From Diplonema japonicum (taxonomy: Eukaryota; Protista; Euglenozoa: Diplonemea): a stretch of 64,000 nt of DNA. Location of the stretch: NCBI GenBank assembly GCA_964019335.1, contig OZ025715.1, positions 431,621 to 495,620 on the forward strand, read 5' to 3'. Shown here piece by piece: positions 1-64,000 of the stretch. Numbering within the stretch: position 1 is the stretch's first letter; every line of letters begins with the position of its first letter. The position numbers and the translations under genes are program-made. The notes under the pieces were generated by a model. It had not been told where the DNA came from, did not search any database, and saw nothing but the letters and a program-made list of their open reading frames with translations.

Positions 1-2194
1 CGTGGCCTGAGAGGAACACAGCACCTTCCCTCAACGCCATCTCCCTGTTACATGCTGCGCTGTCATGTCTCACGTCATACAGGAACCCTGGTATGAAGAA
101 AGGCTTCCGCAGCGTGCCTGACTTTGTGGAGAAACGCAAGAAGGTGATTGATGACTTCGAACACGACGTGCGACTGTGGCCTTATTTGTTGGACGTCACC
201 GCTGCTGTGGAGGCATGCGGCAATGTCTCCTTTCTGTGGTTCAGAGAAGGGCGGCTACCCACGGAGTCAGCCACGTCTCTACCTTGCTTGCTGGTGGAGT
301 CATGCATCAAGGGGGTACTGAAAACAAGCGAGACATTATTCATTCCGTTCCACATATACGATGACGCCTTGAACATGACACTGCGGCAATGGCGGTGCAA
401 GCTGATGGTGCTCGAAGTGGAGGCAGAGGTTGAACAGCTGCTGGAAAAGGTAGTTTGCGATGTGGCACGAAAGGTGTTTGGCGCGTGGAAGGGGGAGTGT
501 GCTGCCGAGATGCTTGGCAAACAGTGCTTCGTGCAGGTAGGCAAAAAAGGAAAAGATGAAAACACCTGTTCTGTCGTCAAGCAGAAATGGTGCCAGCAGC
601 AGGAACACCTTGTTGCCCTGCTGCAAGAATCAAATGGGCGCTACATCATGGGTAGGTACGTTGATTACCACGGCCTGCTTAGCACTGAAGTCAATAAGCT
701 GTTCCACCAGAACATTGCAGCGATAGTACAGAAGTTGCCTGGGGTGAGGGTAACAGAGGTGCGCTATGTGGAGATGCTGCTGAAGGTTCTAAAACGGATG
801 CACAAAGAACTGAGAGGCTGCGGGTTGCGCTTAAGGAGCTGGAAGTCTTTAATGGCAGAAAACATGCAACATGAACAGCTCGACAAGTGGCTGCTCACAG
901 GGCTGTTCGACGATGTGCTGCACAAAGCGTCTTACAACATGGCGTCGCGCAAGTTCCAGTTGGCCGCAGCAGATGCCAGCGACGCTTTAGCGTTGGAACC
1001 GATATGGCTCTTCGGAGATGTTGAACAGACGCAGCTCTATGAATCGCACTACGCCGCTCACGCTGAGTACTTAGGGAGGGAACACACCGATGCCATTGTC
1101 GGGGTCGGGATTTCTATCCACGCTGTCATGGAGGCGGCTGTAGCGAGGGTGAACGCAGAAATGCAGACCCTGCAAGCTCTGCTCAATGACGAAGGAGACG
1201 CGGACAGCGAACCACCGTTGGAAAAGTACTCTACTGCAGAAATTGTAGACAAGCACAGCAGTGCGTGGGCGGAGCTCGACAGCACAAAGAAGGACGAGGC
1301 AATGCGGTGCCTGTCATACATCGGAAACATCGCGTGCTTCGTACAACTGCTGGATGAAGCTGTGGAGTACACGTCTATCTTGAAGTTGGTGAACGACGAG
1401 TGGCAGCTAGGCATAAGGTTAAATAATGAGAATGCCAAGGATGAGGATGACACATCTGCAACGCCAGTGGGCCATGAGGTGGCCATCATGTCCGACAGCA
1501 TGGGGAAGATAGACTCCAAGCTGTGCGTGGTCCGCCCCCGTCCCTCAAGCGACGACAAATTGGAGTGTTCGCCCCTTCCAACGGCAGACGTGGAGCCTCC
1601 GTCTTTTAACACGATATCGTCGCTGTTGAGGCTCTTCCTGCTGAGTGTGACTCCTTTTGATGCAGGTGGTCGGTTTGAGGCATTGTATTTATTGATACAT
1701 TTCGGAACATGTTTGGCAAATCCCACGCCACCTGACAACCTCACATGGGGCGGTGTGACTGTGCTTGTACTTCTGTCTCGGTGGAAATCATTTTCAAACC
1801 AAAACTTGGTGGGCGCCTCCTTGGAGGTGTTTAAGTACTTCGACCCTTGTGGGGATATTTTATGCAAAGACAAAGACAAGGACAAAGACAAAGACACCCG
1901 TAAGCAGAAGAAGAACCTGTGCGAGCAAGGAAGCTCTCGTATCGCACAGTTCGTTAACACTGCAGTAATAATGGAACGAAAGCGGACTACAGCAGAGAAG
2001 GTATGCCCCCTCCACCCACACACCTCATGCAGGCATTGCTTGCTGTCTTGCCAGCGCAGTCCGAGCCCGTCGCAGAGGCAGCCGAGGAGATAACCCCTCC
2101 TGACGAGCTTCCCTCCTCTTCTTTTACACAAATGGCCTTCAGCACTGTGCCTCAAGAGCAGCTCCCTGTGTTCTCAGGTGACGAGAGCGACTGA
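1..2194 (+). CDS. CYFIP/Sra1/PIR121-like protein (WAVE complex subunit), 5' partial, divergent
   Basis: Frame is open from position 3. Segments NVSFLWFRE, SLPCLLVE, PFHIYDDA, EVEAEVEQ and GRYVDYHGLL parallel CYFIP DLSQLWFRE, SMPWILTD, LDLYNDSA, EIEAEVNL and GRSIDLNRLI. A 32-nt intron 2001-2032 joins the last exon, ending TGA 2194. Confidence 0.75.
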
Positions 2195-2346
2195 AGTGGG
2201 CTTATATTACACCTTGATGTAACTAGTGTTTCTTTAACTCTTACCATATAATTTTCTCTTTTTTCTTTTGCGATGTCTTCGATAACACGGCATGTTTACA
2301 CTTTTTGAAAGTACCGCGTGTTTTACAACCAAGCCAACAGGACACC

Positions 2347-4481
2347 ATGCTGAAGCAGTGTGTTGTGAAGCTGAAAGAAATTAAATGGCAATACATCAAA
2401 AGCAGGGCGTGGCCGAAACTTGTGGTATGCCATTGGAAAACAAACACCTACACAGCCAGAAACACAATGCCGTACCTGCGGTGATCCCTGCAAGAGATTT
2501 GATCAATGAAGGCGTCTACCCATTGGCAGTGCAGAAGGCGATGAAGAAGCTGAGTGGGCCTGTAGACCTGGTCCCATACGTTGTTGCAAAGGAGCTGCTT
2601 ACGAACAAGTTTCCGCGGCGTGGTCGGTGGCGGTACATGGAGATGGACAGAGTGTTGGTGAAGAATACCGGGTTGAAAGGAACAGAGGGTGGTGAGCTTC
2701 GCACACCGATTGCAGTGCTGCTCGGCCATGTGGACCACGGGAAGACGACTCTGCTAGATGTGTTAGCCGAGACGGCCATGACTGCAGCCGAGCCGGGAGA
2801 CATCACGCAGACAGCACGGGCGTACAACATCAACCGAGGTGGGCACCGCCTTACTGTCATCGACACCCCGGGGCACAAGATGTTTAAGTCAATGCGGAGA
2901 AGCAGTTCGTTCATTTGCGATGTAGTGGTGCTTGTGGTGGACCTCACGGAGGGAGTCAAACGGCAAACTAAAGAATCCATCAAGCTAGCATTTTCCTTTG
3001 AGAGGCCGATCGTCGTAGCGATGACCAAGCTCGACCTTGTCCCGCCTGAGAACCTTGTGTCAGTTGTGAGGGACGTTGCGCAGCAGCTTCGCAACCACGC
3101 CGTCCCGGTGACAGTCAGGACACCCAACAACATGGACAAACCTCTTAAGGACGGCACGCTGTACTCCGCAGTCCCGATCTCCGCGACGCTTGGCATGCAG
3201 GTCGACCTCCTCTACAACGTCATCATGCGGGATACCAAGCCCGCTACTGCACGCATTACAGGTGTCCCTTGCAAAGCGTACATTTTAGAGTCGCGCCACA
3301 ACCTCGACGCGCGGAATGATACTGATGTCATGCGGAAGGGTTCTGTTGCACAGAACGAAACAGCGTCGGACCTACAGAAAGGTCGGAACCCAACGCAGCC
3401 CAGTGATGCATACAATGCCGCCTTTGCTCCTCTGCACACACGGAGCGAGCTTTACTCCGACAATCCTGAAAAGAGATTCGCAAACATAATTGACACAGAT
3501 GCCTCCCGCAAGGATAACGATGCTGGCCTGTGGTCGTTGTCGTGCATATGCTACGAGGGTGTCTTCACCAAGAAACACCCGGCAGCTTGGCTAGCGGGTT
3601 TTGGTTCTTACGGGGAAACTACACAGCTGCTGAACGAGTGGGGCATGCCCATCGAGCAAGCGGTGCCAGGGCAGGCCTTTCAGCTGAGGGGGTTGCAGGG
3701 TCAGAACAGACCAGACCCCCATTCACACGTGGTTGGAATCGAGTCGGCTACAGCAGCATTGGAGACCTTGCAGCACAGAGAGCTGGTGATGGAGTACTTG
3801 CGGGGCGGCGGGGACCCAGCCCTGCTAACGCCTGAAGGCACAGCGGACGCGTATTATTGGATACAGAACAGGCTGCTGGATGGAGAGCGCGAGGAGGAGG
3901 TGATGGACGTTAATGACGTAGAGAGGTTGGGGCTGCTGTGTGACGAATGGGGTCGGACAGGCAAGTGCCATGATAGTGAGTGCAGGAAAGAGCATCCAAA
4001 GAACATTGCCACGGAACCCCCCATCAAGACGGGTGTGGTGCTCGTTACGGATAGTAAAGGGTCGATGGAGGTGGTCCAAGCAATAGCTAAGAAGATGTCA
4101 AACAAAAGCGTACAATTTGATGTGCTACGGACGATGGTGGGCTCGGTAAACATGGGGCTCATTAACGAGGTAGCATCAGCTGGTGATTTTGTGGTGCCTG
4201 TGCTGTGCTACCGCATCAATCTCCCCCTGCATGTCATCCCCATCACTGTGACGCAGAAGGTTGACACATATGAAGTGCATCACTTCCAAGATGTCGCAAG
4301 GGTCCTACACCAGATGAGCACAGAGCGCTACAGCACATGGGCAGCGGCACAGCTCAGAAGGTGGAAACGCTTTTCCATTACCAAGAAACTCACCCCCCCT
4401 GCTTTCGACAAGAGTCTCAGAGATTTGCTGACAGAAGAAGACACACCTAAGCTCCACGATGTCTACGGTGATAGTGAATAG
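2347..4481 (+). CDS. Mitochondrial translation initiation factor IF2-like GTPase
   Basis: G1 GHVDHGKTT, effector EPGDITQ, G3 DTPGH, G4 TKLD, and IF2 domain III-like VLVTDSKGSME. Predicted ATG 2347 with intron 2425-2459 splicing in frame into ORF 2385-4481. Confidence 0.85.
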
Positions 4482-4558
4482 CCTGCTGGCAGTTACTTGT
4501 CGTTTATTTCAACATTTAAAGAACATTATAACTTTGATTCCACAGGATATATGGAACG

Positions 4559-7500
4559 ATGGCGAAGGGAGCTACACAAGGGACGCTAGCGCAGCTGACT
4601 GCAGAATTGTGGAAGCGAACATCAAAGTTTGATGGCTTGCTGGAAGAGATAGACAGAAGACATGAGGTAAATAGAGAAGGAGGGCTCACTGAATGGGTAT
4701 CTAGGAATTTATTGCTAACACTGAGATGGTTGGGAAGCAGTGCAGAAGCAGGCAGCCATTTTCACCCAGCTTCCGTATGGTTAGGCAGTGAGGACTCCAC
4801 ACCCCCGCCTGCTGGGGTTGCAGAGGCGCTTAGCGAGTTGCCTACACTCGTAGGCCGACTTGTCGATGCCCTGCGTCCTATATTTTTGCAGGAGCATAAC
4901 AATTACTATTCCGGCAGGCGCCCCTCTGACTTAGCAAACAAGCTGCTCTCTTCTGTCTCCAACTTCAATAGAAACAAGGCTACCTTAGACCTTGTCATTT
5001 ACCAAGTGGTCCAGGCCACTTGCCACCTCCGAACCTACCACCTTCAGAGACTGAGTCAAGCCCTGCCCACCTACCTAAACCATCCCTCTGGCACTAGCTC
5101 CCTTGACTTGGGAACAGAACCTGGTGCACAGCTCCTCCTCCACTTACCGGTGTGTACTGGCTGGGACAAAGCACCCGCGGCATCGGGTAAGCTACAACGC
5201 CTTGAGATCCCATGCAGGGCCAAGCTAGAAGAGATGAAGGGCATTTCTGGAGAGAGTGATCTGAAACTCTGTATGTTCGCTCAGGTGGGCTGCGGTGAGG
5301 TTATCGACAGTGACGAGGAAGGCCAATGGGAGGGGTACACCGTGCGGGTCAATGTGTCTGTTTCGGAGAGAGCGCAGATATCCTACCAAGGGTTGCAGCT
5401 CACGATATCGTCAATGTCCCCTGGCTGCGAGATAAAGGGTATCAGGACCACACTGGACAACTACGAGAGTGAAGAGTGGCGCGAATCGAACGACGTTATG
5501 ATCACACTGCCAACCATCGACCCTGGGCACCAGCACGATCTGCTTGTGCTAGGGAGTGTCAGGAGCGTCGGGCTTGTGGAGCTGGTGTTGCATGTTGGTG
5601 CTGCACCATGGACACGTGAAGACCACCGAAGGTTAAGGCTGTCCCTGGCCACTGCGTCGGGAGTAGAGCTTGACCAGCTGCGGTTTGCTGAAGTAGGCGA
5701 TGTCGACGAAGACGGGTGTGCAGGTGTGCTGTGTGCGTTCCCCGACCATAGCCATCCACGAACTGCGCAGTCCACGCTGCTGAACGTGTTGTCAGACTGT
5801 TCATCCCCCGGAGACAGGGGGCTGCCGTATGCTGTTAAGTACTTTGGAGCAGCACAGCCCACCACTCCCGACATAGGCGCACAGCTCAAATTCCGCTTTC
5901 AGCACCTCAACCAGTCGGGCGACATGACTCCCCCAAAGGCGCGAGGAAGGGCAGTGGCCTTTAGTACCACAAAGGACGTGGGCGACACTTTGTCTGAAGG
6001 TGTTTGCCTTGCTGAGAGATGGGGACAGCATTCAGCAAGGGTTCGAGAGGAGGTTTTTAGGCAGAACTTGTGCACGGTGCTTGACAGAGTGAACACAGCG
6101 AACGACGAGGGGAACTCGAAATGGCAGAGTGAGCTAGTAAAGACACTCACATCGCCTCTGTATGACCATCCCCTGAGCGAACTTCGACGTACACAATTAG
6201 TTAAGGAGTTGCTGTGGATAGCACTTGGAGGTGTCGTGGATAGCATGGACCCGAACGAAAGGACTGTTATTATCAATTCTCTGCGGTTACAGCAACACGT
6301 AGCTAACAACGCACCGGTTAACCCTGCAAAAGAAGCAAGACACACCCTGTTCCAATCGCACACTTCCGAAGTGATTCAAGGTCTGCACCAGGCAAGTGTC
6401 GTTGTCAACGATGAGGTATGAGCATCCACAAGTTGCCGCACCTTTCATACACAGCTGCAGCGCATGAACAGATTCTTGGAGATCGCAAAGATGGACCTCC
6501 CCTTAAAGGAATTGCACGTAGAAGAGGTATGCTGAACACAGAACATTGCAATGCCTACAGGATGCCGATAGGAGCCACGTGGCTAACAGCGAGTACGAAG
6601 AGCGGATAGCCATCCTCAGGGGCAGGCGACTAACAGCGACACCAGGCAAGAACTCGACAGGACGCAAAAGCACTAAAAAGGAGAAGGCAACGGATTACCA
6701 AATACACTCCCCCATACGCACCACAAAGAGCCCCGTGTCGAAGAAAAGGGCCCCGTCTAAAAAGGTCACGAAGGGAGAGAAGGAAACCCCGACAAAGAAA
6801 AAAAAGTCTACCAAGGAAAAAGATACGGGGCGTGTGCCCATCTGGCAAAGGACGTATCCTGCGTACCACAGTCAACACACGAGGAGCTCGTCTCAGGCTT
6901 CAACAGGTAGCAGAGGGAAGAGTTCGCGCAGTATGACGCCGGAGAGCAGGATGCAGACTGGCATGACGAGGACCGGCAGCACAACGAGGACCAGGAGCAA
7001 GCAGCGAAAAGACGATCGGGACTTGCGCATGAACGCATTGTGTAGCGTGCGGTCGCAACTAAGGCGGCCGACACCAACACGTAAGAAGACCAAGTCTTTG
7101 TCGCCGCCACCAACATCGATGGGCTCGCGGTCACGGTCGAGGTCGAGGTCTGTGGAACGTGACCTATCTGCCGATGTGCTGCGGTCACCTGTGAACTCCT
7201 TTTCATCGTCCAAGAGGAGCTCCAGGTGGGGCGGCATCGACGCGGCGTCCAAAAGCAGCTACATAAATTCGGGAAGAGTTGCAAGGTCGGGGAGCAAGGT
7301 CAACTTCTCGATGAACCAGCCGCCCTCGCCTTTCGGAAAAACGCAGAGGGCAAAGAAGCAGCTGCAGAGAAAAACAGAAGACGTGGTCGGGCCGTGGCTG
7401 GACAATAAGAACGAAGCGATGGCGACGCCCCCCACGATGCCGTTGGTGTCCCCGAGGAGGTCTTCGAGGTCCCCAGTGCGGTTCCACTCGGTGCGACAGT

Positions 7501-8098
7501 TTCCGTACGCCCTTAGAGAGAGGGTGTGCGTGAAGTGTGGGATATCCAATGTAAAGGAAATATTCACCAGCGTGGGGCTTGAGTGGAGGGACAACAGGGA
7601 GAGGTACGTCGGCTGTCCGGGTGAGGTGACGGGCATCAACTACACGGAGATGAGCATCGAGATCACGTTCGACCCCGCAGCCGTGCCCACCCACAACACC
7701 AGGGACAAGGCCATGGTGTGGCCTATACAGGCTGTGGAGGCAGAGGCAACGTCTCCGGTATGGCTGCAAGTGTGTTGTATTATTTTCTTTGCACAGGTGC
7801 CTTCCCGTGTGTCGCCGCCAAGGATGTTGTTTGCTTCGCCCAACTCACCCGTGTCTCCTCAAGGAAGGCACAGCACCCCTCGAAAGAGGCACACCTCTCC
7901 ACATGGGAAGCATAGCCTTGCAGTATCTGACTCACCTCCGTCCATGAACCGACGAGGGAAGCAAGGCGGGGGACAGGTGTGAAAAGAATTATAAAAAAAG
8001 ATATTTCACAGGTAAAGCGCGCAGCTCGTCTTGCCAGTCTTTTCTCATCCCCTGCAGCCGCTATCGTTGCAGCCATAGCGGCAGCTGCATCTTCGTAA
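4559..8098 (+). CDS. Unknown multi-exon protein with Ser/Arg/Lys-rich region and Mind-bomb-type SH3-like repeat
   Basis: ORFs 4559-6421 and 6546-7982 are joined in frame by introns 6416-6454 and about 6527-6560. Further introns near 7758-7796 and 7977-8011; stop 8098. RERVCVK...WRDNRERYVGCPGEVTGI...WPIQAV resembles the Mib SH3 repeat. Confidence 0.6.
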
Positions 8099-8548
8099 AG
8101 CTCCTGCTGTCGAGAACGGAACGAACGGTCGGTGTATTGTAATTGGGTTTTTAAAAGAGGGGAAAAGACCTAACTCTTTTTCCTTTAGTTCCCATTCTCC
8201 CCCTTTTTTTTGTTAACCGTGGAGTGTAAGGCTAAACCCCTTTTCCTGCCTAACAAATGAATATTTGTGTTTCTTTCTACGCTTTCTGTTAATAAGGGTA
8301 TTGTACAGGAAGTTCATCCGCCTCCATTCATATTTTTCTTTTGAGGCGTGTAGGACCTTTTCTTAACGCTGAAACATTTTTTTTAAAAAAGAATATAAAA
8401 ATAAAAAAAGAAGAATTAAAGAATAAGAAAAAATAAAAAGAGGAACATGTTCAGTTTCTTCCCCCCCCCCCCCCCCCCCGAGTTTTTTTTTACGTGCTTA
8501 CCATCAGATGGTTTAGTGTCACAGGGTGGTGGAGGACAATTAAAAAAA

Positions 8549-9583
8549 ATGGGTAATAAGCCAGAATCGTCGAAGGAATACAAAAAACGCAGCAAATCTG
8601 AGTTTTGGTGTTTGATGCTTAGAATCAATGAAGCAAGGACACTGCAAGAAATCGACAAGATCATTGCGCAAGAGATTGAAACGCTGAAAGGCAAGCGCTT
8701 CTCTAATCTGAACGAGAAGCAGATGAGAGAGTACGCCGTGAGGCTGCTGTACTGCGAGATGCTCGGGTCTGGAACCAGCGTTGAGTTTGGCTACCGACAT
8801 TGCGCGACTTTAACGGGCTACCCTGATGCACTGCTGCACACAAAGCGAACGGGCTACATTGCCATGCAGAATATGGTTTCACCAGAAAACAACCTGCTCT
8901 GTTTAGCTTCTACCTCCATGCACCGCGACTTGCGGTCACGTGTTGATGAAGACGTTTGCTGTGCTCTAAGCGCTATGGTGAAACTGCACCAGCCTGAGTT
9001 CCTACAGAACTACATCGATGAAGTCGAGACGTGCATCACATTGCACGACTCAGACAGGGTACGTCATAAAGCCTTCATCGCCTTACACGCTTTTTGGAAG
9101 AGAACCCCGAGTGCAGTCCCACGACTACCCGAACACTGTTTGGAGAATCTGCATTATAGTCGCATGAGGGGTTCTATCTTGGACTGTCTGATGGATTTAG
9201 TCCGCTTCAACGCGTTGGTCGACTGGGATAGCTTGTTGCCGTCGTTGCTCAGAATTCTTCAGCAGTTAATGGGGGACCTGAACACCTTTTGGCAAATTGA
9301 CGATATGTTCGTGAATATAAAGCTGTTACGGCTCCTCGGCATGCTTTGCCATGGTAACCTTGACCGATCACGGATGCTACACGAACTCCTAGAGGCCATT
9401 TGGTATGAGTCTGTGGATAACAAGTGGAGGGCCGTCGAGTGTGAGCTTGTCAACACCATCATGCAAACCTCTCCAACTAGTGAGCTCAGCACTATTGCTA
9501 AAAAGCTCATTCGTAAGTTCCTCACGTATGATAATCCTAACCTGGTCCACCTCGGCAACACCCTGGCAAGGAAGTATCTGTGA
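8549..9583 (+). CDS. Highly diverged, C-terminally truncated AP-4 epsilon adaptin paralog (N-terminal trunk only)
   Basis: KQMREYAVRLLYCEMLG, KRTGYIA, IKLLRLLGMLCH and DNPNLVHLG align with the gene at 11879. Intronless intact ORF of about 345 aa. Confidence 0.75.
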   Translation: MGNKPESSKEYKKRSKSEFWCLMLRINEARTLQEIDKIIAQEIETLKGKRFSNLNEKQMREYAVRLLYCEMLGSGTSVEFGYRHCATLTGYPDALLHTKRTGYIAMQNMVSPENNLLCLASTSMHRDLRSRVDEDVCCALSAMVKLHQPEFLQNYIDEVETCITLHDSDRVRHKAFIALHAFWKRTPSAVPRLPEHCLENLHYSRMRGSILDCLMDLVRFNALVDWDSLLPSLLRILQQLMGDLNTFWQIDDMFVNIKLLRLLGMLCHGNLDRSRMLHELLEAIWYESVDNKWRAVECELVNTIMQTSPTSELSTIAKKLIRKFLTYDNPNLVHLGNTLARKYL

Positions 9584-9817
9584 GGCTGGTGCTAATGCAA
9601 GGAACCCTTTCTCCCATCCCATCGTGTCCTACTAGAAACAGGGACGAGGCACACACAGGTTGGAAGCTCACTCCAATTTATGGTACACTTGGAGCCCACT
9701 GTGGTGGTCGTACTGAGAGCCGTTGACTTGTGTCACCTTGACATTAACGGGTTGAGTTTTTTATTGCGCTCGGCTCTCTTTTCCCCCCAGCAGTTGACAT
9801 ATCAGGCAACCCGTCCC

Positions 9818-10897
9818 ATGGAGAAAATCGATACTTATAAAACGAAAAGGGGGCTGTTTGGTAGGACAAAAACTGGAAAGGACCTGAGGTCGAAGCAGTT
9901 CTTCGACCTCATCAGGTCCCTATGGGAGGCGAGGCTGAAGCAGGAAGTGGACAAAATCATTGCGCAGGAAATCGCTGTGCTGAAGAGCAAGATGGGCGAG
10001 AAGGACGTCGACAAGAAGCAGATGAAGGAATACGTCGTGAGGCTGCTGTACTGCGAGATGCTCGGTTTCAACACCGAATTTGGTTACATATTTTGCGTAA
10101 ACTTAATCGCCTCTTCCGATCTACTGCAAAAGCGGACAGGGTATCTGGCTGTTCAGCTTACAATATCACCTGACTGTGACTTGCTGTACTTGATCGTGTC
10201 AGCCATTCAGAAGGATCTGAAGTCCACTAATTCTCTTGACGTGTGCTGCGCACTGAACGCCGCCACGAAACTCATCAACGCAGAGCTGATGCCGTGTCTC
10301 ATCCAAGACGTCCAGAACTGCCTCAAGCACCAGTCTGCACTGGTGAGGAAAAAGGCAATCGTTTGCATCCACGCCTTCTGGAGAAAGGATGAAATGGGCA
10401 TCGGCGATAACAAACAATACCAGCAGGTCCTCTGCGACAAGGACCCTGCTGTTATGGCATGCACCTTGAGCTTCCTTCAGGACCTCTGCTGCCTCAACCC
10501 CGAGGAGAACAAGCACCTTGTGTCCTCTTTTGCCTGCATCCTGCGCCTCGTCGTCTGCGAACACCGTCTAGAGACATACGACTACCACGGAGTACCCGCC
10601 CCATGGATTCAGATCAAGCTGCTGAAGCTCTTAGCCATCCTCTGCCACCAGGATGTTGAGAGGTCGACGCAAGTGTATATTCTGCTTGGTCAAGTGATGA
10701 AGCGGGCGAACGTAGATTATGCCATCGGCCACGCTGTCATCTTCGAGTGTGTGAAGACCATCACATGTCTTGTGCCCTCACCTGAGCTCATCGAGTCTGC
10801 AACCGATGCCATCTCCAAGTTCCTATCCTCGCCAAACCCTAACCTCAAGTACCTCGGCATCACATTACTGTTGCGCTTTGAAAGATGGCAACTGTAA
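9818..10897 (+). CDS. Recent truncated duplicate of the AP-4 epsilon N-terminal trunk (gene or young pseudogene)
   Basis: Near-identical DNA to about 11900-12895. Homology ends at about 10865, after NPNLKYLGIT. Confidence 0.75.
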   Translation: MEKIDTYKTKRGLFGRTKTGKDLRSKQFFDLIRSLWEARLKQEVDKIIAQEIAVLKSKMGEKDVDKKQMKEYVVRLLYCEMLGFNTEFGYIFCVNLIASSDLLQKRTGYLAVQLTISPDCDLLYLIVSAIQKDLKSTNSLDVCCALNAATKLINAELMPCLIQDVQNCLKHQSALVRKKAIVCIHAFWRKDEMGIGDNKQYQQVLCDKDPAVMACTLSFLQDLCCLNPEENKHLVSSFACILRLVVCEHRLETYDYHGVPAPWIQIKLLKLLAILCHQDVERSTQVYILLGQVMKRANVDYAIGHAVIFECVKTITCLVPSPELIESATDAISKFLSSPNPNLKYLGITLLLRFERWQL

Positions 10898-11265
10898 AAC
10901 CCCCGGACGGAAAAATGTCCGGGTTTTTTTGGTGTCCGGGAATTTTTCCGTCCGACATTATTCGTTTTACAGTATTTATATACTCTTCTGAGATTGAAGA
11001 AAGTTAAAGATCCTGTGGGTGCTGTTTTTCGTTGGTGCATTGAAAGTGGGGGAAAAGAAATTCAAACTGCCACGCAAGGTAAACATTTTGGCTCTGCATA
11101 CGAGTTTGCACAAGGAATAAAGCCCTTCCAGGCAAACGTGATGATATGGAAAAAAAAGCAGGAGCTGCTACCCCCATATGTAAAAAGTTTCTTTCCCAGA
11201 AAAACTCCCGGACGGGAAAGTGTCCTGTTTTTTTCTTTCGGGAAAATTTCCGTCCGACATTATTT
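10897..11265. repeat. Two direct copies (about 10897-10960 and 11201-11265) of a ~65-bp unit with an internal inverted repeat
   Basis: cggacggaaaaat...atttttccgtccgacattatt and cggacgggaaag...aatttccgtccgacattatt. Confidence 0.8.
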
Positions 11266-11878
11266 TTATTAATAAATTTTTTTTTGGTGTGAGGATACGC
11301 CTCACTAGGGGGTATAAAACTCTGAGTGCGCCCGATACAGAGAACCCATGTCTCATCTCATATGTTTTAACCCCGCCTTATTATGGGTACAAAGAAAAGT
11401 TGGGCCTCTTGCTCAAGGGGGATGTTAAGGAGGGACAAGAAAGAAAGAGTGTTGCAAGTGTCAGGTTAGTGCAGTTTAATTACGTCGTCTATTCTAGCAA
11501 TAGACCTTCTAGCAAAGTAGCACTTGAGGTTGGCTTGTGTTGAACTTGCTGGTGGCAGTCAAAAGTGCTGCCTTGTGGGGTACTTTCAGCTCCACCCTTT
11601 CCTGTGAATCAAGGCTACAGGTCAGCTTCCCCTTTCTCTGCCCCGGTGCAGCCCACACCTGATGAGGAGTGGGCTTGCACATTCCTCAAAGTGGCACTGT
11701 TTCTATGTATGCGAATGATTTTTTTTTTCTCTGCTTTCTATTTCTTTCTCGTTATTACTCGGTTTGTCTTTTTTCCCCCCAGCGTCGATTTCCCCAGCAA
11801 TTGACAATACATATCAGGTAGGGGCGAGGCAAACCACCCCCATTTCCCCCGAGGGAACACCGAAACTTATAAAAAGAA

Positions 11879-14813
11879 ATGGCGAAGTTTAGTAAAACAA
11901 AAACTGGAAAGGACCTGGGGTCGAAGCAGTTCTTCGACCTCATCAGGTCCATAGGGGAGGCGAAGTCCAAGCAAGAAGAAGATAAAATCATTGCACGGGA
12001 AATCGCTGTGCTGAAGAGCAAGATGGGCGAGAAGGACGTCGACAAGAAGCAGATGAAGGAATACGTCGTGAGGCTGCTGTACTGCGAGATGCTCGGTTCC
12101 AACGCCGAATTTGGTTACATATTTTGCGTAAACTTAATCGCCTCTTCCGATCTACTGCAAAAGCGGACAGGGTATCTGGCTGTTCAGCTTACAATATCAC
12201 CTGACTGTGACTTGCTGTACTTGATCGTGTCAGCCATTCAGAAGGATCTGAAGTCCACTAATTCTCTTGACGTGTGCTGCGCACTGAACGCCGCCACGAA
12301 ACTCATCAACGCAGAGCTGATGCCGTGTCTCATCCAAGACGTCCAGAACTGCCTCAAGCACCAGTCTGCACTGGTGAGGAAAAAGGCAATCGTTTGCATC
12401 CACGCCTTCTGGAGAAAGGATGAAATGGGCATCGGCGATAACAAACAATACCAGCAGGTCCTCTGCGACAAGGACCCTGCTGTTATGGCATGCACCTTGA
12501 GCTTCCTTCAGGACCTCTGCTGCCTCAACCCCGAGGAGAACAAGCACCTTGTGTCCTCTTTTGTCTCCATCCTGCGCCAGATCTGCGAACACCGTCTCAC
12601 GAAGGAATACGACTACCACAGAATACCCGCCCCATGGATTCAGATCAAGCTGCTGAAGCTCTTAGCCATCCTCTGCCACCAGGATGTTGAGAGGTCGAAG
12701 CAGGCGTATATTGTGCTTGGTGAAGTGATGAAGCGGGCGGACTCCGGGCTCCCCATCGGCCACGCTGTCATCTTCGAGTGTGTGAAGACCATCACATGTC
12801 TTGTGCCCGCACCAGAGCTCATCGAGTCTGCAGCCGATGCCATCTCCAAGTTCCTATCCTCGCCAAACCCTAACCTCAAGTACCTCGGCATCACATCTCT
12901 GTCGCGCATTGTCCTCATCAACCCTATCTACGCGAAGGAGCACAGAGACGTTGTCATGGGCTGCCTGGAGGACCATGACGGGACCATCAAGAGGAAAACC
13001 CTCGACCTGCTATACGCCATGACGAACCAGGACAGCGTCGAGGTCATCGTAGCAAGGCTGGCCAGGTTCCTGGCGGCAGCGCACGATGTGTATTTGAAGT
13101 CGGACCTGGTGACGAACATCAGCGACCTGGCGTACAAATACTACCCCACGATGGAGTGGTACATCCAGACAATGAACAATGTCATCAAGCTGGGGGAGCA
13201 GTTCGTGGACAACCAGACGGTGCAGGGCATGCTCAAGATGATTGCAGAGGGCTCTGAAGAGCTTAGCGAAGAGGAGAACGAGGAGTTCAGAGTACACGCG
13301 GTGGAGTCGTACTATGAGCTGCTGGACACGAGTGACAAGCTGCCCGAGACTCTGGTGCAGATCATCTCGTGGGTGCTGGGTGAGTACGGGTTCATGTCCC
13401 AGGAATATAGCCAGGACGACATCACCGACAAGCTGTGCGACCTGCTTGAGAAGTCACCCGACAACGACACCAGGGGCTACGTATGCGTGACACCCAACAC
13501 CACACCACAACTCAACACAACAACACAACAGATCATCACAGCGCTGATGAAACTCACAGCGCAAGTCACACCGGTCCCCGACCACGTTCTGGAGCTTGTT
13601 GCATCTTTTAAGTATGTCACATTTCCATCCAGCCACTTTGTGCAGGTCTTCCGGAAGCTTGGCGCTCCAGCAGCGTTGCTACGAGTTCCTCGAGCTGGCA
13701 AACTATGGTGGCCTCATGTCAGGTGTTCTACCTTTAGACGGGTGCTGCGAGATCCTTGAGGTTGACCAAGGTATGGCAAATGCGTTCACCTTCCACTCAC
13801 TCAGACCTCTCATTCCTCGATGCTGTTGTGAGCTCAGCCCTAGCACGTGGTGCGAAAGACTACAGGAAGAACTACTTCCAGACCCTTGGGCAAGAGGAAC
13901 AAGTTGCGGTATGAGTGTTGCAGGACGTGTTAACCTCAACAACAACAACAGACGCTCAAGACCGCAGTGTACGTGAACCCCATGGACAAGACGGGTGTCA
14001 CGGAAGAGGCGGCGGCAGTGGTGGTCAAGGAGACAGAGCTGGCGTTGAACGTGACAGAGTCGAAGTGGAACAAGAAGATGCTTGAGCCGCAGAAAGAGGA
14101 TGACGCTCCTGTGGAGCAGCAAGAGGACTATGAAGATGACGAAGAAGAGATGAGCCCCACGCATGACGCGAACAACGGGCTGGAGGCTGAGGATGGGGAG
14201 AAGAAGAAGAAGAAGAAGAAGAGCAAACAGGACAGGCTTGCAACTATCTTTGACAAGCCTGCGGGGAAGAAGACGGTAAAGAAGGGGACGAAGAAGGTAC
14301 GTAACACTTTTCTTACGTTGTTGCATTCCACACAGAAGAAGACTAGCGAGGCGGCGTCCCCGCAGAGCGACATACATGACGGGAACGGGAGGGCGGCCTC
14401 GCCGCCTAGTGCGCAGCTTGGGGTGCCGGGGCTGAAGGAGCAGCTTGTACCATCTGTTGGTGAACTGACGATGGCAAACTTCGAAAAGACTTGGAAGTCC
14501 CACCCAGCTGAAGGGTCTGGCGCACTCGCGATCCCCCCTGGGATTGACGTGGACACCATGGCGGACCGTATCATGGAGGTCAGCAACATCGTAAAGGTAT
14601 CCCTCTCTTCCTTTTTTTTAAACGCACAAATGAACCCGCCAACAGATTCAAACTATCGGAACCCAATTCGTTGCAGCCGCCCGTCACAACTCCGGTTTCG
14701 TACTGTGCCACTTCCAAATCGATTCCACTACCTTCTCCATTAAAGTCCGCAGCATGATGCCTGACCTGACTGCTGCTGTCGTGCAACACCTCCAATCCTC
14801 CATCTTGGGATGA
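11879..14813 (+). CDS. AP4E1: AP-4 complex subunit epsilon (full length, about 6 small introns)
   Basis: SKQFFDLIRSIGEAKSKQEEDKII, HRLTKEYDYHRIPAPWIQIKLL, CLEDHDGTIKRKTLDLLYAM, LQQRCYEF, and an appendage platform (FEKTWKS). Introns include 13481-13531 and 14597-14646; stop 14813. Confidence 0.9.
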
Positions 14814-15878
14814 TCCCAAAGAAGAAGAAGAAGAAGAAGGAAATGATGTAAATGAACAAAGGAATCCACCCCCCCTTTTATTTAAGTGTTTTCATTTGTA
14901 TTTTTTTCTTTCCCCCTTTTTAGTGTGTTCTTATTTTTTTTGCGTACTCCCCCGTCCTTCCACGCCCCCCCCCCTTTTTTTTTCTCTCCGCCCGCAATAC
15001 TTAAGAAATAAAAAAGAAAAAACAAGAAGAAAAAACCAGAAAAAAAGAAAAGGATTTTTATTTGTCCCATTCATTCTCTTTCCGTGTTCTTTTTTTTTAT
15101 TATTGAGGGATACAGGAAGGGTGTTTTTTTGCAGGAGAGAGGGGGGGGGGGGGGGGGGGAGGGGGAGAAAAAGATAGAAGAAAATCCATAACATATTTAA
15201 TTATACTGTATTCATTGGTACTTAGCAGTACAAACTCAGTTTCTTGTGATGAGATCTCAAAGAGAGTGGCAGGTCGAAGAAGAACGGGCAAAAGCTGCCA
15301 CTTTATTCTTAATTCTCTTTTTTACGTAAATGTACACCAGCGGTGACCGAAGATAATGCTCCAATAAGGGGGTATTAAAATTAAAAAGTAGCATTGATAT
15401 CCACTCAATTTTTTTTTCCGTGCTACCTTCTATTTTTCTTTCTTTTCCTTTCCCTGATCTGTTTTTTATTTTTGTGTTCACTTTTTTTATTTTCTGCTTC
15501 GTCTACCAAGGGGTGCAAAAAAAGAAAAAGTGGGGGAGGGGGATATGTGTGTGGTTTTTTTTGTTTTGATTTCTTCTTCCCTATTTCTTTTTTTTTCCCC
15601 CCCAAATGTGGAAGGAGAGAGAAATGTAGCAAAATAGAGAAGGAAAGAAAGAAGAAAACAAAAGAAACATGGGCCAAGCTTTTTTTTTTTTATAGAAAGG
15701 ACGCGTATCAGCAGTTTGGGTATCGTGTTTCGTTTCTTTTATTATTATCTTTTGAGCTTTTTTTTTTTCTCCCCCCCTCACCCCGTTTCTTCTATTCTTT
15801 GCTTAAAACGTTATTGTGTGTTCCTGCCACTTCCTTGAGGGAGAAAAGAAGACCCAGCCACAGGTTTCTTTTGAAGGC

Positions 15879-18800
15879 ATGGCTTCAGAAGAAGAGAAGA
15901 AAATGGAGTACATCTTGGGGAGGGCGGACCCGCAACTGGCGGGGAAGGGTAGGCGGTTACTCGAAGGAGGCAATGCAAGAGAGGTATACGCGAGAATTGA
16001 ACGGGAGTACCGTACTGTGCTGCCTACCCTGTACGATGCACTGCAGGGGTTCTATCAGAATGTGGTTGGGAAGAGGCGGCAGGACGTTACTTCCGTACTA
16101 GACACGTGGCGTGGGTCAGAGGCCGACCTCATCGTGGCACTCTCTGCTAAGTACAAGTCAGACTACTTCTATGAACGATATCCCCGTCTCTTGCAGCACT
16201 TAGACGTCTCCAGCAACACGAAAGCAAGGACCCCCAAGGAAGGCAGGATGCCGCAGCACGTGAAGATCCAAATCCTCGACATGTTCTCCAGCAAGGCGCC
16301 CCACAAGCTTCCCGAAGTCAAGCGTCTCCTCCGCAAGCACGACGGCAAAGGCGGTCCTCTCCTCCTCTCAAAGCTCAAGTCCTGCTGGGAGAAGGACTAC
16401 GTCACTGTTACAAAGCTTGCCGATACTTTCATGAACACACCCGACTCCGATATCACGCGTGAGCTAGACGCCGAGCAGGCCGAGCTCCTCTCTTCTCTTA
16501 AGACGCTCGTTTCACCAAAAGGCACCCGTGCGCTGTCACCTGCTAGAAGGGACGCCTCGGAGTACTTTAACTCGGCACGAACTACTCTCGAACGGCAGAA
16601 CACCGATCTGCGAAACGAGCTTGCTGTGGTCAACAAGGAGAACGCGACTCTCAAAGCCACCCTCAAAGCCGTCAAGAAGAACTACATTGCGAACAGCAAC
16701 CAGAAGTACCACCACCTGCGGCGGGAGCCTTCTCTGAATGCGCGGATGCTTGGCGAGCTCACACCTGGCGAGATGGTTGAGGTCAGCACTGTCGTGTCAA
16801 CAGAGTCGGGAAGCTGGGGAGTGATAGAAGGGCGGGAGGGATGGGCTCTGATGAAGGGGGTTGACAACGTGGAGTACTTCCAAGTAGTTGATGACAAGCA
16901 CAGAGGTTTCGGTCAGATTCAGAGTCACAACACACAACAGCCAAAGGGGGGAAGTAGGAGTCGGAGCAAGAGCCCCATACCATCCCCCTACAAGCATTCT
17001 CCTACCTTCGCTGAGTCACCTAAACGACGTCAGTACCTACCGATCCCGAGTCCTATCTTCCATGTGAACACCCCTGTGTACAGCGACCAGACCCCGCCTT
17101 TGCCTATGCCTTTTACCCCTGTGCCTCTTATGCCACCCACGCCTATTCCCATCCCTGCACCGCCAGCCGCCACGCAAATAACCCCCAGCACCGTGCAGCC
17201 AGCACCCAGCCCCAGCCCTAACTACGTCCTTCAAAGCGATATCACGAAAATTAACGCCATGCTGACACCAGATGTGATCTCTGAGGCGAATACGGCCCAG
17301 AGGAGTACATCTCAGCTTTCCGAGTCCCTTCCTGCTGAGAGTGAAATCAGGGCGCCTAGTGCCGCCAGCTCGCATCCGCTGAGCAGAGCATCGAGGAAGT
17401 CGCATCCCCTCAAGCGAAAAGTCACTGAGGACAATCTTGATGAGTTCATCAACTCGTGCATGAAGGACTCGCCTGGCCCACTGGTGGAATCACGCCCAAG
17501 CAGCAAGGACCAGCAGGCACCTGTATTGTTGAAATCGGTACAAGCAACGCCTATAGTAAGTACCCTGCTGCAAAGTCAGCCACCTACACCCGCGCAGGAA
17601 GCAGTACAGCCAGCTCCGGCGTCCTCTGAACCGCAGTTGATGCAGAAAGTGTCTCAAAATGGTGTTGTTCCATGCACACCCCATAGCACACCCGTGCAGG
17701 GCATGCTGCAGTCGACACAGGTCTCGTTCGCCCAGGCCCCCGAGCAGTTACTGCAACCACACAACAAAGTGTCTGTCAGGGGGACTGAGGGGCCAAGATT
17801 CAACTCGCACCCTGTGACCGCGAAGCCTATTGCGATGTCTGACGCACTACAGCAGCTCGTGCAGCCTGTCCTCTACGACAGCAGGGGACCTCTAGCTCAG
17901 AGCACGAACAGTCACCCTCTGATGGCATCACACAAGGGTGACTCTAGGTCACCGGAGGATCTGCCTATTTCAGTTGTGGGTCCTACTCAAGAAGAGAGCA
18001 TCACAAGGCAACCGACGCCCCTCACACAGTCTCCACAAGCGATGCCTTTGAGCACGCAAGAGCAACTCGTTCAGAATGCCTCGAAGTTATGGCATCCCTC
18101 ACGCCCCCAGTCTCAACAGCCGCCCTCTGTGCAACAGGTCTCTTCAGAGCAGCCCCTACAAAAGCTTCAAGAGTTACAACGTGTTCCCACGCAGCAGCAA
18201 TCCCTCCCTGTGCAGTTTTCTCTGATGTCTGCACCGCAGCCATTGCAACAGCCACCCAAGTCTGCACCGCAGCCATCGCAACAGCCACCCAAGTCTGGAA
18301 ATACAGTGATATCAGTACAGCAATCACAGCCCATTCAGCAAGTGTCGCTCGCAAATGAAGTCGCCGTGCAGCGTCAGCAGACATCTCAGGTGGAACCAGT
18401 TTCTCAGTTGCAACCAGCTTCACAGGCGATACCGACAGACGACCCTGTGCACCCGCTGCAGTCAATTTCTGTGAAACAATCATCAATTGTGCACAATGAT
18501 TCTCTGGTTCGATCAGTTCCTCCGCAGCAGCCGCTCGTGCAACAGACGGATACCATGCAGCAGCAGTCTCTTCCCGTACAGCAGACGTCCGTTGTACAAT
18601 CAATACCAGCACCTGCGGCACTCACGTCGTTACCAGTAAAGCAAGCCTCTGTAACCGACCCTGTTCAGGAGCTTCAGTTGCCTGTACGCCAGTCGGCCCC
18701 TGTGCAACAGCAGAAGTCTGCAGTTCAGCAGTCAGTGCAATCTGCGGTCCCTGTGCAGCTATCATTCCCTACGAAGCGCGCTTCAGTTCCTGCCCCTCTG

Positions 18801-19536
18801 TCTGTTGTGCAACAACCATCGCAAGACCCTTCTGAGGCGCAACCATCAGCGCCTGCGCAACAAAGGTCCTTTCCTGTACAACCTACTTCCAATGCCCACC
18901 AGTCACAACCGCTTCCCGTTACACCGACGTTTTCTGCAAAACATTCGGTAGCAAGTGAGCAGCCCTTGCATCAGCTGTCGGTGCCTGTCAGTGCCAAGGT
19001 GTCGCAGCCTATGCACCGGTTGTCAGCACCATTCGAGCCCCCTGTTCAGACTCAAGCAATGTCGGCCTTCGGGCAGCCTCTTGACAAAGTGTCGTCAGGG
19101 CAGCAGTTTTCAAGGGCGCCGCATAACTCCGGTGCGCTATCTGACAAGTCTCTGTCTGTAGCACAGGCACCCCCATCCGAGGCTCAGCCTGGACAGGTGC
19201 CCAACTTTGGTGCTCCATTTAGAGCACCGTCTGCTCCGCCTTCCGGACAAAGTGTCCGACCGCAGCCCCCGTCGCAGCCTAGGTATGAAAGGTCATATAA
19301 CGTAGCAACATTTGTAGAAGCGTCAGAACGGTGTCGGTGCCTATGTTGAACAGCGAGGAAACCATTTCCAGACTGGACATCATGGGGGAGGAGAGCAAGT
19401 TACGAACACAGGTATGTTGTGCCTCACTGTTTGTTACCCATCACAGATAATGTCGGAATGCAGCAGAACAAAATTTGGCATGCGGTCAAGGGCCTCAAGC
19501 ATCAAGAGCAAAACCTCCTCCATTAGACTTGTTTGA
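15879..19536 (+). CDS. Unknown protein: coiled coil, SH3-like segment, long Q/P/S-rich low-complexity tail
   Basis: HLRREPSLNARMLGELTPGEMVEV...SWGVIEGREGW resembles an SH3b-type domain. Introns near 19283-19317 and 19412-19447; stop 19536. Confidence 0.6.
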
Positions 19537-19648
19537 TATGTATACTTATCCTGTTTATTGGCGCGCTCGCCAGCCTGTATTTTCGTTTGTTTTTTAGTTA
19601 CTTGGCTTGGCTCGTTCTGTGCCTCACTTCAACAATGCGACAGGTAAA

Positions 19649-22516
19649 ATGAGTGATGACCAGAAAATACCGTCTTTCTGCAGTGAAGCGCAGGTCGCGG
19701 ACACGTACCGTTTTGCTGTGAAGGGGAAGGCACCGCAAGTATTCTACCAGCTCTTCGGCCCTCAAGTGGAGAGCATAGCTAAGGAGTACCTGCACACGAC
19801 TGCGGTTATCAAACAGGTGTGATATTCTGTGTTTGAGCGTTTTATTTTATTCTTGCTTGCAGGTCGGTGCGCATCAGATGATCAACATTTCGGCAAAGGT
19901 CTTTGTGCAGATGGTGTGGGACCTCATCAGGAACAAGGGGATGAAGGTATGTTTGACTGGGATGATGTGAAAACATAAACAGATTGAGCTGCATGAGATG
20001 ATCGGAAACACCTGGAAGTGCGTGCTGCAGGCGTCGCCTGGAAGGCTAGAGCAGTTTGAAGCTAGGTTCGGGAGTGTCCAGGTACAAGATGCTGGGTGCA
20101 TCGTTGCTATAATGTGGAAGGTGGACATGAATGGGTACATTACCTTCGGATGCGGGTACGTAAACCAGACACTTCGAGTCCTGGGCGTGGCAGAGTTTGT
20201 TGACAACGCAACGAATCTTACGAACTTAGAGTCCTTTTTACTTCAGATCGGAGCACGTGAGGCCATCATCTCGCAGCGGAAGGGACCCCTCGACACCACC
20301 GACATTAAAGTCCAGGACACGATACGCAATGCCAACGTGCACCTCGAGACGGAAGCGCCTAAGGTATTCGCACTTGGTGCCCTTTCTGATAGGCTCAAGT
20401 TCCTTCTCCGCGACGATTCGCATCATGAGGCCATGCAACTGAACATGGCCCCTTCATCGCTGTCCGCCATCATTACGCACCTGGAGCTCACGGCAGACGC
20501 CTGCAACGAGCAGCAGTTCACAATTCGCAAAGAAGATCTCTCGAAGTTCTTGAAGCTCGACCTTGCCGCGGTGAGAGCGCTTAACATTTTTGACGATGAG
20601 TCAGAGAATATCTCCAGAAGCAAAGGGTCGCTGTACTCGTTCCTCGACGAATGCAAGACACAGATGGGGAGGAGGGAACTCAGGTTGTGGCTCACGCAGC
20701 CTTTGCTGGACATCAAAGAAATCACCAGGCGGCAGGACATCGCATCTGTCTTCATCGACGACATGCTTCTAAGGGACGCGTTGCGGTCATCCGTCCTGAC
20801 AAAGGTACCTGACCTCGACAAGATACTCAAAAGGATCCAGCGGCAGAGGGCATCGCTCGCCGACTGCCTCAGCATAGGTAACTTCGTTTCTCTTATTCCA
20901 AAGATGCTTACCTTGCTGGAGGCCTACGGTGGGGAATATGCTGAACGGATTGAGTCCTACATGGCCACGATCCGTGGGGCAGCCGACACTTTCGGGGGCC
21001 TTGAATCTCTCATGTCAGAGTCTCTGGAAGTAGACGAGCACGACAAGCAGGTAAGGATTAAGGCTGATTTTGACGACTCACTGAAAGAGCTAGAAAACGA
21101 GAGGAAGGTTGTGCGCGATCAGATAAACGCAGAATTTAAGAAGGTCCTCCAGAAGTTGAAGCACACCGACAAAGAAGTGAAGTTGGAATGCAGCCAACAG
21201 CACGGGCACCACTTTAGAGCGACCAAGAAAGGCAGTAATGCAGTAAGCTCCAACAAACAGATGATCGTGGTATGTTGGCACCTATAGTTACCTAACACCC
21301 TGCAGATTGAATCGCGAAAAGACGGCGTCAAGTTCACCAGCCCTGGACTCAGCGATATCAATGTAGCGTGGAAGGACCTCTCGGAGAAGTATTCAGAACG
21401 ACAGGTATGAAGATTATTCAGCAGCAACTTACTTCAGACTGAACTGGAGAAATTGTTCAAGGAAACAGTGTCCACCTACCTAGAGCCCTTGGACAACATT
21501 GCCTTCATCATCGCTGAGATCGACATCTTTGTCGCCTTCGCCATTGTGTCAACGCGCCCTGGCGTGAAACCGTTCACTCGTCCCATGTATGTGTAACCTG
21601 GAAAAGGCAAATCAAACACAGCGTGCTGCCCATGCCGCAAGAGGGCCAGCCGAAGATATTGATGGCGAAGGCTGCACGCCACCCTCTGGTGGAGCAGCAG
21701 CTGGCGTTAAGGGGTGACAGTGAGTTCGTTGCGAATGACATCACGTTGGGCGGTGACAGCGCGTTGATGGCGCTGATCACAGGGCCCAACATGGGTGGGA
21801 AGTCTACGTACATCAGAACTGCTGGTGTGATGGTACTGCTGGCGCAGATAGGGATGATGGTGCCTGCGGACGAGATGACGATGACGCTGTGTGACATGGT
21901 GCTGGCGAGACTCGGGGCGGCTGACTTTATGTCGCGCGGTGTGAGTACCTTCATGGCGGAGATGCTTGAGACGAACGCTATTATCTCGAACGCTACCTCA
22001 AACAGCTTTGTGATCATCGACGAGCTGGGGCGGGGGACGTCCACGCACGACGGGTACGGCCTGGCCTGGGGCATCGCAGAGCACCTGGTGAACAACATCA
22101 AGTGCGTCACATTGTTTGCTACTCACTTCCACGAGCTTACGGTGATGGCAGACGAGTACCCTAAGGTCACAAACCTGCACGTCACTGCCGACACGTCCGG
22201 CAGCGAGCTCAAGATGCTGTACGAGGTGAAGAACGGCCCCTGCTCCAGGTCGTATGGTATTAACGTAGCGCAGATCACAAAGTTCCCCGAGCCTGTCATC
22301 GCTGCCGCAAAAAGAAAGACTGAGCTTCTTGAATCGATCAGCAACAAGCGTCCTCGTAGAGACACAGACGAGCAGCTCGACAAGTGTCTCATGACATGGC
22401 TCACCTCCTTCAACAACGCCCCCGCTGCTCCCGATGCCTACGCTGCGCTGCTCAAAGATATTGACACGCAGACTCCCTCCCACCCCCTCCTCAAGGAGCT
22501 CTTCGCATCCTCTTAG
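19649..22516 (+). CDS. MSH2: DNA mismatch repair protein MSH2
   Basis: ASPGRLEQFE, LKLDLAAVRALNIF, CKTQMGRRELRLWLTQPL, Walker A TGPNMGGKSTYIR, IIDELGRGTSTHDG, FATHFHELT. About five short introns join the ORF pieces. Confidence 0.95.
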
Positions 22517-22710
22517 ATCTCTGTACATGTTTCTGTTTTTTTTTCGAAAAATCTTTTGATTGTTTTTTTTTCTCTTCTTGTCGCTTGCACAAATTGTTTC
22601 TTTTTTTTTTTTCTTTCTTCTTTTTTTTTCCTTTTCAATAATACTTTTCTTTTTTCATGTACCAAACCGCACCACCTCACCCTGCACAGCCATATCACAT
22701 CAAAAAGAAA

Positions 22711-23547
22711 ATGTTATCACCAGAAATAGAAGAGACGCTGAGGCGCAGCACCGTGATGCAGGAGATCTATGAGTATGTACCATTCCCACAAACACAAGCT
22801 TCACAGGGCGGTGGGTACGGTCCCGCAAGACTCGCTGATAGCAACAAGGCACGGGGTGATCGATCACGTGTTTGGGCCGCAGCCTATTTCGGAAATATTC
22901 AACTCGAAGGAGAGGCTCAGGCCGCACGCAAGCAGGGTGTTGACGGAGAACTACGATCCGTTCTACGTGTGGCAGGGGATGAACAGAGTGATCGGGACAG
23001 CGTGGCTGACAGGGATCGTGGTGGGTGGTGTGCAGGGGTTCTACGAAGGGCTTGCTGTAAGGCAGACCAAGTCATGGAGAACGGCATACCAGTCGCTGCA
23101 CTCGTTCAGTCGTACAAAAGGGCCGCTGAGGGCCAACCAGTTCGCCGCCATTGCCTTCACATTCTGTTTCTTCGAGGCCATCACACGTGACATGTCGATT
23201 CGCAATGAACGGTTGCTCGAGTTCGGTGAGCAGGGCATGATACTTGGGCGCGTGGGTTTCAAGGAACCGGAGAAGAAGTACGTGTGGCAAACCGACTCAA
23301 GGTACTGTGCTCCTATCGGTGCCGGTTCCGCTGCTCTGATGCTCCGTCTCGTCAAGGGTGGTGCAGGTGCGAAGGTAGGTGTCCTTGCCAGCAATGTTGT
23401 CCTCGCCTCCATGACCGGCCTCGCCTACGCGTATGTGATGGAAAGAAAAGAGCAATTTTTTTTAAAATCAAAACAAAAAAAAACAACTACAGCCACCTGT
23501 GGAATAAAGTAGACTACTTTGACATTGAGAGGAAGTTCATTGAATAG
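22711..23547 (+). CDS. Tim17/Tim22/Tim23 family inner-membrane protein
   Basis: GTAWLTGIVVGGVQGFYEG...GPLRANQFAAIAFTFCFFE with small-residue (GxxxG-type) helices. Introns about 22773-22806 and 23431-23492. Confidence 0.75.
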
Positions 23548-24122
23548 TGTATTTCCCTGTCGCCCCCCCCCCCTTTTTTTTGATCATCAAGAAGCATATT
23601 TTTTAATGAAAGGGGAAAACAGTGTTGTCTTCTTTTTTATTCCAAAAAGGAAGCATCAAGAGATAGACCCCCACCCCCCCCTAAGGGTGGTCCTCGAGTG
23701 GGATTTGCCCTTAAACATCGCCTTTATTTTTTTTCCTACAGTTTTCCCCTCCCCCCACGAGCTGCTGCTCCGTTCCTTTTTTTCTTTTTTTTTTTCCCCA
23801 GTGTTTGGAGGGAATGATACGAATCTGCGGAAGATTCGGTAGTCATCTGTGCATGGTGCAGAAAGATTGGAGCAGGAAGTCTTTTTATGTGTTTTGAGCC
23901 GAAAGAATAGAAAAGAAAATGAAGATGGAAAAAGAGGTAAGCCTTCTTTTTTGTCTAGCACACGCCCTCTTCTTGCTTGTGTGTCTTCCTTTTGTCAGAC
24001 AGCTGGCAATCCCCCCTTCTCCCCTCCTACTCCCGTACTTTCCACGATCATAATGATTTTGTTCCTTTTGCCCTTTTTTGATAATGATTTCAAGCAAGGT
24101 AGACAAGGGGCAAGGGCAGGCA

Positions 24123-25983
24123 ATGCTGCGGGCCATCTGCGTAGCTGTGCTGGTGGTGCACAGCAGCTTCTGCGATGAGGTCACGCACAAGTACGAGGAG
24201 GGCGACAGAGTGTGGGTGTACGGTAACAAAATAGGCCCTTTTAACAACCCTCTTGAGACCTATGGCTACTTCGATGTGCTACCTTGGTGCGAACCTCACA
24301 GCAAGGTGGCAAAAAAACCAACACTGGGCGAAGCGCTTACTGGCGACGAACTCATCAAGCTAGATGTGAATGTAGAGTTCAAGAAGGACACTTCCCGGAA
24401 ACAAATCTGTAGGAAGACCCTCAGCCAGGCAGACGCTGACGTCCTCAAGGCAGCTATCAAGGAACAGTATTGGTACCAGCTCTTCCTCGACGACCTTCCC
24501 ACGTGGGCTGCTGTGGGCAAGATCGTGAAGGGTGAGTACATGATGTACACCCACCAGAGGTTCAGTCTTGGGTACAACAACAACCATGTCGTGCTTGCAA
24601 ACATGACAGCAGAGAACAAGGTGGCGGTGGCGGAGGGCGTGGAGCTTGAGTTCACCTACAGCGTGGAGTGGAAGGCGTCGAAGATCCAGTTCGACAACAG
24701 GTTCAGGCGGTACCTCGATGAGTCTTTCTTCGAGCACAACATCCACTGGGTGTCTGTGCTGAATTCCTTCATGATGGTTTTTGTATTAGCATGCATCGTG
24801 ATGATCGTGCTCCTGCGCACCTTGAAGGCAGACTACGCGCGGTACGACAAGGACATCGATGACGACGGCACTGAGTTCCGCGACGAATCTGGTTGGAAGC
24901 AGGTGCACAGCGAGGTCTTCCGAGTTCCGCCCCAGCACGTGCTTCTATGTGCCTTGGTGGGCACGGGGTACCAGCTGGTTGTCCTCCTCTTCTGCCTGAT
25001 CTTCATCGCCATCGCTTCTGTTGTCTATGCCGACAGAGGCGCACTGCTCACCTACGGTGTCATTTCTTACGCCATCACCAGTAGTGTTGCCGGATATGCG
25101 AGCGGCCGGCAGTTCGTCCACTACGCAGCAGCGGGCCCCGCCATCAGCAAGGACTGGAAGCGCACAACACTCCTTACCGCCTCTCTCCTTCCCGGCACTA
25201 TCGCTGCGATGATCTTCCTGCTCAACCTGGTTGCCGTGTACTACAACTCGCAGCAAGCCATCCCGTTCACAACAATGGTGGCTGTGGTGTTGATCTGGCT
25301 GTTCGTGTCTCTGCCGTTGGTAGTAGTGGGCACCTTCATTGGCCGACACCGGAAGAAGGTTGATATCCTGAGGTATGTAGGGGGTCAAGGTGCCTAAAGC
25401 ACCCTCACACAGGGTGTCGCAGATTCCAAGGCACATCCCTGAGAAGTCGCACTACAGCCATGGGTGGATAGCCGCGGGGGGCATCCTGCCCTTTGGGAGT
25501 ATCTTTATTGAGCTGTACTTTGTTTTCACGTCGTTCTGGAATTACAAGTATTACTACGTGTACGGGTTCATGCTGTTGGTGTATGTCATCTTGCTACTGG
25601 TAACGATGTGTCTTGCTGTGGTGTTCACGTATTACCTGCTCAACTCGGAGGATTATAGGTGGCAGTGGTCATCGTTCGCCTTGGGCGCCTCCACATCAGG
25701 TTTGTATAGTTCAAAGACAGGAAGAAAAACGAAAACGCAAATAACAACAGGCTACGTGTTTCTGTACTCCGTGTACTTCTTCTTGTTTAAGACCAACATG
25801 GCAGGCTTCTTTATGACTATGTTCTACTTCGGGTATATGGCCTTGTTCTGCGGCGCACTTGCCATTCTCTGCGGGACAGTATGTAGCTCTGTCACTTGTC
25901 ACACTCATTCCGACTCACAGGTAAGCTTCATCACTGCCGATATGTTCGTGAACCGGATCTATAGAAATATTAAACTAGAATAG
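24123..25983 (+). CDS. Transmembrane 9 superfamily (EMP70/TM9SF) protein
   Basis: Signal peptide, NKIGPFNNPLETYGY, EHNIHWVSVLNS, ESGWKQVHSEVFR, GGILPFGSIFIEL, EDYRWQW, and C-terminal IYRNIKLE (KxD/E). Three small introns. Confidence 0.95.
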
Positions 25984-26361
25984 CAGGGCCGCTGCACAGC
26001 CCGCAGTGGGTCCGTAGGATTGGTGCAATGCAAAAGTTTACATAGAGAGTGTTCTATCTTACGGAAGCCAGTGATGGATGGCAAAATAATAATAATATGG
26101 TTTTTCCTGTCGGTTTTTACTTTTTTTATCTTTTCCTTTTAGTCTTATTTCGAAAGAATCTTTGGGGGGAAATTGCAAAAGAGAAGAAGAAAAAAAGGAA
26201 TAATCGGTACATTGGATGAAGAAGAGAAAGAGAAAGGAAAAAGGCAGAAAAGAAAAGGAAAGAAAAAAAAAGAAAATTGTAAAAGCAAAATTGAGAGGTC
26301 TGTTTTTTCTTCACTTTTTGAGCAATTCGCCTTGTCAATTCCTGAACACAACTACAGAGTG

Positions 26362-27764
26362 ATGGGTACAGATGGGTACGTGGTGTACTCCGCGAATGGC
26401 GCGTGCATCAAGGTGACTCCTGAATACGAGGTCAGTAGCTTGCTGGGGAAAGGGAGCTATGGGGTGGTATTCAGTGGCAGTAAGGGAACACAGCCAGTGG
26501 CCATCAAGAAGATCACCATAGGGCACCGGTTCAGCCCCTCACAGGAGATACTCAAGGCTGTAGTTCGTACCGTGCGTGAGATCCGTCTTATGAGGCACTT
26601 CGAGCACCCGAACATCGTCAGGCTTTTGGACATCATCAGGCCGCCCTCCGCAACTGATATCACAGAGATCAATATTGTGATGGACCTCATGGACTGCGAC
26701 TTGTGGTCCATTATGCACCCCAAGCCGAAGGAAGAGGATACTGTGGTGCTCCCCCCTGGTGCCACCCTCACCTGGTCAACCTGCAACATCCTTCACAGCG
26801 AATCTCAGGCCCCATCCCTCGCCCCCATGGTGGGCAGACACCTCCTTGCGATCGACGGCACCTCTGTCACTAACCTTGATACCATTCGTTCCCTCACCAC
26901 TTCTACCACCGAGAGTTTCAGTCTTACCTTCGAGCCCGTGAAACGCGTACTGGATCCCATCCAAGTGCAGCACATCATGTACCAACTGTTGAGGGGTGTG
27001 GCTGCCATGCACGCCTCTGGTACTATGCATCGTGACCTCAAGCCCCAAAATGTCTTGGCCGACTCATCCTGCAACATCAAGGTGTGCGACTTTGGCCTTG
27101 CTAGGGAGCTTGACGGCGAGCCTCTCACATGCTACGTAGAGACACGCTGGTACAGAGCCCCCGAGCTGATCATGGAGTACAAATACTACGACTTTAAGGT
27201 CGATGTGTGGTCGCTGGGATGCATACTGGCAGAGCTTCTGCATCCTGTGAATTCTGTGCTGTTCAGGGGGAAGTCCTCGAAGGACCAGCTGGACTTGATC
27301 CTCGACAGACTTGGGGTGCCCTCGGAGGAGGTCGTTTCGGAGGTGTGCAGCGAAGCGATGACGAGTGTGAAGACCCATATCTTAGGGTACCAGAGGCGCA
27401 ACGTGCCTGACGAGCCTCCGACTGCGGACCCGCTTACAGCAGACCTGCTACAGAAGGTATGTTTGATGTTATCTTTCATATTATCATGACAGATGCTGCA
27501 GTTCAGCCCCTCAAAGAGGTACACTGTGCAGCAGTGCATGCAACACTCGTACTTCGATACTTATAAAGAGATGTGTGAGGTTGCTGACGATGTGTATCCC
27601 ACCAAGCAGTTCCCACCTGTGCTATCTGTAGAGGACAGCAACATCGAGGACGAGGACGAGAAGCTTGCAGCTGTCACGGGTATGCACCATATCTCCCCCA
27701 CTCTCATCCCGCAGCTATGCTTGTGGATGAAATCAAAGCGTTCCACAGTAGCTTCGGCCGGTAG
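26362..27764 (+). CDS. MAP kinase-like CMGC kinase with a ~75-aa insertion
   Basis: GKGSYG, VAIKKI, REIRLMRHFEHPNI, HRDLKPQN, DFGLAR, activation loop LTCYVETRWYRAPE (TxY). Introns about 27457-27492 and 27680-27714. Confidence 0.9.
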
Positions 27765-28199
27765 TAACCTTCGCATACCTAAGCTTATCCTATGGTAATC
27801 TTTTTATTTCCCGCTTATTTTACTAACCTTGTATATTCTTGTCTTTTCCCTTCTCTTTTCTGCTCGCCTAACCAAAGGGAACTACTACGCCACTCGTTGT
27901 CTTACCACCCCTACAAGGGGTGACCCCCTAGCCTTATTTGAGGATAACAGCGGGTAATGCATGTAAACCTGACAACCGGGAATGGAACCTGTCCTGCTGG
28001 TTTAGGGTTCATTGCACGTACCTACTTTTGTTGCTTGTCTTGTTTGCCCATGTTTTTTTTTTTCCTTTCGTTTTCTTAAGCCCAGTGTTTTCTTGTTCTA
28101 ACTTCTTTGTTTTCTCATCTGGTCTATCTTCATTCTGGCTCCTGCTTTTGTATTGTTGTCGCTTGCAACTGTTACATTCGCCAACAGGATCATGCGTAG

Positions 28200-31100
28200 A
28201 TGCTTGCGGGAAGTGACTGGCTTGAGTGCCTCGACACTGATGGTAAGCTGTTACCTGTGATATCACGTCCGTGCAGCACACGCGTGCCTTCCACTCACAG
28301 CTGTTCTTTGCCTCCCACTCCTCCTAATGAACCTAAGTATCCTTCTGGTGCGAAGCACCGGCGACGCGGTCGGCACAAGCAAGAAGAAGCTACTCTGAAG
28401 TTCTGCAAGACGATCGAGGGTCTCCGCCTCGAGCGAACAATGCTGAACTGCGACACGCTTTACATGAAACGTTCCGTCGAACGGCATCCAGCACGGCACC
28501 CACCAGTGCCGCCGAAGAGCGAACGACACGCTAAGGCTTCCAGCCCGCAGCACTACTCCTTTTCGAGCACACAGCCATCGTCTGGAACTGCACGATTACC
28601 GGCTACGAACATACGTTCGGCGCTTTCCAAGAGGAGCCAGCAACTTGCCAACTCCATTGCGTTGAAGAAACTGTGTAAGATACATAGCGGCGGGCAATGG
28701 GCAGGGCTCAGCACCGAAATCAAAGCACCCTGCGTATCCACGCTAGCAACATCGGCGGAGGAGCAGGCTGTCGTGGAGCACGTCATCAGAGACTCAGACA
28801 AGGTGAAGACCATCGACTGCAAAGGGGCCACTATACACGGAAAGAAGGCTAAATTCTTGGTGAATGTACTTGCACAAAACAAAAACATCATGGAGGTGTC
28901 CTTGGAAGGTGCTGTTGTTTCGGACGAGCTGCGGAACGTCATCGACGTACTCATATCGCGGAATAAAAAGACAAAGCAGGATGCAAAAGAGAGAAGGTTG
29001 CAAAAGAAGAAGAAGATTAAGTTAGACAAGCAGCGTGCGATAGAAGCCATCAACAAACAGCTAGAGAAGCGCGAGTATTTCAAACAGAAGATGGAGCGTA
29101 GCGCGAAAGGGTTGATGGAACAGAAACACCGTGCCAAGCTTGAGGAGAGGGAAGCAGAAGAGTGGGGACAACTGTTGAGTGAGCAGCTCGAGGCACGTCA
29201 ACAAGCTGTTTTGCTCACCGTACAGATGACTAATCTACGTAACCAGCAGATAAAGCAGCTAGTTTGTGAGCAAGAGGCAGAACGCAACGAGCATGAGGTG
29301 AGCGAGCGGCAGGTGCGTGGGTATGCTAAGGTTATGGAAATACGTCGTCGGGAGGACATTCTGAACCGACAGAGGGCGTTTGAGAAACTGCAAGCGGAAG
29401 AAAGAAAGGTAGTCACCACACAAGAGACAGAAGCACGAAGGGCGATACGCATGCAGTACGAGAGGATATTAACCGGTTTCACACAGCAGCAGGAGACTGA
29501 GTATGCCGTGGTTCGCATCATGCAAAGAGAACGCGAGAACAAGCAGTACGAGTTGGAAAGGGCGGCAATCCGAGCTGAGGCACAACGTAGACAGCTGCAG
29601 CAAGAGCAGCAAAGCGCGCGAAACGCTCACTACCTTCACAATGATGAGGTGCTGGCTTTGATAATGTCAGCACAGGAAAAGGCATGGGGCAAACTACTCG
29701 AAGAAGCACTGCTAGGTAGGTTGGTTACTGAAGGCCGTACAGCACAACGGGAAGCAGAAGAGAAGCACAAGAAGCGGGTACGCATGGCTGAGTGCATACT
29801 ACCAGAGCTCCACGTCAACCCGATGCAGGAGTCATGCCAGTTCGTCAGTGGTATGATAAGCGGCGAGTGCGTCTTTGCGTCTCCTTGTGTAGAGCTAGCC
29901 GTGTCGCTGGTGAATATCGAGCTGCTTTCAGACAGCGTGCAGGAGTACAAACAGGTTATCCGGGGAGGTTCAATCAGAGCTGACCTTGAAGGGTATGGCA
30001 AAGTGCTGCTGAGTACCGGCAAGGGTGTGTCTACCAGCGCATTTTTGTACGACGATGACAGCACAAGTTCTGTGTGGGAAGACTCGCTGGAAATAGTAGG
30101 GTCTGCTGTGATGCTCAACTCACAAGAAGTTGCTGAGATCGAGAAAACGGAAAAGAGCTTGCGGTTAAACTTCTTAAAACGCGAACAGCCAATCAGTTGC
30201 GAGGAAGTGCAGCTGCTGCTGAGGTACATAGCGTGGCAGCCCGATGCCGATGCCGGCGGTGCCTCGTTGTCTGTAAGTGTTGAGCTAGAGTTCATGCATC
30301 CTCATTCGTGCGATGCACAGCAAGTTGACGCAGTGTATATCATCAAGTTAGACGTGCTGCCTTCGTACATCGGCATCAAGGAAGAGCATCTTAAAAGGAG
30401 GGAGTATGTAGAAGAATCTGGGCCAACACACCTTGTGAGTGAGATATGCCTGAGAATGGAAGGGGCTGTGACATCGCTTGATATGAGCACCCCGTGCCAC
30501 GATGTGGCTGTGCCGCCCTTGCTTATCGTGATTGACTTCGAAAAGGGTTGGACGCCAGATGACAGGATCTTCATTAAGGGCGATCTATGGTCATTGGACG
30601 AAGCAGATTTACACTACAAGAAGAATCGCATATTCACGGTGTCAGGGGACGTTACAGTCTACAAGGAAAGCGCCACTCTAAAGAAGAAGACTGCTTGGGA
30701 GCGGCTTGAGTTTACCACGACAGATGAAACAACCTTAGGACACATGAAGAGGCTGCTGCACAGCTTGGTGTATCTAAACTCTTCGAAAGACCCAGTCCCG
30801 GGGAACAGAGACATTACACTTATGATCGCCAACATAGAAACGTGGATGACGTGCGGTGCAGTCGTCAAGCTGGCGATCACTGCTGTCGACGACCCAACAA
30901 CTCTCGAAATGTGTGTTTCTGAGGTACAGTACAAGGTCAAAAACGGTGACCTACCCCCATCCGTACAACAGTACACGCAAGAGCAGCAGCCTGTGTTGCT
31001 TGCCCCAAGGGCCATAGTTGCTGACCCCGACACGACATACTTCAAAGGGGGCTGGTTCAGCGCGCAGCTTGGCGGTGCTTTTAAAGGTGATGTCTTGGTG

Positions 31101-34100
31101 ATACGTGAGTCGGATGGTCTCTCTTGCGACAGCGAGACTGGGCTTTTATCATGCTGCGGTGAAGTGCTGGGAACCGTCAGGCATGGGATGGGGAGGGGTG
31201 ACAGCGACCGAATAGGACTAGAGTTTAGCCCCGAAGGGACAGGAAATATTGATGCTGTACAGCAGTTCGTGCGCTCGCTTGCCTTTGTTAACACGCTCGC
31301 CAAGCCAAAGCTGGGTCCGCGTACCGTCACAATAAACATGATCGTGGGGGACCCCTCTGACACGGACGTGCTGCGCAAGTATGACCCACACATACCAATC
31401 GAAGGCAAGGTGGTGGTGAATGTAATCGAACCCATCATCACCATTCCACTGGACAAGGCCTCCATGACACATAGGGAAGGCGGTGTGTCAATCATCCCTC
31501 CTATATCGCTGATGCAAGAAACTGAAAAGGACTGGAACGAGCTATATAACGTAGTCATCAAGGTGAAGGTAGTGTGTGGCGCCGGTATCGAAGACCTGCT
31601 TGCTCTTAAAGAGGTGGAGAGTCCTGACTGGTTCACATCACGAGCATGTCTTGAAGATAGTCTTGTGATTCGCTCTTCCAAGAGTGCTGAAACAAGTGAG
31701 GGTGCCTTCTCAGCAGGTGATAAGTGGCAAACCATGGCAGCCAAACAGCGCAAGAGAGCACAGGAAGCTACGGAGAAGCTTCAAGCGGTGACAAGCGCGG
31801 CTCAGTCTGTCACAACTTACGAGCTGTACAATGACCAGAAGCAGTATTTTGGAAATTGGAAGACGCAGAATAAAGGGGAGCTGATTGTGACGCTGGGAAG
31901 AAAAAAGAAAACCGACCACCTTAGGAGAAAAGACGTGCAGCAGGTGCTGAGGTCTATTAGCTACGAGCTAAACACATCAAATCCATGCACTCTGAAGAAG
32001 GTGCTGTGTGTGATGTTCGAGGACGTTCACGGGCACGGCAGCCAGTGCCTCATCGACATGAGCATACAGGAGGTCGACGACGTTACAGAGATCCACCGTC
32101 CAGGAGGACCCAACCAGCTGCTGCAGTACAGACAAGGTACACAGCAGTATGCAATCGCACATAACGCGTGCCTTTACGACCCTGATTCTTTCCACTTCAA
32201 CGGTGGGCTGGTGTCGTGCCAGCTCATTAGCGGTGGCGACCAAGGCGATCAACTGGGCCTGCTCCCTGTCGAGTGCCAGAAAGAGCAATGCATCAATGCA
32301 GCTTCGTCCTATGAAGACACACCAGAGTGGTGGGATGAGCAGATACTCATCGAACAGCGAGGCAAGAGGCTCTACCTGCTCGGCAGTGGCGAGGGGAGGC
32401 TAATCGGGAGCATCAAGACTGAAAGCAAGAGTGTTGTCGATAAAACAGTGAAGAAGAACCCTTCCATGCTGCCCGTGTCGGCTCTAACAGTGTATTTGAT
32501 AACTGAAGATGGCAACTTCAAGTTCCCCAAGAAGGCCTCTGAAAGGTTGAAGCAAGCAGCAGGAAAAAAGCAGTCGCAAATATCTGAAACTGTTTCAAAG
32601 CTGAAGAAGCAGCAGGAAAAAGAAGAAATACAAACTGAGGTTGAGAAGTCGGACGGTGCCAAGGAGCCCCAGGCGCGGGAAGGTGCACTCGACGACTCCG
32701 AGACGTTGTCGCAGTCTAGCGACAAGTTGAGCGACGCAACCTCTGGATGCAGCAACAGCGACGAGGTTCCACATGTGACTCTCTTAATGGCCCAACACGT
32801 TATGAGGTGCTTCACATATAAGAACATAACTAAAGCTTCAAAGCTTAAGCCGGGGGTGCGTTCGTACCTCATCAAGATAGGTCCCCAAGGGTGCAATGAG
32901 TACGGGAAACTGAAGGTGAATATCAACGTGACGGCCCCCCTCATCTATCAGGGCGACTTCAACATCGACACAGTGTACACAGAACGTAGCGGGCCGATGA
33001 TCATTAACCCGAAGGTCATCGTCAACGTGCCAGCTGAGAAGCAGTTCAACTCAGGTTACATTGAAATTGCAATAACCTCGGGCCTGAGCGAGTGCGATGC
33101 AATAGGGCTCCCTACTACTGGGTTTTCGGTTAAAGGGGGGAAGAGTTTGTTCTGTGGGCCAACAACGCTGGTGGGATGTGTGTCAACACACATGCGGAAC
33201 GATTATGTACACAAACTGAGAGTGATCTTCGACAACACATGCAAGATGACGGGAAAGATACTGCAGCAGCTGATAAGAAGCGTTACGTTCTCAAACGATT
33301 CGCACACACCAGATGATGTGATGCGCGTGGTGACCTTCTCCGTGACGGACAAAGACGGTGCGGGTGACGTGTCTTCATTAACAACTGAGATAGGTTTCCA
33401 GGCAATTGATGATATGACGGAAATAGAACTGTCCAAGCACCACCACAACTACGTAAAGGGCAGCAAGCCCTTCAAGCTATTCCCAGACGTGAAGGTGACG
33501 GACTCCGACACACCAGTCTTTGACACGCCAGGTAACGTTGAGATCATAGGCTCGCAGAGCGACTGCCTCAGCATCGAGAACGAAGGCGAACTGGAAGTGA
33601 ATTGGAACCAAGGTAATATAACATGGGACGAGACTGTGATCGCGACGATGGAGAGGTTCGAAGAAGAGCCGCCAAACAAAGCCGATAAGAAAAAGCCGGG
33701 GGCCAAGAAGAAGGTGAAACCTCTGCAGAAGAACGAGAGGCAGGGTGTAGTAAAGATTAAGCTGCTTCTTGTCGAATGTAGCCTGTCTTGCTTGGAGGCT
33801 CTGCTGCGCGCAGTGACCTTCTTCAATAATGGGCGCTCAGAGCACACTGCGCGGAAAACGATACGGCTGATTGTGCGTGCCACGAACGAGGTGACGCCTA
33901 CGAAGGTTACACTGACAGTCGACCTCGTAAACCCGCTGGTGGACTACAGCAGCTGCGTGCCTGAAGTGCAGATCGAGGGCTATGGCAAACCAGCGGAGAT
34001 AGTCCCGAACTTCGTGCTGCTCACAAAGAACGTGCAAAACTCAACCTTCGAACTTTGTAGTCAGCACAAGAGCGACGCCTGCGACCTGCCACCCTTGCCA

Positions 34101-34498
34101 ACGGCAGTCATCAGACCCCAGCTCATCTTCCACTGCAAGGACGGTGTGACCAGAAAGGGTGAAGATGTGTACGTTGACAAGGAGAAACTAGGTGTCCTAA
34201 CAGAGCAGGAAGGTTACATGAAATTCGAGGTCAAGAAGAAGAACCCGAAAGACATGCAGCCCGCAGTACAGCGAGTGGGTAGGTGCTTCGCCGCTGAAAT
34301 GGTGGCGAACCACGATGGTATGCCCACCATGGATGATACTCCTGCAGGGCTTTTCCGAGGGGGTGTCACTGAGCCCATTGTGGTCAAGTTTACATTCACT
34401 GACAATCTTGGCTTACGGGTATGTCTCTTTCCCTGTCATTCTCACAGGCGTCTCTCACGGATATTGTCATAAACACCCCGAAGCCGCTTATTGATTAG
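28200..34498 (+). CDS. ~2100-aa protein: LRR-like segment, long coiled coil, tandem beta-rich adhesin/cadherin-like repeats
   Basis: 2090-aa ORF plus 29-nt intron 34419-34447. Recurrent unit ends LHSLVYLNSSKDPVPGNRDI, VRSLAFVN..PKLGPRTV, LRSISYELNTSNP, IRSVTFSNDSHTPDDVMRVVTFSVTD, LRAVTFFN. Confidence 0.75.
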
Positions 34499-34581
34499 TC
34501 AATGCAGCGTTTTCCAATGCTGCTTGCGCACCGTGTCATTGTCTTAGTTGTACATCTACAAAGGAAAGCACAATAGGAAAC

Positions 34582-36093
34582 ATGGACCTGCTCCTCCATC
34601 ACATGGAGGTGAACCTTCGAATGGGCAACAGCAGTGAAAGTGGCAGTGCAAGCGACAGCGGCAGTGGGGACAACCCCACAATGTATGTTAATGAACCAAG
34701 TAATCCACAACAGGCAAGCAATATGTATCACGCTAGCCATTATCTATGGGTTGCTTTGGATGAGGTCCATCCAGGTATGTCCTTTGTTTGTGGAAACATC
34801 TTTAGGTAATTATCAACTTTCTTCGCATGAGCCACGGCAGCGTGAATGACGTTGCAGAAAGCGCCCCGTTGGCTGCGAATGACTGCTCGGCGAACTACGG
34901 GCTGTCTGGGTCGGCATCCCTCGTCCCTCCGCAGCCCCAGCACACTGAGAAGAGGAACACGAGTGCATCAGGGGTATGGTTGTTCATCGATTATGTACCC
35001 TTTACAGAAAGTCATGTTTCATTTCTATAGCACCCTGTGCTTCCTGTCACTAAGCAGGATGGTCACATGGTCCGTCAGCGCGGGTGTGAGAAACCTTGAG
35101 AGCTCTAACGTCCAGCTCGCTGTGGTCGCCATCCCCAGTCTCTTCTACTTTGTCATGTTGTACATTTTGGTCAACAGCTGGTGGTGTGCCTACGACGCTC
35201 TCATTGCCACAACAGGCAACCCAGAGGAACAACATTCCATTCAAAGCCGCATGAGGAAGCCAGCCATGGTACTTATGTCCCTCTTATGGCTCGTTACCAT
35301 CATTCTGTACGTGTACCTCATCACCTCCGAAAAGCTGACGACGGGTAGCACCCAGCAGAACATCATGCTTGGTTACACTGGTGGGCTCTTCCTCATTATT
35401 GGCATGTTGTTCATCAGAGTGGGCTCTATTGTGCACAAAAAGCTTGGCGAGCTCCCTTATAACTACCCTGGGACACAGCAATTGAAGAAGAAGGTTTTTA
35501 GAATCACTGTGTTCATCGGGCCCAGTTGCATCCTTCGAGCTATCTTCACTGTGTTTCAGATCGCACCTGACAACAACTTCCTTAGTCGCTTCGTGAACGG
35601 CGACTATTTCCCCTTGGCCTTCTACATGCTCTTCGAGGTGCTGCCTATCCTTGGTGTCATGTCGACACTGCAGGCCTATTACCGAGGAGAAGATGATGAA
35701 AACGAGCCACCTGCCCCGGCCATCTCGCCTTCACGGCAGGTTACCGTAGCGCCTGGCATCGCAAGTAGGGTTACTGTTGATGCTGGGGGGTCTGCAAGAG
35801 GAAGCTTGCAGCCCGCATTGAATGCCTTCGATCGCCACGCCGCGTCGGCTCCAGGGGGATTGAACCTCAAGGTTGGAGGTCGCACCAGCATCGGAAACTT
35901 GGGTGCGACAAGCGCGCCCGTCATCCCACGTGATCAGTGCCCTGCGCCGAAAGCCTCGGCCCCACTCCCCCCACCACCTCCACCTCCTCCACCTCCCCAA
36001 CCTGAAACTCATGTCCCCACCGCCCACTCGTGCGATGCTGACAAAGAAGACGATCATATCAACAGATCATCCAAGCATTACTTGCAAGCTTAG
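34582..36093 (+). CDS. TOM1/THH1-like multi-pass (about 7 TM) membrane protein
   Basis: Three 5' introns (about 34683-34712, 34775-34805, 34974-35007) give one frame. KVMFHFY recalls the TOM1 QKVFH motif; hydrophobic helices and a Pro-rich tail follow. Confidence 0.6.
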
Positions 36094-36422
36094 CTTCATG
36101 TGCCCCAGCAGCTGCCAATGCTTGAGCCACTGTGCTGGTCCTTACGTTGTATAACTGTTTCGTTCAACAGTCGCACTGTCGACATCTTTTATCTGTTAAG
36201 TTACGTAAGTAGTGCCTCGGCACACCGTGCCTTTCGAATTGCACCTGCATTTCGTGTATTGAAACGTGTTTAGAATGCAGCAATGCTTTTTGCGAAGTGC
36301 ATCTTTGATTCATATGTGAGTGCAACGAGCTTGCTTCAAAACGAAAGCTGCTTTTTCAATTTGTTCCTGCTCGGCTTTTTAACACCTTACTTACAGACAC
36401 ACAAAAAAAAAAAAAAAAGAAT

Positions 36423-38633
36423 ATGCAGCGGCGTGCAGCGATATGTCTGCTCCTTGCGCACCTCGTGCAGGGGAACATGATGGATGTGATTGAGAAATAC
36501 AGGGTTGCGTCTAAGAACTGCCCGCTGGGTTGCGACGATTGGACGAACCACAACGCGTCCCTGTGGCACGCGGGGAAGGTGCCGAGCGATGCGGGGAGCT
36601 ACTGCGCGCAGCCTGGGGCGGCTGTGAACACGGCGTTGTACGGCGGGTGGTGCTACTGCAAGCAGCACACGGAGGAGGAGAAAGGGAAGAGGGAGGTTGG
36701 GTCGCCGCCGCCGCCGAGCTGGGACGACATCGGGAACGCACGGTGCGAAACGACGGTGAAGCAGTTCGGGGAGACGCCACCGGCGGGGTTCCAGTACGAC
36801 ACGCAGTCGGGGATGACGGGGTCGCTGTACTACTCGAAGCAGGTGAGCCTGGACACGTGCCAAGGGCTGTGCGTGAACAACCTGACGAACTGCGACTACG
36901 TGAGCTGGGGGCACGGGGGGTGGTGCTACCTCGCGGAGTGGTGCACGAACATGGTGCCGAAGGTGCTGGACTACGAGACGTACCACAACGGGGCGCAGCC
37001 TGTGCCGCCGGCACCGACGCCGCCTCCCAAGGACTGGGACTACTGCGTGCCGGTGGAGGGGGTGCCGGAGCAGGTGAACATCCAGATCGCGTCCGGGAAC
37101 GCTGTGGTGATCTCGTGGGTGACGTTCGAGTCTGTTGCGCCCTCGGCGGCACCGACAGCGACGGTGAACGGGACGGCGCACACGGGGGTGACGCACACGC
37201 ACACGACGCAGGCGCAGGACAGGGTGTACTACATGCACTTCGTGCTGGTGGAGAAGCTGACCGCAGGGGTGTACTACTCGTACACGGTGAAGAGCGGAGG
37301 GAGCGGGGCTGCGACGAGCGAGGCCTTCCTGTTCCGGGCGCCGAAGTCTTGGGCGGCGGACGCCCCCACCACCATGGACATCTACGGGGACATGGGGGTG
37401 TACACCTACAACAACATGGAGTGGCTGCACAAGGACTGCGTGACGGACGGGACGGTGGACCTGGTGGTGCACATGGGGGACCACGCCTACAACGAGGGGG
37501 AGGACGACGAGAGGCGTGCCGACGGCTACATGAACGGCTTCCAGCCCACCCTTTCCAGCTGCCCTTGGCTCCCGAACGTGGGGAACCACGAGTACTACAG
37601 CGGGGCGGAGCTGAACCGCTACCTTGACTCCACTTGGCAGAAGTGGGGACCTCTTCCGGCGACTGACCAGACGGCGGCGGCAGCGAAGGAGACTCAGAAC
37701 ACCACCACCACCACCACCACCAACAACAAGGTCAACAAGGAGAACAACCGCCGCTACAACGGATCGTCGTCCGCGACAAGCGCCCTCGGCTACCTCCTGT
37801 CTGCAGGGAACCACCACGGAGTCGGGGTTCACGGGGCCCTCCCCTCGAACACATCTAGGTACTTCAGCGTGAACTACGGGAAGGTGCACCTGGTGGCCCT
37901 GGACCTGAACGGCTACTACGGGACGGACCCGTGCGGTGCGCCTTGCCAAGAGGCGCAGCTGGCGTGGCTGAAGCAGGACCTCGCGGAGGCGAACAAGAAC
38001 AGGGACCAGTTCCCGTGGGTCGTGGTCTTCTCGCACTTCCCCCTGTTCTGCACTGGGTGCCAGACGAAGCAGTTCGCATCCTACTACGAGTCGAACGAGG
38101 CGGAGAAGAGCGGGAACGGGAACAAGACGGCGGCGACGGCGTGGGGGAAGTCCCCGGCGCACCTCGCGATGCTGAAGAAGATGGGGTTCAAGACCCCCGA
38201 CCTCACGGTGAAGGCAGGGTCGGACGTCACGATCGACACCTTCGAGCCCATCTTCCTGCAGTACGGGGTGGACCTGTACGTCGCAGGCCACTGGCACTAC
38301 TACGAGTCGCTGTACCCGGCGACGTCGGGGAAGGCCTCGTGCAAGACCTGCGCTGAGCCGACGCAGGACAACTTCGACAGCCCGAAGGTGACGGTGCACG
38401 TGACCTCTGGGAACGGCGGCCCTCCCGGGAAGGACAGCTTCACCGAGGACTGCCCGGGCCCCGACTGCGGCCACATCCCCGCCACCAGGAAGCAGACCAC
38501 AGAGTTCAGCTACGGGAGGATCACCGCCCACAACACCACCCACCTCACCTTCCAGCAGTTCTTCAACAGCAACGGCTCCCTCTTTGACTCCTGGACAATC
38601 TACCAGCCCAACCATGGACCCTTCACAAACTAA
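36423..38633 (+). CDS. Secreted purple acid phosphatase (ACP7-like) with Cys-rich/PAN-like N-terminal extension
   Basis: Signal peptide and all five metal-ligand motifs: GDMG, GDHAY, GNHE, VFSH, GHWH. FN3-like PEQVNI...VISWVT. Intronless and very GC3-rich. Confidence 0.9.
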   Translation: MQRRAAICLLLAHLVQGNMMDVIEKYRVASKNCPLGCDDWTNHNASLWHAGKVPSDAGSYCAQPGAAVNTALYGGWCYCKQHTEEEKGKREVGSPPPPSWDDIGNARCETTVKQFGETPPAGFQYDTQSGMTGSLYYSKQVSLDTCQGLCVNNLTNCDYVSWGHGGWCYLAEWCTNMVPKVLDYETYHNGAQPVPPAPTPPPKDWDYCVPVEGVPEQVNIQIASGNAVVISWVTFESVAPSAAPTATVNGTAHTGVTHTHTTQAQDRVYYMHFVLVEKLTAGVYYSYTVKSGGSGAATSEAFLFRAPKSWAADAPTTMDIYGDMGVYTYNNMEWLHKDCVTDGTVDLVVHMGDHAYNEGEDDERRADGYMNGFQPTLSSCPWLPNVGNHEYYSGAELNRYLDSTWQKWGPLPATDQTAAAAKETQNTTTTTTTNNKVNKENNRRYNGSSSATSALGYLLSAGNHHGVGVHGALPSNTSRYFSVNYGKVHLVALDLNGYYGTDPCGAPCQEAQLAWLKQDLAEANKNRDQFPWVVVFSHFPLFCTGCQTKQFASYYESNEAEKSGNGNKTAATAWGKSPAHLAMLKKMGFKTPDLTVKAGSDVTIDTFEPIFLQYGVDLYVAGHWHYYESLYPATSGKASCKTCAEPTQDNFDSPKVTVHVTSGNGGPPGKDSFTEDCPGPDCGHIPATRKQTTEFSYGRITAHNTTHLTFQQFFNSNGSLFDSWTIYQPNHGPFTN

Positions 38634-38770
38634 CTATTTTATTTTTATCTTTTGATTCAGAAACGATTCAAGTCCATTGACTATTCTCTTCTCATTCCCG
38701 CACTTCTCATTTCTTCCGTCCATTCCCTTTTCCCCATCTTTTGTTTACACCCAATGCCGTCATTCACGTG

Positions 38771-39075
38771 ACGTGCCTGCTGCGTGGGGGTGGTGAACTT
38801 TCTTCGCTGGAAAAGCGCCCCCCCTTCGCAAAAAACGTTACTCTTTATTGTCTGCATTGGGGTTCCGCCTTGTTGTTTTTTCCCCATTTTCCACATGGGT
38901 TTGGCACTGTTGTTTTGTTTTGAGATTTTCGGAAATGTTTCTTTCTTTCTGTGTTTTTTTTCCTTCTTCACGTCTTGTTCTAAAGTTACTTTAGAAATAG
39001 GGCGTCATCTTCTACCGATGGTAACCACATAACGTGCCTGCTGCGTGGGGTAATGAACTTTCTTCGCTGGAAAGC
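38771..39075. repeat. Intergenic direct repeat, two ~45-bp copies (38771-38816, 39032-39075)
   Basis: acgtgcctgctgcgtgggg(g)t(gg/aa)tgaactttcttcgctggaaa(a)gc. Confidence 0.85.
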
Positions 39076-39535
39076 ATTCCTTCCGCAGCTACGGCTAATT
39101 AAATAATATAACCTTTTTGTATTGAAGCAACGTTGTCGAACATGCGGGAAATGTACGAGAGAAGTTCTCCTCACCCCTACCCCCTCTTTTCCTTTTCCTA
39201 TTGAATCAGCGATATGAAGAAGGAAAAATGTCTTCCACTTTAAATGAGAAGTGAATAGAACTAACTGCAAAGGAAAGAAAGAAGAAAAAGCGCATTTCTA
39301 TGTTACCCGGCATTGAGAATGCGTCACCCTTTTCTATCTCTGCAACTATCGCAGGACGGGACGGAAGTTACGAGGAACAGATTGTAGTCATCAATGCAGT
39401 TCTGCTTCTTTTCGTAGGTCTTGGTCTTGTGTTCGCGGATACCTTAGCCTTTGTTTTCCGTACCCCTTTCCTCCCTTTTTTTTTTGATATTCGCAAAAGA
39501 GCGTTTGACGACACACCACATAACTAGTTAATAAA

Positions 39536-40684
39536 ATGACTGAAGTCGATGCAAATGTTGAGCTGAAGAGTGCTGAGATGGAGAATAAAGAAAAAGAAGA
39601 GCTGACCAAAGCACAGAAGCCCGCTGAAGAGGCAGAGTCGTCCAGCGATGAGGACAAAGAAGTGTGCCGCAGGAGACGGGTGCTTAATGCAGACGCAGTG
39701 CCATGGTTCCCGAAGTCGCAGCGTAGCGTGAAGATGATCGACGCCAGCAGTATGCTGAGGATGAACAAGAACTCTTCGGGCCCGCCTGCAAGCATCCCAG
39801 CAGACCTGCTCTTGGAAGACCCGCTGACGCCTGAAATGGTGCACTCCGAACCACCTTCCGTGTGCAGAGCATATTCCCAGGGGAAATGCAAGAAGGGCGA
39901 CTCTTGCTCCTTTGCGCATGTCGCCAGCATCGAGACGAAGCAATACATCCAGCTGCAACGGGAGGAGGAGGCCATCCTAAAGGCGCTGGATGCGGACAGC
40001 AAGGCCAGGGAGACCTTCTCCGAGGCAGAGGTGCAGACACGGACGGTGCACATCATTGGCTTCGATTCCTCGACGACAGAAGAGATGTTCCTTGCGAAGA
40101 TGTCAGTGCATGGCGCTGTTAGGAAATTCCAGCTGTGCGGCGATGTGAAGCAACCGACACGGTACGGCTTCGTGGAGTACATATCCCCGGAAGGGGCGAA
40201 GAAGGCGATCCTGATGGACGGGAAGAAGCTGGGGATCAGGAGGTTGCGCGTGTCGCTTGCGAAGGAGGGCATCAAGGGGGGGCTCACAATCGAAGAGGAA
40301 CAGCAACTCGACATCTTGAAGAACGCCCTACGGAGGCGTGAGAGGAACGGACTGTACAAGGACCCGGACTACCACAAGATGTGCCTTCCGGATTGCAAGC
40401 TGCAGCCGTACATCCAGCGCGCGAAGGCATTGGCTTTGCATAACAAGTACGAGACGATTGGGAACGATTCCTTCAGCTACGCGAACTTCACTCAAATGCA
40501 GTTCAAGGAAGATGGCGCGTCGCCACCCGACACACCGCTGCATCCCTTGAGGCTCTGCACGCAGGAGTCCATGACGCACATGCTGCAGATAGCACTGGCA
40601 TACCGACAGGAGAGCGAGCCTGAAGACGAAGAAGACAGTGAAGACGACATCCTTGAGGGCTCGTCCAAGGAGGGCAGCGCGTAG
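39536..40684 (+). CDS. PAM2 + CCCH zinc finger + RRM RNA-binding protein
   Basis: PAM2-like LNADAVPWFP; CRAYSQGKCKKGDSCSFAH; RRM RTVHIIGF...RYGFVEY. Confidence 0.85.
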   Translation: MTEVDANVELKSAEMENKEKEELTKAQKPAEEAESSSDEDKEVCRRRRVLNADAVPWFPKSQRSVKMIDASSMLRMNKNSSGPPASIPADLLLEDPLTPEMVHSEPPSVCRAYSQGKCKKGDSCSFAHVASIETKQYIQLQREEEAILKALDADSKARETFSEAEVQTRTVHIIGFDSSTTEEMFLAKMSVHGAVRKFQLCGDVKQPTRYGFVEYISPEGAKKAILMDGKKLGIRRLRVSLAKEGIKGGLTIEEEQQLDILKNALRRRERNGLYKDPDYHKMCLPDCKLQPYIQRAKALALHNKYETIGNDSFSYANFTQMQFKEDGASPPDTPLHPLRLCTQESMTHMLQIALAYRQESEPEDEEDSEDDILEGSSKEGSA

Positions 40685-41434
40685 AGCTGGCACAACATGC
40701 GGCTCACTCCCACGTGGGCAGTGCTGACACTATCTGCCCTGCCCTGATGATGTCCAGAAGACTCACCTTGAGAGCCATGCAGCCTCGTCTAGCCGCATGG
40801 AGACCGTGATCCTGGACTACATCACCCACACGCACTTAGCTTTTTTTTATTATTTACCCGCAAAATTACAAACGTATCCAACCCTCATCCTCCCCCCTTT
40901 TCTTTTATTTTTTTATTGTCGCTCCCATTAAGTTTATTTATTTTTTTGTTCTTGTCAGTGTTCCCTCCCTGTTTCTCTACACGTTGTGAGGTGTTACACG
41001 GGTTGTTTACTTCTTTTTTTTGCTTTATCTTTTTTACAGGTTTTTATTTTGAAGATTAATAGCTACTTAATACCCACCACCCACCGGGCTCTAATTTAGC
41101 TCGTGTTTCCGTGTTTTATTTTGCACGCAACGCAGTTACATTACAGCTCAATGCGGTTAGGAAGTAGTAGGTCACCCCTTTTATTTGTTGGTTTGAAGAA
41201 ATACAACGAAGGGGCGAAAATAAAACCTTATAAGGGTGGTCCTCGAGTTAACCATCGCCCTTTTCCCCCCGCTTTTCTTGTCCCCTTTTTTTGCTTCTTT
41301 TATTGCGCTCTACCAAAATCTCGAACTATTCTTTATGTAGATTCTTCACCCCTCCTCCCCAGTTTTATTTGTCTTTTTTTTTCTTCTCCCTTGTCCTCTG
41401 CCTTACATGAAACAGCAGCCTACCTCAGGATAAG

Positions 41435-42111
41435 ATGATGATGTCGAGGAGGTTGGTCGGTCTGAGGAGGGTGGGTGTGAGGTGTGCGACGACTGCTGCA
41501 CCTAAGGTGTCCCCCCTCCCCCCTACTGTTAATGAAAAAACAATGCAGGAAGATGTGGCATCCCTGAAGCAGCTGGTGGGTGAGCAGAAGGCACATATCG
41601 AGGTATGTTCAAAGAACCCCGATTAACACAATGCAACTAAACAGGAGCTGTCGGAGATGCTCGCGAACGCGAAGGCAGCGAAGCCCCGCTTCATCGACGA
41701 TGAAGACGCCAACGATGTGATGAAGCAGAGGCTGCAGCAGCTGATGGTTGTTGTAGGTGCGTGCAGTTTCCTTATGCTGTTCTACCTCAGCAGACAGAAC
41801 AAGGCGCTCATGACCGGGTTGGACACGGTGTGTTTAATATAAAAAGAAAAAAAAATAAAAATAAAAAAGATGGCTGCCAACGTCAAAACGAAAATGGCGA
41901 CTTTGAAGGAAGAAGTGAAGGAACTTGAGAGCTGCTGGGCGCTTGAAATGCAGAAGAAGGAGGACCAGGTTTTTTTGAACAATAAAAAAGGGGGACAAAC
42001 ACTTTAAAAAAAAAAAAATAACAGCTTCAACAAATGCACCAGCAAAGTACTGAGCAGACTAGGTCTATCGACCGCCTCACCACCGCCATCAGGAGCTTTG
42101 ACAACAAGTAA
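41435..42111 (+). CDS. Small protein with predicted mitochondrial presequence, one TM helix and coiled coil (4 exons)
   Basis: MMMSRRLVGLRRVGVRCA start. Introns about 41603-41644, 41828-41869 and 41969-42024 give a continuous frame to TAA 42111. Confidence 0.65.
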
Positions 42112-42588
42112 GGTAGCGGTTGTGACTGGTTAGTGTGTTTCCCCCTTTTTTTTTCCTTTATCTTTTTAGTGTTTTCCTAATTACGTCCCGTCCCCTCTGC
42201 CTCCTAGAGGGGCTTTGGTGCTACGCATTGTTGTGCTCGCCCTCTTATTAGATACCACTTTTATGTAGAAGAAAAAAAAAAGAGCGTTTTGTTTTGTAGC
42301 CTCTATATTTCTTGTTTTTGCGTGCGTTAAAATGCTGTTTTCGGCTTGGGGTTCGGGAGGGGGGTCGACCATCGAATAAATTAGCACAATACGCATTAGT
42401 AAGACTCAGAAGTCAGGGCCCTTTTTTTTTCTTTTTCTCTTTTCGAAAAGTTTTTAAATCTTCATTCCTCATTGCCGCCATTTATTTGTTTTTATGGACA
42501 CAGCATCTTTTGATAAAGAGCTTGTCTCCCTTAGAAGGGTATATCTGACATTTATACTCCATTCTTGCATACTTTCCGCACAGGCCTG

Positions 42589-45500
42589 ATGGGAGAAGGC
42601 CGCGAAAGGCTAGATTCGTACAGGCCTGATGGTGGGCGGCATGAGAGGGGGGAGAGAAGGTGGAGTAATGCGTCACTACCGTTCCAAGGGGAGCTGGCAA
42701 GGAGCAAGGAGGGGGAGTGGGTTGCGAAGCTCGAGTCTGCAGAGGAGGCACGTGGTACTGAAGATGAAGCTTTCAAAACGTGGCTAGAGGACTACCTTCA
42801 GGAGTGCAGCAAAGAGTACACTTTGAAGGAACGAGCGAATTACACTGAACACCTTCAGGAAGGCGAGTATTTCCACGCAGCAGTGCTTAAAGACATCACA
42901 CCATGCCTCCTCACGCTGGTGAGCAATCTCTGTGCCCGCCGCGACGATCCTTCTCACTACGAGGGCTTGCATGCCATACGCCCCGTGAAACGCAGCTCGG
43001 CAGGCGTGCCGCTCTGCACCTTCGAAAGAGGAAACCTCATCTTCCATACTTCCTTTTCGCCTGCTTTCCCCAGCAAGCTCGTCAGCAGCCTCACGGCCAT
43101 CAACAGCAGCAAGTTGCCCTTCGTCAGCACACCCTACGCAGCAGTCTACTATGTACGTGGCATCCGTGTGCTTGTCACTTCGAAGGTGGGCATCAAAGAA
43201 AAGGCCGACACACCTTATGCAGCCAGTGTCTCCCACCTGCTGCACACCCTGACGAGCACTGATGGCGCTCTCGGCATGCACACTACGGCGGGTGGTGTGC
43301 TCCTTGTGCTTCCCTTGAGACGAGTAGACATGTTCACCTCTGACCCTGACCCTGAAAAGGTGCTGACTTGCACGGTCCCTGAGAATCCTCAGAAATTGGT
43401 AGAACTTTTGCACGAGAAAGGCATGAAAATAAAACACCTCCCACTAATGTTGAGAAAGGGAAGCACAAGGATGAACGAGCTCGTCATCATTGAGATGGTT
43501 GCGCGAACCATGCGGCACGTGCTCGCAGCTGAGGTCAGTGCCGTTGAGTGCACGGAAGAATACCTTATGGAGGTGTGCAACAGGCTAATTTTCCACACGC
43601 TGATTGACAACGATAGCTGGGAGACACATGTGATACCTTGTGTACGTGCTAAGTTTAAGGATACTGACCCGAGTTATTTGGAATGGGGAAGCTACGTGGG
43701 AAGGGGCAACAGACAAGAGCTGCTAAAGAGGTTGTGCCACGTCCTTGGCACAGTGACCGTAAACCAGGAGGTGACTGAGGTGGTCCCTATCCTGAGCAAA
43801 GTAGTGGGTACGGGGGTGCATGTTGACAACACAACAATGGATGCAGCAGAGGGGTTAAAAAAGTCGCTGCTTGAGACAATGCAGTGCATGCACTCCGTAA
43901 CGAAGGCTGGCCATTACCCATCATTGTTAAGCACCCCCGAGGTACGGGAGAATCAGGCATACCATATACACGCCTTGCTGCTGCATGCTGAGTGGCTAGT
44001 GAAGAACGACAATGTGAACAGAAGCTTCGACTTGTACGACAAGAGCGTCAGCATCGCGGGTGACGACAAGATTCTTGCACTGTGGTTGAAGCTCATGAAA
44101 GTAGAGACTGATGTTCAGGGTTATGAGTATGAAGATCACGAGACGCTTCTACCGCAGATAGAAGACATTGTTGACGAGATAGACAGAGCACTGCGCGATG
44201 GGATTATCACAGAGGCAGGTGCATACCCAAGGATACAAACAGCCCTGCAGTGTCTACACAGAGGTTACACTGCAACTGATGTTATGGACCTTGCTGAGAA
44301 GTATTGTTTGCAGTCGGTCAAGCTGCTCGAGCGCACCAGGGGTGCTTGTGCAGAGGACACGGAGGCGGTGACAGATTTGGCAAACATCTATATGTCTGTT
44401 GGAAAGCTTGAAGAAGCAGAGATAAGGTACCAGCAAGTGACCGACACATACGTTGCACGATACGGTGAGGAGCACCCCGACACAGCCACCGCCATGAATA
44501 ACCTTGCATGCTTGCATTACAACAGGGCTTTGAAGGCAAAGGGGCGAAGGCGGAGCAGTGCTGTGAAGCCGGTACTTAATGCGACAGCCCTGGAGCAGTT
44601 CACAAAAGCTAAGACCCTGCTTGAGAAGGTTGTGGCTATCCCTGAAGCGGTACTGCAGGAGAGTGATAGTGCACTGCTGGCAGATGCTCTTAATAACCTC
44701 GGCTCCGTGAACTTCCTGATGGGCGACTACGCGGCAGCAGAGGCAAACTGCACGCGGAGTTACGAGATAACAGTCATGGCGCACGGCGAGGACGACGCTA
44801 AGGCGAGAAGTGCGAAGAAGAATCTGAACATCATGGCGCACCGCAGAGAGAGCCAGTCCGCGATACATATCCAAGCAGTGTTCCGGGGGCACGAAGGGAG
44901 GAAGGTAGCGAGCAAGAAGCAGCTATCGTTGCTTCTCATACAGAAGGCAAGTAGGGGTTACTTGTCGCGTTGCACAATCCGCGCCCTTCAAAACAGTCCG
45001 ACTCAAGATGGACGTGGCGCACAAGAAGAGAATATTAAGCCCACGGAGCAGCAAGAAGACAAGGAACCAGTGACGGAAAGAGAAAACCGTGCCGCGATTA
45101 AGATACAAACGCTGCAGAGAGGAAACGCTGGTAGGAAGAAGAGTAGGAAAAAGAAGCAGGATCTCCTCGATAGCAAAACGAACAAAGAAAAGGAAGCAGC
45201 ACAAGCAACTGCTGCAACTAAAATACAAGCACGGCACAGAGGGAACGTGGCAAGGCAAAGGACCAAGGAAATGAAAAAAGAAATTCGAGAAACTGTAGAG
45301 GAGCCCGAAGAAGTAAAAGCTAAAGAAGCTGAACAGACAGCGGCCGCAACGAAAATACAAGCACAGCACAGGAGCAGCACCGCAAGGCGAGAGAGCAAGA
45401 GGTTGGCAGAAGAACAGCAAAGGAAAACGGAAGATAAAAATGGGAAAGAAGAAGCACATGAGGAAAAGGAAAAGGATCAAAATGCAAAAGAGGCAACCGC

Positions 45501-48500
45501 AGCGACTAAGATACAAGCACGGCACAGGGGGAACATGGCAAGGCAGAAAGCTAAAAACAAAGGCTCGGAAAAGGGACGTGAAAAGAAAGAAGCTATGCAA
45601 CAAACAGAACAGGAAACCGCAGCAACTAAGATACAAGCACGGCACAGGGGGAATATGGCAAGACAGAAAGCTAAGAATAAAAATAAAAGCACAGAAAAGA
45701 GAGAAGGTGAAGGGAAAGAACCCACGCAACGGGCCGAACAGGAAACTGCGGCGACTAAGATACAAGCACGGCACAGGGGGAACATGGCAAGACAGAAAAC
45801 TAAAAATAAAAGCTCGGAAAAAGAAAATATTGAACGGAAAGAAATCGCGCAACAGACTGAACAGGAAGCTGCGGCGACTAAGATACAAGCACGGCACAGG
45901 GGGAACATGGCAAGGCAGAGAACCAAAGAATTAGCCCGAGTAGAAGAAAGAGAGGAGACCAATGAAAAACAGATGCAAGAACAAAAGGCAGCGATTAAGC
46001 TGCAGTCGCTGCAACGAGGCAACATGGCCAGGAAAAAGTGCAAAGATAAAAAGAAGGTTGAGCAACAGAAAGCCCAGGAAGCTGAGCACGCTGCAACGAA
46101 GATACAAGCCCTTCACAGGGGGAATGCGGGGCGGAAGAAGAGCAGAAAGACGGTATCTCAGAGGCAAAAAGAAGAAGAAAGCGCGAAGGCTGAACAACAG
46201 CAAGCCGCAACGAAGATACAGAGCCTGCACCGGGGGAACGTGGTAAGAAGAAACAAGAAAGAACGGCGGTTGACACTTCAACTAAAGGAACAACAGATAA
46301 AAGAGCAGCAAGAGGCAGCGACAAGGATACAGGCTCTACATCGGGGGAGCACGAAAAGGAAGGAGCTGGGCTCCAAGGCAGAGAAATGCTCAGACGAGCA
46401 GCACAAAGCAGCAACGAGAATCCAAGCGCTACATAGAGGCAAGATTGGGAGGAACGCTGCGACAAAGAAGAAGCTAGGCGCACATGGGACGACGCGTGCC
46501 GAGGCGCAGAAGCGTGCAGAAGTACTGAAGCAGAAGGTTTTGATGAAACAGTGCGTGTCGCGCATAGGGAGTGAGGTGAGCAAGTTTGAAGATGATGAGC
46601 GGCTGGCGATTGAGATCGACGAGGCAACGCAGAGACATACGCTTGGGATGTCCGGGCTGGAGGACAGGTATATGGTGATGAACAGAAACTGCAAAAGGAT
46701 GGCACTGCAGAACGAAGAGGCAGAAAAGAGAGAGAAGACATCCGAGGAAGAGAAGGCAACGCGCCGCTGTGTAAAAAGAGAAGAAATGGTCATTCGGCTT
46801 GGGGAAGAGGCAGTGCTGCTGTTCGAGGGACAACACAGCATGCTCGCGCGGCAGGAAGGAAAGAAGAGGCGCGAGATGCTGAGGGAAGAGAAATACCTGC
46901 GAAAACAGCTAAAAGAGTATAAGGACGCAGAAAAGAAGGATATCAACAAGAAAGAAGAGCGGCGACTACGGCACACTGACTGGAACACACAGCGGGCCAT
47001 CGAACTCAACGGGAGCGATGAGTTCAAAAACAAGGAGAGAAGAAAGCTCTACATGATGGGAAAGGAGGAGGAACAGAAAGCACGCCGCGCAAGGGGGGAG
47101 GCAAGGAGGATTGAGGTGGAATTGCGCGCGAGGCAGGTATGCCACGTAAGTGTTAGGTACCCTACCAGTTTTGTTCTGTTTACACAGCCATGTATTCAGA
47201 GCACCAGATGTAGGGGAGAGCTTTGTTTATATGTTTTATTTGAACTTTACTTCACACAGATACGCGACACGACAAAAACACTGCGCAATACGTGCAAGGA
47301 ACGGAAGGAGCTCGACCTACTCAGCAGGGAAGAAGCGGTGAAGCAGCAGAAAAAGACGCAGCACAAGTTAGACCGGCAGCTGCTGGCACCGATCGGGACG
47401 CCGCACTCCTTTTATGATTATTCACCACCTCAGACTTCAGGAGGTGTCAGCGAGCAGAAGAGTATTCTGGGCCCTGTTAAGCCCGCCGGTGTCGGCATGT
47501 GCGACGGCGTGACGAATGAGGTTGCTGCTGCCCTGGAAAGACGGGACAGAGATTTTCGCCTATCACAAAGGCTCCTCACCGAGCCACCGCACTTCCTCCT
47601 GCGGCACCAAGAAGACAACGACATTGTGAACGTGTTCTATAAAGCAGAAGCAGGGAAGCAGATGCCACAGTCGCATGCTATCGACGACCCACCGCTGCAT
47701 AACGCAGCGTGTGTTGCCACGCCACCTGCGGAGAGACCACACTCGCCGCTGGGAGTAGGTGGTGCCGAGCCTGTTGAATCTAGGGCTGCCTATACTGAAG
47801 ATGGGAATGGCAAAGATGTGGTACTTGAGAAGAATAAGATAGCGTCTGCTTTCGCTAGCAACGGAGACTACGAACAAGCAGCCCTGAACTTGAAAAGCGC
47901 AAACCTTGCAACCTTAGAAGGAAGCGAGCCCCATGAAGGGAAGACAGGGTTACTGTTCAGTAGCAAGGAGGAAAGGCTGCACTTGCGTGCTACGACGCTG
48001 AACAACGTTGCCTGTCTCTACAAGAGGCTGAAGAACTATAAGAAGGCGCTTGAGTATTTGGTATGTGACACCTGCATGCAGCATGTCACAGGCGGTTGTA
48101 CATGCCTTGGAGTCTTCATTGTCTGACGAGAGTCCTGCTACATTGCTGAACCTCAGTGCTGTGCACGCTGCGCTCGAGGAGCCCATCCCAGCGCTAGGAT
48201 ACTGCAGAGGAGCGATGCGTGTGCTGCGGCACCGAGTTGCAGCTGGACTGGTATGCCGTGAGGGTCATCCATCTCTGCAGACTGCCCCGGAGCTCATGAA
48301 CGCAAAACTTCTGATCATAGTGATGATGCACAACCTGGCAGCAGCACAGGCCATATCGACCAATGAGGTATCCAAACACAGCAGCCACACGCCACAGGTT
48401 TCGTCTGCGTACAGCAGTTACACCATCGCCCTAGAAATGGCCCGGTCCTTCTTGGGCGGCAACCATCAAACTACGAAGGTCATTGAGACAGCACTGAATG

Positions 48501-48607
48501 AATTCAAGAAGCAGTCAAATAGAGTGTTTTATAACACAGGTGGCCGTGTTAAGTTGGGCAGAAATAAGTTTCCTGTAGTCACAAAAGGGGCCCTTTCTAG
48601 GGTCTAG
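42589..48607 (+). CDS. CLU-like domain + TPR + multiple IQ-motif + coiled-coil protein
   Basis: LHEKGMKIKHL...IEMVARTMRH (CLU central-like); HPDTATAMNNLA TPRs; more than a dozen ATKIQARHRGNMAR-type IQ motifs; C-terminal TPR ATTLNNVACLYK. Introns about 47137-47259 and 48061-48091. Confidence 0.8.
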
Positions 48608-48679
48608 TTGTTTGTACCCTTTTAGGCTTTTCTAATCATGCTAGTCGAGTAATTGTACACAGGTTTTTTTTACACTGAT

Positions 48680-51562
48680 ATGAAGAAGCGCTCCCTTCAT
48701 AACTTGCACTGTCCCTTGGTTAAAAAAGTGGTGCCTGAGCAGGTGCCTCCGCCGCCAGGGGAACCCCTAAGCGCAGTGAGCAACCAGCCTCCAGCAGGTG
48801 AAGGGTCGAAGGAAAACAATGCAGTGATACCACTCCTTTCTGTTGATAGATCGCATGAACCTGCCACAATCGGGGAGCCGCCCACAATTCTGCCAGAGAA
48901 CACGCCGACACAGTCTGCTGAAATGCAAGCTAGTCCCAAGCAGGAAGATCACGACATGGGGGAGGTAGCGGAAGCCCTGATGTTGGGTGAGCAAGCGGAA
49001 AGCTCTTCACCGCAAGGTGGTTCTGTGCGTGTTGAGTGTAAAGACGACCACAGTGCAACGCACGGAACCATCTCTGCAGCGCCTCCTGAAGCTGAGCATG
49101 TGGAACCCGACAATGTTTTATCGCCCTCAGAAGGGGTCAAGAAAGCCACCCAGCTTGACAACAGGAGAACGAGCCAGAACGAGTTGCTATCTGAAGGGTT
49201 GACCGCAGAGCAGTACTCGGATGGAACGCCACAAGAGGAGCCTCGTTGCAGCAATCCTGTGATGGCCACCCCACGTGCCAAGGAAGATTCTGGCAATCTT
49301 ATAATGGCCACCCTGTGTGCCAACGAAGATTCTGGCAATCCTGTGAGGGCCACCCCGTGTGCAAACGAAAATTCTGGCAATCCTGTGATGGCAACCCCGC
49401 GTGTCAAGGAGGAGTCTGGCAATCCTGCGGTGGCCAAGCAAGATCTTGCTTGCAAAATGGAAGGCTACGTGACACCGAAGATGACGCGACCACCAAAGAT
49501 TGAAGACGTGAAAAAGGCTGACAATTTTGAGCCGAAGAAAGTTGAGAAGAAGGCTCCGGGCAAAAAACGCTGCGTGGTGGCAAAGAAAAACAAGTGCACG
49601 AAAAAGCCGAAGCTGAAAAAGGATCCTGTGCATGAGTTATACGACTCGGTGGAAGTGGAGGAGGTGGCTTTCAGCACTAGGAGCAGATACTTCGAGAAGT
49701 TAGAAAACAACATATTGCAAGAAGCATGGAAGACGGGTGCCGTGCAAGTCTACGCAGCCAACACGCCGCTGTGCGAAGGGTGTCCTGCATTCAGTGTTGT
49801 TGAGGTGCACCCAAATAGCAAGTGGTTAGAGGTAGTGCTATGGAAAACAAGCAGTTGCCGCGTTAAGGGTGTTAAGAACGAAGAGGCTATGAAGGTGCTT
49901 AACAGCAGGCTGTTTGCTCGCCTGTGCTCCGTGTCGAAGGAGCGCACAAGTCACATTCGTATTGGTGCTGTGATGGGAAAGCGCTTCTTCGGGGACATGT
50001 GGCTGTACCGCGGTGATAGTCTTGTCTACGACCATGATCCCTTCTTCAGCAGAAGGACATGCTTCTGGAACGTGAGCTCGATGAGCACAGTTGGTGTTTG
50101 GTCACCTTCGTTGGCTGTTGTCAGGACAGCTTCTCTGCTGTTGAAGGGTTCTTGTCAGTGTGCTGTGGTGAAGAATGTTGCGGCTTTGTCAGGCGGTCAG
50201 AAAACAGAGGCAGCTAGCATTGCACCAATACCTGATGGCGATAAGCTACTAACATTGTGTGCCGTGGTAGAGGACAGCGTAGCAGGTGTGGCTGTAGGCT
50301 CTTACGCGGTGGATGGTGTTTTCACTCTAGAAGGCGTGACAGTGAAGGACATTTACAGAAGGCAGGGCCTTGGAAGGCTACTTGTTGCTTGTCTCACGAG
50401 CCACTTGCAGACAGGCACTGCCTCGTGTGTGACTCGCACAGATGTGAAAGGTTCTGGTTTTCTACTTGCTCTCGGGTGGGCACAGGACGGTGAGGTGTTG
50501 AAGAGAACAGTTGTCGTTCCTGAGCACCCACCGCTGCACGTCATCCGCGTAGAGACGACGAAAAAGACACGGGCTGTCGACATGCCGAGCAGAAAACGAA
50601 AGCTGCAAGAAGCCCCACAGTGTGCGAAGAAGGCGCGCCTCAAGCAAACCGAGACAGCAAACACACAGCCCGTGAAGGTGAAAGGGGGTGCAAAGAAGCG
50701 TAAAGCGAATGAAATTGCCGCAAAGACAAAAGAGGCGCGCAAACCGAAGAAGCAAAAGTGCTCAAAGGCCAAAGAAACGAAAGTCAGGGAAACGAAGAAC
50801 GACAAGCCCGCTAGGAAGCCAAAGGAGAAACAGCCCAAGGCAAAGGTCCGTGCTCCTAGAGAGAAGAAGGAGAAGAAGCCAACTAAGCCTGTTGAAACCG
50901 AGCCTCACAAATGTAAAGCAGACCCAGCTGCGAAGCGCGAGCTTGGCGGCATGTTGACGACCATGGTGCGGGAGACATGTCAGGACGAGAGCGTCACAGG
51001 AGAGATGAAAGGCACGGTGTTTAAACCGTGTACTGAGGTGTTCCCCTTCATCCATGCAGGTGTGCAGTACCTGAACACCGCTAAGGGAAAGAGCGATTGG
51101 GATCAGCACAAGCAGAGTGTGTCACACGTGAAGGGAGAATGTGTGGCTCAAGAGACGGACGTCACTGACCAAGTGCTTGCCACCTTGACAGGAGTGGTAG
51201 CTAAAATGAACAAGTCTGCTTGCAAGGCCGACATCTTGCTGAGTGTCGCGTGCTGCCTTCTAGTCAACCAGCTCAGCGACGAGGAGAAGCACAAGGAAAG
51301 CTCGAAGTGGCAGACACTGCAGGCATCATGCAGAGAGGGCATTGAGACGCTGACTGCTGAGCACCATCATTTCGCGCTGCTTCACAACGCAAGTTGTCTT
51401 GTTGCGGGTACACTTGTTGACTGCCTTGTAGCATGCGAAAAAGAGGAGTCTTCTGACTCATATTTCCAGCTAGCATCACAGCTTGATGAAGCCTTGACTG
51501 CTTTGGACCTGCCTACTGTTCGTGACTGGGTGTGGACAGTCGTCACGGAGATCGACGAGTGA
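48680..51562 (+). CDS. Unknown protein with GNAT acetyltransferase-like domain, Lys-rich region and 14-aa repeats
   Basis: LEGVTVKDIYRRQGLGRLLV (GNAT motif A) and GFLLALGW. Four 42-bp units SGNPVMATP... at about 49250-49430. Confidence 0.65.
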   Translation: MKKRSLHNLHCPLVKKVVPEQVPPPPGEPLSAVSNQPPAGEGSKENNAVIPLLSVDRSHEPATIGEPPTILPENTPTQSAEMQASPKQEDHDMGEVAEALMLGEQAESSSPQGGSVRVECKDDHSATHGTISAAPPEAEHVEPDNVLSPSEGVKKATQLDNRRTSQNELLSEGLTAEQYSDGTPQEEPRCSNPVMATPRAKEDSGNLIMATLCANEDSGNPVRATPCANENSGNPVMATPRVKEESGNPAVAKQDLACKMEGYVTPKMTRPPKIEDVKKADNFEPKKVEKKAPGKKRCVVAKKNKCTKKPKLKKDPVHELYDSVEVEEVAFSTRSRYFEKLENNILQEAWKTGAVQVYAANTPLCEGCPAFSVVEVHPNSKWLEVVLWKTSSCRVKGVKNEEAMKVLNSRLFARLCSVSKERTSHIRIGAVMGKRFFGDMWLYRGDSLVYDHDPFFSRRTCFWNVSSMSTVGVWSPSLAVVRTASLLLKGSCQCAVVKNVAALSGGQKTEAASIAPIPDGDKLLTLCAVVEDSVAGVAVGSYAVDGVFTLEGVTVKDIYRRQGLGRLLVACLTSHLQTGTASCVTRTDVKGSGFLLALGWAQDGEVLKRTVVVPEHPPLHVIRVETTKKTRAVDMPSRKRKLQEAPQCAKKARLKQTETANTQPVKVKGGAKKRKANEIAAKTKEARKPKKQKCSKAKETKVRETKNDKPARKPKEKQPKAKVRAPREKKEKKPTKPVETEPHKCKADPAAKRELGGMLTTMVRETCQDESVTGEMKGTVFKPCTEVFPFIHAGVQYLNTAKGKSDWDQHKQSVSHVKGECVAQETDVTDQVLATLTGVVAKMNKSACKADILLSVACCLLVNQLSDEEKHKESSKWQTLQASCREGIETLTAEHHHFALLHNASCLVAGTLVDCLVACEKEESSDSYFQLASQLDEALTALDLPTVRDWVWTVVTEIDE

Positions 51563-51667
51563 ACATAGGCATTCACACAACCATCTTCCATATGTGCAAT
51601 GAGCACAAGCCCCTCCCCCCCTATTTCATTCTTACGCGCACATAACAGCAAGTTTAAACAGGACAAG

Positions 51668-52452
51668 ATGGAGACGAAGGATAGGAAGCGTAAGAGGCAC
51701 GACGACAACCCGAAGAAGGCCGCTAAGAAGGTGATCGATGAAACGAAGAAGCGAACAGAAGCATCAGTGAAGAAATATTGTGAGGATGTTGTGAAGCACG
51801 TTGACATGTGGAAAGAACGGCTGCAGACAGTATGCTTTTGCACCACAACACATTGCATTTCAGATACGCAAGCTTAAGCCAGCACCTATCGTGATCAACT
51901 GGGACGCAAAGGACGAGGAAGACAGCGAGAAATCGGAGCTCATAAAGCTGGTGGTACCGCAGTCAGACGCTTTAGATGAGCAGCTCAGGCTTGCAGAGCG
52001 CGAATCCCTCTACTGGATAGATGTGCTGAAGGAAATCGAGTTGTGGATTACGCTCCACGTGCCTCCAGCGGATGTCACAGCATTTGGTACAAAAATACAA
52101 AATGAGACGCTCATGTTCGTGTCTTGCTTTGTAGTGTTTGTGAACGAGGCAGTCTACAGCACGGTATGTAGACCACACCACTACACGACATTACAGGGCG
52201 CAATGTACTACAGAAAGATATCAGAAATAGAGGCGTCGCACGACAAGTCCAAATATCCTGCATCGTATAACAACTTGCTGGAAGCGGAGTACCGCCGGCA
52301 GTGGGCACAGCTGGAGTACGGGTACAACTCCCTCATTCATGTATGCCATGCAGTCTAGATAACACACACCGCAGAAAGGGATGCTGCTGTATCAATGGCT
52401 TAGAGATCGAGAGGAGAAGCTTCGGCAGCCGAGGGACTTGGTTGAAATGTAG
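51668..52452 (+). CDS. Proteasome activator PA28/PA26 (11S regulator)-like protein
   Basis: IELWITLHVPP...FGTKIQNETL, YYRKISE...KYPASYNN and REEKLRQPR parallel PA28 helices. Introns about 51830-51863, 52165-52197, 52341-52374. Confidence 0.7.
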
Positions 52453-52532
52453 TGTGCTGGAAAGAGAAAAGAACAACACCGATCGTGCTTCCGTCTTTAT
52501 TTTATGCATTAAGCTTATGAACACTCAGCAAG

Positions 52533-53974
52533 ATGTCGCTCCCCATGCCCTCTTGTGCGTATGTCTGCTTGAGCACACTGTTGCTGTTCGTTGCAATGAT
52601 GTCGTTGATGTTCAAAAAGAAACGAAGAAGGAACACGAGTGGTTCACTCATGGTGGGCTTTATCCACCCTGACCTTGGAATTGGGGGTGCAGAGCGGCTG
52701 GTGGTAGACTCAGCAGTGGGCCTCCTGCAAAAAGGGCACCAGGTCGTGATGTACACTGCACACCACGATAGTGGGCACTGCTTTGTCGAGACGCGAGACG
52801 GTACTGTGCAAGTAGTGGTGGCAGGGGATTGGATGCCTAGGCACATCAAGGGCAAGGGACACGTCCTGTTTGCAACGCTGCGCATGATATGGCTCACCCT
52901 GTGGTGTATCCTTAAGGCGCCACCTGTCGATGTTTATGTTGTCGACCAGGTGTCAGTCCCCTTGTTCCTGTTGAAGTGTCTCACGAACATCCCCACTCTC
53001 TTCTACTGTCACTTCCCTGACAAATTGTGTGACGCCACACGCACCGCCAACAGGTCTACTCTGCGCAAGGCCTACCGTTTCGTTTTCGACACAATTGAAG
53101 AAGTGGTATGCCACCAAACCTCTTTTTACCACGTCATACTCTAGTGCCTCCGTAGCGCCACTGCCACTGTGTTCAATAGCAGGTTCACGAAGGACACCAC
53201 CCTGGAAACTTTTCCGTCCCTCGTTACGCGCAGCGACTATAGCGACGTGCTGTACCCCCCTATGAACTGGTCCAACCTAGACTGCAAACCTGCGGGCACA
53301 AGCACACGACTAAATGGGTATGATGAGTGTGTAATTTTTAAATACTTTACGCAGCTTGGAAGGAAAGACAGTGGTGCTGTCTATCAACAGGTTTGAAACG
53401 AAGAAGAACGTTAGGCTGGCCCTGGACTCGTTCAATGAGGTTATGGAGCAACTCAGCCCCGATAAGAGACAAGAGACACGACTGGTATGCGTGCATGTCC
53501 CACAGTAGCGAAGCACAGGTACTTGCGGGGGGATATGACGAGAGGCTCGTAGACAACGTGAAATGCCTCAAAGAGCTGAAAGAGTGCTGCCAGGCAAGCA
53601 AGTGGAGCGATAACGTGGTGTTCATCACTTCCTTCAGCGAGTACGAGAAGTACATGCTCCTTCACAACTCAACGTTGCTGCTGTACACACCTACAGGCGA
53701 GCATTTCGGCATTGTACCTCTTGAAGCTATGTATTGCGGTTTGCCGGTAATTGCAGTCAACTCAGCTGGCCCCCTGGAGACAGTCTTGCATGGGAAGACG
53801 GGATTCCTCAAGGAGCCGACTGTACAGGATTTCGCTCCCGCCATCCTCACGCTCCTCAACAACCCTGACATGCGAAAGGAGATGTTCTCCGTCGCGAAAG
53901 GGCATGTCACGTCAAGGTTCTCACTTGACTACTTCGCCACATCTATGGTTGCGCACCTTAACAGTGCCATCTAG
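52533..53974 (+). CDS. ALG2: Alpha-1,3/1,6-mannosyltransferase ALG2
   Basis: FIHPDLGIGGAERLVVD, HCFVETRDG, FYCHFPDKL, SINRFETKKN, LLYTPTGEHFGIVPLEAM. Three small introns. Confidence 0.95.
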
Positions 53975-54140
53975 ATGCGATAATGAAACCAAGAACGGAA
54001 ACGAGAGAAAGAGCTGCTTTGAAGTAACCAAAGAAAAAATGAACACTTTTTTTTAAGGTGCCGATAACACCTCTTTCCCTGTTTTTCTTTCATCGGGAGT
54101 TGAAGCATAACAGGCAGTAGATTTCAAGCTAAAAACAAAA

Positions 54141-55441
54141 ATGACCAGCGCAATGCCGCCATCATCAGCGATCGCCGCTGAAAGGTATACATTTGCACAG
54201 CAAACACCTCCTGCACAGGCCTGCTCAGAATGGATTCCTTGACGGACTCCAGATCCCCGCTGACCAGCTGCTCATGATGGGAATGGTATGCCACACTGAC
54301 ACCATGACCACCACAGACCGGCCCGTCGATGAACACGTTGAAGAAGAGCCAGTCCGCGGTGGAGTCCAAACACCCCTGCGTGTACCAATACGGATCATGC
54401 TCTTTTGGTGACGAGTGCAAATTCGCTGAGATCGACGGCAAAGTGTGCGCCAAGTTCTTGAAGGGCGGGTGCTCGTGGGGCAACAACTGCTGCTGGAAGC
54501 ACACAACTATACAGAAGATCACCGCGCAGAATAAGATGGAGCAGAGCCGCAGGATGAACGGAGGCAGCGCGAGGAGGTTCGAAGAACCTCAGGACGAGCT
54601 TTACAACGGGCTGGTATGCATGCACATAGTACAACCACTCCACAGCAGCAACAACAGCAGCAGCAGGACCTCCCTGGCATGGGTTTCAATAACGACATGC
54701 AGCAGCGCAACATCTTCCAGCAGCTCCAGATGCAGGTATGACGAAAAGACACAAGCCTCACAACCCCCACAGCAGCAGTTGAACGGGCTGCCGCCCAACC
54801 TCCTTGCCAACGATGTGTCTCTTCCTGGCATGCAGAACTTCGGGCTTGACGACAGGTGCTTCACGGAGCAGCTGCAGCAGGCGTTGCCCTTCCACAACAT
54901 GGGTGATGAGGAGGTATGTTGCGCAACGACTTATCACCACACGTAGACGATGAACCAGTCTCAGGTGACGCAGCTCATGTCCACGATACTGGGGTCCATC
55001 AGGGAGTTCGACGACAGGCACAACGCCAGGGTGTCGCAGCTGCAAATGGCCATCGAGATGGCAGAGAAGGAGAGGACCGAGGAGGGGGACAGGAACAGGA
55101 GGTCTATCAGTGCCTTGATGAGCAGTGTCGATCACTTGATGGGCAAGCTGAAGGACCTTGGGATCCCCGTCGGCGGCCTGCCGCAGCAGATGTCGGGCCC
55201 TGATATGGACAGGGACATGGTGCCGCAGACACAGACCCCCATGGGGCAGACCATCTCGTCCCCAGTGAGCCAGGGCACGGAACAGCCGAAGATGAAGATT
55301 TGCCAGCACTGTGGTAAGAGCGGCAAGCTTATGCTTTGCGGAAGGTGCAAGGTGGCAACTTTCTGCAACCAACAGTGCCAGCGTGAGGCGTGGTCGACTC
55401 ACTCTAAGACATGCACTCCCCCGAGGCCTGCTGAGAGCTGA
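54141..55441 (+). CDS. CCCH zinc finger + MYND zinc finger protein (multi-exon)
   Basis: CAKFLKGGCSWGNNCCWKH; MYND CQHCGK...LCGRCKVATFCNQQCQREAWSTHSKTC. About five GTAT...AG introns. Confidence 0.8.
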
Positions 55442-56328
55442 ACATAATGAATAAACAAAAACAAAAAAAAAAAGATATCACCCCCCATCATCCCTCGAGA
55501 TCTAGGCCCTGACCTGTAGTTGCTCCTCGAACCCTGGGAGCAGAGGATAGGTGCTCCTCGAATAAGCCCTTAGATTCCCCAACAGACAATTTGCAGCATT
55601 CTTACATTTTTTAACCCCATTTTTTTACTCCTATTCCCCTCCATATTTCCCGTTATTTTTAGAGCTTTAACACGCAAGAAAAGGAGATTTTAAAAAAATC
55701 CCCCCTTCCTTTTAGTTCATAGATATTTCAGGCCTCCTCATTCCCTTTTTTGATTTTTCTCCCCCCTTTTTCTTTTTCATTTCCCCCTCCTTTTCGTCCT
55801 TTTTTTCTGGAAAAAAAAGAAAAATGAGAAGAGGTATTAAAGGGGTAGTTGAAAAAGGGAGGGGGCGGTTTTGTTCCCTTCCTAAATAGAAAAAAAAAAA
55901 CAAAAAAAAAAAAAAAAAAAAAAAAAAGCAGTGTTTTTTTTGATTCCCCATTCTTCCTTTTAAATAGAGAATTTGCCTCCCCTTTTCCATTAAGGTTCAC
56001 AATATTGAAGCCGTTATCTGGAGACTACTCACGCCTGAAGTCATAGAGTGCTCAATAGGTGTGAGATAGTTTCTGTTTATTTTCCTCGTCCCTATTCCCC
56101 TTCGCCACTATCTTCTCTTTTTTTTTCTAGACACGTGTATTCCTGTACCAAGTAGATTGGCATAAACTGGGATCAACCAGCAAGGGGGAAAAAGACCTTT
56201 TTTTTTGAAAAATGGTTCTATTCATCTGTGGGGACTTGTTAGTCCGCATTTTTTATTCCTTTTTGAAAAAGAAAGAAACCTTTTAAAAAAAATAAAGTAA
56301 AAGCACAGTGGCTTTCGCCATTCAGGGG

Positions 56329-56363
<35 letters not shown>

Positions 56364-56977
56364 CTTTTTATTTACTTGTGTGTGAAAGAACGGATTTTAC
56401 TTAAAAGAAACAGCGTAGATTTTTTACACCCCCCCAAAAAAAGAAAAAAAGGCCCACACGCATAAGCTCCCACCATAAGATCTTTTTGTTCTAGAATGTG
56501 ACAACTTTTCCCCCCCACCACTTTTTTTTTGTTCCTCATTTTATTTTTATACATTTTATTTTATTTTTATTGCCCCTCCCTCTTGTTAGTTAGGCATGGC
56601 ACTTGCATTCCTGTGCGTTGCACTTGATGGTGAGGGTCTTCTCTCTTTATTTCATTTTATACCTCCTTAGTTTTTTTTTTTCGAGAAGAAATATAGTACT
56701 TCCAACAGACGTGGCCCTGTCTTCTTCTTACTTTTGTCTGCTGCTCTCCCCTCCTTCCCTTCTATTCGATGAAGGCCAGCGCCGCTCTCTCGTGCATGGT
56801 TCCTACGACATCTAGGCGAGGGTTGCCTTCTTCTATTCCCTCTCTTCCCTTATCCTCTTCCCTTTCTTTCTTTCCCAGAGTCTCAAAACCCCCTATTTTC
56901 CTTCCCACCCCACCCTCTTTTTTTGTTCCTACTTTATTCTCATTATTCGTGATATGCTCACATCCATCAAGGCCGCC

Positions 56978-57621
56978 ATGGCTTGGCTTACTCATTTGCT
57001 ACTTTTGCTGCTTGTGGAAGATGTTTGTGGGCTCGTCATCGGTGGTCCTTTGGTACTACAAAGGAAAGAAGCCTTTACTGTTGTGATTGAAGGCAAGGGT
57101 CACGGGGTGCTGGGGCTGGGGGGGCATGCGGAGTGCAACGAGGAGGCGCAGTACGGGATGGTATCGCAGGGGGTGCGGTACCGGTGCATGATGTGCGAGT
57201 ATGTACAATGAGCCCTCGACATAACACAGATCTGGTGCGAGGCCGGAGTTGGACACCTTGTCGCTGATGACGGTTGTCACCCAACGGACATATGCGTACA
57301 CACTGCTCGTGGAGAACGACACCGATAAGTGGATGGATGTTGTCTGGAAAGGCTTCAATAAAGGAGCGGAGACTACCTACGCCAGGATACCTCCACGGCA
57401 GTTCGAGACTCTGAAGGTATCCACTTAATGCCTCCTCAGCACAACAGACATACGAGACACACGTATGGGTCCTTCGCGAACAGCAAGGCGATGCACCCCA
57501 AACATGCGGGCTGACGGTGGGCGTCTGGCTCGGTGAGGACGTTTGGCCTAAGTCCGTGCACGTCCTCACCGTCAGTCACTTTACACGAACAGTGCAGGAG
57601 ATACACTGCAAATACTCTTAA
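56978..57621 (+). CDS. Signal-peptide protein with VHL beta-domain-like fold (3 exons; only exon 1 in the ORF track)
   Basis: Two 31-nt introns 57199-57229 and 57417-57447 give LLVENDTDKWMDVVWKGFNKGAETTYARIPPRQFETLKTYETHVWVLRE, compared with VHL [48 protein letters not shown]. Confidence 0.7.
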
Positions 57622-57634
57622 GCCCAAAGGTAAT

Positions 57635-58387
57635 ATGAACATGAGCGTGGACGCGGACGACGACATGCAGCTGTCCCAGACAGTGAGCGCCAACGACACC
57701 GCTCTGTCATACATGAAGCGGTGCGCCGCCACGTCACTGGTGACTAAAATTCCTCTCATTGATAACACAGGTGCTGGGAGAAGCGGCCTGATAGGCGGGG
57801 AGGGCTTGCTCTTCACAGGTCCTAAGGCAGGAGGAAAGTCGCAGATTGCTTATCACATCGTGGCGGCTGCCTTGCGAGAGAGCAGCTGGAGCAATGTGCA
57901 TTATTATGATTGTGATAAGACATTTGACGGGAAGAGGCTGCAGCAGCTAGCAGGACCAACAGCTCAGCTAGAAAATGTAACTGTGTACCGACCTCAGAAC
58001 ATGCAGCAGCTTGGCGAGACGCTGCTGCACACGCTGGGCAAGCCGCCGAAGGTTGTCATCGTGGACGGCATCAACTACCTCATCGGCACCGACAGGGGTG
58101 CTGCCTCCCCTAATATCCCTTCTGCCCTGCAACTCCTACGAGCTGCTTCCGTTACGGTTTTAATTATTGTGAGTCACACGTATCACACATCCAACACTCC
58201 TATCCAACCACTGTTTCTAGCTAAGCAGCTATTGGCCGACTTCTCTCCATCCCTTGTTCTTCAGGTCACACCCTCGCACCGCATGACTTCGCTAGATGTG
58301 AAACAGGACGGCACTAATATTGTGACAAAAGAGCTGCAGACTGCTGCTTTTGCCATAAGCACCGCTGGAATTGTGCTGGAGTCTTAA
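57635..58387 (+). CDS. RAD51 paralog (XRCC2/RAD51D-like) RecA-fold protein
   Basis: Walker A TGPKAGGKSQI, VHYYDCDKTFDGKRL, Walker B VVIVDGI. Confidence 0.75.
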   Translation: MNMSVDADDDMQLSQTVSANDTALSYMKRCAATSLVTKIPLIDNTGAGRSGLIGGEGLLFTGPKAGGKSQIAYHIVAAALRESSWSNVHYYDCDKTFDGKRLQQLAGPTAQLENVTVYRPQNMQQLGETLLHTLGKPPKVVIVDGINYLIGTDRGAASPNIPSALQLLRAASVTVLIIVSHTYHTSNTPIQPLFLAKQLLADFSPSLVLQVTPSHRMTSLDVKQDGTNIVTKELQTAAFAISTAGIVLES

Positions 58388-58466
58388 TACAGTCGGCTTG
58401 TTAAGCGGACGTTTTTTTTTATTGTCTTATTATTTCTTGTTTTTATTGTTCAAACACAGCACGCAC

Positions 58467-59662
58467 ATGACTATGACGAAGCACACTCCTGATGAGTACA
58501 ACATAAGGTCGGCGTCTAGGGGCAGGAGGTCCTCTTCACCCCAGCAGCAAAGCCCAAGGCACACATCACCCATGAGAAACTATGGACCCATTTCTGTACC
58601 AGCACTGCCAATCGCTAATGCGGATACTATGCGCACCCCAGTTGTTATTTCCGGGCAGCCTTTTAACGACCCTCAAGAGGTCAAGGCAGAACCATATGAC
58701 AAGTACAACTATGCCCTCAAAAGGAGGGAGCCATCTCCAAGGAGGTATGCCCACATTAAGTCCACATGTCCAAATCATCATGAACAACGACTTAGGTCTT
58801 CTTCCCCTCCGCAGCCACAGCCACCTGTGCCTGTACCCGTTCCTTTGCCTATGGCCGTCCCAAGGCCGTACCCGGACCCTCTGGGCATCTTGCCCCTTGG
58901 TGCAGCCGTATCTCCTATGTGGCCGTTATCAACAGCCCCTGATCCACAGGTCCAGTCACCTGCTGCCTACAAGAATACTGACTATGCTTCGAAGTATGAA
59001 GATGTTGAACATAAAATAAACCTTTTGCACAGGAGACAACACCCGAAGCAGCTTGGTTACAGTTCCCCTGTTAAAAAAGCACAGATTGGGCACAAGAAGT
59101 CAAAGAGCCAACCAAGGAAGTCCGAGCCCTTGCCACCACCTTCACCAAGCTGGGTAGCTTTTGCAGCACTGGCGGACGCGAATGGCATCAAGCCACATGA
59201 CATTGGGGTGTGGTCAATATCTAGTTTACTTCATCACAAACACAGCTGCTATTTTGGGACACTGTTGAACAGCTTTGTCTGCATTTTGGGATATACGACC
59301 CGATCGAAGTGGCGTCCATTCAGGAGGAATGGCGCAGAAGGCACACTGGTGACGACAACCCCCCTCCCATTGTTCCCCCTGACCCGGTGCCTCTCCCGAT
59401 TGACTTGCTCCCTCCACCGTCGCCTCCTCCTGCTCCTATTGTGCCAACTCTCCCTGTGGGGGTTGATCCTCTCTATGAGCACATTCCACTCCATGAGCCA
59501 TCTGACTATTCCCCGCCTCCTGCCGATTACGGTGCTGCCGTGGTGTACCCTTCCTCCTCCCCGATAGCCTCCCCTGTGAGATTGACTCCTAAGAAGAACA
59601 TGCCGAAAGGGAAGATCGACTGGGGTGCAAAGGCAAAAGTCGATACCGGTTTGAGACGTTGA
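58467..59662 (+). CDS. Unknown proline-rich protein
   Basis: Intron 59208-59245 joins the upstream frame to ORF 59309-59662. Confidence 0.6.
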
Positions 59663-59732
59663 AAGTAGGCCACACTGGCTGCTGTTAGCTGTTTGTATTG
59701 TACCACGTTTATTTGTTTTTGACACTTGTTTA

Positions 59733-60244
59733 TTTTTTTTCAGTTATTTGAGTAGCTCGTCAGGTCCCGTAATATGACGAAAAACTTCGATACGGCACGG
59801 ACAGGGTAATTGGGTTGCCTGTTATCGACTTTGTTTCAATTCAAAAGTCGGGTGGCGCATGGCAGCTGACCGTGGGCTTGTCCTGGGGGGGCTCGCCAGC
59901 TGTTGAAGTCATGTCCATCCGAAGCTGAGCTCTTGCGTGTACTCCTGCTTGGTGCCTTTTCGTGCGAGGATATCTGCTGTCTCGTTTCCCTCCACCCCGC
60001 AGTGGCTGGGTATGTAGCAGCAGGTTATGCGGTTCCCTCTCTTCAGCAGCTCGTGCAGGTGGCTCCAGACCCTGTTCGTAATGCTTTCTGGTTGTCGTGC
60101 TGGCCCCTGCTTCAATTTCTGCAGACAAGACATCGAGTCTGTCAGGATGTTGATCTGCACATCGTTCTTTCCGGTTTTCAACAGCTGGATGAGTGCTTCC
60201 TCCATCGCCGTGAGTTCTGCTTGGAAGCTATCGCCTCCAAATGG
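59733..60244 (-). mobile_element. Non-LTR retrotransposon remnant (Ingi/I-group-type RNase H, 3' tail, short poly(A))
   Basis: Minus strand reads SFQAELTAMEEAL...ILTDSMSCL...IPSHCGVEGNETADILARKG (RNase H E, D, H, D motifs). It is cut at its 5' side at the SL exon. A T8 run at about 59733-59740 would be the poly(A). Confidence 0.8.
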
Positions 60245-60282
60245 ACCAACGATTCTAAAGCTACAGTTTCTGTACTTTATTG
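60245..60282 (+). other. Genomic copy of the spliced-leader (mini-exon) sequence, 38 nt
   Basis: ACCAACGATTCTAAAGCTACAGTTTCTGTACTTTATTG. The 3' block CAGTTTCTGTACTTTATTG is the kinetoplastid/diplonemid SL end, and the 5' part matches the diplonemid AACCAACGATT type as I recall it. Confidence 0.9.
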
Positions 60283-60454
60283 GTCGTTCGTGTTCTGCTG
60301 GTGCCTGCCGCCTCTGCCTGGGTTGCCGCTGCGTCCGTCGTCCGTCGTCGCCGTCGTCCGGGGGGGTTGTTTTGCCCGTCGGCCTGCCCGCCGCTCAACG
60401 AAAGGATCCCCTCCCCCCCAACACACACTATAAAACAAAAAAAAAAAAAAAAAA

Positions 60455-61951
60455 ATGGATCCAAGACGACTCGCAGGAGGAGGTGACCGCAGCCGCAGCC
60501 GCAGCCCGCAGGAGCAAGCCCGCAGCCCGCAGCACACGGCGCCGAGACCCACCCAACCAGGCAATCTGGTTGGGCAGTATGAATCCCCACCCCCTAGATC
60601 CCCCCACCCCCCTTTAGAAAAAAAAAATAATAAAATAAAAAAATCACTAGCAGAGACCGCGGTTTTGACCGCCGCTGCTACAGCCACGGCCGCCCCAGCC
60701 GCCCTGAACGCCGCAGCCGACCCTGCCGCCCTGATCGCCGCAACTGAGACCGCCGCAGCCGCCCCTGCCGCAGCCACGACCGCCGCGACCACGACCCCTG
60801 CAGCCGACCCTGCTATTGTTGAAGAGGGAGGAAAAGAGGGAGAAAAAAAGGGGTGGGTACTGGTGTATGGTGAACACCCTCCCGGGTTGAGGACGGGCCC
60901 GGCCCCTGCCTTCCCGAAAGCCCTGCTTTCAGGAAAGTGGGAGGCCCTGTCTGGGAACTCAGGGAGGGAGACCCTCCAATACGGGTGCCGGTGGGAGGGG
61001 ACGAACGCCAAGGTGCGCCCCACCACGGGGATCCCAGGGGGGGCGGAGGGGTGGGTGAGGGAGGTGGCCGCCGCCGCAGGGCTCGAGGTGGTCCCCAACC
61101 AGGTACTTGTCAACAAGTACAAGTCTGGTTGTGGGATTGCCGCCCACAAGGACGACGCGAGGCTGGGACCGATTGTCCTAGTCCTCTCGTACGGAGCCGA
61201 GACCACAATGGTCATGAGGAGGGGGGACAGGGTGGCGAAATACCTGGTGCCCCCCTTCTCATGGGCATTGTTGGAAGGTGAAGCGAGACACCAGTGGACG
61301 CACCACATCCCGTCCGGGATGTCCACTGGTGTCAGGGTGTCGATCACCCTGCGTGCGGTAGGCCCCAAGCTCACCCGCACACCCCAGGAAGACCCATCCC
61401 CTGGGTTAACAGACGAACCCCCTTTTTTAGATCCCCTTTTTTGTGGGCAAGGGGGGGTGGCACTCCCAAGAGAGGATAGTGCCCCACCCGCCCCCTTTTT
61501 TTTTTTAGAACCCTCTTCGGAGGAAAACAGACCCTCTTCGGAGGAAAACAGAGAGAAAGGGGAAGAGGTGGCACTCCCGAGAGAGGGTGGTGCTCCTCCC
61601 CCCCATTTGTCCCCCCCTTTTTCATTTTTAGAGCCCTCTCCAGAGGAACCCTCCACGGAGGTAAAAAACAGACCCTCTTCGGAGGAAAACAGAGAGAGAG
61701 GGGAAGAGGTGGCACTCCCGAGAGAGGGTAGTGTTCCTCCCCCCCATTCGTCCCCCCCTTTTTCTTTTATAGAGCCCTCTCCAGAACCCTCCACGGAGGT
61801 GAAAAACAGACCCTCTTCGGAGGAAAAAAGGCAGAGGGAGAGACAGCACACCCGAGAGAAGGTAGTGCCCCTCCCTCTCTGCCCCCCATTTTTTCTGGAC
61901 CCTCTACGGAGGTGTACACCCTGGTCCCCAAGGGCCGGGGGCTTTTTTTGA
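60455..61951 (+). CDS. Element ORF1: Ala-rich linker + AlkB-family 2OG-Fe(II) dioxygenase domain (about 60850-61365) + repeat-derived tail
   Basis: RETLQYG, LVNKY, IAAHKD (HxD), WTHHIP (distal H), RVSITLR (RxSxTxR). Confidence 0.8.
   Translation: MDPRRLAGGGDRSRSRSPQEQARSPQHTAPRPTQPGNLVGQYESPPPRSPHPPLEKKNNKIKKSLAETAVLTAAATATAAPAALNAAADPAALIAATETAAAAPAAATTAATTTPAADPAIVEEGGKEGEKKGWVLVYGEHPPGLRTGPAPAFPKALLSGKWEALSGNSGRETLQYGCRWEGTNAKVRPTTGIPGGAEGWVREVAAAAGLEVVPNQVLVNKYKSGCGIAAHKDDARLGPIVLVLSYGAETTMVMRRGDRVAKYLVPPFSWALLEGEARHQWTHHIPSGMSTGVRVSITLRAVGPKLTRTPQEDPSPGLTDEPPFLDPLFCGQGGVALPREDSAPPAPFFFLEPSSEENRPSSEENREKGEEVALPREGGAPPPHLSPPFSFLEPSPEEPSTEVKNRPSSEENRERGEEVALPREGSVPPPHSSPPFSFIEPSPEPSTEVKNRPSSEEKRQRERQHTREKVVPLPLCPPFFLDPLRRCTPWSPRAGGFF
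61450..61915. repeat. About 3.5 degenerate tandem units of 110-140 bp built from small hairpins
   Basis: gtggcactccc at about 61457, 61568 and 61709, degenerate at about 61843. CCTC-NNNN-GAGG occurs eight times. Confidence 0.85.
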
Positions 61952-63534
61952 GGGTGGAAGGGAAAGAAAAAAAAAAAACAAACAAGGAGGAACCTTTTTT
62001 CTTTTCAAACAACCAGGGGGACCCAGCACCCACCCCCACTGCCCGCCAAGGTGTGGTTGGGGCGGAGGCTGCGGGCGACGTGAGAGCACCACTGCACACC
62101 CTTGTGAGAAGACAGAAAAGAGCCCCCTGGATTGCCATGGGTGGCAGGGAACCTAAGCCAGCGCCCAAGCGGAAGAAGAACAGGAGGAGGCACAGGAGCG
62201 AAACGGCCCTTCAGAGGCGTCGGGAGAAGAGGACCAAGGCGAGGGAGGGGGCGAGGGAGGCTGCCAGACAGGAGAAGAAAAGGCACCGTCGTGCGAGGAA
62301 AGAAGGGAGGAGGAGGGCCCGCAGAGAGGAACACGAGGCCGCCCTGGAACAGAAGCCAGATGACCCTGCAATGGGGCTGAAGCGGACCGAGGTGGGAACG
62401 CCTGGAGCCCAACCCCTGGCACCCAGAATCCCGGCACCTGGGGCTGCAACCGGCACAAGGAGGCACCGCAGACGGACGGGACACAGCAAGGAAGGGGTGA
62501 GATGGGAGCACCTGGGGGCGTGGGCCTGGGTCGCCCTGGTCTCCCTCTTGCTGATCCCAGGGGTGAGGCAGGTGCTGGGGGCGGGCATCGGGATGGCCCC
62601 CTCCTTCCTGCATGCGGCAGTGTTGTGGAAGAGGCCGGGGAGCGACAGGAGGACCACCCGCAGGTCAAGGGTACAGGTGGGGCCCCGAGGGGATGAATGG
62701 TCCGCCGGGGAGCTCGCTTGGCTAGCAGTAGGGGGCACTCTGGTGGGAAGCACTTCAGTTTGGATAGGGGGGCTGATGTCGCTCTGGGCCATGTCGGAAG
62801 TGATGGTGGGGAAAGCTGGTGCTGACCCGACCCAGAGATTCGGACCGGTAAAGCTGAGGAAGACAAGACGCGGATCGAGAGGTCACTACCTGCCGGTGTA
62901 CTTGGGCCCGCCTAGAAGCTCAAGACGCAGAAAAAAGAAGGAGGACGCCAAGCAAGCGGCGAAGGAACGAGCCGAGACGGAGGATAAGCTCTTTCAGGCC
63001 GAACACCTGGACCCCTTTGCGGACTTGACGCTGGCAGGGGACGCGTTGCAAGGAGGTGGTGACCCTCCCCCCATGGATTTGGATGATGAGCACACGGAGG
63101 CGCAGAAGGAGGGGGAAAAAGAAGGAACAGACAAACATCAATGCCGGATGGAAGGCTGCTCTTTCCGCACCAGTGTGGCAAGCTGTCTAGTTAAACACCT
63201 CAATGCGGTCCACCATCATTTTGTGAAACAAGAGCAGGCGAGGAACATGAAGGTGAACCTCTGTGGAACGTGTGCTGCGGCGTGCTCGTCGAACCAGACG
63301 CACTGTGCACTACACAGGCAGCGGAATCTGTGGAACCCCGACAAACAACCCAGGGCCGGCAAGTCAGTGGACGAGATCATGAAGAGCTTCAAGCTGACGA
63401 GGAGATCGACGAGATCCCGGAGAGCGTTCTGAGGAGACTGGACCTCGAGAGGTGCCTGGTGTGCAGGGGCTGTGTGTGGAAGGGTCAGGGGTGCCACGAC
63501 GAGTGCAAAAAGGCGGTGCGAAGGGAAGGGGAAT
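61912..63534 (+). pseudogene. Element ORF2 N-terminus: Arg-rich region, two hydrophobic segments, zinc fingers; apparent frameshift near 63390
   Basis: ORF 61912-63432. The -1 frame continues EIDEIPESVLRRLDLERCLVCRGCVWKGQGCHDECKK up to the 8-mer array. Confidence 0.55.
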
Positions 63535-64000
63535 CCGCAAACCCGCAAACCCGCAAACCCGCAAACCCGCAAACCCGCAAACCCGCAAACCCGCAAACCC
63601 GCAAACCCGCAAACCCGCAAACCCGCAAACCCGCAAACCCGCAAACCCGCAAACCCGCAAACCCGCAAACCCGCAAACCCGCAAACCCGCAAACCCGCAA
63701 ACCCGCAAACCCGCAAACCCGCAAACCCGCAAACCCGCAAACCCGCAAACCCGCAAACCCGCAAACCCGCAAACCCGCAAACCCGCAAACCCGCAAACCC
63801 GCAAACCCGCAAACCCGCAAACCCGCAAACCCGCAAACCCGCAAACCCGCAAACCCGCAAACCCGCAAACCCGCAAACCCGCAAACCCGCAAACCCGCAA
63901 ACCCGCAAACCCGCAAACCCGCAAACCCGCAAACCCGCAAACCCGCAAACCCGCAAACCCGCAAACCCGCAAACCCGCAAACCCGCAAACCCGCAAACCC
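63535..64000. repeat. Perfect 8-bp tandem repeat (CCCGCAAA)n / (TTTGCGGG)n, about 58 copies, runs off the window
   Basis: Read directly; no variant units seen. Confidence 0.98.

Follow-up and report, generated by a model that had tools for sequence, protein, structure and literature searches.

The end of contig OZ025715.1 of Diplonema japonicum raises the question of whether an open reading frame for an AlkB-family dioxygenase that lies downstream of a spliced-leader (SL) sequence is a host gene or part of a mobile element, and what such an enzyme would do there. "The window" denotes the whole stretch of 64,000 nucleotides that was analysed (positions 431,621 to 495,620, forward strand), and all coordinates refer to it. 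The stretch 60455-61951 is part of a dead, truncated copy of a telomeric non-LTR retrotransposon. The initial annotation had seen here a retrotransposon family with its own AlkB enzyme, and this was borne out, as the AlkB ORF is multicopy, lies off the host ALKBH clade and, in intact copies, is in frame with a reverse transcriptase (RT) and a restriction-like endonuclease (RLE). The reading favoured here, with a probability of roughly 0.6, is that a dead copy of a telomere-specific LINE-like retrotransposon, whose AlkB domain most likely acts in cis, occupies the end of the window.

A truncated element copy at the contig end

The copy and its flanks consist of the following features:

59909..60241 (-): RNase H fragment, 5'-truncated, flank outside the element (Pfam RNase_H PF00075, E 1.7e-9)
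60246..60283 (+): SL sequence, 5' end of the element copy (38/39 nt, from SL nt 2)
60284..60404 (+): GT...AG segment of 121 nt in the 5' UTR (two 5' junction kinds among copies)
60405..60454 (+): remaining 5' UTR with an A-run immediately 5' of the start codon (sequence reading; alignment to intact copy L014)
60455..61951 (+): N-terminal part of the polyprotein, 498 aa here (ORF)
60854..61363 (+): AlkB-family 2OG/Fe(II) dioxygenase domain (Pfam, alignment, model)
61524..61875 (+): tandem repeat of 141 nt, 2.6 copies, coding for 47-aa repeats
61818..61823 (+): A-run with 6 A against 7 A in intact copies; frameshift (alignment to L011)
61912..63432 (+): continuation of the polyprotein in a shifted frame (ORF; 96.5% identity to L014)
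63411..63412 (+): junction of a 640-nt deletion (alignment; contigs from the sequencing runs read on into OTU sequence here)
63412..63534 (+): zinc-knuckle remnant (CLVCRGCVWKGQGCHDEC) of the region preceding the RT
63535..64000 (+): (CCGCAAAC)58, the chromosome's terminal repeat, joined directly to the truncated element and reaching the end of the contig, which is 495,620 nt long

The GC content climbs to 0.59-0.67 in the element unit, and the GC-rich succession noticed initially, from an SL exon via tandem repeats to a zinc-finger ORF, was recovered at 60246-60283, 61524-61875 and 61912-63432. The first ORF runs from a low-complexity region through the AlkB domain into the 47-aa repeats, the tail being out of frame past a 1-nt deletion, and the second contains an Arg/Lys-rich region, a hydrophobic stretch and C2H2-like zinc fingers. 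The copy number of the 141-nt repeat differs among element copies. The assignment of AlkB to an ORF1 has to be given up: intact copies carry one ORF of ~2,800 aa, and the polyprotein is split into two ORFs in the window because of the 1-nt deletion in the A-run, where other copies in the sequencing-run contigs have the extra A. The 640-nt deletion further downstream takes out the OTU protease domain and causes a second frameshift, and the copy ends at 63534 without RT, endonuclease, 3' UTR or poly(A). With two frameshifts, a deleted OTU domain, a break before the RT and telomeric repeats as a cap, the window copy is unable to transpose itself.

At the 5' end, 36 of the 38 retained SL nucleotides agree with the Diplonema-type SL (PMC3795323). 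A second class of copies has no 121-nt GT...AG segment, the SL being fused straight to GATCCCC (60405), and the BLAST alignment of the window with L014 resumes at 60404; by their sequence, copies of this class look like the spliced form fixed in DNA. No RNA family was found in the window by Rfam at gathering thresholds, so that the SL with its GT...AG segment is not a recognised SL RNA, and a genome search with the SL plus the 121-nt segment returned element 5' ends alone among the 40 candidates scored. Joints between the SL and 61963 in the run contigs were put down to other mRNAs that match the A-rich stretch by chance. The RNase H flank belongs to an unrelated retroelement family with ORFs of ~1,430 aa, which is dispersed chromosome-internally (at least 150 matches, mostly internal).

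Architecture and probable expression of the intact element

A tblastn search of the D. japonicum genome gave more than 100 matches to the AlkB ORF, which places it far beyond chance, and the multicopy full-length relatives with RT, restriction-like endonuclease and poly(A) that the initial annotation had proposed to look for were found in the genome search. Intact copies are ~10-10.7 kb long and consist of the SL, the 5' UTR, the single ORF, a ~750-nt 3' UTR and poly(A). The ORF is ordered as AlkB dioxygenase, repeats and basic region, zinc fingers and OTU cysteine protease, followed by zinc knuckles, the RT, CCHC plus R2-type RLE and a long C-terminal tail; AlkB, OTU and RVT_1 share one open frame in two subfamilies. 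The RT of intact copies is matched by RVT_1 (E 3e-16) and has a YLDD motif, the OTU Cys/His motifs are present, and the RLE motifs (CCHC..RH[DN]..E..RPAD..D..K) are kept across 25 relatives.

By sequence, the RT has R2 as its nearest relative among solved structures, and the only NCBIfam match to the polyprotein is a weak one, to a group II intron RT. Searched by sequence alone against the PDB, the RLE region returned noise only; the predicted RLE fold (pLDDT 93) has R2 proteins as its top seven PDB matches (7/7). Among the best 120 matches to the RT-RLE region, most are eukaryotic and metagenomic proteins without a name, at 31-46% identity. A YxDD RT, poly(A), the lack of LTRs and a predicted PD-(D/E)xK RLE place the element among the RLE-bearing non-LTR retrotransposons (R2/CRE/NeSL group). 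Contigs spanning the whole element, including the OTU part, occur in two sequencing runs in which the SL depth is ~1,000x the flanking depth, as RNA would give. With the kind of these runs judged from SL depth and both taken as RNA, the element appears to be expressed.

Identity, conservation and origin of the AlkB domain

The 498-aa ORF matches the Pfam family 2OG-FeII_Oxy_2 (PF13532) over residues 167-300 with E 1.3e-12, and the score of 48.8 bits, against a cut-off of 31.2, settles the profile comparison that had been proposed for this region; the AlkB of an intact copy reaches 50.7 bits. All motifs named initially were located in the window, with NKY at 61112-61120, HKD at 61145-61153, the distal His (WTHH) at 61301-61303 and RVSITLR at 61334-61354. 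In an alignment of 60 sequences the H, D and H, the two R and the NxY tyrosine do not vary, and a Tyr-to-Cys change at 60986-60988 is private to the window copy. The AlphaFold model of the domain from an intact copy has a pLDDT of 89 and a pTM of 0.81, and Foldseek returned AlkB-family structures alone at probability 1.0, with a TM of ~0.6 (ALKBH6, ALKBH8, NMAD-1, ALKBH2/3, Ofd2, ALKBH5 and E. coli AlkB). ALKBH6 and ALKBH8, and not the classical RNA/DNA demethylases, come first among these folds, with ALKBH2/3/5 close behind; a sequence comparison with solved structures likewise puts the AlkB domain of human ALKBH8 at the top (E 9e-9). Profile, motifs and a predicted double-stranded beta-helix fold agree in making the domain a member of the AlkB 2OG/Fe(II) dioxygenase family. 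We found no description in print of an AlkB domain in LINE-like elements.

Between the two subfamilies the AlkB domain is 72% identical, gap-free and has a dN/dS of 0.23. This makes it the best-conserved domain of the polyprotein, since the RT reaches 55% (dN/dS 0.24), the RLE 41% and the OTU domain 33%, although recombination may inflate the apparent conservation, given that dS is 0.92 in the AlkB region against ~1.5 elsewhere and that the N-terminus of one element copy is chimeric. AlkB has long belonged to the element as an integral domain under selection.

About 15 AlkB-family loci exist in the host, the closest of which shares 26% identity with the element AlkB. In the phylogeny, which had been named as a check, the element AlkBs of D. 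japonicum and D. papillatum form their own clade apart from the host paralogues (SH-aLRT 93 in a quick tree). This clade sits among small stand-alone AlkB proteins, the nearest of which bear uninformative names, and does not group with the host C5 locus, in which AlkB lies late in a long ORF. AlkB, OTU and RT follow one another in this order in the D. papillatum polyproteins P0204 and P0205 too, and the position of the domain is kept in this second species at only 39% identity. Rather than a host gene, the AlkB sequence is the N-terminal domain of a retrotransposon of the non-LTR class. In GenBank the D. papillatum relatives are named SLACS or tRNA (carboxymethyluridine(34)-5-O)-methyltransferase, and a "dozen AlkB-type genes" of this species have been reckoned to be host regulators (PMC10161547). 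Public annotation is to be corrected here, as some of these AlkB-type genes (PMC10161547) are retroelement polyproteins.

Insertion at chromosome ends

At least 80 loci of the element were found, of which 75 are no more than 50 kb away from a chromosome end, against 19% expected from the genome (p 6e-48); all 75 face outward. Downstream of its poly(A), a copy meets either (CCGCAAAC)n terminal repeats or a neighbouring copy's 5' end. The poly(A)|CCCGCAAAC boundary is found repeatedly, and 5'-truncated copies are present, stacked head to tail. The element inserts site-specifically; it is telomere-specific and has a fixed outward orientation next to the terminal repeat.

The same (CCGCAAAC)n repeat occurs at other contig ends with identical outward polarity, and no (TTAGGG)4 was found in the genome. 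The strand polarity of the terminal repeat is reversed with respect to canonical telomeres.

The SL is kept to nt 1-3 in 24/25 distinct 5' junctions. Unrelated sequences lie upstream of the 25 junctions, every copy examined begins at the SL, and two splice forms are found among element 5' ends. In copy L041 the SL is re-spliced, with a 16-nt duplication. The template of a new copy would be the mature, trans-spliced and polyadenylated mRNA. The RLE would nick the telomeric repeat on its G/T-rich strand, and the resulting ...GGGTTT-3' end could pair with the poly(A) tail and prime reverse transcription.

Possible roles of the AlkB domain

A demethylase role on the element's own RNA, as first proposed from the sequence, is plausible. 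We put at about even odds the leading account, that the predicted AlkB demethylase acts in cis on the RNA or RNP of the element. It would strip methyl groups from bases at which the RT would otherwise stall or by which the host recognises the RNA; such marks could be m1A, m3C or m6A, or else cap-4-type methylations of the SL near its cap. The cap-4 argument is taken over from kinetoplastids (PMC11417388), and the diplonemid SL cap may differ. Two SL-headed sequences, L011 and L042, are without AlkB, so that passage of the RT through the SL may not need AlkB in cis.

A bolder combination, which we regard as rather unlikely, is that AlkB erases the base methylations of a hypermethylated SL cap, and perhaps other marks, from the element's trans-spliced mRNA, so that the RT copies the SL to its first nucleotides, and that this LINE family has in this way come to form the standing subtelomere of nearly every chromosome. 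If this were true, the elements might share in end maintenance.

The strictly telomeric location of the element would also suit an enzyme that works at the insertion site on DNA or chromatin, where demethylation of telomeric DNA, new cDNA or a chromatin protein would open the telomeric target for nicking and priming. Enzymes of the NMAD-1/ALKBH4 type demethylate 6mA in DNA, and chromatin proteins are reported as a substrate of Ofd2 and ALKBH1. NMAD-1, Ofd2 and the dsDNA enzyme ALKBH2 are among the top structural matches, but such matches do not tell substrates apart, and the known retroelement and virus precedents work on RNA (PMC9289625, PMC544882). This role is possible but doubtful.

We consider it quite unlikely that the domain is an ALKBH8- or ALKBH6-like enzyme acting on tRNA or on some other RNA or protein of the cell, or a general eraser directed at the host and not at the element's template. 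This would fit the top rank of ALKBH8 by sequence and of ALKBH6 and ALKBH8 by fold, as well as the tRNA-methyltransferase name given to D. papillatum copies. However, no RRM or methyltransferase domain lies beside the element AlkB, its clade sits among small stand-alone AlkBs and away from the host C5-locus gene, and we know of no tRNA requirement of non-LTR elements.

Non-LTR elements do acquire host sequence, and the AlkB-family loci of the host could have supplied a gene fragment caught by chance and useless to the element; this is very improbable for the most conserved domain of the polyprotein, with its dN/dS of 0.23, invariant catalytic residues, the same position in a second species and a nearest host paralogue of only 26% identity. 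A two-ORF element of the SLACS/CZAR/CRE type that lives in SL RNA genes and encodes AlkB as a separate ORF1 protein, as the two window ORFs, the SL exon at the start and the SLACS label of D. papillatum relatives might suggest, is refuted for the copies examined: intact copies have a single ORF, the SL is complete and confined to the 5' end with no remainder past the 3' end, and the flanks are telomeric repeats, the poly(A) of other copies or unrelated DNA.

Few LINE-like elements carry additional enzymatic domains, and each such domain hints at a host barrier to overcome. As AlkB is kept tighter than the RT, it can be argued that nucleic-acid methylation is such a barrier in diplonemids, which are very abundant but little-studied marine protists. 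Since the copies are SL-headed, polyadenylated and telomeric, they offer a tractable system for studying how reverse transcriptases handle a hypermethylated SL cap.

Comparison with known systems

SLACS, CZAR and CRE1-2 share with the D. japonicum element a Euglenozoan host, an RT followed by CCHC and RLE, poly(A) and N-terminal zinc fingers. Their insertion site is in the SL exon, between nt 11 and 12, of the SL RNA gene, and to our knowledge they have neither AlkB nor OTU. The element described here differs in its AlkB and OTU domains and, contrary to the initial supposition, is not SL-associated in the sense of these elements: its own 5' end is a whole SL, and its insertions are at telomeres, not inside SL RNA genes, and no SL halves flank it at any of the 25 junctions.

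R2 is the nearest relative of the RT among solved structures, and the zinc-knuckle and RLE model matches R2Tg, R2Pm and R2Bm. Both elements have a single ORF and site-specific insertion, which in R2 proceeds by target-primed reverse transcription, as it probably does in D. japonicum. R2 differs in its 28S rDNA target, its length of ~1,100 aa and the lack of AlkB, OTU and SL.

Telomere-specific LINEs are represented by TRAS/SART (Bombyx), GilM/GilT (Giardia) and HeT-A/TART (Drosophila), with which the element shares head-to-tail arrays at chromosome ends, a fixed orientation and insertion in or beside telomeric repeats. In contrast, the orientation of HeT-A/TART is opposite, with the poly(A) facing the centromere, the endonuclease of TRAS/SART is of the AP type, and we know of no AlkB, OTU or SL in any of the three groups.

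Orchid Ty3/Gypsy elements are, like the present element, retrotransposons that encode their own AlkB-family enzyme, an ALKBH5-like ORF whose product binds RNA and removes m6A in vitro (PMC9289625). They are LTR elements with a recently gained AlkB in an additional ORF, derived from a plant ALKBH (PMC9289625), whereas the D. japonicum element is non-LTR, carries AlkB as an N-terminal fusion and has an old domain (39% identity, two species) with no close host source. The replicases of Flexiviridae (Tymovirales) have AlkB followed by an OTU-like cysteine protease, upstream of the polymerase and in one polyprotein, and differ in being those of plant RNA viruses with methyltransferase, helicase and RdRp (PMC544882). 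By domain order, the shared AlkB-then-OTU layout appears convergent, having arisen independently in the diplonemid element. RNA demethylases had been linked to selfish replicons in plant RNA viruses and in a single orchid LTR family; the connection now also covers non-LTR elements and Euglenozoa.

Architecture of the element

AlkB is fused into the same polyprotein as the RT in a telomere-specific element that is headed by the SL and tailed by poly(A). The element belongs to the RLE-type non-LTR retrotransposons and carries AlkB and OTU as accessory domains. The window ORF that spans 60455-61951 (+) matches Pfam 2OG-FeII_Oxy_2 (AlkB) at residues 167-300 with an E-value of 1.3e-12, far over the curated cut-off. 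The initial annotation had proposed an AlkB fold with all key motifs intact, and every motif could be located, with Pfam, alignment and structural comparison in agreement:

61112-61120 (+): AlkB motif NKY
61145-61153 (+): AlkB motif HKD
61301-61303 (+): AlkB distal His
61334-61354 (+): AlkB motif RVSITLR

An alignment of the element domain with 59 relatives shows no variation in the iron triad, the two 2-oxoglutarate arginines or the tyrosine of NxY. By sequence, the nearest solved proteins to the window domain are the human ALKBH8 AlkB domain, S. pombe Ofd2 and ALKBH3. The AlphaFold model of the domain is confident (pLDDT 89, pTM 0.81), and only AlkB-family structures are returned by Foldseek with a probability of 1.0 (ALKBH6, ALKBH8, NMAD-1, ALKBH2, ALKBH3, Ofd2, ALKBH5 and E. 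coli AlkB). The domain is a member of the AlkB family with a complete catalytic set and is under selection.

The domain had also been assigned to a separate ORF1. This division has to be abandoned as intact copies encode a single ORF, whereas the suspected linkage to an RT is real: copies on contigs C31, C9 and C24 hold AlkB, OTU and RT in one open frame. The ORFs on C31 and C9 (2,819 and 2,866 aa) show the Pfam order AlkB, OTU, RVT_1, and inspection by eye identified the OTU motif DGNC...NHYE, the RT motif YLDD, several zinc fingers and a long C-terminal tail. The C24 copies form a second subfamily, arranged in tandem at one end of the contig, repeating every 10,659 bp, and likewise in the order AlkB-OTU-RT. 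The region following the RT keeps the pattern CCHC..RH[DN]..E..RPAD..D..K, common to 24 relatives; its model has a pLDDT of 93, and its best seven PDB matches are R2 retrotransposon proteins, i.e. RLE elements. Among solved structures, the RT is also closest to R2 by sequence. At the 3' end, the poly(A) is preceded by a T-rich UTR of ~750 nt that contains a variable repeat of 26 nt.

The C-terminal tail (~750 aa, residues about 2070-2819; 1288-3530 (-) in the element copy L014) sits after the endonuclease and lacks any Pfam match. Its low-complexity stretches are acidic, and three modules of ~60 aa within it resemble one another.

Decay of the window copy

The window copy is 96-97% identical to intact copies and is dead. 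Its AlkB domain carries a private Tyr-to-Cys change, and it is broken and bordered as follows:

59909-60241 (-): RNase H fragment from an unrelated retroelement family, adjoining the SL head of the AlkB element
61818-61823: 1-nt deletion in an A-run, which makes the apparent ORF1/ORF2 split
63411/63412: 640-nt deletion, which removes the OTU and shifts the frame
63534: cut before the RT, with a direct joint to (CCGCAAAC)58
63535-64000: (CCGCAAAC)n terminal repeat, also found at the ends of contigs C1, C3, C4, C5, C9 and C31 and at loci L026-L055

Contigs of one deep run contain many further element-to-repeat joints at varied positions, and capping of truncated copies is therefore common. The RNase H family has at least 150 matches, most of them chromosome-internal, with ORFs of ~1,430 aa.

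Position at chromosome ends

The window is the final 64 kb of contig C68, and its end coincides with the contig end. When the AlkB ORF was searched against the genome in six frames, it yielded over 100 matches, in line with the retrotransposon family initially suggested. Placed on chromosomes of published length, 75 of the 80 distinct loci are no more than 50 kb from a chromosome end (genome expectation 19%) and 73 no more than 20 kb, and all 75 end-proximal loci are oriented outward. The five distant loci (C115:77610, C30:333367, C64:166680, C20:399582 and C89:191523) may mark joins between scaffolds, fusions of chromosome ends or telomere-like sites inside chromosomes. Telomeric repeats follow the internal copy on C30 (L033).

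Contig ends consist of (CCGCAAAC)n, always on the strand running 5'->3' outward. This strand has its 3' end at the terminus, so the G-rich strand points inward, the reverse of canonical telomeres; (TTAGGG)4 has zero occurrences in the whole assembly. A candidate TERT is located at C41:533974-534300 (Telomerase_RBD, 28.4 bits; ORF of 1,086 aa). At L028 (C65:499074-501613), the poly(A) of the element leads into T7 and then into (GCGGGTTT)3, which are telomeric repeats in inverted orientation.

Ends of copies and the spliced leader

All copies examined start with the SL, kept to nt 1-3 in 24 of 25 distinct 5' junctions, and the flanks upstream are unrelated. The window SL and the Diplonema-type SL (PMC3795323) disagree at two positions. 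The 5' ends come in two forms: in one, a 121-nt segment that begins with GT and closes with AG stands after the SL; in the other, this segment is absent and the SL continues straight at the base following this AG. In copy L041 (C58:505072-508368), the last 16 nt of the SL are duplicated after it, the product expected from trans-splicing onto an AG inside the DNA-encoded SL. New copies would thus arise from trans-spliced, polyadenylated mRNA.

Among 30 copies inspected at the 3' end, the poly(A) runs directly into CCCGCAAAC repeats in about ten, is separated from the repeats by short filler (sometimes internal element sequence) in five, and is followed by a 5'-truncated copy in six or by the SL of the next copy in four. 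These arrangements fit insertion into the telomeric repeat via a nick on its G/T-rich strand, whose ...GGGTTT-3' end would pair with the poly(A) tail. Odd SL heads also occur at L035, L042 and L055, with scrambled SL 5' pieces (CGATTCTAAA + CCAACG...) between poly(A) and repeats.

An SL 20-mer occurs 216 times in the genome, scattered over the chromosomes, with no tandem SL RNA gene array among the places listed. The SL also heads sequences other than the AlkB element (L011 580, L042), which suggests a wider retroposition of trans-spliced RNAs.

Conservation and origin of the AlkB domain

Between the two subfamilies, AlkB has 72% amino acid identity with no gaps and a dN/dS of 0.23, followed by the RT (55%, dN/dS 0.24), RLE (41%), OTU (33%) and the C-terminal tail, which is the least conserved part of the polyprotein (26%). 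Recombination may add to AlkB conservation, since dS is lower in this region and the N-terminus of one copy is chimeric. In this copy (L018 on C9), the N-terminal 70 aa (9770-9560 (-)) match subfamily 2 and the rest is subfamily 1, so the subfamilies recombine.

About 15 host AlkB-family loci lie inside chromosomes, the closest with only 26% identity to the element domain. A search of 1.84 billion representative proteins gave no match below 1e-30; the best matches are small stand-alone metagenomic AlkB proteins (30-40% identity) and long D. papillatum proteins. Three of the latter (P0204, P0205 and P0070) have AlkB, OTU and RVT_1 at the same positions as the D. japonicum element. GenBank names them "SLACS 132 kDa protein" or "tRNA (carboxymethyluridine(34)-5-O)-methyltransferase"; P0063 is a further AlkB-bearing retroelement polyprotein annotated in this manner (all KAJ94...). 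A quick tree groups the element AlkBs of both species in a single clade (SH-aLRT 93), separate from the host paralogues, the separation that the initial annotation had left to a phylogeny. The domain was therefore in the element before the lineages diverged, or moved with it. Two distant metagenomic relatives, one fused to an mRNA cap guanine-N7 methyltransferase (P0164) and one to FtsJ-like and N6/N4 methyltransferase domains (P0168), connect this subgroup of AlkB with enzymes of cap and RNA methylation.

Expression and possible role

In two sequencing runs of unrecorded kind, SL depth is ~1,000 times the flanking depth, which is taken as a sign of RNA. Their contigs span the whole element, including OTU sequence absent from the window copy, and are suggestive of expression.

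The AlkB domain would most likely demethylate the element's own RNA. The methyl groups of m6,6Am and m3Um lie on the Watson-Crick face and should stall RT. In the kinetoplastid SL cap 4, nt 1 is m6,6Am and nt 4 is m3Um (PMC11417388), to be set against copies that keep the SL to nt 1-3. This role is also proposed because the only tested retrotransposon AlkB, from an orchid Ty3/Gypsy element, binds RNA and removes m6A (PMC9289625), and because plant Flexiviridae replicases have AlkB then OTU ahead of the polymerase (PMC544882), the same order as in the D. japonicum element. A narrower version, in which AlkB would clear cap-proximal SL methylation so that RT copies the SL to nt 1-3, is a minority bet, as SL-headed sequences without AlkB exist and the cap structure is borrowed from kinetoplastids. 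Alternatively, AlkB may act on telomeric DNA or chromatin, or may have an ALKBH8/6-like role.

Comparison with known elements

The literature searched on AlkB with non-LTR elements, AlkB domains with retrotransposons and D. japonicum retrotransposons describes no such element. The D. japonicum genome note (YPF1604, peDipJapo1.1; PMC13598402) makes no mention of retrotransposons, transposable elements or AlkB; telomeres are absent from its main text, with 'telomeric repeat' appearing once outside it. Relatives of the RT-RLE module number in the thousands across marine eukaryotes and metagenomes (31-46% identity), and among those listed AlkB is found in the D. papillatum family only. The genome paper for D. 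papillatum takes "a dozen AlkB-type genes" to be host demethylases (PMC10161547).
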